This document shows positions 1 through 64,000 of a DNA stretch of 64,000 bases, piece by piece. This DNA is from Takakia lepidozioides (lineage: Eukaryota; Plantae; Bryophyta). The translations under genes were made by a program, and so were the position numbers. Position 1 is the first letter of the stretch, and every line of letters starts with the position of its first letter. The stretch spans positions 3,162,001 through 3,226,000 of the forward strand of contig CM060731.1 of assembly GCA_030704615.1 (NCBI GenBank), given 5' to 3'. The notes beneath the pieces were generated by a model. The model worked only from the letters and a program-made list of their open reading frames with translations, had not been told where the DNA came from and searched no databases.

Positions 1-1837
1 TTTAGCAAAAGGTAAATACATTTGTATGCATTTGACGTCTAGGACCTCCAGATTCCGATAGTGGAGATTTTTATTTAGCTGGTCACTATTTGAATTCTCA
101 TTGTAAATCCTGACCCACATCATGTCAAGAACCACTCTAGTCCATAAGCAATCCACAAATTCGGCGGCCAAGTTGACATCTATCTCAGTCTTCTCAAGCC
201 TGTGATCAGGTACACTAGTTTGTCATAGCACCCTGCTTGAAAGTCTGAGTTAGACATTGCCTAGATGCTTTGTTCCTAAGCACACATAGAGGTGACTAGG
301 GGACATCCTCCTGTAGTCGGTGTGCCTAGTCCCTTTGTCTCATGCTCAATTGCACAAAGGAGTACGGTGACTTGAGACATACAGTGTGCTTTAAGTGCAT
401 GGAGCAAGCAGAGGTATCTTGCAGCCTTTCATCAAAAACACGTCCTTTGCTTTGAGTAAAGTTTTACTGATGGAATCATCTATGGGTGCATAACAGGTTG
501 TTTACTCAATAGATTAGCAGATAGGTATCATTTTATTTTTATTTTTTGAACATTTTATTAAGGAGGGAAAAAATGACGCCATGGAGGCAAATCCACACCC
601 GAAGGCGACAAACATGGAGGGACAGGCAATACAGTGCCACTGTAGATGATTTATGGAGGGTTGATTTAATGGGCAAATAGTATGCATAGGCGTACCAACC
701 CATGTCTTCATCCCACTTGTTCCCTAAATATTCTCGAATAGTTTCTTAGATCCCTTAAAATTATGCTTGGATGCTTTCATCTTTGATTTATTGGGCATTT
801 GGTACACGAAGGAATGCCATATGACCACGTCCCTCAATAAATCAACCTACGTGTACACCAACTTTAGTGGCGCCTACCTTGTTGGCAACTACCTTGTTGG
901 CGCCACCAACCCCTGGCTTCACCTTGGCATCTTCTTGTTGTTCATTTCTTGTTTGAGTCCCAAGTTTATTTTTTGCTTGTTCCTAAAAGGATTGTCTCCA
1001 AGTTCTAGGTTACCCTTTTTCAAAGAAGACTTCACCCCCTTCAATTTTTACAAGGATATTTGCTCTTTCTCCCATATGGGTGTTAGGGTGGTCTCTCATT
1101 CTTTCGTGGTGTCCTCCCCTCTCTGGAAGACTGATTTTTGTTGACCCCACAAGGTGGTCGTCAGCTGACAGGTGAAAATGAGGTTTGCAACTCCCTCTTG
1201 TGTCTAATACATGTTTTTCGGTTCATGTTGGAGGTGTTTGCTGTCTGTTTTTCATTTTTTCCCGTTAAGCCTTCAATGCCTCAAAACCTCCCAGGCACAT
1301 ATGCTTAGTGATGTCAGTGGTGTCCTGAAGTACAGGGGTGAGGGTTGTGTGTTGTAGTGATTGCAAGAATGTATGTTACTTCAGGATGAGTAGTGCAGGA
1401 AAAGAAGATTAGAGTGGCAGATTGCGACAGTGAAACCTCGAGCTTGAGATATGCAAAGGCCTGTGAGATATGGGCATTTCACGCCTACATACTTCAAGGA
1501 GTTTTGGGTCAGCCTTTAACCTCCACAATTAGGAGTATTTGAAGTTCTGGATATGCATGTAGGGAAGTACCATGATGCCCATATGTACTAAAGCTGCCAT
1601 GCTTTCACTAGTATGAGTTTGTCATTTTCCAGGCTCGTGGAAAGCGACATAAGGGCTCCAAAGAACCCTACCATTCCTGGAGCCCCAAAGTCTCCTGGGG
1701 GGCAAGGCTGGTTATATGGGACTGGCGGGCAGATGTACCCTTCATCTTCATCGACCTTCCACCAGCCATCAGGAGGAAATTACAACCAACAACCTCAATA
1801 CAGTCAGAATTCCCAAAAACCCCTTCCTAATTTCCAG

Positions 1838-2360
1838 CAATGTGGAGGTCACATAGATCTGATGATCGCAGTTTGGCAAACAGAAAACGAGTACAAACCG
1901 AAAATCCCCAAACCTGGGTCTACAAACTGGGAGAGTTTTGCAAGATATGTGCATATTTGATTGATGGAAGTTGGTGCAAGCTGCAAACCAACAATTAGGC
2001 ACAGACCACAAATTCCACAACGTATTGCTACAGAAAGAGTTCCCAGAACTGGTTGTCTTCCACACATGGAATGACACCTTCAGGCCTCCCACATCTGATG
2101 TCGACTGGGATTCAGACCTCAGTGTCCTCACCATTTCTCAGACAGCCCATATGCCAAGTAAAAACAACAGACTGAGCAATCATGAGAAAGCCATGAAGGG
2201 AGTAATGGGTCAGTAGCATACGGGTGTTTGCACAGCATGGGAGCATGCAAAACCACTGTATATTTGCATGTGGGAGCCTCCTTGATGGAGTTGATCAGTG
2301 CTCTTCCTGTCTCTGAGCACACAAACCTCACCTCCAACCCAGCAGTCAGCGTCCACATTA
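1838..2360. repeat. ~520-bp direct segmental duplication, copy 1 (copy 2 at 2894-3412)
   Basis: Near-identical sequence from CAATGTGGAGGTCACATAGATCTG to GTCCACATTA occurs twice; the ORF track gives duplicated translations. Confidence 0.95.
2218..2335 (-). pseudogene. OS9-like (MRH lectin domain) gene fragment, duplicated at ~3270-3387
   Basis: Translation EVRFVCSETGRALINSIKEAPTCKYTVVLHAPMLCKHP matches the C-terminal part of the OS-9/EBS6 MRH domain (VRFxC...TCKYxxxxxxPxLCKHP); the rest of the gene is absent. Confidence 0.65.
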
Positions 2361-2893
2361 GACTGCACCAACAAACCTCATTACTACAAGGGAAGTTCTA
2401 TCAATATCTTTGAGATTCAGAGGCTAATCTCTTGAAATTTAACATGTCTCTGCTTGTGGCTTCTCTGTCTGGCCGCCTGACCTTTGGGCCATCAGCCAGC
2501 CTGAAGGTCAATTAACAATGAGCCTAAGACTCTGGGAATCGACTCACAGTGCTAAGGACTTTCATACTGCAAACCAGGCAGGCAAGATCTGCAAAGGGGC
2601 CGTGAAAGTGACTTCAAACAAAAACAGAACGAAGCAAGAACATGCAAAACAAGCTGTCAAAGACTGTATGAATGACTGTCAGTCAGCGCCTTCTAGGTGG
2701 CGAGAAGGTCAAGGAGAAAATTGAATCCAGATATTCTAAAAAGCTGCAGAGAAGGGCCAGCCACTGAGCTGCATGCACAGAAAATGGAAGAGAATGGGGC
2801 CATAGACCCCACATTAACTTGCCTCTCAGCTTCTGGATCCAGAACCCGGTTCCGGTGAGACTCTTAACTCCAACCAGAAGCTGAGAGGGAAGA

Positions 2894-3412
2894 CAATGTG
2901 GAGGTCACATAGATCTGATGATCGCAGTTTGGCAAACAGAAAACAAGTACAGACCGAAAATCCCCAAACCTGGGTCTACAAACTGGGAGAGTTTTGCAAG
3001 ATATGTGCATATTTGATTGATGGAAGTTGGTGCAAGCTGCAAACCAACAATTAGGTACAGACCACAAATTCCACAACGTATTGCTACAGAAAGAGTTCCC
3101 AGAACTGGTTGTCTTCCACACATGGAATGACCTCAGGCCTCCCACATCTGATATCAACTGGGATTCAGCCTCAGTGTCCTCACTATTTCTCGGACAGCCC
3201 ATATGCCAAGTAAAAACAACAGACTGAGCAATCATGAGAAAGCCATGAAGGGAGTAATGGGTCAGTAGCATACGGGTGTTTGCACAGCATGGGAGCATGC
3301 AAAACCACTGTATATTTGCACGTGGGAGCCTCCTTGATGGAGTTGATCAGTGCTCTTCCTGTCTCTGAGCACACAAATCTCACCTGCAACCCAGCAGTCA
3401 GCGTCCACATTA
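2894..3412. repeat. ~520-bp direct segmental duplication, copy 2
   Basis: Matches 1838-2360 with a few substitutions and small indels. Confidence 0.95.
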
Positions 3413-4129
3413 TGGGCCAGCCACTGAGCTGCATGCACAGAAACGACCAAGTTATATAAATCACAGATGCAGACTTCAAATAAGCACCTGAGAAGTCTGA
3501 GCAGCTTGTTAGACCCACAAAGAAGAGATACAGTCAAGGACATTGCCACTGAAACGACAAGGTTTCCATCAATCTCATATTTTCCAATAAAGTCTGCTGA
3601 CAGTCCCAGCAATCAACCTTGGAACCATCCACTTGGCAGAAGAGAAGGTGGTTGGATAGCTCGTTGTGGTAACTTTCAAGAGAAAACGATCCAAACCGAA
3701 GTGAGTGTGACCAATCAGCCACCATCTAATTCAAGGATGAAGTACAAGTGTGGTGAATTGAGCACGTACTTGATCTCCGTTAGCAAGCTGGCCCCTATAC
3801 ACTCCCGAAGCCTCCTTCCCCCAGCTTGTTGTCGTAGTTGAAGTTGTTTGTGGCTGCGTGTAGCTCTCACAGAGCTCTATTTGGTGAAGAAACAACTGGT
3901 TTCCACTACTAAACTGAGCCAATAATCAAACAGCACCAACAACCTCAACAAAAAGGTTCACAAACGCCCAGCAAAACGCTCAGGGACCCAGAGTAGGTAC
4001 TCGGGGTAAACCTACCATAAAACAGCTCTCAGAATCACTGAGACTAAAAAAAGAATTTTTCTGCCTTTGGATTGTGCATACAAGACTGCACGGTTGGCCA
4101 GGAGATGTGTGGAACCTGCCCCTGAGTTA

Positions 4130-4455
4130 AGGACCCGATGAGCTCACTCCTGCAGTGGAGCATTTTGGCTGTATGGTGGACCTTCTTGGCCGTGCAGGGC
4201 AATTGGATGAGGCAGAGAAGTTTATTAACCAAACGCATGCTGCTGTGTGGGGGGGGCTTGCTTGGGGCCTGCAAAAGTCATGGCAATGTGGAAGTTGCAG
4301 AACGTGCAGCAAAATAGCTTATTGAGTGGGATCCAGAAGATGCTGCCACTTATGTGCTACTATCGAACATCTATGCTGCAGCTGGCAGGTGGAACCATGC
4401 AGCACAGGTGAGAAAAATAATGGAGGACAGAGTTATCAGAAAGGAGTCAGGAACG
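4130..4455 (+). pseudogene. PLS-class PPR protein fragment (last repeats plus E domain)
   Basis: EHFGCMVDLLGRAGQLDEAEKFIN, then after frameshifts IEWDPEDAATYVLLSNIYAAAGRWNHAAQVRKIMEDR, the canonical E-motif; disrupted by stops and frameshifts. Confidence 0.85.
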
Positions 4456-4679
4456 ATTCATTGTGGATTATATCATAGTGGACAAGAATTTGTTTCCCCA
4501 GAGTGCCAATGTGTAGATCGACAGAACTGATATTGGCACCTTGACCACTTCCTGGTTTGGACTGAGATCAAAAGGTGTTTTCCCAACACCAAGAAATCTG
4601 TGAAACGTTCAATTCGGAAGTGGCGCATAGAAAAACTCCAAAATGAAGAGGTGACCACTGCACAGGTGCAGTATAAGAA

Positions 4680-5060
4680 GTGCAGGTCTTCTATCTTTAG
4701 GCTGCAGGCATACTGGAGAGGTGCATTGCTGCGGTTCAAATGAATAAAGTCATTGTTAAAATTGAGGCCTGCTTAAGAGGAAGAACTGGGAGACAAAGGC
4801 TTACAAAACAACATCAGGCTGCCTGCTGCATTCAGACAGTTGTGCGAGATTGACTTGCCCAGAAAGAGGCTTTATCCACCATAGTTTTGGTGCACAAAAC
4901 CACATATGCCATAAAAATACAGGCTGCTTGGAGGCGGTATTGGAGGCATAAGTCACAAGCAGTGATCCTGTGTCATGGCAGCTAAGGGGAGTTGGATGAA
5001 AGGATGAAATAGCAGCAGGGTCCCTATATTGCAGAAGGCTTATTCCAGTGGATCCCTTTA
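4680..5060 (+). pseudogene. Multi-IQ calmodulin-binding motif gene fragment
   Basis: IFRLQAYWRGALLR (~4693), AACCIQTVVR (~4819) and AIKIQAAWRRYW (~4908) are IQ motifs in broken frames. Confidence 0.55.
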
Positions 5061-5489
5061 AAGATAAAATATCCTGGCCTTACAGGTTTGCTCCAGAACG
5101 CTTGGAACTCTGGCATCATGAAAGTATTCACCCTAGAATTCAGACCAAAGACAACCACAGCTTCTCAAAAGAAGCGAGTGATAACTTGCTCAATGCTTTC
5201 AAGGAGGGCTCTCTGAAGAGAGAACCATTACAGTACCATAGATACCATCGTGCTCAAGGATCAGGCATGCAAATTCTGTTTCCAACTGTTATACCTTGCT
5301 ATATAGGTAGGCAACATAGTGGCAGAGGGGCTATGGCCTTCATGTAATCCTCTAGTCCCAATTGTTGTGAAGAAGCTGAGACTAGATTTCTACCAGTCTT
5401 TCATCTTTGAATTGGCCAATTGGTGACTCTGATTGCTAGCCTCAGCCTTCATCTCCTCCCTGGGGCAGACCCAGAGACTGAAGGTAAGA

Positions 5490-5560
5490 AACAACGAAAT
5501 CTTTTTTTATTGCCCTCTATATTACGAGATCCGTGGGAGATTCCACTGTCTATTCCAAAC
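5490..5560 (+). mobile_element. Small LINE ORF2 C-terminal fragment (related to 56320-56830)
   Basis: FYCPLYYEIRGRFHCLF shares IRGRFHCLF with the LINE remnant at 56437-56823. Confidence 0.6.
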
Positions 5561-6260
5561 CTTGTTGAGGCCTGGCTTCAAACTTCGTCTTGCATACAGG
5601 CGAGTAGCAGTGTTTCTGACTTGTTAAGTATGGTCTCTGGCTCAGAAGATAGCCGATATACTGGACCCCAATAGATTCTCCGGCCAAACATTGTCAGCTT
5701 TCTCAAAACTCACCACGGATGCAAACTACACCTGAACCACGTTCAAGCCTATGACCGTGGAAAAGTGTAACAGCCGCAACAGCACCCAAAATCTTCGCAA
5801 GGGAACTACGATGATGGTAATCTTTCCTTCTTTCCTCTGTCACATACACTCACCCAGTTTGAGTTGATGAAATCTGTGCAGTTGCCCAAAATTCTGATAA
5901 TGGAGGTGGGAACAACAGGAGCTGAACCAGTATAAGAGTTTCACTCTTTGTTGATGTGTATTCTTCTTTTATCTGTGTTCCAGTGTGGTTGGAGTATCCC
6001 AAAGTAAACATGGATACTTAATGAGACAGGAAAAACTCTTAGAAAATCATAGTGAGCAAAAGAAAGAAGCCAGACGGAAGGCTTAATGGGGATGTCTCGG
6101 TGGGTGCAGTTCAGTGTGTATGAGAAGATGAGGTCCATGGTACAGGCTAAGCGCAAGGTTTCGAAAGGTTTCGAAGCTTACGTATGTCTCGCGCATATTT
6201 GCGCAATTGTGTTTCCGTCTGTGCGAAGTTCCCTTACAACCGACACACAAAAATGATAAC

Positions 6261-6316
6261 GATGACGTGGCCACAGATGATGACGTGGTGACAAAACGTG
6301 GCGAAGATGACGTGGC
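6261..6316 (+). promoter_or_regulatory. Cluster of four ABRE/G-box-like ACGTGG motifs
   Basis: GATGACGTGGC, GATGACGTGGT, AAAACGTGGC and GATGACGTGGC lie within ~56 bp; a further CCACGTGG is at ~6807; the cluster is ~0.9 kb upstream of the ATG at 7173. Confidence 0.55.
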
Positions 6317-6539
6317 ATTATGGCACCCTTATTCCTGCTCTATGCTAAACTAATAACTTAGTCTCCGACCTTCAGTCCTCGCTAGAGTTTTATTTGCCGT
6401 CCTGAGGGCGTGGTCAATTCTGCGACACACGATGAAGGAAGCACAAGTGACTATGGGGTTCAGATAATTCAGTTTATTCGGTGGACACTGTATGTAAGCA
6501 AAGTAAAGGAAACTAAAGTTTGTTTAACAGCCAATCAAC

Positions 6540-6626
6540 TTACAGAGCCTACTGCTCAACACACAGCCCATCGAGGGCCCAATGGACGGTCTGAAGGCAC
6601 ATGTTGAAGGATTGAACCCAGGATCA
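6540..6626 (-). mobile_element. 5'-truncated copy of the tRNA-derived SINE at 37390-37528
   Basis: ~87 bp nearly identical to 37390-37476, including the B box (GGTTCAATCC on the minus strand). Confidence 0.8.
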
Positions 6627-7172
6627 TCCAGCTTATATGTCAGTAGGGTTAAGGCCCCTGCCCACGGGGGTTCCACAGTTTAAGGGTTGGCTGCCACCCA
6701 CCCATCCATCCATCCACCCATCCATCCACCTGGTGGTTTGTGAGTTAGTGCTGTATTGACTGATTTAAAAAGATGATTGTTATAGAAATGGCACAATGCA
6801 TGCTCACCACGTGGAAGGTGGCAAGGAGGCTCCTTTATTGTATCTGTGCACTTTGAAGCTCTCTTCTCTTCTCTGTATACCTACACTGCCCACAGTGTTC
6901 AGTTCTTGAGCAGGTCAAGGCTACTTGGTCTAAGGGGGCACCGTCATGTGTTCTATTTTCTTCAGCTCCCTCGGTTAGAAAATAGCGACCTGCTCCTTCG
7001 CAGTCCCGAGCTACAGTAGGCAGAAGGTATCCTTTCGGGGTGTCTCCTCTAGCTCTACTGGTGGCCAACATCTTGAGCTCTTGAAAATATTGTAACTGTA
7101 ATTTTTACACTCGGAGGATCTCTCTCTTTGAATCTTCTTCTGAGAACTCGATCAGCTTTGAGGATACAGGAG

Positions 7173-8373
7173 ATGGAGGACCCATCAACTGAAATCCAAG
7201 ATGTCGTGCGCGGATTGGTGGAAACGCCCACCCTAAGTCGCCAGGCAAAAGTGCTGAGAACTTACTTCACCCCCGACGTCAAATTCTACCATTTCTACAT
7301 CAATACAGATGGTGGCCTCCGAGACTTGATTGCGATTTATCAAATGGCGGAGTTTTTTCTGAATTACAGAAGTGTTGTCTTTCACAAGATTGTTAGCGAC
7401 GAGAAAACCAATGCTTTAGCTGTGCAGATGACTGTGTACACACGGCCTTGGCTTATTTTCTGGCATCGAGTCCCTCTAAGATTTTTAACTCTGCTTGAGT
7501 TCGAGGACGTGACAGTTGAGGTTAGCTTTCTAAGCCGACTCCTCCCACCATCATTCTTAGAGCATCCACTTCGTTCCTGCTCTAGCTACGGAAAAATCTC
7601 ATGTTTAGTCCTTGCATTACTTCTGTGATCTTTCTATCTCTTGCCCCGCGCACACGCGCGGACTTGCGTCCCAGAAATGATTGGATATTGCTCCCCTCCC
7701 ACTTTTAAATTGGCTGCCTGCGCGCATGAGCCAAAGTCATCTTCTAGCCACCGAGCTGCTTCTAGCAACGGCACTCGAAAGCTGAACCTGTTGGAGCCCA
7801 TGTTGCTCATGTAGCTACAACGGTGGTGCTCTGGCAGTGATGATGCTCCCGATGGCTGATCAGGCAGCCTGCTCGAAGGCGTAGAGTGGCAGTTACTGAG
7901 GGCCGGGGAATCTACTTACGTCCTCCCGTGAAAATTGGGACGTCGCACGCATCTAGCTAGAAGTTTCTTCTTTGTACGTTTCTCTAACCACGGTCGAACA
8001 TCTGGCAAAAACAGAAAAAGAAAAGACAGAAATAAACTACCAAACGTGGACCAGCCTGTCGGCATCTGAGTCCAGTGTACAAAAAATTCCTAGACCGCAA
8101 AAGATGAAAAACACGAGAATGACCGGTGTGCTTAAAACTTGACACTTGATTTTGATTTCATGGGGTGACGGACAGGGAGGGAAGACTTTGAAGAAGATCA
8201 AGGCGCAGAGGGATTACTTCGAGCGTTCTCCTGCCGTACAGTTCATTCCAATTATCGGTGACATTTACGACTCGGACTGTCTGAGGTTTTTAATTGGTCG
8301 CTTCCTGGCTATGCTGGTTCAGTTTGCGCAAATGCTTGGGCTGCTGGGTATTTCGAACCGTGATGCATACTGA
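7173..8373 (+). CDS. 181-aa NTF2/SnoaL-like protein resembling the fungal SigF-like NTF2 family; exons 7173-7520 and 8176-8373
   Basis: Phase-0 GT(7521)...AG(8175) intron joins two open frames: MEDPSTEI...YFTPDVKFYHFY...IY...D...L...IKAQRDYF, followed by a hydrophobic C-terminus. Confidence 0.8.
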
Positions 8374-8964
8374 AGGAATCAATCGCTCAGCTGAGTGTAG
8401 AAGCAAGCTGGAAGAATAAACACTGATAAAGTCTGTGGGTTCCTTCCGTTTGCATGTGTATTCAGCACATGGGATTTTAGTGACTGTTGCGAAGCTCCTA
8501 CACCCCGACAGTCCTATGCCAAGGGCTGATTCTTCTCAGAAACAAAATTGAAGTACCATGGGAGTCAGCCAGTGAGAAAAGTTTGCAACCTGGTGCTGTA
8601 GAGATTGCAATCCGAAATAAGGTAGTGGTCACTGGTAACTGGGTTGACACCGAAGTACCTCTTGGATAATCATTCAGAAAGTGTCACCAAGATGGTTAGC
8701 TTTATCCAAATGTGCCAGAGCATGCTGAAGTACAAAAGCATTCACTGGAGTATCATAGATGAAGGATTAATGTAGAATGTACCAGTGTTGGGCGGCTAGA
8801 TGGGTGGGAGGCGGGCATCAACCCGGGTATTAAAGGACCTGCCCGGCGGGCTTTAAAATCACGATATCCGACAAAAGCCCTGCACAGGTGGGTATTGCAT
8901 TTTCAATGCCCGTCCCAAAGCCCTGCATAGGCGGGTATTAGCTAGGGCTATAACCCTGGTTGGG

Positions 8965-11900
8965 GTGGTACAATATCCCATTCATCAATTAGTGTTCCAT
9001 TCTTCTCGAGCATCTGGCATTTAGTTTTGTTAAATCGTTCTGCCAAACCATTGCATTGGGGATTGTAGGGAGCAGTAACGGCATGCTTAGTGTTGAAATT
9101 AAACAAGACAATCTCCATAAGTTGGTTGTAGAACTCAGTACCTTGATCCGGGAGGATTTCAAGAGGGCAACTATGACGAAGTATCACCTTATCAAAAAAG
9201 AACTGCACCACCTCATCACTATCCTTAGCAACCAAGGTCGAAGCTCAACCCATTTCGTCTCCGCAAGGTATGCATGGCCCTTGGACGAGGATTTAAAAGG
9301 TCCAATTAGATCTAAGCCAACCCTGGCAAATGATTCAATCATCGGGATTGGCTGCAAAGGTAATGAAGCTTTGGTCCTAGGTAGGATGGTCTTAGCATGA
9401 CAGGGCACACATCTTGCAATGAAAGCTGAGACATCTTTAACTAAGTCTTTCCAGTGATACTACTCCTGCAATCTTTTGACAGTTTTAGCAACCCCCAAAT
9501 AGCCAGCATAAGTAGAAGCATGGTACAATTCGAGTAAAGCAGGGACAGCGGACCTAGAAGGGATTTCTACAGCAGAGGTACCTTCCAAAACAGTGATACT
9601 GAACAATCTCCTTTCACTTTCCCGGTGGCTGGGTAAGTGATAGTTGACTTGCCTCATGAGCAGCTTGGATATGCCACTAAGGTGGGTGCCGGTTTTGCAC
9701 CTATGGAGAAGAGCATCGTATAATGGATCATCCATCCTACATCATTCATGGCCACACAACAGCAGGTTGGTGCAGGCAAGAAGAAAGTGGTAGCTCCCAT
9801 TCTCTTCCTTTCGTGACCCTGACTTTATTTTCAGTTGGTTGCCTATGAGGAGACAAGCAGGTTGTAAGGTGCAGCTCAGTCCCTCGGTCGAGATACAAAC
9901 CAAAGCAGACACAAGACAAGATGAACAGTCATAAGGTAAGGGAAAGTACCAGACCCTACTGCAGGATGTCAGACTAGAATTCATGCCAATACCAAAGGAA
10001 ATTCAACCAACATCAAACTGAAGTCGATCCCAAATATCAAGCAGATCTGGAGGAACATAAGGATAGTCTAGCAAATGACACAAGACAAAGGGATCTGAAA
10101 CAGGCACAATAGGTGGTGTAGAGCGTGCAGTATGAGGGATTAGGTCATTTAAGGTAATGTAGGGGTCAGGGATTTTGGGTTCGCCTCTAGTCAAAGCATC
10201 TGCATTAACATTATCCTTCCCACGCTTGTAAGATATGGTGAAGTCATAGCCTTGCAGTATGAGAGCCCACCGAGCTAATCTGCCATTGAGTTCACGAGGA
10301 GTTAGCAAGGCTTTCAAAGGTAAATGATCAGTCTCAATGGTAAAATGACAACCATGTAAATACTGCCTAAATTATTTGACTCCAAAGATAACTGCAAGGC
10401 CTTCTCTGTCAGTGATAGAGTAATTAGGCTCATGTTTATCAAGGCGGCGGGAGGCATAGGCAATGGCATGCTCATGACCATCCTGAATCTGGCTCAACAC
10501 TGCAGAGATAGCTAAATCACTGGCATCAGTTTGCAAGATAAATGGCAAGGTAAAATCAGGATAAGCAAGCACAGGAGCAGAGGTTAGTGCAATTTTGAGC
10601 TTCTCAAGGCGGATGTTTCAGCAGTACCCCACACAAAATGAGCATCCTTAGATAACAAGCGAGTGAGTGGAGCAGCTAGTTTGACAAATTGAAAAATGAA
10701 GCGACAATAGTAAGAACCCAAGCCCAAGAAGGCCTTAACACATGTTTTATTTGTAGGGGTTGGATAGTTCCACACAGCCTGGATCTTAGTTGGATCAGGA
10801 CTGATGCCAGCAGCAGAAAGCAGATGGCCCAAGAAATGGAGCTGTTCCACACTTCTTGGCTTTAACTTTAAGCCCGGATGCACGACGTCTGCACACAACC
10901 CGCTATGAATCCAGTAGATGAGCATCAAACGTTGTAGAATAAATGTTGATGTCATCAATGTAAGCACACTCCCAACGAAGGTTTCCTAAAACAATGTCCA
11001 TAAGGCGCTGAAATGTAGCAGTGGCGTTGCAAAGGCCAAAATGCATTGTTAATTCAAATTGGAAGAGGCCCATCCTACAGGTGAAGGCAATTTTCTCTTT
11101 AGCAGCAGCAGTTAAAGGAACTTGCCAAAAGTCAGAGGCTAAATCCAATGAAGAGAAGATCTCATTAAGTTGATCTAGCGTTTCGTTAATACGTGACAAA
11201 GGGTAGACATCTTTCTTTGTGATGGCATTTAAACGCCGAAAGTCTACACAAAAACGGGTTGAGCCATCCTTCTTGCCAACTAAGACAATGGGACTGGCCC
11301 AAGGGGATATGGAGGGGGTGATCACACCAGCATCAAGCATCTTGGTAGTCTCTTCATGAATGACTTTGCGCTCACGAACACTCTCTCTATAAGCATGTTG
11401 TTTGATAGGCTTACCATCCGTGATGATGTCATGATCCAGAGTGCGGCCTAAGTCATGGGGCCCTTTACTAAAGATGTCGAGATTGTCACGGAGAAACAGG
11501 TGGAGGCGACTAATCCGCTGGGGAGTAAGGTGATCACCCACTTTGACATCCTTTAAGACCTGTTGGAAATGTTGCTCGTGTTCAGGAGTAAGCGTGTCAT
11601 TGCCAGTGGAGCCCGAGTGAGAGGCAAACGTCTGGAGTTGGTCAACGGGGGAGTCCACCAGTCCAATATCATGAAGACTGAGGCCTTTCTAAACAGAGGC
11701 CAACTTAGACAAAGGAGAAGCAGTGAGCCTAGCAAGGACCTGACCCTTGCGGACACTCAGAAGCAATCAGACGGTGCTTTTGTAGGATAAGTTTTTTCCA
11801 GCCTTCAACTTCAAGGAAACGACTTGTAGGGCAAGCAAAAACTAAGCCTGTAGGCACTATGCACTGAGAAAAAGCTGGGATAATGAAGTCAACTGGAGAA

Positions 11901-13718
11901 CGTAGCAACATGGTATTCTTTGCCACAGGCAAGGGAGGTCCAGACTTCTTACCTAGTGGAGGGAAATGCCATTGGTACAGATTATCACCAAGTGGTTGGA
12001 ACTGGCTGAATCTTGAGACGAGAATAGTTGGCCATAGAGGTCTCAGCGGCAATAGTAACATGGCTTAGACTCACTTTGTAAGGTTATCCCTCACCATTGT
12101 GAAGGCACATAAGATTGTTCATGACGTCAATGTTGGCCTCTGCACCCTTCATCCAATCCAGTCCCAGTAAAATTTGTTTACCCATGGTGACAGTGCAGGT
12201 CAGCAAGACTGTTTTCCCACTAATGCAGATAGGCAAGGTGACCAACCCTATGGGTTCATATGCAGTGCCATCAGCTTTGGTAACTTCAAGGCCATGGGCA
12301 GGGCTAATTTTTAATCCAAGAATGCGAATTGTACTAAGTGGAATGGCAGACATGGTACATCCAGTATCAATAACACATGGAAAGGAAAGGTGGCCCACAT
12401 GACATTGTGTCATCAGTGGGTGGATCTGGTCCCTACTGATGTGCTTATAGGCCTCACAGTGCATGAGTTTGAAATCACGAGAAAGAACAACACTTACCAT
12501 CGTTTTGGGGTTCTTACCATGGTCATTTGGCACCCTCACAGACGACTGGGTTCGTTTAAAGTACCCCTCTGTTTTTTTGTCTCTTTGCAACTGTTCAATC
12601 AGAGCAGGTAAGTCAGATTGGTAAGGGCACCACCTGATGTAATGCTTAGTGGACTTGCAAATCATGCATGCCACCACGGAAGTCCTGGCTTCATGACGAA
12701 TGCCAACATTGGTCTTACCTTGAGGCCCATTTCTGGCAGCGACTATAAAGTTCCATCCTACGTCGGCTTTGAAGGCTTGAAGTTCTCCCTGGATTTCATT
12801 ACGAAAAGATGACAACTCATGCACAATGGAAGGGACCAGATCTTCTGCAATACCTTTCACCCCAGTCCCCATCAGTATGCTCTACATAGTTACCATCACT
12901 AGCCAGATGAGTGTGTTTTGTGTTGGTAACTTTAGACAGGCCTGCCTTGGCAGCTTTGAGACGTAACCTTTCTTCAATCAATTCCACCATCTCATCTTAA
13001 GCGGTGTAAGTCTGTTTTTGCATAAACACTTTCTCAACAGGGGGCAAGCCCTTTACAAAACAATGTTTCAAAATAGCAGGTCTCTCTGAGGCAATTAGAA
13101 TTGACTTACAGATTGCAGTTCGCAAGTCAATGTAGTATTTCCACACACTGTCGCCATAATGAAATTTTCAGTCTGGTGTGGTGTAAGCTATGGGCTTTTC
13201 TTCACGAAAGAGCTTGCGAGCCAATTCTCCAGCTTCTACCAAAGTAAGATCATTTTTGTCCTTAATATTGGACTCTCCCTTGAGACAGATTCGAAAAGAC
13301 TTTACTTGGAACCGTGGGGAACACCATTCATTTCAGTGCTGATTTCAAAAAATTCCAAGAAGGACTCAAAATCCTTCCCTAAGTTGTACTCAGGGTATTG
13401 TTACTTAGGTATTCGCTCCCCATGATCAGTTTTCTGTGGAGTGGTATCCGGAACTTCAGTTTGTTTCAGCAACATCTTCATAAGCGGGGGGCAATTTGAA
13501 ATCACCCCCATGGCTTCACACAGCTCGTCCAAATCAAATGTGGGTTGAGGCACAGTTGCCGGATCCTTGTGATCTCTGGACGACTCTCCCATTTCCATAT
13601 TATTTCTTTCATTAGTTGTTGTCTCTTCCCTCTCCTCCGCTGCACGTTTTTCCAACTCACTTAGTCCCATCGTCTCTTCTGCTTCTCTCTCTAGCATAGA
13701 TATTGTAAATACAGGCAT
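8965..13718 (-). mobile_element. Ty3/gypsy gag-pol (gag, Zn knuckle, protease, dUTPase-like, RT, RNase H, integrase core), decayed
   Basis: CxxCxxxxHxxxxC (CMICKSTKHYIRWC), protease VIDTG, [29 protein letters not shown] and YIDD, RNase H FILQTDASD, integrase LDLIGP, DQGTEF and YNPQCNGLAERFN; order PR-RT-RH-INT; many frameshifts and stops. Confidence 0.95.
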
Positions 13719-14848
13719 GAGAAGAGGAGTACACGGCTACCTGTCCGAAGGGGCACTGGGCTTCGAGTCCCACCCAGACACACAGTGAGATGTGATGAAG
13801 CGATGCTTGTGCAGCAAGTACACTTCTTCCCCCAAGAAAGCCTACAGTTCCTCTTCACCCTTGAGCCAAAAAGTCACGCACACGATGCTACGTACCACCT
13901 TTTCCTTCACCAACAGCGTGTGGGCAGGATATGCCTTGGCTGCTTCGGCCTTGTAGAGACCTATTGTTTCACGCCAAAAACACACCCCCGGAAAGATCAA
14001 CACATCACTGGGAGAAAAAGGGAACTCAGAGTCGGGAATACCAGTGATGAGCTCTTTCCAAGTGGGGTCCCGGGTAGGGGCTAGCGGAACTCGAGGCCTT
14101 AAATTAGCAAGCAGAATTGATGTACATTCTTTAACCAGTTCCCACAATCGTAGAGGGCTCGGCTTGTCAAGAGGCAGGAAGCTCTCAAGCTCTACACCCA
14201 ATTCTCGACTCACAGAGAATTGTGGAATGCCCAAGACAGCCCAACTAAGTTTCTCACCACTCTCCAACTGCTCCTTGGCACTAGCAAGGGGAATCTGTAG
14301 AGTGACTTCCCTGGAATGAAGCTTGAGGAGAAGGCGTGCGGCGTAGGCTCCCTGAAGAGACTCGCGAATGCACCGGCTCTGCTCCCTCTCCTTCGCTTTA
14401 GTGTGTATGGGCTTGCAAGCTTCTTTGCGTGCAGTTTCCTCAAATGTCTTGGCCCATAACTCTGAGGGCGTGTCCAGCGGGAGCTCAGGCCGTGGAATAG
14501 GTTCTCCCTCCGGATAATCGACAAATACCAGCTGCTCAGGTAACAGGTTGCGTGCAAGCTCACAAAATGTAGCGAGATTCCAACGCCTGGGTCTGTCTCA
14601 AGCGCGGAACCTCGAATTGATCAAACTCAAACCAACCACGCTCAGAACTGGAAGCCATAGTGCTCACTTGCGAAACTCTCAAAACACATAAAAGCTCGAG
14701 CAGACAAACTCTCTCTCTTTCTCTCTGTGCATGACATACAAGCCGTCATTTTGCCACTACCTCTCCCCTCAATCATGCAGGATCCCCCATACACAATCTA
14801 CTGTTCTCAGGTGTTTCGTACGAGCCAAATCTGTTAACAATTTTTAGT

Positions 14849-14866
14849 TACCCCGCATCCCCACCA
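14849..14866 (-). promoter_or_regulatory. Primer-binding site, probably tRNA-Ala
   Basis: Minus strand TGGTGGGGATGCGGGGTA immediately follows the LTR's terminal CA; complementary, with one mismatch, to the plant tRNA-Ala 3' end (...ACCCCGCAUCUCCACCA) as recalled. Confidence 0.7.
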
Positions 14867-15408
14867 TGATTCCGGCGCTATGGGTTTGTTCCCCTTCCTC
14901 TACCGGACTTAATCCTATTTGGGGAATGTAGTCGATAGATGAGCCTGGCAGAGAAGACGGAATCTCACGAAGAGGACGCAACAGAGTCGGACTTCCAAAA
15001 CGCATTCATCTACACACTCAAGCACACCATTACACCAAGCGTACACTCGCGTAAGACCCAAAAGCCACCACCCTCACTGCCACGGCAGTTGAGCTTAAAT
15101 AGTATAAGGTCGTAATCTAATCTCAGTGCCGCGTGGCACTTACATATAGGCCAGCCAGATGCCCTTCCAGCATAGCCATAGAAAGAAGCCAGATCACCCA
15201 GATCCATCCTAATCTAATCCTAAACTAGTTGTTAGAATAAGACAGCACCTAATAAAGTCATAAGCTGTTGCCACCTCATCCTCATGCGCAAGGTGTAAGT
15301 TCATCCAGACTTCATCCTGGCTCCGTCCATCCCTAAATCATCCGGGACGCATCCCTCCTCCGTTCATCCAAGTCGAAAAGGAAGGTGAGAAGGAATCCCA
15401 GCTCCACA
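14867..15408 (-). mobile_element. 5' LTR (542 bp)
   Basis: TG...CA termini on the minus strand; adjacent PBS; inverted homolog at 16461-16983. Confidence 0.9.
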
Positions 15409-15664
15409 TGGTGTACGGTATGACAAAATAAAATAAAATGCATATAACCATATATATGCGTAGTAAAGATGAAGATGAAGGTCAAACTTGTGCTGCGTGT
15501 AGCAAATAAATGCTTTGAAATGTATCAATATCAATTTTTTTAATGGAATAAATCAAGAAGACAATAGTGACTAAGTGACTCCTAGTAAGTTGATTTACTC
15601 TATGTGGAACATCCCTCCATTGGCAATGAGGTACTCATTATCATCTATGACCAGGTGAAGGTCT

Positions 15665-16231
15665 CTTATTCTGCTATTTGCCTATAGGACTTCTATCCAT
15701 GCCAGTACCAAAATCTCACCTTTAGAACTTTTGTATGGTAGGAAATGTAGAATTCCTTTACATATCTCCTGGCTGCAGGTATTCGCAACTGAGCCTGAGA
15801 ATTGGGAAGTTTTTTTGCTTTCCATGGATGCTAGACGACGTAGTTTGCGTGAAACAGCTAAATCTAACATTGTGTTTGCCCAAGCTGCTCAGGCCAAGAA
15901 TTACAACAGACGTGTTGTGTATTCTGAGTCATTCAAGGTAGGCCAGTCTGTTTGTGTCAAGCTCCAACCTGGTAAACAGATATCTAAGGCCAAACGTAGG
16001 ATTGATGGCCGTTACCTTATTTCTGATATTCTTCATGGCAGGCAGTACGTCTTGCTCCCCCAGCATGCTTCTACTCCTTACTTAGCTAGCTCCATTCATG
16101 TTTCATTACTTGTTCCATGCACTCTTACTTTTGATCTAGCATGTTTGAATGTTGAGAACCGTCAGGTGATCTTCACCCCCACAGCTCGGACAGCTCGTGA
16201 TCAGACCATGGCATCTTCTTCTTTAGAGTAG
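15665..16231 (+). mobile_element. Integrase C-terminal portion, opposite in orientation to the rest of pol
   Basis: LLFAYRTSIHASTKISPLELLYGRKCRIP...FKVGQSVCVK...GRYLI (GPY/F-like), the motif that normally follows the WD that ends the minus-strand integrase at ~8970. Confidence 0.85.
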
Positions 16232-16460
16232 TTTTTGAATTTTGTGACAGTTTTCTGCACCAATTGTAGCACTTGGGGTTTTTTCTATGGGATGTTTTGT
16301 CCTCCACCCAGCTTGCAGGATGAGGTTTTATTCCCTAGGTTTTTTCATCCCTTGTGTGCCGGGTGTGTAGTTTGTTTGGGCTAGGCTTTGTTTTTGTTCT
16401 TCCTGAGCTCATCACTCGCAAGAGCTCACAGTTTCTAGTGGCCCCAACAGACTTCACATA

Positions 16461-16983
16461 TGTGGAGCTGGGATTCCTTCTCACCTTCTTTTTCAACTTG
16501 GATGAACGGAGGAGGGATGCGCCCCGGATGATTTAGGGATGGACGGAGCCAGGATGAAGTCTGGATGAACTTACACCTTGCGCATGAGGATGAGCTGACA
16601 ACAACTTATGACTTTATTAGGTGCTGTCTTATTCTAACAGCTAGTTTAGGATTAGATTAGGATGGATCTGGGTGCTATGCTGGAAGGGCATCTGGCTGGC
16701 CTATATGTAAGTGTCACGCGGCACTAAGATTAGATTACGACCTAATACTATTTAAGCTCGACTACCATGGCAGTGAGGGTGGTGGCTTTTGGGTCTTACG
16801 CAAGTGTACGCTTGGTGTAACGGTGTGCTTGAGTGTGTGGATGAATGCGTTTTGGAAGTCCGATTCTGTTGTGTCCTCTTCGTGAGATTCCGTCTTCTCT
16901 GCCAGGCCCATCTATCGACTACATTCCCCAGATAGGATTAAGTCCAGTAGAGGAAGGGGAACAAACCCATAGCGCCGGAATCA
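16461..16983 (+). mobile_element. 3' LTR (523 bp), inverted relative to the 5' LTR
   Basis: TGTGGAGCTGGG...GCCGGAATCA is the reverse complement of 14867-15408, with scattered substitutions and a ~19-bp deletion. Confidence 0.9.
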
Positions 16984-17647
16984 GACTTCACAACCAGGAC
17001 TAAAATATTTAATTGTTCTGTTTAATGTTGTTATGGAATACTCGAGTTATATGCGGCGGTTATCAACCAATGCATTAACATGTCTATGCCCGGGTTGATA
17101 ACCGCCGGGTATTTCACTTTAAATACCCGTAGGGTTAATGCCCGACCTAAAATGAAATTCTGATTAAGATTGATGTCCGCCGGGTATGTATATTTCTACT
17201 ATGGCTCTATACCCGGGCCCGACGGACATCAAGATTTAAAGAATACCCCATAGCCCTGCCCGGCGGGTATAATCAAACCCATATACCTGCCCAACACTGG
17301 AATGTACCTTGTTTGTGTTCTCCCACACACATTACAGTAGTAGTTCGAAAGGGGCCAGTACCTGCAAGGGGGAGTAGCTCACTAACTCCTGCTCAACATA
17401 GCCAACCAGGAGCCAACCTAGCTATATAGAGAGGGTCTTTGATCTGAGTAGGTATCTAAGAGCGACCTTCCATGTACCCGGCCCGACGAAACGGACAAAA
17501 ATGGCCGGGTACGCATATCGCTTCCATGTAAGGACCCGGTTGCCCAGCTAGTTGTAGTGCACCCCCTTAAAATGGGGGGAGCTGGGTGGACGAGTAAGCG
17601 AATTGATTGCAGTGCAGTGTCCACCTACCCGCATGTGCCAATTGCAA

Positions 17648-17727
17648 ACTCACCAGCTAAAGATGCAAAGCTTGAATACTGGATGGGACTCACCAGCTAA
17701 AGATGCAAAGCTTGAATACTCGATGGG
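17648..17727. repeat. 40-bp tandem duplication
   Basis: ACTCACCAGCTAAAGATGCAAAGCTTGAATACTnGATGGG occurs twice in tandem. Confidence 0.85.
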
Positions 17728-18366
17728 GTACTTGGTACTTGACGGTTACTAAGGTGGTATCCTTCCTTTACCATGTCCCCCTAAAGTCCAAAATGAGCAC
17801 CCGGCCGTCCAGCTCCACATGATTGTGGAAGGGGACCCAGCTCTTTTCTCCAGCTCTTTTCTCCAAAGCTCGGCAAACTCCTCCTTTTGCAGGCCGGGCT
17901 CCTCCAACATGGAGGCCGCTCTAAGGCAGTATAGTACAGTGTGTGATTAAAGCTTACTTGTACAAATTGGTAAAACCTAGTTGAAACTTCTACCCTCTAC
18001 AACCCCAATGGCCAAAAACCTTGAAAGCCTTGCCATAGTGCAGTAAATATCCTTCCATAAAAAGCAATCGCAAGCAGCCTACACTTCGCCCTCACACACT
18101 GCACAACATGCTTTAAGTTGACAAACTGAATAAGCAAGAGATTAACAGTACCAAATCTCGAAAAAATGTGTTACCAACTCATTATCTTACTGATAAGCTG
18201 CAATATCCGAATTGTCCATTAGTGCCCCCCCAGTCCGAAATAATTTGCTATAGTTGCTGAAAGAACACTCTCAAGCAATCCATTGACAAATGGGACCAAC
18301 CAAAATGGCACTTCCAATTATTGACTCATTCAGGAATTAATGGGGATCCTAAGTAGTCCTTAAAAT

Positions 18367-21300
18367 TTAAATTATAGCCTTCATGCCCAATTGTTGCATC
18401 TCTCTCAACTTCCAATGTGGGTGAAGATCTTCTTCCTCCATCTCGTCCGGTCCAGATTGTTGCATGGCCCATGAATAGTAAACCGTTTGGATGTTATCCT
18501 GCAACCAGCAATGCACAAAGCATCTGCTTTTAATAAGAGCTGCCAACCCTCCCAAAATTTTCCTGTTTCGTGTAATCTATGGCTTACACGGTCCACTGCC
18601 ACTCTTCTTTGAAGAAGTTTTCAGCACCAGTACTCTCTTCTCTCCCAGTTTTTCATGCCCATGGTCACAAGCTCGCACGGCATACGCAATAAGCAAGCCA
18701 ATCCTCTCCAATCCCTCCCTCTTGAAACCTCTGCATTACTCTCACACATTTCAGCACATCCAGTGCATGAGGATGCAATGAGTGCGAAGGCAACATCTGC
18801 ACTTTATCCCCAACACTCACACAGGATGGGACATTCAAGGCCCAAAAGTGCATACCTTAGCTCCATCGGTGATGTTGCCGTGTTTATCACGTGCACAGTA
18901 GATCTGCTGTGTTTGAAACTGTCAAAGCATTCCACAGAATTTGCTATCAGACGTACGAAGGCATAGCAATGAGAGAAAGGGAGCAAGAGACAGCTATTAT
19001 CGACCATCCCCCATGAGCTTGGCTTTGAGGTATCTTGAGGCAAATACTGTGGAATACTGACCCTCGTGAAGCTGTGGAATTTGCATCCACCACAATATCC
19101 AAATCAACCCAAAGCTCACATATACATATATAATATGTAATTCCACCTGCTCTCTGACACCCAACGACTATTCAGCTGTTGATCAAATGGCTGACACTAT
19201 ACTATGGAGGATAATATTGGTTACAGAAATTCTCATGTACACTCTACGATTATGCAGATGTGACAGATGGCAGAGGAAAAGGTGTGCTCACTCGGGCTTT
19301 CTTGGCAGAGAGAGGCAGATATAAATACAGGAGTACCTGTGCCAGGCAGAACTCCACCAGGGCATTTCTTGGCTTGCGATCAAGCATTAACTAAAGTTTG
19401 ATCGGGGGATGCTTCCCTTTTCTGCTCCTAAGGAGAACGAAGGTAAGAAGCTTTATAACATCTATGGATGGAAGATGTTGTTTTCTGTAGCCTAAGAAAG
19501 AGCACTTACAGTAACGATGATGATGGGGGAGTTGCCCAGCAGTCTTGTCTCTTTTACATAGACATCAAAAATGTGCAAAATCTGACAAAATCAAAAGAGC
19601 ACCAGAAGCCACATGTCTGTCTTTTAGCAAGCACACAGACGAGCAAAACTAGCCATAGCCAGCATAATTTTTTGGGTTTTTTCTCGTAGGCCCTTCATAC
19701 CCAACTAATGAGGCAACGCCACTGTGCTGGCCGGACCACCCAGCCTAACCTTCAACTATATGCCAGAACAACCGAGAATGTGGCATGAGAGCACTAAGCA
19801 ATGGGCTTTCTGTTTGCACACTGACAGTTGAGGGGTTGGTTGAGCCATAAATAATAATTATCAAACAGACAAGGAACAAGAGGGAGGAGAGCAAGGTGGG
19901 AAGGCGGGGACAGGTGATGTAAAGAGTTGGCATGAGATATTCTACCTTATTATCCCAAAATATGCCCTGGCTCTCGTGAAAGAATCAAACAGACAAGGAA
20001 CAAGAGGGAGGAGAGCAAGGTGGGAAGGCGGGGACAGGTGATGTAAAGGGTTGGCATGATATTCTACCTTATTATCCAAAAATATGCCCTGGCTCTCGAG
20101 TGCTCTTCTTTCACCTCGACAACGTTCCACCACCTCCCTACTACACCTTTTACTCAGCACGCTTAAATCGCCCTGACACACACAGCCCGTCATCAGCAGT
20201 GCCCACACAAGTTGATGGACCCAACAACGTCTTCTTGGACTGCTTTGACAGACTATTTTCTACATCTTCCTGGGCATTAATTTGTGTCTTTCTGTAGCAG
20301 CAGAAGGCACAGGGTCCTAACATGGGTTTCATGGAGCAGTTTTGGGTGGACACCTAGAATTGAGACCAAAGATAAGCTATGATGCCAGCTTCACTTTTTG
20401 TGACTCGTTCGCTCATTATGGGAGCTGCCATAATTGGTCAGTTTCTGAGAACATGACACTGGCGCCATACACTGGATGGGCTCACTGTTTCAACATAGGC
20501 TCTATAAAGCCAGGACCAAGCTTGGGCTTATCTATTGCAAGGTCCACAGTGATTGAAGGAGTAAATAGATGTAGACTGGATGTTTGTATGTGGCTATCGC
20601 AGAATATGTACCGAGTTGGCTTTGCTCCAAGCAAATATATGCAAGATCCATTCACCTAGGCATGGCACCCCTACTCACCTTGAGGTAAGCTTGAAGCACA
20701 GGCCTGATGCCTTCTTGCACCTCCATTGTAAACTCCGCATATGAGAAGGACCTAACCCAAGTTGAACTCCAGGTTAGCAAGCACCTAATAGCAAAAGCTC
20801 AGACAGCAAACGGCTGACTAGATGTCTCCCAGGCACTATCCAGCTATCAACTACAGATGCTGCATGCACTCCCAACTAAAAATGCCACCTATCATATGCT
20901 ACTCATTGAGACATTGCCAACCGTACCTATGTCACTCATGCAAATGAGACAAGCACACAAACGTAAACAGACCATCCAAATCCTTGTCTGATGGACATTC
21001 TCAGCCTGATTTCTGCCATGTCATACCCACGAGTCCAATGGTGGTTTATGTGTTAATGCTCTTCAGCAGTCCCAAGAAGTCTACCCTGAGTGAAGTCATT
21101 CCTGAGGTAAGGGGTGAGAGGGAAACAAACTTACGGGTCACGGCGACGAATCTCTCGCATGGCCACAGCTGTTGCAGTCTCACCGAAAATTGACTCATTT
21201 ATTCTGCAAATACATCAAAAACTGGAGGCTTAGGGTCACTTACATGTTGACCATCAAGATTCAGGAGAGAGTACCAAGGTTTCTCTAGATTCCAAACCAC

Positions 21301-24300
21301 ACTGAAGTAGAATGCCGGGTGCACAGGATTGTTCAGCCAAACAGAAGTTGAGAAAAACCTGACGGGTAAAGCTTCCACAGCTAATACGACCCTTAGCAGC
21401 AAACAATCTTAACCCTGATCGTCATTTTGTTCTCAAAGGATCATTTAATGACTAACTAGGACCAGAACTACCAGCTACATCGGTTTTGTGCAAGAAAATC
21501 AAAGCTACAACCCAAGTTACACAGCCACTACCATACCATCTGAGGTCCACCAGATAATCAACACTGGATGTATCCAAATGCTCAAACAAGTAGAAAATTG
21601 CCACAGCTTTTATGTTGCAGCCATCATTCAGTTAATATCTGGATTTCTCTTCCCTTTCCCTCCCAAACCTCAACATCCAATTAAACTCCCCACTTCATTT
21701 CAATCATACAAAAAGAGGTAGGACAGTTGCCTCATAAGAAGGAAGGAACCTAGAACAAAGCCTTCCTATAGCATACCCTTGGATTTTCTGTACAACAGGG
21801 CTGTCGCTCGTTTCCCATCTCTCTCGCAAGTCCTCTGCCAGCTGCCCATAGAGCCAATTAACTCCATCAAATACTTGTATAAACTATATTCAGATTGTCA
21901 CTCTCAACACCCCCCGAATTGAGACCAAAGCCGAAATTGTCATTGAAAGTAAATTTTGCAACTGGCTGGCTGTTGAAGTTGCATCCTACACAAATTTATG
22001 ATGACAGGGCAAAACATTCGAAGAACGCATGCAGCATCATATGGAGATTTGGAATGGGGCAGGTATTTTAAAAGAGACAAGTCTGCAAAAAACACAGTAT
22101 CATGATAATATCTTACCAACAAAATCTCAGAGCAAACTGCAGACCTTACCTCTTGACTTTTTGCAACCACAGGGTGCTGCTTCACAGTTCTGAGCCGCTT
22201 GAAGGCAGGATGTGCCCGTGCCTGCATTCACGCAGTTCCTTGTCTTAGACCCCTTTGGCTAGCAATGGCTTGGACTTGGAGCAGGCTAAGGTTCAACAAA
22301 CGTGCAATTCTTATTGACACTAATTGAATGGTCCCCTACCTGGTGAAATCATGGAGCAGCAATTGACAGCTGCCAACCCTGATACTGTATTCACTCTGTC
22401 TAGTGAAGTAAATGTCGCAACAAGATATACAATGGAGAGCAAGAGAGAGCCTGAGAGAGAAGGAGATCACAAGTCAAACATGATGGATGTGGAAATTGGT
22501 AAAACCTAGCGAAGTCATTACCTGCATAGTTCTGGAAGAAAATCATAATCAATGAGACTGAGGCAAAAAATTGAATGACAGAGACTTCAATAACTCTATC
22601 TACTGCTTGCCATATCCACCACCAACACTGCCCTAATCATCAAAAGGCATAGGATAGGACAGAGGGCCGCAAGCATCAAGCAAATTCACACCTTCTGTTT
22701 CAAGGTCTCCCACCGCCTTTCCCAGCCTGTAGTCTTCTTCACAACTGGAACAATAGCAGTCACAGTCGTATTCTCAGTCGGAGCTGATGCTGGGTCCACA
22801 GCAGGCTTTGATTTCCTTCGAGGGGCAGTACTGCTCAACTCCAGCCTTAAAAATGTGTACGCATTTCTCACCATATCTAAAATTCTTGTATCCCTAACCC
22901 TACGAAATGTGGCCCCTCCAAATGCTGTTGCACTGTGAAAACCTTGACTGACCTTGCTAAGAAAATCTTCCAGTGCTGCCCCTGTTGAAGATTCAGCTGC
23001 ACCCCTGGCCTTCTCTCCAGCTTCGGAATTAGAGGCTCTGCTTGCCTCTGCTGGCTCTGGGCGCACTGACGTGGTGCTCCCAGAAGCACTCTCACTTGCT
23101 CTTGTTGACGCATCTGTTTTGTTGCCAAAACAATTAATTCCATTTATATACATAAAAGTAGGCGAAGTGATGTCATAGGCTTGATGCTTGCAACATCCCT
23201 TGGGTATATACTTTGGCTCGAAGATGTTACAAATTGATAAGCCTAGTAAAATGGTATTCCTGGTAGCCTCTTCACCTAATGTAAGTACCAACATGCAGGT
23301 CACCTATCACTTCCACCTTTTTGGGAAAGTCATTGCAAATATAAACACATGTGGTACCTGATATCTGTGTAGAACCAAATTTGATGCCCCCCACACTCTC
23401 CTTCACCTGCAGGGATACCGAAAGGACATGCGCAGCTTACAAAATTGTACTTACCAATAATTATAGCCAAACTTAGTGCCTCATTGAAGACAATGAAAAG
23501 GAAAACAAAAGCAAGCTCAATGTCTGGGTGTGGTGACATTGTATGAGGGACAAAAGAAAAAACCCCCAGCATGACGACTAGAAGCTCCAGATAAAATAGT
23601 CTCTTTCAGGGGGCCAATCACAGACCTATGACCTTGGAAACTAACTGACCGAAAAACATGCCTTGCATGGGTGGTCCAGATCAAGCAACCAACAACATCT
23701 GCACGGTCCAAAAAGAGTGCTTAAAAAGTCTATTGAAAGTCACCACAGGCTCTTTCTGAAGAACAAACATAAGTGAGACGTTGTGCAAACTATATTCCAA
23801 TTTATCATAACAGTGGGTGATGCAGCAGAAAGTGCGAAGTATACCTGTTCAGTAGCTCCCCTAACCTTCTCCTTCACTGCTGCTGAAACCTGCCAAAATA
23901 TAACCCACAAATACAGTCACAACAACAGAGATAGCCAATGCAGTTCACAGAGCATGCGAATGACTTCTTATAGGTGACTGACCAAATACACTCTTGGGCA
24001 TAATCAACTACCAGCCATGCTTACAATAAGCTCAAAAAACTGACGTATCACGGTGCCACATCTGCACAAAATAGCATACTCATCCGTATTGGCTGGAGCA
24101 TTGCAGGAGAGCTGACCTGCCTGGCCCTTGTCTCTGCCTCCTCACGAGCTGCATCAACCTGCTTGTACAGCTGCTCTGTGGTCTCCTTTGTTCTGCATGC
24201 GAGAGCCACGGTGCCAGCCAGCCAGCGCTTCCCACATCAGGTCTGGACTCCATCTGTCTCTCTCAGAGCAAGGGGGGAGATCTGCGTGCCTCAGAACATC

Positions 24301-26720
24301 CACCACCATTGTCTGAGCCTATCACAAAAGGCCTTGCTGCCATTAGGCCTTTTCTACTGGCAGTTTCTGGACAAGTTGCTGTCCACCCTTTCTAAAATGC
24401 CCTTCTTTTATACAAATAACATGTCAATGTGTTACAATTTCCAGCAGATACACATAAATTTTACACACACCCAAAAAAATAAGTGAAGGGGCTGTAAAGG
24501 ATATTCCCAAAGAGCTGATAAACCAACATCGCTTCTCAGTACAAGGTTATTCAAATGCATATATACCAATAGTGAGGAAGTTACCAGAACTGGCGGTCTC
24601 TAATAGAAACTGATCATCTACTTTCCGCACCATCAATCCACAGGATTGCTACAAATATATGTTTCAGGATTACTCATCAGAACATCAGACAGTGCCTCTG
24701 CTGCTACGACATTCATTTTATTGAATCACCAAAATTAAATTAAACTTTAAAAAATGGTAAACTCATGCTGAAACAACAGTGAAGTGTAGTGTGCATTCAC
24801 CCATAAGCTCTACTGCGTTCCGTTGGAAGGTGGACATTTTTTATCGGCCATATGCCCAAACCTTCCTTCAGGACTCAAAGCCCCCGGTACCCACACATCA
24901 GGTGTCTGTTTGACCTAGGCAAACCCTTATATAGTTGAATTGCCTATAATGGGTGACATCCACCATCTACATAGGTGGTTTTGACCCCACAACCAGTTGC
25001 AGGGTGGCCTTAGCGCCCTGCCAACTGTGCCATCTGCTTGATGCTCATTAAACCACACCTGAAAGAAGCTGTGTAAACTTTGGAGATGTCGTGTACACCT
25101 GTCGTTATAGAAAAGTGATCACAGTCTGGTACCCAACAGACACCTTGATGTTCCCCGGCATTCGGTAAATGCTTTAACGTCAACTCTTCAGACGGTCTTG
25201 TGACAATGGGAAAGAAAACACGGATGTGTGTTTCAAAAATCAACACGGCTTCATTCGGAATCCCACAAGCAAGCCTTCAAAAGGCACACTTAAAGAGAAA
25301 ATGTGCAACTCACCGACTCTTTATGTCACCAGCCTTTTCTTTGAACTCCTTAATTGATTTTTGCAACTCGGAGTTACTGCACTCACAACCACAATGCCAT
25401 TCCAGTAAGTTTGAAGCAAATCTGTTCAAATGATTGAAGCAAGCACTCTTCTTCCTGTCCCTGCTGATACGTTTTGTCGAAACACAGTTTATTTATGCTC
25501 TGCATGTCCTGAAGTTGACAGGATTTAACACTCTCGGAAGCAATGTCAAGACAAGCAGTTATTCACCACAGGGGCTTAATCTATACATCTGAACTAGCTC
25601 CCTGGAATGACTTAGGTGCACAACTTCTGATGAATCCAGATGGCACAACATGTGACGATGTCAAGTTTCTCCATAGCTTTATGAAATAACATCACAAGCA
25701 AAAATGCTCATCATAACTCACCTTTCTATTTCTCCCTTTACACGGCGGGAAATTTCCCGAAAGATGCTGGCCTGCCTCATAAATGGTTGTGTCAACTGCT
25801 TGGGCTGTGATGCAGTTTCGCGGCTGACAATCTGCCAGTAACTGAAAGTTAGAAACCACTTGCCTTCATGTGCCTCAAGCTTGCACTCATAAGATGTTTG
25901 TTACTAAGGACACTCTAGGGCAAGGCCTTCATAGGTACACAACAGGATGTACACACCTGTTCTCTAAGGTTTGTTGGTACTCAGCTTTGGAGCCATACTA
26001 TGAACTCTAATTTACACAAGCCTTTAGAAACAATGAGAAACCTCAGAGGAAGGCAATGTGTGCTTGTGGGCCTACAGCAGGGCACACAAATAACGAATCT
26101 AAGAGATTACAGTCATTTCAATACAGAAAAAATCCAGCATACCAAGAAGTCACTCTCTTACTATCAATCAGGGCTTCAATGTAAGGTGCCAGCTCGTCAT
26201 AAAAAGGTTACCTACACTACCTAAGTAGGGTTCAGCTAGGGTTTAAGCAACGATATATCCAGCTTATCAACAATCCCCCTACACGGAACTTCCTTTGAAG
26301 GATTCAAGAGAGAGAATCAAGTTCATCACATTCCTGTAACTTCCTCATGCAATGCTCTCCACGCCAGATATAGACAACGCGAAAGAGAGGAGGTGATCCA
26401 CCTCAAAACTTAAATTTCGTTTTGAGAACACCCTGAGACAAGAAACGGATGCTCTTGAAAGACAATTGCCGAGGTATCGGCAACTCGGCTGACTACTGAT
26501 TTACAAAATTAGAGACAGTAAGAAGAAGCTGCCACGTACAGACGAATTGACCAACCCAATATGACAAAATAACTCTGCGTGAGTGAGGCGGCACGGAGTG
26601 AAAGAAAAGGGAAGAGGGAAAAAAAAACAAAAGCAAAAACAAAAAAGAACGTACCTGCACCCATGATCGGTGCAAAGCCCATACATGCCCAGACGCGCCG
26701 CGGCCAAGACGACTGCTCAT
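18367..26720 (-). CDS. TIM44: Mitochondrial inner-membrane translocase subunit TIM44 (multi-exon)
   Basis: GT-AG exons encode SIFREISRRVKGEIE, NSELQKSIKEFKEK, TKETTEQLYKQVD, GWERRWETLKQK, AHPAFKRL...SQE, LAEDLRERWETSDSPVVQKIQ, IFGETATAVAMREIRRRDP, SFSYAEF...YLK, GD...CSREVVERC...GIFLDNK, ILHIFDV...PIIIV, FQTQQIYCARD and TVYYSWAMQQ...WKLREMQQLG. The N-terminal exons are less certain. Confidence 0.92.
19861..20098. repeat. ~115-bp tandem duplication covering a TIM44 exon end and splice donor
   Basis: 19861-19977 and 19986-20098 are near-identical. Confidence 0.9.
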
Positions 26721-26829
26721 GATTTAACCTCCCCTCCTCCCTTCTTCTGCGATCACGCCGGGGATGACCACACAATGCGAGATCAAGACATAGATCCGGT
26801 GCAGAGGAGAAAGGCCATACAGTACGCAG

Positions 26830-26857
26830 AACCCTAAACCAGTACCCTAAACCCTAG
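26830..26857 (+). promoter_or_regulatory. Telo-box motifs near the TIM44 5' end
   Basis: AACCCTAAACC...ACCCTAAACCCTAG. Confidence 0.45.
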
Positions 26858-28010
26858 CATTCGAGAGAGACGACACCACCCCCGGCTCCGGTCACCACTG
26901 CCGGTGGTCCCCAGGAAATCTACTAGGTGACCGGACACGCCGGTCGGCAAAAGACATATCTCAACTGTTGGATTTGAGAAAATCGTTAGTAACTTTGGAT
27001 CGTCTGTAGATCAGCAGGTGGACGGTAGAGATGTCATATACGGTTTTTCTCGTCTTAAGTACCTCAGTCTATTAGATTGGACGCTTCAGAGTTGTCGATC
27101 CGAGAATCCACGGTGGAAGATCCACCCACAGAATAACCTTCATATAAAGTGAAAACTATAAAATTATATTATAATTATTTAATATATCATACAGTAATAT
27201 AATTTTCCCTTTCCTTGGGACGGACGAATCACGAGAAATCCGTATACTTCATCCTTATCCACAGCAAAACGGATGGAATCCGTAATCATCACACTTTCAT
27301 CCTTGTCCCCTGGAATATTAAACTCAACAGAATTGAATTACCTCCACGAAGGTAGCTTCCAGAAATGGTCGTGGAGCAGGGGGTTGGCAGACTGTGCTAC
27401 AAGTGGGATTTCAAATTTAAATTGCAGGCGTTTCAGGGCGCCAATCCAACTGCGACCCGGGGTTCAAACTGCGATTAATACATTCGTTGCTATTTTCTGC
27501 AAAGGCACAAACAACGATGTATTCGGATTAATTCTTAGTTGAATTTTGGTGCAAATTGAACCTCATCAAGTGCAATCAAAAAAGAAAAAAAAGAAAAACT
27601 CTTTGTTTACGTCACGACCTACGAGCGCGCGGTGGGTTAAGTAGGCTAGTTAGATATGGTGGTGATTAAGCGGCTCCACCGCCCAGCCCCGGTAATCGAG
27701 GGACCCGCGACCGGTGGCACCCGGTTTCGTAGAAAGGACTCGGAGGGGATACTCGCGATAGCCGGTGGCGCTGCCAGGGATATGCTGCCAGCTGGGCAGG
27801 GGCTCCAAAAAGGCTGTGTTCACAAGGGTAGGTAGGCCAGTCTGGGCTCTTTGATTCTTCTGCAGCCTCCACTCCCTCGCTTCACAGTCTGCTGGAACCC
27901 TTGCTCTCAAGCATTTGGAAGTCTGGAATCCGTGTTTCTATGCTGCTTTAGCACTTTTGTTGGTCGAGATTGAGGGGATTGGGTCGGGTTTCTGGTGGAG
28001 GTAGGAGGCG

Positions 28011-31000
28011 ATGGCGTTTCAAGGCACCCAGCAGAAGTGCAAGGCCTGTGATAAGACGGTGTACTTGGTCGATCAGTTGACGGCTGATGGTGTCATTTAC
28101 CACAAGGCATGCTTCCGATGCAACCATTGCAAGGGAACTCTCAAGGTCTGGCGCCTCTCGGCTTCCCCTTTTCTCTCCCACTCGTGTTTTTTTTGTTTTT
28201 GGCTGTTGTCCTTACGTCACCCCTGTAACCGATCAATGCTGTCTTCATGTCGTTGCCAATACCTGAATCTGACAAGGGTCCTCTAAAGATTTGATTTTTG
28301 ATTCCCATTGTTATCAATCTGCTTTTTTCCATGCGATCTCTACCTCTCTCTCCCTGTCTCTCTCTCAAATGCTGCAGTTCAGGCACATACGTGAAGGACT
28401 CACCTACGATTGGTGAACGGTGCAAGTTCACATTTTTAGCACAGCAAAGGACGGCTGTTCGGATAAGCTTTGTAGCGTACTAGGAAAGCGTGAGCAGACG
28501 AAAATCGGATTCTTTGGTTGTTTCATTCAATTCAAATTGTTGTCGATATGGATTGGGTATATTCGTTGATCAAGCTCAAGACAAAGCCTCTACATTAAAG
28601 AAAATTGTCTACATACTGGATTATCAGCAAGGCGTCTGCAGATCGAGTAGCAAAGAACATTATAGATCGATCTAAGGTGTCAGATTCGGAAATTTTACTC
28701 GCCCAGCCTAGTCTTATCCTTGGTTGGCAATCTATGACTTCGAAATGTCGAGGGGGGTCCTCATCGATGGAAGGCTGGGTTTTGACTCAATTAATTGTCA
28801 AGGCTTTTTTTGTTTATTGCCTACTTGTCTCCTCATTGCACTTCTGGAAATGCAAGTCCCTGTTTAATTCTACTTGGAAAATGGATAGTGAACTTGGGCA
28901 GCTGAAGATCCCAATCTACATCATGTGTCTGTCCAGCAAGGCACTGTCATAGGTCGTCGTAGCAGGGAGGGATAGATTTGTCCAAGAAAGAATTGAAAGG
29001 ATCTCTCCCATGTCTGACATCCACTGTCTTGCAAGAGAGGGTCTTAATTCATCTTCTAATACAGAGTTAAGCCATGAAAGTAGTGCCTAGGGGAAACATT
29101 TCAAGTCACCTTTGTTGGAAGCTTTGGCGGGTAAAGAATGTGACCCAAATCCAACTGTCTTGTTGAGTGAGCAAATGCTTAACAATTTCTGTAGTTGAGG
29201 CATTGTACTGGCATGGAAGAGTTGTTCTAGTGGTTTTATTGTAATCATATGTGCAATCGATGCATGATTACTAGTGATTGCTGCAGAGGTAGCAATGCAA
29301 ACTACAAACTGACCTTGGCTCTTTGTTGCAGTTGAGTAACTATGCATCATTGGAAGGGGTCCTCTACTGCAAGCCACATTTTGACCAGCTCCTCAAGACA
29401 ACTGGAAGCTTTGAAAAGAGCTTTGAACATAAAAATACTGAAGGTTCGCCCATTTCATTGTCAGAAGAGGCTAATCTTAATTCAACTCAGGGAAGCTCAG
29501 TCACACGCTGGAAGTGTAGGAGCCCAAGTGCTTCATAAAATCATCTGCGGAGTGGGGCAGCCAGAGCATGTGTAGATGTTTGAGTGGATGCTTATCTCAG
29601 GCTTTGTGACACTAAGTATGCTGTCAACTAAATACTAATTAAACAATCATGTGCATTCACAGTGTGGCAGGTGGCCCTTGCCTTGACCATCCATTCTTTC
29701 GGGAAATCTTTAACCCTTCTTTGTTCATATGAATTCTGGAGGCATCCACTTCAAAGAGAAAGCATAAAAAATCTGTCAGTGGAAATCGTGTGAAGCTTCA
29801 ATTTGATGGAAATGTGGCTGGTGTGGGATAGGGTTGAAGAGGCAGCCGTCTGACAAGCAGGTGGAGAGTCTGGTACTGCTCTTCTCTCTGTTGTTCCGGT
29901 ACAGAGTGGAAAATGCAGCTGGCTTGAGATAGACAATTACTCAGTTCTTGATTATGTAAACAGTTTTTCAAAGCTGGTACGGGTCTTCATCTGCAAGTTA
30001 TTGGAAAAGATTGTGTGGGATCCTCACAACAATTCAGGTGCAAATGTTTTAGACCCTAGGCTCTAATCTGGCCTCTTTGCCCTCCATTCAGAACAAAACT
30101 CCCTCAAGGGCGTCACTTTTGTTCTCTGGGACGCAAGAGAAGTGCATTGCATGCAATAAGACTGTCTACCCAACTGAAAAGGTACGGCTGCTGCTTCAGT
30201 GTGTGTTTGTCCCCCCCTTGGATTATGTGACACATGCAAAGCTGGTGACAGTGGTGAGTAATGGATTCTTTTCTGGGTCAGTGTTGAAGCAGAGAAGCTA
30301 CTTTCTCCCATGCATCCTCGAACTGCTGCTTGTGCATGAGGCACCTGCTGTAAATGATGTAATGTTGGTCATCAGATTTACACTTTGTATTCAAATTTCA
30401 AGAGCCTTCAAGGGCAGTGCCCCTTGGAAGGGAAATCTTCTAGGGGAGGTGAACCAGGGCTTGTCCGGTTATTGATCGGGGCCTTGCTCACTTAGTAAGT
30501 TGGAATGCATTACCATTAAGCCACTTCTTCCTTTTGTAGTCGGAAGGAGCATGGATCTTATTGGCAGCATTGCATCCCATGTTCTGGTTTGTGATTACTG
30601 CCTGGGAGCCTTGCTTCCCCAGTATCATGTACCTGACAAAAACTCTGAGCTGGGGCTTCCCTCACCAGCATGTTAGGCTAATAGCTTTGCTTTGTTTGTA
30701 AGTTTGAGGAAGTTGTTTTGACTGTATTTGCCTCAAGGTCGTTCCATGGCAGAGGAAGAGGGGTCACTTGCTGTGGAAGATCTATAAATGTCTCTATATC
30801 GAGTCACTGCAGCCTGTCACTGCAGTGTCAAGGCTTGCACCTTTACTGTACCCATGCATATTTTTTCCTCTGAATTTGAATGTTTTCACTTGCTTGGTTG
30901 GGACAGACAAGTGTGGAGGGCCTTCCCTACCACAAGAGCTGCTTCAAGTGTGTCCATGGGGGCTGCTCAATCACCCCCTCCAACTATGCAGCCCTTGAAG

Positions 31001-31119
31001 GCCGTCTCTACTGTAAACACCACTACTCACAGCTCTTCAAGGAGAAGGGCAACTACAGCCAATTTATCAAGACCCCAGCATTAAAACCCACAGGTGGAAA
31101 CCCCACCCATGAATCTTAA
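28011..31119 (+). CDS. Plant two-LIM-domain actin-bundling protein (WLIM/PLIM family); exons 28011-28145, 29332-29443, 29861-29898, 30092-30181, 30907-31119
   Basis: MAFQGTQQKCKACDKTVY...YHKACFRCNHC, LSNYASLEGVLYCKPHF, FSGTQEKCIACNKTVYPTEK and YHKSCFKCVHGGC...LYCKHH; splice phases are consistent. Confidence 0.95.
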
Positions 31120-32576
31120 GTTTGCAAACTTCTCCACGATCAATCCCCTGCGGAATTTTTGATTTGGCATGGAGTGTCAAATGGGTTCGTGTACAGTTTT
31201 TGCGAGTAATATGGGTGTCAGCTTTTACGAGCTGTTGGGTGTGCTAAGAATCTTGTTACCAATGTTGGCCTGAGATTGTGCATTATGGGAGACTGTTCAT
31301 TCCTGTGGGAGTACAAAATGAAAGTCTTGGAGGCTCTTCAAGTTTTTCAAAGTCAGAGCTTGCCAAGAGTTTGTAGTCAGCTTCATGATCTCTCTTTCCA
31401 TGATGGACTGTGCAACTATCTCCCATTTGAAACAATTGTGGATCATGGATGTCAGCACAGTCATCATTGGCTAACTTGGCATATCTGTTTGATTTTTGTC
31501 CATGGAAGCTATGCATTACAACTATCAAGATCTTTCTCAGTTTATTTGTCAGCCTATACTGGACCCAGTGTAAGAGTTGATTTGGGTGTGAGTATTTGAG
31601 TTTTAAGGACAGAGTCATAGGATTTTCTGTCATACAGACTGTTTTTTGTTCCCCTGGATTGAATTTGAGTTGATCTTTTGCAAACATTTGTGACTGCAAA
31701 GGTGAATATATAGCTTCTGACTGAACCAAGTGTATGAGATATTCGTCCCATTATGAAATAAAAATCTGCCTTATCATTGAATGAAAAAAATTCTGATTTG
31801 ATATTTCCATGGACACAGTTTTGCTTTCAAAGAGGGTACATTTATGAAGCAGTATTTTGAGGTCTTGGTTGCTTAGTCTGTGCATATTGGGCTGTCCCTC
31901 TTTTATTGTTGACATGTTGTAGGTAGTATATGCCTTCCATGCATTTGATGATTGTGGTACCCTTACCACAGCTGAAGTCTGTTGTGCATCTAGTGGGGTA
32001 TAATATGGTGTTTCAAGGTGTTTTTTCAAATGTATTCTTTGTGTTGTACAGTTGTGTGTGGTGTGTGGAACATTCAACCATATCTTCGATCTCCAGTCCC
32101 ATGGGGTCTCCAGTCTCCACCTCTTTCATACACTCTCGTCACTCCTTGCGGACTCTTCCTCGCCCCTTCAGACAGTCAGTGGTCAAGACTGCAATGAAGA
32201 GCTCTTGCTTCCTCATGACTAGGAACGATGGGTATTTTGTGTTCTTGGGTTTTGGCTTTGTTGTGGTCAATTTATTGATCGCTTGAAAACCACGCACGGG
32301 CTGTGGCACCAAGTTACCATCTCCTGCTATTAGTGTGCAAAGCTCGAAGGCTAGGATATCAGTTAAGTATCAGCCTGGGTGCATCTTCAGTTGCTTAAAT
32401 ATGCAGCATCAATATCTCGATGTAATGTATAGCAATTTGTCAATCATACAATTTCAAGAGAGGCCCAACATTGAATAGCTGCACAAGACACTGAAGTATA
32501 GCATGCAGTAAAAAATATGCGCCACAATCTATGTAAAAAATAAATTTAAGCAACTGAAGAATTGACATGTACAAAC

Positions 32577-32928
32577 CAGTGTTGGGCGGTTATTTGACTT
32601 TCTCTCTAATACCCGGCGGTTACCTATCCGGTTATATGTATATATGACCGGTGGAGGTGAAAAAATGAAGCAACCGGTCCAGTTAGGAACCGGCGGAGGT
32701 CACGCATTCAAATAACCGAGCAAAAAACCTCTTAAAGAACCGCCCAATACCCACGGTTATTTGATGAAAACCGCCGGTTATTTGAGATTTTTGCAAGTAA
32801 CCGTAACCGGCAGGTTATATCTAGCCATAGAAAATTTAATAACCGCAACCGCAGGTTAGTAGTTTTCTAAAATTTGAAGCAACCGGAACCGCCGGTTATG
32901 AAAAAAATCAAATAACCGGCCAACACTG
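32577..32928. mobile_element. hAT-type MITE (352 bp)
   Basis: TIRs CAGTGTTGGGCGGTTATTTGA / TCAAATAACCGGCCAACACTG; TSD GTACAAAC / GTATAAAC (7 of 8); many subterminal AACCG repeats. Confidence 0.9.
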
Positions 32929-33898
32929 GTATAAACAGCCCATAAGGTTGGCCCGGGGGCATATGGTGATTGCATGTTGTGGAGACTTATAAGATATAGG
33001 TTGTGGAGCCCCAACAACCCAATAAATGCAAAAAATGGTAATGTGATGGTAGCTCGAACATAGAATCTATTTGATTGGACGTTGAGCTGCGACAACACTT
33101 TGTTCAAAATCATGAATTAATCCACTCAATGAATACCGTAGTATAGGGGCCATTTTTTACACAAATTTTAATATCTCAATATTGTTGAAAATTTTGGAAA
33201 TTTATTTTTTGAGATTAAATAACTTTGTGAATGATAATAGAATATCTTTGGGAATATTCCATATGTTGAAATGGAATTCTCAAAATAAAATAAATATTCG
33301 ACAGACGAGTGTTGAAATGGCCCACGTAATGGTAATAGGTCCTCGATCTTCCCATGGAACATAGGCAGGCCCCAATATTTTTGAAGTACATGTATGCTGT
33401 CAACTATCCCACAATCTGCCTACTTATAATCTCATCTTCAATTGAATCTACTTTGTTTAGGGTTGTTGGTTGTTGAATATGTATTCACACATGATATTAA
33501 CATTTTTTTTTGTTTTTCATGAGATTCATTCACACATTTATAATTGGTATTGCGGGACTAATCAACAATTAAATACAAGTCCGATTCATCAAGACGGGAG
33601 CAACCGTTTCTTAACCAATAATGTTAACACTTTGTATGGAGTAAGGTGAAATGTCACATTAATTTAATCTCAATATTGTGGAAAAAAACAATGTCCTAAC
33701 ATTATAGGGCATCAAACACTTCATTGACTTGCAATATGACTTTGCCCCTCTAATACAACATGGTTTAACTAATGAGCCTCATTCAGTTCCAACTAACAAA
33801 GTAGTAGCGCTACTTTTAGTATAATTCACAAACTAAAGAATATACAAAATGGTAATATGATAAATATGAAATATTATTCAATTTTGATCATATCTGTA

Positions 33899-35641
33899 TT
33901 AAGGAGATTGAATAGTGAGATCACTGAACGAAGCAACATATGGTAAGCCAAGACCATGCCATTTTCCAGTCCATGCACCTCCTTCTACAACCGATGCATT
34001 CCACACAGATGCATACAAGAAGACATGTTTTGTTGGATATGGCTTGTTTTGTTGAATCTGTTGAACATGCCGAACTGTCCTTACTAGTTTCTCATCCACA
34101 AACCATTGAATCCGATGTCTGCTATAATGGATTGTATAGGCATGAAAATCCTTAGAGCAATCAAAATTCAAATCCACCCAATGTTCGTGGCCCCCCACAC
34201 CATTCACATAAAAATTTGTCTGCACAATATATTTGTTGTTGCCAAGAAACTCAAAATCAATTTCATCTTGTACATGACTCCCTTCCGATGATGACAAATA
34301 TAGACTTGTGAGAAGACCACTAGTATCACCCGGTGGGCACTTCACATTTCCTCTGAATGTACCTACTGGATAGCTTTCCAGTGATCGAATTCGTCCGCCA
34401 CATCCAAAATGATCGAAAGAAATGGTGAATTCGTTTCCTCTAACATAGATGTTCGATGCACAATAGTCAATCACCATAGGATTCATGGGTACCGGAACAT
34501 GTGACCATATTGTTGCTTCTGGAGGTGGTTCCCATAGGCCTCCAAAGAGAGGCGATGTTATCATCAGATTTGTGTAATACATGTGAAATGGACTTTGATC
34601 CCAATTGATTTTTCCGGCCCATAGCCCATCTGCTACATATGATGCATCCCAAGTGTAGCCATAAATGTGACCAGCCTTGGTTGGATATGAATTTCCAAGT
34701 GTATTTGTTAAAGTGCGAAGTATCACAGTATCGACTATCCACATAATGCTTTCTTTATCCCATTTGATGGTGTACTCATGAAACTTTGCAGACGTATCAA
34801 ATTCCATTGCATAGGTTTCAAGGGTCCCGACATGATTACCATTTACAGCGTAACTAGTAAGAATTCTACTAGGAAAATTACCAATAAAATCAAAGCTGAT
34901 AATATCACTAGAGTCATCGTTGGACGAGATGTAGAAACTACTACTAACTCCGGATGATCTCATAGGACAACGCATGTGGATAGTGAAAACACCAGATGCA
35001 AACTTGGTTCGCGAATGAAACTTTCCACCACAATATTTGTCTAGGCGAATAGTTGCAGCACTTCCTTGGAGATCAATATGGTTGGGACAATAGTCCACTT
35101 GCATTTCATCCATACTATAGGATATTGTAGAAGGAAAAACACTTATTTCTCCCATGTGACCAGATGTACCGCGTCTTTCCCTCATGCCTTCAGTACTCGA
35201 AGAGATGATAGGTTGAGCCATATTAGATGGAATTGTACCATCCATTTCATCAACGATAAGATTTGCTGAAGACTCATGAACCCTTTGACTTATCTTTGTT
35301 CGAAGGCCATTTTCTTCTTGGCCTTCTTGTGTCTTTATATCACCTAGTTGTTTTCTACAACTATCTACCGATGTTTCTACCATGAGGAGTTGTTCCACTG
35401 CCTCATTATGGCTTCCACTAGAAAGATAATTCTCTATTTGACCCAAACTTGACTTCATAGACTGTAACTGAGTCTTGCAAATTTCTTCAAATAATTCTGC
35501 TCTTTCATCGTCTTCTACAAGACGCGATTGTGTGTTGTCAATTTGCATAGCTGAAAAGTTCAGAGTATTTGATTTCTTCATGGAAACAACTGAGACTACA
35601 AAATGCAACATAGTTGACAATAAAAGTAATAATCTAGACAT
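33899..35641 (-). CDS. Intronless 580-aa protein: signal peptide, helical PMEI-like segment, two tandem GH16 EG16-like domains (first degenerate, second with intact catalytic motif)
   Basis: Hydrophobic N-terminus. Domain 2: IDYC...CPPGDTSGL..LYLSS.EG..QDEIDFEFLG..IVQTNFY..FDCS..FH..LYASVWNAS..WTG..PY. Domain 1 aligns but reads DIISFDFIG. Confidence 0.9.
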   Translation of the reverse strand: MSRLLLLLSTMLHFVVSVVSMKKSNTLNFSAMQIDNTQSRLVEDDERAELFEEICKTQLQSMKSSLGQIENYLSSGSHNEAVEQLLMVETSVDSCRKQLGDIKTQEGQEENGLRTKISQRVHESSANLIVDEMDGTIPSNMAQPIISSSTEGMRERRGTSGHMGEISVFPSTISYSMDEMQVDYCPNHIDLQGSAATIRLDKYCGGKFHSRTKFASGVFTIHMRCPMRSSGVSSSFYISSNDDSSDIISFDFIGNFPSRILTSYAVNGNHVGTLETYAMEFDTSAKFHEYTIKWDKESIMWIVDTVILRTLTNTLGNSYPTKAGHIYGYTWDASYVADGLWAGKINWDQSPFHMYYTNLMITSPLFGGLWEPPPEATIWSHVPVPMNPMVIDYCASNIYVRGNEFTISFDHFGCGGRIRSLESYPVGTFRGNVKCPPGDTSGLLTSLYLSSSEGSHVQDEIDFEFLGNNKYIVQTNFYVNGVGGHEHWVDLNFDCSKDFHAYTIHYSRHRIQWFVDEKLVRTVRHVQQIQQNKPYPTKHVFLYASVWNASVVEGGAWTGKWHGLGLPYVASFSDLTIQSP

Positions 35642-36519
35642 GGTTTTAAATTTTATACAACTAACTGTATACTAATATTTGTCTTGCAAAGGCTGAATGG
35701 TGTCGTCCAGTTAGTTAACTCAACGTGAAAAATGAGATGACTGCAATTATCAAATGACAACTTTATGTTGTTCAAAACTTGAAATTTCTTGCTATTAAGA
35801 TTCAAACCACAAAACTATAAAATTGATTTAAGTTCAGATCTGTTTGCAACAATAAATTTGTCAAGATTCTTTGTGTTTCAAAGCTGTATGACAGTACTGC
35901 ATAACAAATTTATGTTGAAAGAAAAGTGTACTCATGTCATAGATCATGGTTGGTGTCTCTTCACCACGAAGGGCATCTTTACGGACATCTTCTATTCGGC
36001 TTAACGTTTTGCCAAGCGAAGCGATCGTTATAAGAAAACTCGAAACTTTGGCATATACCAACACATAATTTAAATGGGTCACCTTATAATGTTGGGTTAG
36101 TGGTTCATGAGCCAATGATGCATTTTATATAGTTGGGTTGACTAATATGATGGCCGGTAACATCTAATATACAACTGTGGGAGTTTTGAACCCATAATCA
36201 CTTGCAAAGCAACTTTATTGGGATAATTATACATTTTAAAATAATATCAATCTTTTCTTGAAAACAATTCAATAGTAGACGAATTAATCAAGTGACCATG
36301 ATAGTAGCATATCTCTGTAATATTATAGATATTGTTTTGTATTTATTTTGAAGTCTCACTGTTCATTTCAACAAAATGACCCAAGAAAACTAAGATAAAA
36401 TGACCTGCTAATTTATCATCTTGACCAATTACTACAAAGTTGATCTTTCTCAAAAAATTCTTTTCTTTTTGTTTTTTTTTTTTTTTTTGTGTTTAGTAGA
36501 AAGGCCCCATGGACACCTT

Positions 36520-37053
36520 CAAAGAAAAAAGAGAACAATTATCTCCTGGAAAGATATCTGGACCGATATCTGGAAAAAGCATAGACCATCAAAAGTTTCT
36601 GCCTTTCTTTGGAAGATAGCGAATAGAATTTTGCCTGTTGGTGCTTCTATTACTATAGACCCTCCCTCCAACTGTGCTAATTATGTGCAGCCTCAAATCT
36701 CCCGGAAGACATCGAACACAGTTTAGTGTCTTGTCCTTTTGTTGCTGCAATTTGGACCAGAGCCTTCTCCCTCTACTCCCATTCGAATCCCTCTCTCTCA
36801 TACTCTACCTCTGCTGTTCTGTTGAACATTAAAAATAGTTTTCAGTTCTGCTCTTGCCCTGTGTGGGAAACGTTGAGGGAAACTACTCTGGTCTTTATCT
36901 CTTCCCTAGACATCTATCTTTCCTTCTCTTGTGTTTCTTGCTCAGAGTGGAACCTCAATCATCTGCCTTATGGCTCTCTGCAAGTTTATTTTTTCTTACC
37001 GTATTAAATTCTTTTTCTACGGCCACTGTTCTATAAAAAAGAAAAAAAGAAGA
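36520..37053 (+). mobile_element. 5'-truncated L1-type LINE remnant (zf-RVT region plus A-rich tail)
   Basis: WKDIW...PSKVSAFLWKIANRILPVG...C..., frameshifted EDIEH...CPF...IW; A-rich tail at ~37035-37053. Confidence 0.75.
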
Positions 37054-37389
37054 AGGTGTGGATTAATTCAGAGAATGTAATAGATAATATGCTATTGTGC
37101 AGGACAATTCATCAATGTGGAATAATGAAAAAGAGATAGAGAGTTTTTAAAAATTAAATAAAAGCCCTGGTTAATTTTATTCACGAGTTATTAAGGGGAA
37201 AAAAACTAAAACCCCGGATTAAACCATAAGGCACACACACCGTGATCAGTGTGATTGGCCACAGGTTTGAAGTTGGTGTGAAGATTAGAGGGTGGTCTGG
37301 CAGGGGTTATAGTATGCTACGACAAGAGTTGAATTAATAACTGCCATCTAAGGGGGTAAAAAAAAAATGATAAAGATAAAAGAGTGAAT

Positions 37390-37528
37390 TTACAGAGCCT
37401 ACTGCTCAACACACAGGCCATCGAGGGCCCAATGGACGGTCTGAAGGCACATGTTGAAGGATTGAACCCAGGATCACCTAGGTTATGCACAGGCAAGGCA
37501 CGAACACCCAACCACTGGGCTACCTGCT
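37390..37528 (-). mobile_element. tRNA-derived SINE
   Basis: Minus strand carries A box TAGCCCAGTGG (37522-37512) and B box GGTTCAATCC (37468-37459), ~43 nt apart, followed by a tRNA-unrelated tail shared with 6540-6626. Confidence 0.75.
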
Positions 37529-37834
37529 CAAGTGCGATAGGAAAGTGAGACCTGAGGGGAAGGTTCACGCGCCGTGGGGAAGCAAGTGTCACCTAGTTAA
37601 TCCATTCGCATGGACGTATAGACTAAATTAAATAATGCTGAGGCATTTTGCTGTACCTAATACCTTGGATGGACAGAAAATTCAGTAAGAACATTTATGG
37701 ATGAAAATAGATTACATCCAAGTTAGGGCTTAGGGCTAGCAGGCACTGTGCGAGGTCTTTTCTCCTCTACCCCCCGTCTCAGCCGAGCCGAGCCGAGCTT
37801 GTAGGCGGCCCTTCGATAGCTTGCCTTTGCGACC

Positions 37835-39594
37835 ATGGTATGTTAGCGAAGCTTGTTCAACCTGTGTTAACGTTATCGGAAAATGTGCATGCAGGGAAAC
37901 TAATTTTGGGTCCAGTCATACCTTCCTTGGCAGATTTGGTGTTTTTCGTTGGCGTTGATATCCTGTGATGTGTGAGGCCTTCGATGCTTGTATGCGTCAG
38001 TCTTTTCTAAGGAAGTGTCTCTCTAGTCTCCCTATTTTTTCCCAGCTCATCAGGTTGCAATTTTCTTTCGTTTCCTGATGTTCTTGCACTGGTTTGATCG
38101 GTTTTCCGTTTCTCTCTCTTGCTGAATGTATTGGTGAGTTTTACACCGTCGAACCTCAGCATATAATGGTCTGTTTGAATTGGACTGGCTTAGGAGATGA
38201 AGGAAAAGAAGACAGGCAACTAGAGGGAGATAACGGGCTCTCTGCTTTATCTTTTGATTGGTTTTCCGTTTCTCTCTCTTGCTGAATGTATTGATGGGTT
38301 CTACCCCGACGAACCTCAGCATATAATGGGCTATGTTTGAATTGGACTGGATGAGGAGATGAAGGAAAAAAGAGACAGGCAACTAGAGAGGGATAACTGG
38401 CTCTCTGCTTTATCTCAGCTGCAGTGATGTGTAGCTCATTACGGTTCTGGTTCCATGGCTGCAGACGGTCAAACGGCGCAGTGGAGGGCGTAACAAGCAT
38501 GGCCGCGGCCACGTCAACCCAATTCGTTGCTCCAACTGTGGGCGCTGCGTGCCCAAGGTAGGCATTGGTCCGAAGTTTCTCTTACGTTCTCTTGTGTGGG
38601 GCTGTCAATCAAGAATGGCTATCAATAGCTGGGAAATCTCCATCTTGAACTAAACACAGAAGTTATCAGTTTGTTGCCTTTCACTCGCATTCGAAACCTT
38701 TGCATATGACATGGGTTGTGTACAAGATCAATGATTATGGTTACTTCACATCTGTCTAACAGTGAAGCTACATTATGTAGGGCAAGAAATGATTCAGCAC
38801 AAACTTAAAGTGTAACATCCATCAGCTAGAAAGATTCTTGGCACTGATATTGTCTGCAGGTGCTGGAGCAAGCTCCGATGACAGCTCAAGTGCTGACAGG
38901 TGGAAATCGACATGTGAATGCAGGACAAGGCTGTGAAGAGGTTCTTGGTGCGCAACATTGTCGAGCAAGCGGCTGTGCGCGATGTGCAAGAGGCTTGTGT
39001 CTATGAGGGTAATTTGCAGTAGTCTTTATTTCACTAGCACATTTTAGGGGAAATTTTGTACCATCAGAAAATGTCAGTTTGGTAAAGGAAGGAAAGCTGA
39101 AAGTGTTATTTTGTGGGTGCAGGATATGTGCTGCCAAAGCTGTATGCAAAGATGCAGTACTGTATCTCATGTGCCATCCACTCACATGTGGTGCGTGTCC
39201 GCTCACGGCAGGCTCGCCGCATTCGGGAACCTCCCCAGCGCTTCCGCCGCAAGGTTCTCTCTCTATCCCTCTCCTTCTCTGTCTCACACAAATGTCTTTC
39301 TTTCCTGTGGACATCTGTACAGATGTCTGACTAATTTTCCAAGGTTTCCTGAAGTATTCTTACTCAACTTGCAACTGCCAGTTGCAGGATTGTGCTATGG
39401 GTAAACTTCTAGAAAATGATTGCCATTGGCATTCTGTACTGTAGGTGATAAAAACCTAGTTCCTTACTAAGCTGGATTGCAAAACTTTGGACCATATTAA
39501 CTGAGGCTATTTGCTGTCTGGTCTAATTCAACAGGAGGATGGACCCCCTCGACCTACTGTTCCAGGAGCTCGCCCTGCTGGAGCTAAACCTTGA
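37835..39594 (+). CDS. RPS26: 40S ribosomal protein S26 (eS26); exons 37835-37837, 38465-38557, 38924-39008, 39123-39253, 39535-39594
   Basis: M|[31 protein letters not shown]|[21 protein letters not shown]...|[27 protein letters not shown]; ATG-only first exon; phases are consistent. Confidence 0.97.
38092..38413 (+). repeat. ~160-bp tandem duplicate in RPS26 intron 1 (possible structured RNA)
   Basis: 38092-38251 and 38254-38413 are diverged copies. Confidence 0.85.
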
Positions 39595-41230
39595 ATGTCT
39601 AGCAGAAGTAGGATTATTTGTTGAGGGTGAGACATTTAGTGGCAGAGGTTATGGGCTTCTTCGGATTGTTTGCCATCTTTTGCTGTATTGTTGAGTTTTG
39701 CAAAAATTGTGTATGTTTCTCCCTCTGGGCAGGATGCAGAAGCTTCTCAATAAAATATATTGAGAGATGACCTGAGATGGGAGCATTTAGACTTGAGTGT
39801 GGGCTTCTTTTTTAGAGGTAGATTTGGAGTGGTCTGAAACAAGCAAACGGTTGAAGTCCACATGTGTGCGCCAGAGCATCTTGCGATTCTGCAATGCTTT
39901 CATCTGTGTTACTTGGACTTTGGTGGAGGATGCGAGGCAAGAATGAGTCAGAGATCATTGGTTCTACTTTGAACAAGCTCTACAAGCCAGTAGAAGAGAA
40001 GAGAAGGGAGTGTGTGCACCCACCAAGTAGTGTAGTGTAGGGTATGGTGTTCGTTGATGTCAATGGTGCATGTGCAGGACAAAAGGTATGTGATACAGAT
40101 GTGACATCTCTTTCTAATTTTGGAGTCCCATTTCTGTGAAATCAATGAGTGAGTTGCATGACAATAATACAGATTGTACCACAGTTATTATCTTTACCAA
40201 CCTCACCGGCCCCTTACAGTAGATCGCAGGAGGGTGCTGTACTCCTAATGAGTGAACAAACATTGTTTTCTTCTACAGCCCGCATGTTGTTTGTCTGCCA
40301 TGTGTGAAGTGCACATTCAAATTTGCTTCTGAACGTGATCTATCTAAGGTGTGCTTGAGGGCTGTACGCAAGATCCTCCATGGCTTAGAAAATGAAGCTG
40401 AAAATGAACTGAGAGCCCAATGTAGTCTGTGCCATGTGCTGCAGACCTTGCCCTTCACCAGGAGGTGAGCATGCAAGGGCATTTATCATCTGGCAGCAGC
40501 CTTGCATGGAATGCATCTCAAGCACATGCAGGCACTTGATGGTGAAAAATGTTTGCTGCCAAGCGAAATGTGGCCTCAAGATGTTGTTTATTGATAGAAA
40601 CTTACAATCTTGGAATGTGCCTGCATGAGGTCTAGCCTTTGTCCAAGTACACAGACAACGAAAGAAGATTAACTGAGATATCCTATGTTAGTGAAGATGG
40701 CACACTCTCCAAAGTGAGGCAGTTATAAAGTAAATTTCATTGCAGGCTTCAGAACTGCACTTTTACTCCCACACTGTCTCTGCACAGCCTGATTAGGTTC
40801 AGGTCTAGGGTTGTGGAGCCCTTCGAGTGGGAGGACGCTGGTTTGAGGTTGATGCTTCATCCTTCAAGGGTTGATGGTGGTGTCCCTCGGTCATGGTATT
40901 TGCATCAAAAGAAAATTATCCCCTGTTGGTAGGTCTTCGAGTAGAGACAGTCCTCTCTTTTGCGAACTTTTCTAATCTGATTGTGAACCCCTATGTTATA
41001 CCGTGGCAATTGGACTTGATTCCTCTGGAAGAGGGTTTGCCTCAATACAGCATACTAGATTGGATTGTGTTTGAGAGGGAGAGATAGTTGTGCCTCTATA
41101 CAAATGTCATTTTCTTAGTGTCATATAAAACCAACACAACCAGAGAATCTGCCTCAAGAAGGACATTCAAGATGATAGTGAACAAAGGCTCCCAAAAGAT
41201 TGGGGAAACTTTTCTGACAAATCTTTGCTG

Positions 41231-42881
41231 CTATCTTTTATTCAAGGGATCACCATTAGAGGCAACAAACTTCTCATAACTCAACCTAAAAATCAATGCA
41301 ACCAGAATCCCCGAGTAAGTAGCCAGTTTTGGCCACTGGATATTGCCTGAACTCACAGACTCCAACACTGTCAAACTCAATAGAAGAATAAGTACCAGAT
41401 ACAGAAATCTCCGGGATTGCGACACCGCTGTCTTTTGGGCAACCTTGCTAACAATCTCTGCTTGTTCTTTGATGAATTGCTGCTCTTCAGGGGTTCTCTC
41501 CTTCCAGGGCTTAAATGGCTTACTGTATAATCCTTTGAAAAACAAGCCCTCGTTCCGGGCCTTTTCCACATTCTTTTCAAATTCATCGAGATCACGCTCG
41601 TTGGCTTCAATCTCAGCGCGTGCTGATGCCAACTCGTCCTCAAAGGCTTGGGCATCCGCTTCCACATTCTTTAAAACCTGTATAAAATCACCTCCAGATT
41701 ATTAGTGTCAATTCCCAAGGGGAGCTTACCAGGCAGTCAAACACCAGTGGCTGCGCTACAATCCTAGTCTTAATTACATTTCAATGTACTTGATAGAAGT
41801 TGGAAGTTTCCCGTGCAACAAGACTACTTCTCTCTTGTCTTCAACATTTGAGGCTACTAGACTCGCACGGGAACAAGGGTGCAGAAAAGCAGCATACTCA
41901 AAAGATTCAGAACGAGAAGGGATTGATCACTTGCTAAGAGAAAGGGCCACAGAGATTATCAACTAAGTGACTAAATACTGGTATATATGAGCTTCACTGT
42001 CTATGCCACAGCAGCATGGAGAGGGTGAACAGTTTGGGAGAAAGTAAAAATTTGTGCTTCATCTCTGTGGGTGAAAGGAGAGAGGTCAGTAAGAGGTGGT
42101 GGTACCTTCGAGCTTGCTTCATCGATGTTACGTTTAGCGTCCTCTGCAATCTTGCCATACTCTTGCTTGGCTTGCTCCGCAATGTCGGACAGGAGCTTGG
42201 AACGCTCATCCACAAACTCGCTGACCCGCAGCTTGCCTGACTGCAGACGCACCATCTCCACCAGTATCTCTTGAACTTTTTTGTCCCCAGTTTTCTCATC
42301 TCCCTCTTCCGGCTCTTCCACCTAACACCACAATCTTAGCACCGTCATCACTGCCGAATCAATGTAGGATGTAGACCTCACACCGGTGATATACCCACTC
42401 GTTTTCAAACCTAAGCAAATGGAGTTCCATTCACCAGCTGTTCCGATTATCTGGCAGGACCATTCCTTGGGGTGCAAAACCTAAGGGGAGATCCAAGCAA
42501 GTTCCACATTGTCCCCTAAGTGGATTCTTCGTGGAGTTAAAGCAATCAGGAGGAAGCAAGCTGCACAGCAATAAGTTCTTCTTTTTTGTTCATGATCTTC
42601 GCGAGGATACACAAAAACCTAGGGCTAAGAATGGACTACTTTCCGATCGTCTGCAGCGCAGCGCGAACGAGAGAACTCACCTGTCCGTTGGCAGTTATGT
42701 AGGAGACACATCCTTTTTGGCCAATCGGACGAACCTTTTCCCGGAGGAGGGAGCCTCTTTTCAGCTTTTGAAAAGCTCGCAAGCCCTTGATCCTCATTGC
42801 ATTCCAACAGAGCTGGGAGGTGTCATCTGGACTGAACAAAAGAGAGGGTCTTGAGACCTGATGGAGACATAAACACTGCAT
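41231..42881 (-). CDS. Conserved plant coiled-coil protein with two C-terminal TM helices, probably plastid-targeted (AT3G09050-like); exons 42881-42681, 42321-42106, ~41677-41231
   Basis: Transit-peptide-like exon 1; LQSGKLRVSEFVDERS...DEASSK|VL.N.E...RNEGLFFKGL motif; hydrophobic C-terminus. Confidence 0.8.
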
Positions 42882-43919
42882 TTCGGCCAAATGCTCAGCC
42901 TGCCTCCCCACACTACTTTCTGATCACAGCTCGCGATTCTATTGCATTCTTGCCAGTCTGCTTTGTCAAGAAAAGGAAGATTAAGACAATCCTATCTCTC
43001 GGGATGCTACGCCATGGCAGGCCACCTGCCCAATATTTTCCAATGTCCAAAAAATCTCCATGCCATAGCCCACGGTATTCTGTGTCCTCCTCCCCCCTCT
43101 CTCTCAAACTGAGGCTGCCATTGTGAGGTTCACACCATAATGATGCAAGTGCCTTCTCTCCTTCTGAAGGAGAACAAGAATACCAATTTCTGCTAGACAC
43201 GTAAAGCTTTGAGACACCATTTAAACAACCCACATTTCTTTCCTCTCTCTCTCGCTCACGCGCACCATACCATCCCTCTCTTCTCATTTCGTCCTCTCTC
43301 TATCTGCGAGCCCATATCCAAAAAGGCGGGGTGTGATTGGATGTCATGAACCTCCTTCCAGAAGGGACCCACCAGCCCTTCTTACGGATGATACATGATA
43401 CCTCCTCCACCACCTTCCATCCCATCCAACTCCTTCAAATCTGGGAAACAAAACCGTGTGCTGGTAGCCTAGTATTCTGACTAAGAGTTTGCACTTGCCT
43501 TCAACGACCCAGTTCTACCTGAACCGTCTCTACTTCAACTTCAAACTGACTCACGCTATATGTGGGTTCTGGTTCAAAGACATTTAGAAGCTTCCAACGA
43601 GATAGTCCAGTGATGAGAAGAGTGTGACCGTGCCACACAATGTAGTTCTGGCTTGGAATACACATGCGCCTCTGTTGGTTGCAATCTTTGTGTCTGGGGG
43701 ATGCTCACAGCAGTTTAGATTGAAAACGAAGATCTCGTTAACCAAGTTCATGACTTTATTTGAAGAAGTTTCTGGACAATCAAATGGATGTGCCACAATT
43801 GTGGCAAATACAACTCAGTGAGACAGCAGGAGATGCATCTCTCAAATTTCCTCCAGAGCCAAATAAAGTTTCCACTAATAGCCGGGGGTCCTTGTTCTGG
43901 ATGGGTCTGCTCGGATTGC

Positions 43920-45418
43920 TCAAGTTTTCAGCATGTGCTTCATGTGCTTCAGTCTACACCACTCGCGTGCGTCATCTGTTTGCTGCTTTAGATAGTCGTC
44001 CATCCACGCCGTCTCCCTCTCACCCAAACACTCTTCTTGCAGCGGCACCACAAAGTGCGACCTTTCAAGCTTTTTGGCGAGGTAATTCTCGACCAATTGC
44101 TTCACAGCCATCCCCCGCATGATGGTTTTTTTCTTCACGATCAAGTTCACCCCTATCTGTTCTATGCTGGTTGGACGTTCAACTCTGTTCGAGTAATGTG
44201 CTATGTTTCCACCGTGAAAGAGCAAGGTGGTTCCGGGCTTGGGTCGAAAGTGGATCTGAATTTCGGGGAAGACAAACTGTCCCCCTTCAATCTCGCCCTC
44301 CCCTGTAACATCATTCAACATCCACGACAACAAGGTGAGTTGACACGGAGCATTTGGGTTTTGAGTTTATGTGGAGTATTTGGGTTTGAGATGTCATATT
44401 GGCGGTGCAGAGATTTCACCTCGATGAAACCAGACGATGAAACTGTGAAATTCGCCATGATCCACGTGTGCATCCACTTCATAATTCTGGGTGATACTCA
44501 TGCACGTGAAACATGTACGCCCCAGTCGAGTCCAATCGAAGGGAACGCCGGTCTGCTTTTCTTCGAGGGCAGTCATCCAAGAATGGTAGTCTTCTTTAAG
44601 TTTCTCCTCCATGTATTCCGCAAATTCTCCAGCGATCTGCTCGATCTCCTCTGCGGAGGGTTCTTTAACCCGCCTTCGGTTGTGGACGTACCTGAGAAGC
44701 CAGGAAACTCCAAATAACAGTCAGGAATATTAAGGGTGTAAGTGCTCAAAGAAGAATTGACGAGCTGAAGCTGGGCTGCGAGGAGGTCTCTGGTGCTTAT
44801 GAAGTCTGCAACACTAGGGAGAGTTGGGAGAGTTTGCCACATGATGTGCACTTACGCTGAGAGAATGCCGTCGTTGCGTGAACATCTCTTGCCACACATT
44901 ACTGTGCGTCCGGAAGCCTTTCCCTTGCCCCTGGTGACCACCCCTGCAACCTGAAACAAAAAATTAAGGATCTCGGCATGATGATCGCATATCTCCTTGC
45001 TCATGCTGTCGTGCAAGATTATGGCCAACACTTTTCCACTCTCTACGATCACAGCGCTCTCTTTAATCTCACACGATCTTTCGAAGTCTACACTTTTTCC
45101 TGTCCTGACTTCCACAACTGTGATGATGGCGCTGGGAATGGAGATGCCCTCCCTGCGTAAGGCGCTCAACTGATATTGGCTGTCTTGAATTGAAAGTATC
45201 TTTGGCTCAAACTTGCGCTCTATAGTTCCTCGGAGTAGTTTGAGTGCCAATATGCCATTGGACAGCCAGTTGCCCATCTGATCAACAGCCCCCAGTAGTC
45301 TTAAGCTTCCTGTGCGCTTCTTTCCAGTTCGAAAGTTGTGCGAAACTTTAGCGGGCAATCGTGAAGAGATTCCGACCTTTGCTAGTGGATGCTGGCGAGC
45401 GGCTACCTTCTTCCTCAC
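43920..45418 (-). CDS. TET/JBP-like Fe(II)-dependent dioxygenase; core exons 45418-44856, 44691-44420, 44302-43920 (405 aa); 5' exons unresolved
   Basis: Two canonical GT-AG introns (phase 2, then phase 1) give one open frame: GRTVMCGKR...AYV, FTCMSITQNYEVDAHVD (HxD), FIVWF, GGQFVFPE...PGTTLLF...IAHYS (distal His), QIGVNL. Confidence 0.75.
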
Positions 45419-45865
45419 CTGCAGGGTAGTATCTAGTGTCTCTTAGTCGATCGAAAACGCCAGCACTTTCGAGCATAATATTGTGGGGGAGACAGACACA
45501 CATCAAACCAAAAAATTTGTCCTTTCTTCCATATAGAAGTGACAGTGCATGGAGAGAGAACGGCACTAAACCTTCTACACTAGCTTTTGGATGCCACTGT
45601 CACTCTCCCTCCCCACTACTACCGTTATCGCCACCACTACCGACGCTTCCATATCCAGCAACGCTTGAGATACACGTAAGCTTCCTATTCAATATTTACT
45701 AAGCTCCCTGATCATGATTCAAGCAAGACCTTTTGATCAACTCACTATTTTCAGCACTTGAGAGTACCAATCGACAAGGCTTCCTACGGATAATGCGCAT
45801 GTTTGAAGCTTTAACAACAACAACTTCAGCCCTCTATGTGTGTTTAGTTGCAGAAATGCCGTCTG

Positions 45866-46270
45866 TTATGATTGGGTCAAGCGGTCAGGGGGATTGTTCA
45901 CCTGACTCTGTGGGAGGAGGCCAGGCGAAGACTTTTGTAGGTCTGAGGAGGTGACCGCAGTGTCTGATCTGTACTGAAAGCTGCTTGAGACAGGGGGGTT
46001 CACCACCAGGCTCTGCAAGCTCGATGGGAGGAGGCCAGCCGAAAACTTGTGTGAATCTGTGTAAGTGGCCACAGCGTCTCTGTACAGGAAGTTGCCTGAA
46101 GTCTTGGGTTTCTCCACCAGGCTCAAGCTCTCTATAATCTGTGACGGTTTCCTCTTCGTCGCTAATCGAACATCGCTGCCTCCACCATCCCCACTCAAAA
46201 GCTGGGCAACATCAGTCTCGGGCACCGCTATTTCTTCTGCCACGCATGCTTCGTCTTCACCTGGATACAT
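45866..46270 (-). CDS. Possible upstream low-complexity exon of the TET/JBP-like gene
   Basis: 134-aa ORF on the same strand with a plausible acceptor near 46291; I could not splice it cleanly to the core exons. Confidence 0.25.
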   Translation of the reverse strand: MYPGEDEACVAEEIAVPETDVAQLLSGDGGGSDVRLATKRKPSQIIESLSLVEKPKTSGNFLYRDAVATYTDSHKFSAGLLPSSLQSLVVNPPVSSSFQYRSDTAVTSSDLQKSSPGLLPQSQVNNPPDRLTQS

Positions 46271-47156
46271 CTTCTCTGAAATACAGGTTCCTGCAATGTA
46301 GAAGTTTCAACTTACAACCAGCATGCATTCATGACAGTGCTCCACAACATCCACACGACTGATCATTTCAGTTCTGATCCACCCCTGCTGTAGATCCGAT
46401 CTGCAACAACATGATGCCACATGAACTCTGCAAATCAAACTAGATGCTCATCATCTAGGTACATCACTGAGCTGCCCAAGTTGCTCGGTGCATGATTCTG
46501 TACGACAGTCGAGATACAACACTCGTGTCAATACAACTCGTGATAGCGGCCTTCTACTTCTCACATAATCGTCAACTTATTATAGTCCTACTACATCTAT
46601 CAACTCAACACCTACGTCCAGGTAATCCAAGGAGCTTCATTTATGAGGTAGACACGAATTAAATCCTTGCACTTGTTGCCTTGCATGTCACCTCCCACAA
46701 ACTGGCAAGGCTTGCCTCTGCCTGCTTTACATCTCTATGCGAGTAGGTTAGACAGGCCTACACTGTTTGCCGTGCTCCCCAAGTATGCTCAGCTTAAATG
46801 CTACACGCCCATGCAGTGCCAATGGAGCCTCCTTCAACTGGGTCTGGCTGCATCCTCTCGTGACCTATCGGATTGATGCCAATGCCATTACTGTACAGTG
46901 TATATATGCTCCAGGTCCACAAACATCCTTGTCTTCATAATAGTTCACCTTACCTTTGGATAGTCACCATACGGAGTCAAAATCCAGAGAGAACGTACTG
47001 GCAAGACCTTGTTGGGTGGAAGGAAAGGGAGCAGAAACTAGTGTGAGGGCCTCACCCTAGCAGTGTGACTACCCTTTATAAACACAATCACTTCAGGTTT
47101 TCCAGAAATCTTCTAGAAAGCCTTCACATAAGCATCGACTTGCTATGTATGAGAGG

Positions 47157-47421
47157 CAGTGGGTTTTTTTTCACTTTCCAAAATCGCCACAAAGGCCACA
47201 TGTAAATTTTACCTAGCGCCCATGTGGCGAGAATAAGGAGGTGGCAGGGTTAGAAAAGAGGCTATATAACAAGTGTCACATTTTAACAGGTCCACGTAGG
47301 AAAAATGTGGCTCCTGATACTTAACCATTTCTGACGAACTTTTTGATTTTTACTCCCATAATTCCTTTGTAAAAGTAGCCGACCCATTTTTCAAGTCGAA
47401 ATCGCCAGATTAAAAACACTG
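47157..47421. mobile_element. Degenerate hAT-like MITE
   Basis: CAGTG...TTTT and AAAAACACTG termini with internal AAATCGCCA/TGGCGA repeats; TSD not convincing. Confidence 0.4.
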
Positions 47422-47635
47422 GTGTGAGCCAGTGAGCTGCCTAGCAATTAGACCCCAAGGGGGCCAGGTCTTCACGCTCAGCCTCAAGATTTTAATTTTG
47501 GAACAGACAATGTTCTTAATCCAGAAGAGGGTCACTCTCTGGTGAGGGTATTATGGAATGGTCTTCAGCTGCCCACACGCTGGGCAATTATAATCTCCTC
47601 TTTGTTCGCACCCAAGGGTAGGTTTTCCAGAGAGA

Positions 47636-47694
47636 AATGAAATGAAATGAAATGGTGCTTTATAACATCCGCGGAAAGCTCATAGAGTAGAAAG
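47636..47694 (-). mobile_element. 59-bp extreme 3' LINE end with (CATTT)n tail and 25-bp TSD
   Basis: Flanked by CCCAAGGGTAGGTTTTCCAGAGAGA at 47611-47635 and 47695-47719; matches the 3' end at ~56320-56368. Confidence 0.85.
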
Positions 47695-48307
47695 CCCAAG
47701 GGTAGGTTTTCCAGAGAGAGAAAGTGAAGACGAAAGGCACTGGTCCCTACACACACTAATCATACCATACTCATATCCGGAGGATGAATGGGGAGAGAGA
47801 GAGAGCTCTTCACCAACCATTCTAGTACTATGGCCTGTTACTCCAAAATTTGGCCTTCTACCCTGCACACACAGTTTTCTCTGATGGTCATGCTCTTTTC
47901 TACCTGTTGATTTCTTTCTTTCTGTAAAAAACCTCAAGCTTTGAAGCCACTTTTAACAAGGTATGACAACTCTACCTTTTGTGCTAAAATATTCAAGAGC
48001 TGAACAACCAACCTCCAAATTATCAAAAGTCTGTCTTGCTACATTCCTGTAAAGTGTTCCAGAGAAGTTGGTAAGTTGCAGACCTCCTTGCTCAAAGTTT
48101 CCTATTTCAAACTGCCTTTGCTCTCTTAACTCATCAGGTTGCCTTTTGCCCATAAGAAAGTGCACAACTTCTTGGGCACTCCTATGACCACAAACTAATG
48201 CAGATGTACTTAATGTGGTTGTGCACAGCAAGCCAAGCAAACTCTTTTCCCACGCCAGTGAACAGTTATTTAAAAAAACTTTGGACACTGAAAGACAAAC
48301 GGCAAGA

Positions 48308-53652
<5,345 letters not shown>

Positions 53653-54658
53653 CCCTGCCTTCTTCTAAAAACCACGTCTTTGCCCCTAAAAACTCTCTCT
53701 AATGATGATCACCTTCGCTCTCCTTCTGAAGCCTTGGGGTCGCCCAAGTAGTCTCCCTCTGCTTCTTAATGAAGCCGTCAGCCTTCAAATGTGTGCTTCC
53801 TCTCTCTGAACTGAGAAGCAATGGGTGTCCTTTCCTGTGCTCTCCCACGCCTTAAGCACACTCCTCCCTTCCTCTTCCAATAAATCCACCAGCCCCTTCT
53901 CACAATCAGCCCCAACCTGAGAGAACAGCCTGTTTGAACAATACAGGTGACCCCAATCTCTCTCCCTTTTCCCGTTGTTTCCTGCACAACCGCTTCCCGG
54001 GCTCGACACCCACAGACAGGACCAAGTTCTGGCTGCCCAAGAAAAGGCGGGTATTTGAACTAGAAATTATCAAGCGAATGCTTTCGAAATTTATTCACAG
54101 AGTTGTCGAGACTTGACTCATTCGTTGATTACCTCCTTTGCTCCAATTTTGAGCCCTTGGTTGCGCAGCAACATTCGGGATTGTCTTTGTCAATTAGGGT
54201 GTCGAGATTCGAGAAGTAGTTGCTAAACATAACCCTCTCCTAAACCCTAAACCCTGTGCCCTATACCTGTCTCCAGTCTCGATATTAGTCTCGAACGACG
54301 AAGACCCATAAGTCGAATTTGGAGTGGAAACGATGTGATCAATTGTCTGAATAAAAGATACTGAAGGAGATAGGAAGGGGAAAAGATCGAGTTAGCTTTG
54401 TGGAGAGAGAGGGAGAGATTTGTCCTGATTGAATGATCTGTATCTTTTCCCAAAACCCAGAGGCCGCTTGGAGATGAAAGTTTCTGAGCTTGTGGATTAT
54501 ACTTCGTGTGGTACCCAGGATTTGGGGTGGACAGGCCACTCGACTGACCGATTAATTTGACAGTGGTAAAGAAAGTGAAACAAAGAGCAGTCTGAGAGGA
54601 AGCGAATTTTGCATAAGCTGTTGTGGTTAGGCAGATCCCCTGATCTGGCGTATTGGTC
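53653..54658. promoter_or_regulatory. Bidirectional promoter and 5' UTRs between RUVBL1 and RPC7, with telo-boxes
   Basis: Head-to-head ATGs ~1 kb apart; AAACCCTAAACCCT at ~54242-54255 and TTAGGGT at ~54195. Confidence 0.6.
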
Positions 54659-57600
54659 ATGTCGGGTCGGGGAGGCCGTGGGCGTGGGCGCTTTGGGCGC
54701 GGGTATAGGCCGGGAGGACGTGATGAAGATGGCAATGCCATCGTTCCCAAAAAACGCGACGGACCTCCTCCTCTTTTTCCAGTACGTGTCCTTCCCCATC
54801 TTCCTTCAGTATCTAATACTAGGGGATTTAACGTGGAGCCAAGAATTTGGATCTTTGAAGTCGGTCACTTGGAGGGCTCTCCATGTCAATTATGTATGCA
54901 TTCCCACACAGTTCATTCGGCGTTTCGAAATAAAGTAGAGAAACGTACTGAGAAGGGCCACAGGAAAATTCTCTCTGTCCGTGCTCGTCTTGGCCGCAAC
55001 GAGTAAATAGCTTCGTGTAAGCAGAGAGCCAGAATCAGGCCATGCCTGTTACTCATCCTCTAAGCAAATTAGCCGATCAATATGCCCACAATTTGGCAGC
55101 ATTCATGCTGGTACTACTTGAGTCATTATCTGGATTGACAATTCAATTGGTTTACAACACATTGCCAGTGAATTAAGAGGCCACGCCACGCCACGCGACA
55201 TGTGGTTCTGGGTTTCAGCTGCACATAGGCCATGGGTTACCGCAGCGTCAGTGGGAGCTTTGTCTCCCTGTCTACCTTCTGTACACTTTACAATTTGAGA
55301 ATTTTCTAACCCATAAGCTTGGGGTTGGGAGTATGCAGAAATTGGAGCAGCTTCCAGATTGGCCAGAGATTACTCCAAAGGAGGAAATGCTGTTAAAACG
55401 ACGTCGACAGTTGGAAACAGCCTGGAATGCATCACCTTACTACATCGAAAAACCTAAGGAAAAGACTGGTATGCAGTTTCCAGAATTTAGAAAGGAATTG
55501 AAGGGTTCAACTTGTCTGTGTCAAAAGGGAAACCTGCTACCCCAACACCAGTCTTGATATGAGGAACGTTCTAATTGTGTGTAATACTTTGCAATCTAGC
55601 AGGGCATCTAAGACAACCTGTGCTCTCTTGTTGTCATCCATGGTTATCTTTGTGTTTTCTAAAGGATCAGACTGAGCAACTTTTAGTTGCATTCACAAGA
55701 TGAGTCACTTGGAGCTGTTGTCCAACTGCATTTTCTCATGGTTGCTGCAGTGGGGATCGCGGCTGAAATAGAGCGCTATTCAGATCGATACAGGGGGAAT
55801 GTCCGAGATCGACCTCCTCTGTCATCTTTCCTCAAATTGGCCCCTGCCCATTTCCCAGCCGAATTGGTTCAAGGTGATATTTCACCCCCCACCCTCCCAC
55901 CTCTCTGTCTGTCCCTCTCAAAAACCCAGAAATCAAACACACGCCCTATTAAGGCTGCAGCTCTCTCCCTAGCTCGGATTGGTTGCAGTCCGAGAGTCCA
56001 TGCTGTTGTCTGTGTGGTGGTTTTTGAGTAAATGCAAAGAAGGTGGAGTGGTCGTTTTTACTCTTTTCTATACTAATCTGATTTTAATCATAACCAGGTC
56101 GCGGTCGTGGACGGGGCGCTCAGACAGCAGGATCTGCACAATGGACACTGCAGACAAACACAAATGGTGAGGTTTTGAACCAAGCTGATTCTTTGGAAGA
56201 GTATAGTTGCCTTCTTTTTTGTCTCTGTAATCAACGCAAGGGAGCATGGCAGGCACAGGTCACACTAGAAAATGTTTCGAACACGAGTTCATATTGAACA
56301 AAAGTGCCACAAGAAATGAAAGGAAATGAAATGGTACTTATAACGTCCGTGGAAAGCTCAAAGAGCTTATGGGACAAAATGGAAAAAAACAAGAGAGAGG
56401 AGACAAAACCAGGGCCAAAAAGCAGCCCAAAAGCAACTACTGCTCAAGGGATTGCCTAAGGGTCAAGGCCTCGTGCAGGTAAGCTGCCAAGCATTTCTGA
56501 TCCTCATGATGGAAGACTCCAGTGAGAGTTTGAGTTCCATGGAATAGACAGTGAAATCTCCCACGGATCGAAGTGTTCTTCAGTTCAATTTCCTGGTTGC
56601 GCCCGGTGCAAGCTGGCCATAGGCGGTCCTCCCGTTGCAGGTTTTCCCATCTACCAGTCTCTATCCGTAGATTGTGGGAGCCCACCCTGAACCACTCCAA
56701 TGCCCTCAGGAGGGAAGGAGATAAAGGCACTGAACGGTAGTTGGGCCTCAAGCTTCTATCATCACGGAGAACCAAGAATGTCTCCCGATAGAAATGGAGT
56801 TTTGTTGTGAGAATGGGTAGCATCCAAGTTCTCCTGATTTGTTCGAAGGTAGGCTTCCCGCCCTGAGTTTAAAATTTCAGTCTAGTGCCAAGGGTAGATA
56901 GGCCCTTGAGATCATCCTTAAGGTCCTCGCCCATGTCATAGACTGGAAACAAGTTCAGGCAGGTATTATGCCTAACTTCATTTTCATCAGACAGTCTTTG
57001 GGCATCAGACATGGGTGTCCAGGTCAGCTTCATCCAGTAGGGTCAATTCTTCTAGACTGATATTCAGATACGTAAAAATCTCTTCTACCCTTTTCCGCCA
57101 AGACTTAGCCTGTTTAACAGGACGGTCTTCTTCCAAGAAATAGCATCGATTACCTTAGGGTATCTGGTACTAGGCATGCAATTCAACTGACCCCACCATC
57201 TGGCCTTGAATTCATCACGTCGAGATCTTAAGGGATAGGCCAAACTCGCCCCGAACAGCTACATTAGCTGTTCTAAAACAAGCCAACATGCTTTCTTTGA
57301 GCCCCACAACCTAAATGGATTGTAGTGATCTAGCATGATGGAAATTGTTGACCCACACATTGCAAACCATGGTCCTTCAACTTCAGTATTAAGCCCTCTG
57401 CAGTGGAAAAATTTAGTGAGCCCCAAAGCTTTGCGTTTAGCTGATTGAATCACTTTTTGTATATGGGCATCCCAGTTACAGTTGGGGGAAAACTCAACGG
57501 AGAGAGATAGATAGATACCCAGAGGTAGAAATACATTCTAGAGGCGAATTTGACTGGATGGAGGGAAAATACAGGATAATTCTCATATTTTTGTGGCTGA

Positions 57601-60600
57601 TTGTGTAATCTCTGGATGCTTGCTTCACAGATCTTCGCAGGCTGGACCGGCTCGCATCACTTGAACAAAGGAACAGTCAAATGGGAAATGATGTAGGGTG
57701 CCAGTGTCACTCATCCATTTTCCTTTGCTAAGATGCATGTTGATTTCCTCACACATGCTCTCTCACGTCATACACAATGCATGCTGTCTCTCTGTCTTTC
57801 TCTCTCTCAAGCAATTTTTTTTTTTTTTTCTCTCTCAAGCAATGTTCCACCCAAACTGGGCGCGGGGTCTATGGCCACAAGGCTACGCAAACAGCGTCTT
57901 AAAGGATGGTTTGTTCACATCTGTCATATTGTGCTCGAATTTAGGGTGCTGTCCTCAATTAATCAAGTTCAAATTACCAGATGCATATAAAGCTTACAAT
58001 GTGTGCTGGAACACCAGGGATACACTCTTAGGTTGGGCGTTGCTTGTCCTCAAGTGTGTGTCTCAAAAGAGGGCTTCTAAATGCTAGTTTTGATATTGTA
58101 TTTGTTGTACTCTAGGAGAAAAGTGGGAAAGAAGAGGAAGAGAAGAAGGCAGGAGAGGGGGAGGGCGAGGGCGAGGGAGACGAAGAACAGCTTGAGGATG
58201 AGGAGGAAGATCTTGAGGATGACTATGCTCAGGTGTCCTCCGATTTCATTGATGAGTTTGCGGATTCCTTCTATATCGTGTCTCATGGTTTCATCAAACA
58301 ACATTGTGACGAAGACATACTAGGGTTGCGTATCTCTCTTGTTTGTTTCCCTATGTAAACTCCAGAATTGTCAAGAAAAGAAGTTACCACCTAGTGGTTG
58401 AGTACCCTTGTTAGTTGGCGTTAGAGGCATGGGTAGTCCATTTCCGGGTCTACAGACAGGGTAACCCTCAAAACCTAATCCAGCCTTGAGGCGTTCAAGA
58501 TCATCAACATTGCAGGCGGCCTGCCTCGATCTAGGCCACCTGCTGAACAGTGACCTCTAGCACTGTGACGTAAGCACAGAAATTGCGACAGAAGTGGAGA
58601 TCAGTTTGCTAGAGTTGGTTTGTATGTGACGCTCCAGATTGTGATCTTAAAACTTTGTCATTGGGTGTCATACCCACTAGCTCGATGTTAGGAATCTGCT
58701 ATTATCATGGCAATGATCATTGATTATTACAGGCAACTTGCTATGTGGTTGGCTGAGGGGGAATCTGTGGTGGTGTGGGATAGAATTATGGATTTGATGA
58801 TGATGATGAATACGACATGGATGATGGTGGTGGTGAAGATGGTATGTCACGGTTTCAATCCATACAGATTTTAACCCTTCGTCTTCATGCTTTCATGGTT
58901 TATGTTGAATAGAGCTGGTCAGGGGAGAGGATGGGCATTAAAATGGTATCTTTCAGGCAAAAATTCAGACCAGGTTGTTTATTGTTTCCACAGTCCCAAA
59001 GGGCTTATGGAAGCAAATAATGTTCTCATGCCATTCCCTGCGAGTGTTGGCTTGCCATAGCCTTACTGCTTATGGAAGTAAAGAGAGAGAGAGAGAGAAT
59101 GTACTCATAAGACGTTGTTTGCCGTAGCCTTGTGGCCATTGACCCCGCGCTCAGTTTGAGTGGAACATAGAGATTGTACTCATAAGACGTTGTTTGCCGT
59201 AGCCTTGTGGCCATTGACCCCGCGCCCAGTTTGAGCGGGAACAAAAGGGACAGAACCTATCTCTGTCAGGGGCTGACGTTGGTAGTAAGACTTACCTCCA
59301 TATAAAGAATTAATCCGGGTTTTCCAGATATCCTCTAGAAATCCCTTCACACAAGCATCAATCTGCTGTGTGTGATTTGCCCAAAAACTAGGCCTCAGGA
59401 GGGCCTGGGCTTTTGGCTCAGCCTCGAGACTTTCAAAGTTGGTAAACAGGGGTACAGGCACAATTCCCTTAATAGATTTGAAGAGAGCGTCTCTTTGGTG
59501 AGAGAACCCCGGACAGTGTATCAGAAAATGAATACTGTCTTCAGATTGCCCACACAACGGGCAATTGCACTCTCCCTTTCCTCTCTGCTTCTGTTTGCTG
59601 TACAAAGGTAGGCTTCCTGCCCTGAGTTTAAATTTCATCTAGTGCGAGAGTGGGTAGACCCTTGAGGTCATCCAAGATGTCCTCCCAAACGTCACAGACT
59701 GGAAACAAGTTCAGGGAAGTTTTCTGCCTAACTTCATTTTCATCAGACAATCTCATGGCAACAGACATGGCTGAGGACACGACAGCCTCTAAGTCAGATT
59801 TATCCAGCAGGGTCAAGACTTGCGGATCCAGGTCCAGGTCCTTGAGGATCTCTTCTACTCTCTTCTGCCAGGACTTAGCCTGTTTGACAGGGCGGTCCTG
59901 TTTCCAAGATATAGAGTCGATTAACTTAGGATATCTGGTGTTGGGCATATGTTGCAGCTGACCCCACCATCTGACCTTGAATTCATCTCGTCGGGAGCTT
60001 AAGGACGGAATGCCAAACTCACCCCGAACAGCCACATTGGCTGTTTTGGAGCATGCTGACATACACTCCTTAAGCACCCCCACTTGAATGGATTCTAGAG
60101 ACTTAGCCTGGTTGGAGTTATCAACCCATATAGCAGATCCGTACTCCAAGGCAGGTCTAATAACGCGACAAAGCATGGTTTTCTTGACCTCAGAGTTGAC
60201 CCCTCTGCAGTGGAAAAATTTAGTGAGCCCCAGAGCTTTGCCCTTGCCAGTTTGAACAACTTTCCGGATATGTGCATCCCAATTACAATTGGAGGAGAAC
60301 TCAACGCCCAGGTAAGTGTAGGAAGGGAGGACCGGGATCTCTTGGCTACCCCACTGCCACTTAAGATCACTTCCTCCCTCTCCTCTGTCGTTGAACATAG
60401 ACAGAACATAGAGAGAGAGAGAGAGAGAGAGAGGGATGGAGAGAATGTTTCCTTTGACGGTTCCCGGACATTACCTTCAGGGGACAGTCAGGGTATGTGT
60501 GACAACCTGCACATTTGTAGTGCTTAACCACATCCCACTACAATCCTGTTATAGAACTCGTGTTTGATGGACAGACAGGTATAGACATCATCCTAGAGAA

Positions 60601-60789
60601 TAGTGTCTTTCCAGCATACTGCTCTATTAACTTGCTTACAGATGTGAGACAGTGAGTCACCCCATTTGTAGATGACCGCTTAATATTTCAATGTGAGCCC
60701 TTCTGTGTCCTGTGCTCTGATAGTGTGCAGCTAGTATGCTGGCTAATTTTTGAGACGCTTTTTTTGGGGCAGAGGGAGCCACCTACTAA
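54659..60789 (+). CDS. RNA polymerase III subunit RPC7/C31 (POLR3G-like), multi-exon
   Basis: RG-rich N-terminus, PPPLFP, W..SPYY, IERYSDRY, HFPAELV, L..LE, acidic C-terminus ...DDYAQ|NYGFDDDDEYD...|EGATY*. Confidence 0.88.
56315..56830 (-). mobile_element. LINE 3' remnant (RTE-X/CR1-like C-terminus) in an RPC7 intron
   Basis: FRVGSHNLRIETGRW...REDRL..C...IRGRFHCLF; 3' tail (CATTT)n. Confidence 0.75.
56845..57498 (-). mobile_element. Decayed copy of the LINE at 59098-60400
   Basis: Colinear similarity to ~59608-60307; for example CCCCTCTGCAGTGGAAAAATTTAGTGAGCCCCA occurs in both. Confidence 0.85.
57843..57900 (+). mobile_element. Short 3'-end copy of the same LINE family, opposite orientation
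   Basis: GTTCCACCCAAACTGGGCGCGGGGTCTATGGCCACAAGGCTACG closely matches the reverse complement of the 59100-59245 units. Confidence 0.75.
59098..60400 (-). mobile_element. 5'-truncated non-L1 LINE (CR1/L2/RTE-X-like RT thumb plus C-terminal Zn knuckle) with duplicated 3' end, embedded in (GA)n
   Basis: YTYLGV..NWDAHI...IRPALEYGSAIW...G..SLSSRR; CPLC..EDSIHFLIHCP; 3' unit repeated at 59098-59165 and 59176-59242; GA microsatellites on both flanks. Confidence 0.85.
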
Positions 60790-62021
60790 AATGCTGCAGA
60801 AGGATTAATCGTGGAAAGGCCAATTTGTGACTGCAAGCCCGCCACTTGCTCATGTCACCAAGGTACCCTTAATTTCCATCTTCAAAAACTCACTGACCTA
60901 GAATTGACACTGGGTTCAAGGTACAGGGTTGTCTGAGTAACACTGTTAACATAATGGTAGTTGAGATTGTGTCATTAATTTGCTGCAATACCTTCAGTTT
61001 GTCATAAATCGTGGGCTTTCCCTGTAAGAGAGGGTCAAGTTCTCCATAGTGGAACCAGGAAATTCAGCTCATTGAGAAATCTTGGTTGGTCAGTTTTCTG
61101 AGACTGTTCCTGATTGTGGTATCCACTCGATCAAGCAGCCATGTGTGACCATGAGGCAAACTTACAGTTTTTGAGCCGCCTTGTTGTGGGATACAGTTGT
61201 TAGGAATCTTAAGTTCACAAGCAGCCGTAAGTTATTTATGTTTATCCAATGTGTTGCTGCTTAAGATGGACCACCAATCTTGTTCGATGAGAGGATGAGA
61301 CAACAGTTTGTGAGACAAAAATTTGCGAGACAACAGTTTTACTGATTTGGTGGAATTTGCAGCGATTCTATCTATCGGAGAAATCTCGTGGGTTAGCTCA
61401 AGAAAGTCTCCAGTCCTAATTGTTATTCAGGTTCTGGGCGTGCAAGTTCTGGGCGTGCAAGTCAAGGCTCACCATGGTACAATCCTGTTGTTTGCAGGGG
61501 ACTGCAAGGATGATGTAGTTCATCTGAGCTGTATGAAGTGCCCGATGTCATAGTGTTGGAAAAGAAGGCTGAATTTGTGAGCTGGCTGGCTTTTCTAGAG
61601 ATGATTGCAGCACAAGGTTACCTTTCAATTGATTATATTCAAGCAAGTTCAATTCAATTATCAATAGCTCAGTTACAGCTGTTGGATGGCATTCACCTTC
61701 CATACAAAAGGTGGTAGACTTTTAACTAGGTGACACCATAATTTATGCTTGCAAACAAGACTACTTTTTTTCTTGATCTTTTTCTTTTTGGGGGATTTGA
61801 GTTGTTTGGATAGAAGTTAGAAACTGGTTACTCTGGTTGATGGTAGAAGGGATTGACTTTCCCAGAGAAAGTGAAGAGAGAACTTGTGCATGATTGGAAA
61901 GAACTCTTGATACTCTTGGATACTGTCAGGAATCTAGAATTGAGAACAAGTGTAACTAATAGCATACCCTACAGCTGGCCTCTTTGCCTAGGGTTTTTAA
62001 CATGCACATGGTCATGACTTC

Positions 62022-64000
62022 TCAAAGCACTGACATAGCTTGAGTTTGGGATTTGGGAGGCAAGACATGATAATGAATTAGCCGGCGTTCCTCCCCACCC
62101 ACTGTAATGGGCCATTTCTTGTCAGCCCTCATGTGCAAAGCCCGTGTTACAAAGGGATTTCCACTAAGAACATAAACATCAGCGTGGCTACATTGTGATT
62201 TCAGAAACCTACCGAGTGCTTGCCATGTGGCACCCAACCACTCCTCATCATCCCTAAACAGGCACATCCAACCCCAAAGCGTACTCTTAGTGCAGGCCAC
62301 CTATTAGCAGAAACTAGCCACATACCATCCAGCCTGCCCAGGAACCTGTCCATGCTTCAGGTTCTTGATGCATCTGACGGAGCACCATATGTAGAAATGA
62401 AACAGCTATGCACAACAGTAACAGACATCCTGCTACATTTGGACATGAGTTGATGGAACAGCCGGCACTATAACATTCAAATAGTTACTTCTGCAGACTC
62501 CATCGTTTGACATTCTGCAAACTTCCAAATTTGACATTAAAAACGTTAGTGCTAGAGAGTTGAGATACACCAAAAATTCATGTAGCTTTGTTTGGGCCAG
62601 AAGAGGGGAATCAGGGAAAGAGAGAAACCTTGAGTCAGCAAGGCGAGAGCCCCAGGGAGGATTGACAACCACCAGAGAAGGGACTATGGGAGGACAATAC
62701 AACCGGCAGTCCTTGCAGCTCAGTTCAAGCATATCACGCACGCCCGCGGACTGAGCATCGCGGTCACACAGGGACAATGCCCCCTCATGGATGTCATTGC
62801 CTAGCAGTCGTAAACTCGATACGGGGATTTGAGCTGCAGCAGCATCCTCTCTACATCTCTTCCATGCTTGTTCATCGAAGTCATGCCATGTCTGGCATCA
62901 AGATAAGTCGATATCTTTGTGAGGTGTAATCTGCATACCTAAACTAACTGAAGATGAAAAATTAACCATCCCAATTGCAAGCAGACTTAGCTGCTAAGAA
63001 AACATGCAAATGATCACCTGAGCACCTAACCTACCCAGCTCCTCCTCTCTAACCCAGTGTAGCAGGCATGGGCCAAAAAAATAAACATAGCATGCTCTTC
63101 CTGTGTGCCAGTTTTGCCACAACAAAGTCCCAACTACAAGGAGAACACACTGTCACCTTCTGTCTGGAGTGAAAGAACTCTCGAGGCATTGCTGTCATGC
63201 GACAGCATTCAAAACTCTATCCTAATCTAGGTCTGTTTTTTTCACAGTGTTGGAGCAAGATCTCATGGTGGACAAGAAAATACCTGGAAGGGCCAATGGG
63301 ACCGCATCAAACCTGGGGCGATGTTCTGAGCCATGAGAGCAGCCTCTATTAAAAACGTGCCAGACCCACACATTGGATCCAGAAGAACCCGTTCCTCTCC
63401 AAGGTCGTTCACGTTGGCACCTCCAAAGCTGGGCATGGCCTGATTCCAGCCAGCCATTGTCAAAACTGCAGCCGCAATCCCCTCATTTAAGCTTGCCTTG
63501 TGCATCACATCCCGGTAACCCCTCTTATGCAGACTGACACCACTCAAATCTCTGTAGAGAACAGCGGAATCCCTATATAGCGACAAAAATAAGGGCACGT
63601 CAGCGCTAGAACCCCCTTCCGCTGGTGGCTCTGGTCTGATGCCTCCGCAGGCATCCCGGATGGCATCGCAGATTGCATCCTTCGCTCTAGTGGATGCAAA
63701 CATAGAATTGGTCACATCGGAGCAATCCGAGACCCTACTTTGGACAGCGAAATTTCGAAATCTCCATTTGCCTCCAAACTGGCTCCCTGCAGCCTGTCCC
63801 ACCGTGCCCTCATTCCCCTCACTTTTCCGAGTGCCAGCATCATAATTCATCGGATCCTCTCTACTAGAACTAAGTTTCCCAGAGCGGCGCGCAGTAAATC
63901 GGGACTTAGAGGAGGCCGACGGAACCTTGGAACTGGAATTCGAATCCACCGGGGGTCCGTCATCAACAAGGAGTGCAGGCCAATCTGCAGCATCTCGAAC
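62022..64000 (-). CDS. THUMP-domain RlmL-type (m2G) RNA methyltransferase, 5' part outside the window
   Basis: AKDAICD, LYRDLSGVSLHKRGYR, LNEGIAAAVL, LLDPMCGSGTFLIEAA, GNDIH and VVNPPWGSRL; stop at 62022-62024. Confidence 0.9.

Follow-up and report, generated by a model that had tools for sequence, protein, structure and literature searches.

A gene on the minus strand of Takakia lepidozioides contig CM060731.1 is best read as an intact gene of three, possibly four, coding exons that encodes a CMD1-like Fe(II) dioxygenase of the TET/JBP superfamily, the product being predicted to belong to the group of these enzymes that acts on DNA bases. We place the probability of this reading, which draws on sequence comparisons and the modelled fold of a related protein, at about 0.6. 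The DNA analysed (the window) is a stretch of 64,000 nucleotides, positions 3,162,001-3,226,000 of the contig, and the gene occupies positions 43920-45418 of that window.

Exon-intron structure

An earlier, sequence-only reading of this locus had joined three open reading frames through GT..AG introns into a single open frame, and the coordinates and phases of that join are borne out. Exon 1 (45418-44856, minus strand), assigned from splice sites and a collinear profile alignment, encodes the domain's N-terminal strands together with a motif of RGxxxASG type and the sequence GRTVMCGKR, and ends two bases into a codon. It is followed by intron 1 (44692-44855, minus strand), 164 nt in length and of the form GTAAGT...CAG, with the donor GT at 44855-44854 and the acceptor AG at 44693-44692. 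Exon 2 (44691-44420, minus strand) contains an arginine cluster that is a candidate equivalent of CMD1 R244, then helices, an S-I-T-Q-N strand, the HVD sequence at 44468-44460 and IVWFHR, with the tryptophan at 44432-44430, and ends one base into a codon. Intron 2 (44303-44419, minus strand) is 117 nt long, of the form GTGAAA...ACAG, with the donor GT at 44419-44418 and the acceptor AG at 44304-44303. Exon 3 (44302-43920, minus strand) encodes GEIEGGQFVFPE, the distal histidine at 44198-44196, a glutamine at 44159-44157 and a C-terminal helical tail before a TGA stop. The HVD and the distal histidine are where they had been placed, and each of the motifs that had been listed, GxxxMCGxR, FxVWF, GGxFxFP and PGxxLLF, is found.

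Retention of intron 1 leads to an immediate stop (TAA) and retention of intron 2 to a stop nine codons on. Since the frame is open across both joins and is stopped by either retained intron, a full-length product needs both splices. The spacing at the joins can be compared with relatives described below. Across the first, 17-19 residues separate the glycine of the GK/GY motif from the catalytic arginine, and the distance is 20 in both the metagenomic protein P0001 and the viral protein L003. At the second, exon 2 ends at position 244 of a profile of the P0001 family and exon 3 begins at 243-245.

All stop-to-stop fragments of the window on both strands (n = 2,731) were searched with two separate profiles. 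With the P0001-family profile, made from four intronless relatives, the three exon fragments rank 1, 2 and 4 of the 2,731, covering profile positions 40-133, 207-244 and 243-321 in collinear order and abutting exactly at the second junction. With a profile of nine viral Tet_JBP proteins, five of which were scanned against Pfam and all five of which scored above the Tet_JBP threshold, they rank 1, 2 and 3 and cover positions 34-87, 190-217 and 227-256, again collinear; exon 2 is the top match of this profile in the window (E 0.0019). That two independent profiles pick the same three fragments in collinear order puts the exon model beyond chance. On the opposite strand, a 226-residue open reading frame (44037-44717, plus strand) faces exons 2 and 3 and intron 2, and is probably a by-product of the composition of the coding strand.

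The N-terminus

The sequence-only reading gave the product as 405 residues. A frame of 405 codons is indeed open across the three exons, but its first codon is a GTG that abuts a CAG acceptor (AG 45420-45419), and GTG is no eukaryotic start. The N-terminus would be provided either by an ATG at 45277 or by an upstream exon spliced on. The ATG at 45277-45275 is the first in frame, would give a product of about 358 residues, and sits six residues ahead of the position that matches Met1 of P0001. It is the likely translation start within exon 1, judging from this alignment.

We infer a candidate upstream coding exon at 45902-46270 (minus strand), which would run for 123 Ser/Pro-rich codons from an ATG at 46270 to a donor GT at 45901-45900 and would be spliced to exon 1 in phase 0 through the acceptor AG 45420-45419. 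Neither a homologue nor a Pfam match was found for this segment (46270-45902). If spliced on, the exon would add a Ser/Pro-rich region and would also bring into the protein a basic, NLS-like stretch that is encoded in exon 1 upstream of the ATG at 45277. A 134-residue open reading frame immediately upstream contains, at 45906-46124 (minus strand), a tandem duplication whose units of about 112 nt are 73-77% identical to each other and code for a Ser/Pro-rich repeat; this frame is a possible extra 5' coding exon.

The lack of an ATG at the head of the 405-codon frame would fit a different view of the locus, that it is a silent relic: a recently inserted or inactivated transposon-borne copy, whose intact appearance would reflect only its youth and which would lack both expression and catalytic competence. 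Set against this are some 358-405 codons open over three exons, with canonical splice sites in the correct phase. We consider such a relic unlikely, though with an appreciable share of the probability, and return to it with the active site and the base composition of the exons.

Relationship to TET/JBP proteins

The exons were used singly in every search and alignment, and no joined protein was employed. The comparison with TET/JBP profiles that had been proposed for this gene gave a mixed outcome. Exon 3 does match Pfam PF20515 (Tet-like 2OG-Fe(II) oxygenase, 2OG-FeII_Oxy_6), weakly, with E 0.018 and 15.5 bits, but the cut-off is 27 and, exon by exon, the match falls below threshold; exons 1 and 2, scanned singly, have no relevant Pfam match. 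Against the PDB (phmmer), exon 3 alone finds CMD1 at E 0.37, exon 2 alone finds nothing and exon 1 alone gives a chance match only.

An exhaustive search of 1.84 billion protein representatives with exon 3 returned a single match, P0001, with E 6e-7 and 40% identity. No plant protein among these representatives matched exon 3, the proteins of this genome itself probably being absent from the collection, although annotated proteomes from other plants are expected in it. Word-index protein searches with exons 1 and 3, whose length window leaves out full-length relatives, gave no match either. P0001 is a protein of 332 residues encoded on a metagenome contig in the ENA and has three close relatives only (P0003, P0004 and P0005). 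Aligned pairwise, exon 3 matches it with E 7e-17 from P0001 residue 247 onward, and exon 2 matches residues 209-243 with E 1e-4 (BLASTP). Two scans of the JGI metagenome contig collection, one with a degenerate family pattern and the other with exact exon-3 words, produced no relative.

P0001 provides the link to characterised enzymes. A profile of its family finds the Chlamydomonas CMD1 (PDB code 7cy4) at E 3.3e-9, and the addition of window exons 2 and 3 and one viral Tet_JBP protein improves this to E 3.8e-12 with a longer alignment; CMD1 is the only protein in the PDB that the profiles match. In language-model space 26 of the 30 ESM Atlas clusters nearest to P0001 carry Tet_JBP. The proposal that the motif series is TET/JBP-like is thus upheld through P0001 as an intermediate, with the algal CMD1 as the closest relative of known structure, and these sequence and model comparisons support assignment of the window gene as a CMD1-like member of the TET/JBP superfamily.

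Four groups of known proteins can be set beside the gene. The first is CMD1 of Chlamydomonas reinhardtii (5mC-modifying enzyme 1; PDB codes 7cy4-7cy8), an ascorbate-dependent 5mC glyceryl transferase. The distal histidine and the sequences S-x-T-x-N...V..H-x-D, I-x-W-F-H-R and GG-x-F-V-x-P are common to this enzyme and the window gene. For exon 3 the identity with CMD1 is about 39% over some 36 residues, counted by eye, in an alignment that spans residues 2-50. The second is the P0001 family (P0001, P0003, P0004 and P0005, all from ENA contigs), which contains the closest sequences, 39-40% identical over exon 3 and collinear over the whole domain. Its members differ from the window gene in being intronless as called, in length (328-352 residues) and in a C-terminal KKRKH tail. 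They also have a two-residue insertion before HxD that is absent from both the window gene and CMD1.

The third group comprises the fungal TET/JBP proteins of DNA transposons (CcTet; PF20515; Kyakuja-Dileera-Zisupton and other elements), which are multi-copy and transposon-linked (PMC12730594). PF20515 supplies the direct match to exon 3 noted above; the window gene has no significant sequence match to the fungal proteins and no transposase gene within about 5 kb. The fourth is formed by the Tet_JBP proteins (PF12851) of phages and giant viruses, collinear with the window exons over the whole domain and sharing with them RG..A.G, F(S/T)T.T.N, a sequence resembling H.DKGDF, and GE.EGG.F. The viral proteins keep an R-x-S...Y-x-R sequence, which binds 2-oxoglutarate and the base and is missing from the window gene. 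They are without introns and some are fused to a glycosyltransferase-like part. One viral locus, L003:2675-4768, is an open reading frame of 697 residues with an N-terminal Tet_JBP domain (PF12851, E 8e-17) and a long C-terminal part, and in the ESM Atlas its neighbours pair Tet_JBP with Glyco_transf_25. Relatives are encoded at sixteen further viral loci, one of them in a giant-virus MAG.

Predicted fold

The fold was assessed on an AF2 model of P0001, which is about 40% identical to window exon 3 and serves as a proxy for the window protein. The input was an alignment of 16 rows, made up of the P0001 family, one row for each of the three window exons, and nine Tet_JBP proteins of viruses. 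The model has a pLDDT of 76 and a pTM of 0.80; from the P0001 sequence alone the pLDDT is 34.

A Foldseek comparison of this model with the PDB gives CMD1, CcTet and NgTET1 as the 21 best matches, CMD1 being first (6e-13) and CcTet second-best. TET2 ranks behind them at about 6e-6, ahead of FTO and gibberellin oxidases at about 1e-5. A shape search of the ESM Atlas presents the same picture.

These rankings bear on the suggestion that the gene encodes a 2OG/Fe(II) oxygenase of the prolyl-hydroxylase or gibberellin-oxidase type, acting on a protein or small molecule and not on DNA. All 2OG oxygenases have the double-stranded beta-helix and the HxD...H triad, and the direct support that Pfam gives, exon by exon, to a Tet-like assignment is weak, both of which leave some room for such an enzyme. 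Against it, the PDB profile matches are to CMD1 only, and on the proxy fold about five orders of magnitude separate CMD1, CcTet and NgTET1, in the lead, from FTO and the plant oxidases. In addition the 2OG-FeII_Oxy, P4H and DIOX_N families are not matched at E up to 1 by exon 3 or up to 10 by exons 1 and 2. The best structural matches of the proxy, which is about 40% identical to window exon 3, are to enzymes of DNA bases and not, as had been named as counting against the TET/JBP interpretation, to oxygenases with substrates other than nucleic acids. On the profile matches and the proxy fold ranking we dropped the prolyl-hydroxylase or other non-DNA oxygenase as an explanation and regard it as very improbable indeed. 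A CMD1-like enzyme remains our preferred assignment.

The active site compared with CMD1

Residues are numbered as in CMD1 (PMC7854593); the MBP-fusion chain of the alignments is offset by 374. The iron ligands H345, D347 and H397 are all kept, as the HVD of exon 2 and the distal histidine of exon 3. The co-substrate pocket of CMD1 is formed by R244, H249, S335, T337, W358, T399, S414, V342, I356 and F371 (PMC7854593). In the window gene S335, T337, V342, I356, W358 and F371 of this ascorbate pocket are kept, T399 is changed to Ser and S414 to Asn, and H249 is without an equivalent. Exon 2 begins with an RRR cluster that by spacing corresponds to a C-R pair in the viral proteins and to P0001 R149, CMD1 being unaligned in this region, and on that spacing it is the probable counterpart of the N-terminal arginine represented by R1261 in TET2 and R244 in CMD1.

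A further position that bears on the co-substrate is R410. In CMD1 this residue aligns with the arginines that bind 2-oxoglutarate in TET2 (R1896) and NgTET1 (R289) and points away from the site. The window gene has the glutamine at 44159-44157 here, and the arginine that would hold the 2-oxoglutarate C5-carboxylate is absent. W358, the tryptophan that blocks 2-oxoglutarate in CMD1, is conserved. With the arginine replaced and the blocking tryptophan kept, the co-substrate may not be 2-oxoglutarate, and the label '2OG' given to the enzyme in the sequence-only reading is doubtful. Ascorbate, the co-substrate of CMD1, is a reasonable guess by analogy. From the residues present we expect a protein adapted to bind iron and a flipped-out pyrimidine, and one that probably lacks the canonical mode of holding 2-oxoglutarate.

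None of the residues that contact 5-methylcytosine (5mC) in CMD1 is kept, D350 being changed to Glu, F416 to Ile and R418 to Lys. The replacements of D350 by Glu, T399 by Ser and R418 by Lys are graded conservative. In CMD1 the D350N and R418A mutations abolish activity and F416A cuts it eight-fold (PMC7854593).

The isoleucine at F416, the asparagine at S414 and the loss of H249 cast real doubt on activity. That residues whose mutation abolishes or reduces CMD1 activity differ here (H249, F416, and R418 to Lys) adds to the case for a silent relic. On the other side, the HxD...H triad and most of the pocket residues are intact. Moreover the replacements of R410 by Gln and of R418 by Lys recur in the P0001 family, which is under purifying selection (dN/dS of 0.19 between P0001 and P0005). 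These two changes, common to a constrained family, are thus lineage traits and not decay, and an intact gene is the interpretation that we favour.

Genomic context and origin

The gene is flanked by an unnamed gene at 41.2-42.3 kb (minus strand) and a TIP49/RuvBL gene at 48.5-53.2 kb (minus strand), the exons of the latter extending from about 48.9 to 53.2 kb. All three are on the same strand, and its reported location between ordinary genes is correct. Further away, at 33.9-35.6 kb, is a GH16 gene, an intronless open reading frame of 580 residues (33899-35641, minus strand) with two tandem glycoside hydrolase family 16 domains (Pfam E 4e-69). An exact look-up of this frame had no match among recorded gene products. 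Scanning the window for Rfam families and for tRNA genes gave no result.

CMD1 lies inside a Chlamydomonas transposon, DNA-1_cRei, and most other TET/JBP genes of that alga are in Helitrons (preprint 10.1101/2022.06.16.496473). DNA-1_cRei is 18.4 kb long and carries CMD1 together with a protein-kinase gene (preprint 10.1101/2022.06.16.496473), and several lineages of fungal DNA transposons carry TET/JBP genes (PMC12730594). On the P0001 contig a protein-kinase gene occurs two genes upstream on the same strand (L001:2855-3979 and L001:6135-7133), a combination of kinase and TET/JBP as in DNA-1_cRei.

The Chlamydomonas and fungal precedents favour a transposon-derived origin, for this copy by analogy only, and descent from a transposon-derived, multi-copy family is our leading view and the most likely origin of the gene. 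The host of CMD1 is a chlorophyte and that of the window gene a land plant, and there are no transposon hallmarks around the present copy. No transposase or Rep/helicase gene is located near it, and there are no transposon protein genes in the interval 42.3-48.5 kb. Repeat and self-BLAST searches of the window gave no terminal inverted repeats around the gene, and tblastn of the exons against the window located no further copy. The transposon coding sequences closest to the gene are retrotransposon reverse-transcriptase and gag-aspartyl-protease open reading frames at 10903-12872 (minus strand), about 31 kb away.

The CpG observed/expected ratio is 0.73-1.08 in the exons, as against 0.46 in the whole window and 0.38-0.49 in the flanks, which, on a small sample, would fit young or unmethylated sequence. 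A young insertion is what the relic described above would be, and this ratio counts in its favour.

Another possible source is a giant virus, the locus then being an endogenised remnant or the product of some other recent horizontal transfer, and not a transposon or a gene of the plant lineage. Giant-virus-like insertions have been reported from the genomes of mosses and lycophytes. Bona fide Tet_JBP proteins, alignable with each of the three exons, are encoded on contigs of giant and other viruses, and the nearest relatives of the gene are metagenomic proteins of unassigned origin. However two spliceosomal introns lie inside the catalytic domain, which argues against a recent acquisition, without introns, from a viral or bacterial source. 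There is also no other virus-like gene nearby in the window, the flanks are ordinary plant genes in one contiguous stretch, and P0001 and CMD1 are far more similar to the window gene than the viral proteins are. A viral or other recent horizontal source is accordingly improbable in our estimation, and transposon-derived ancestry is retained as the preferred account.

Implications

Were the protein to act as CMD1 does, it would flip 5mC out of duplex DNA and modify the methyl group of the flipped base, and that modification would lower 5mC-based silencing. The copy would then be either transposon cargo still or a resident host gene. In its fullest form this amounts to an active CMD1-type enzyme in a land plant, predicted to use ascorbate or another co-substrate that is not 2-oxoglutarate and to convert 5mC to a hypermodified base such as 5-glyceryl-methylcytosine, whether as counter-silencing cargo of a transposon or as a host demethylation route beside the ROS1/DME glycosylases. 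We offer this extended proposal tentatively and with a low expectation that it holds as a whole.

Oxidised 5mC has been reported in plant DNA, and we know of no enzyme behind such reports. TET homologues are stated to be unidentified in plants (PMC11233409). The gene described here is a new member of the TET/JBP superfamily, in a lineage without a recorded one in the literature examined; an earlier mention of bryophyte copies is possible.

With an intact CMD1-like gene that contains introns, a land plant offers a definite target for cloning, enzyme assay and gene knock-out. Should the family be carried by transposons here as well, the idea that transposons bring their own anti-methylation enzyme would apply to land plants in addition to fungi and green algae. 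An active CMD1-type enzyme, if confirmed, would be the first case of TET/JBP activity in embryophytes, and its product the first 5gmC-like mark there.
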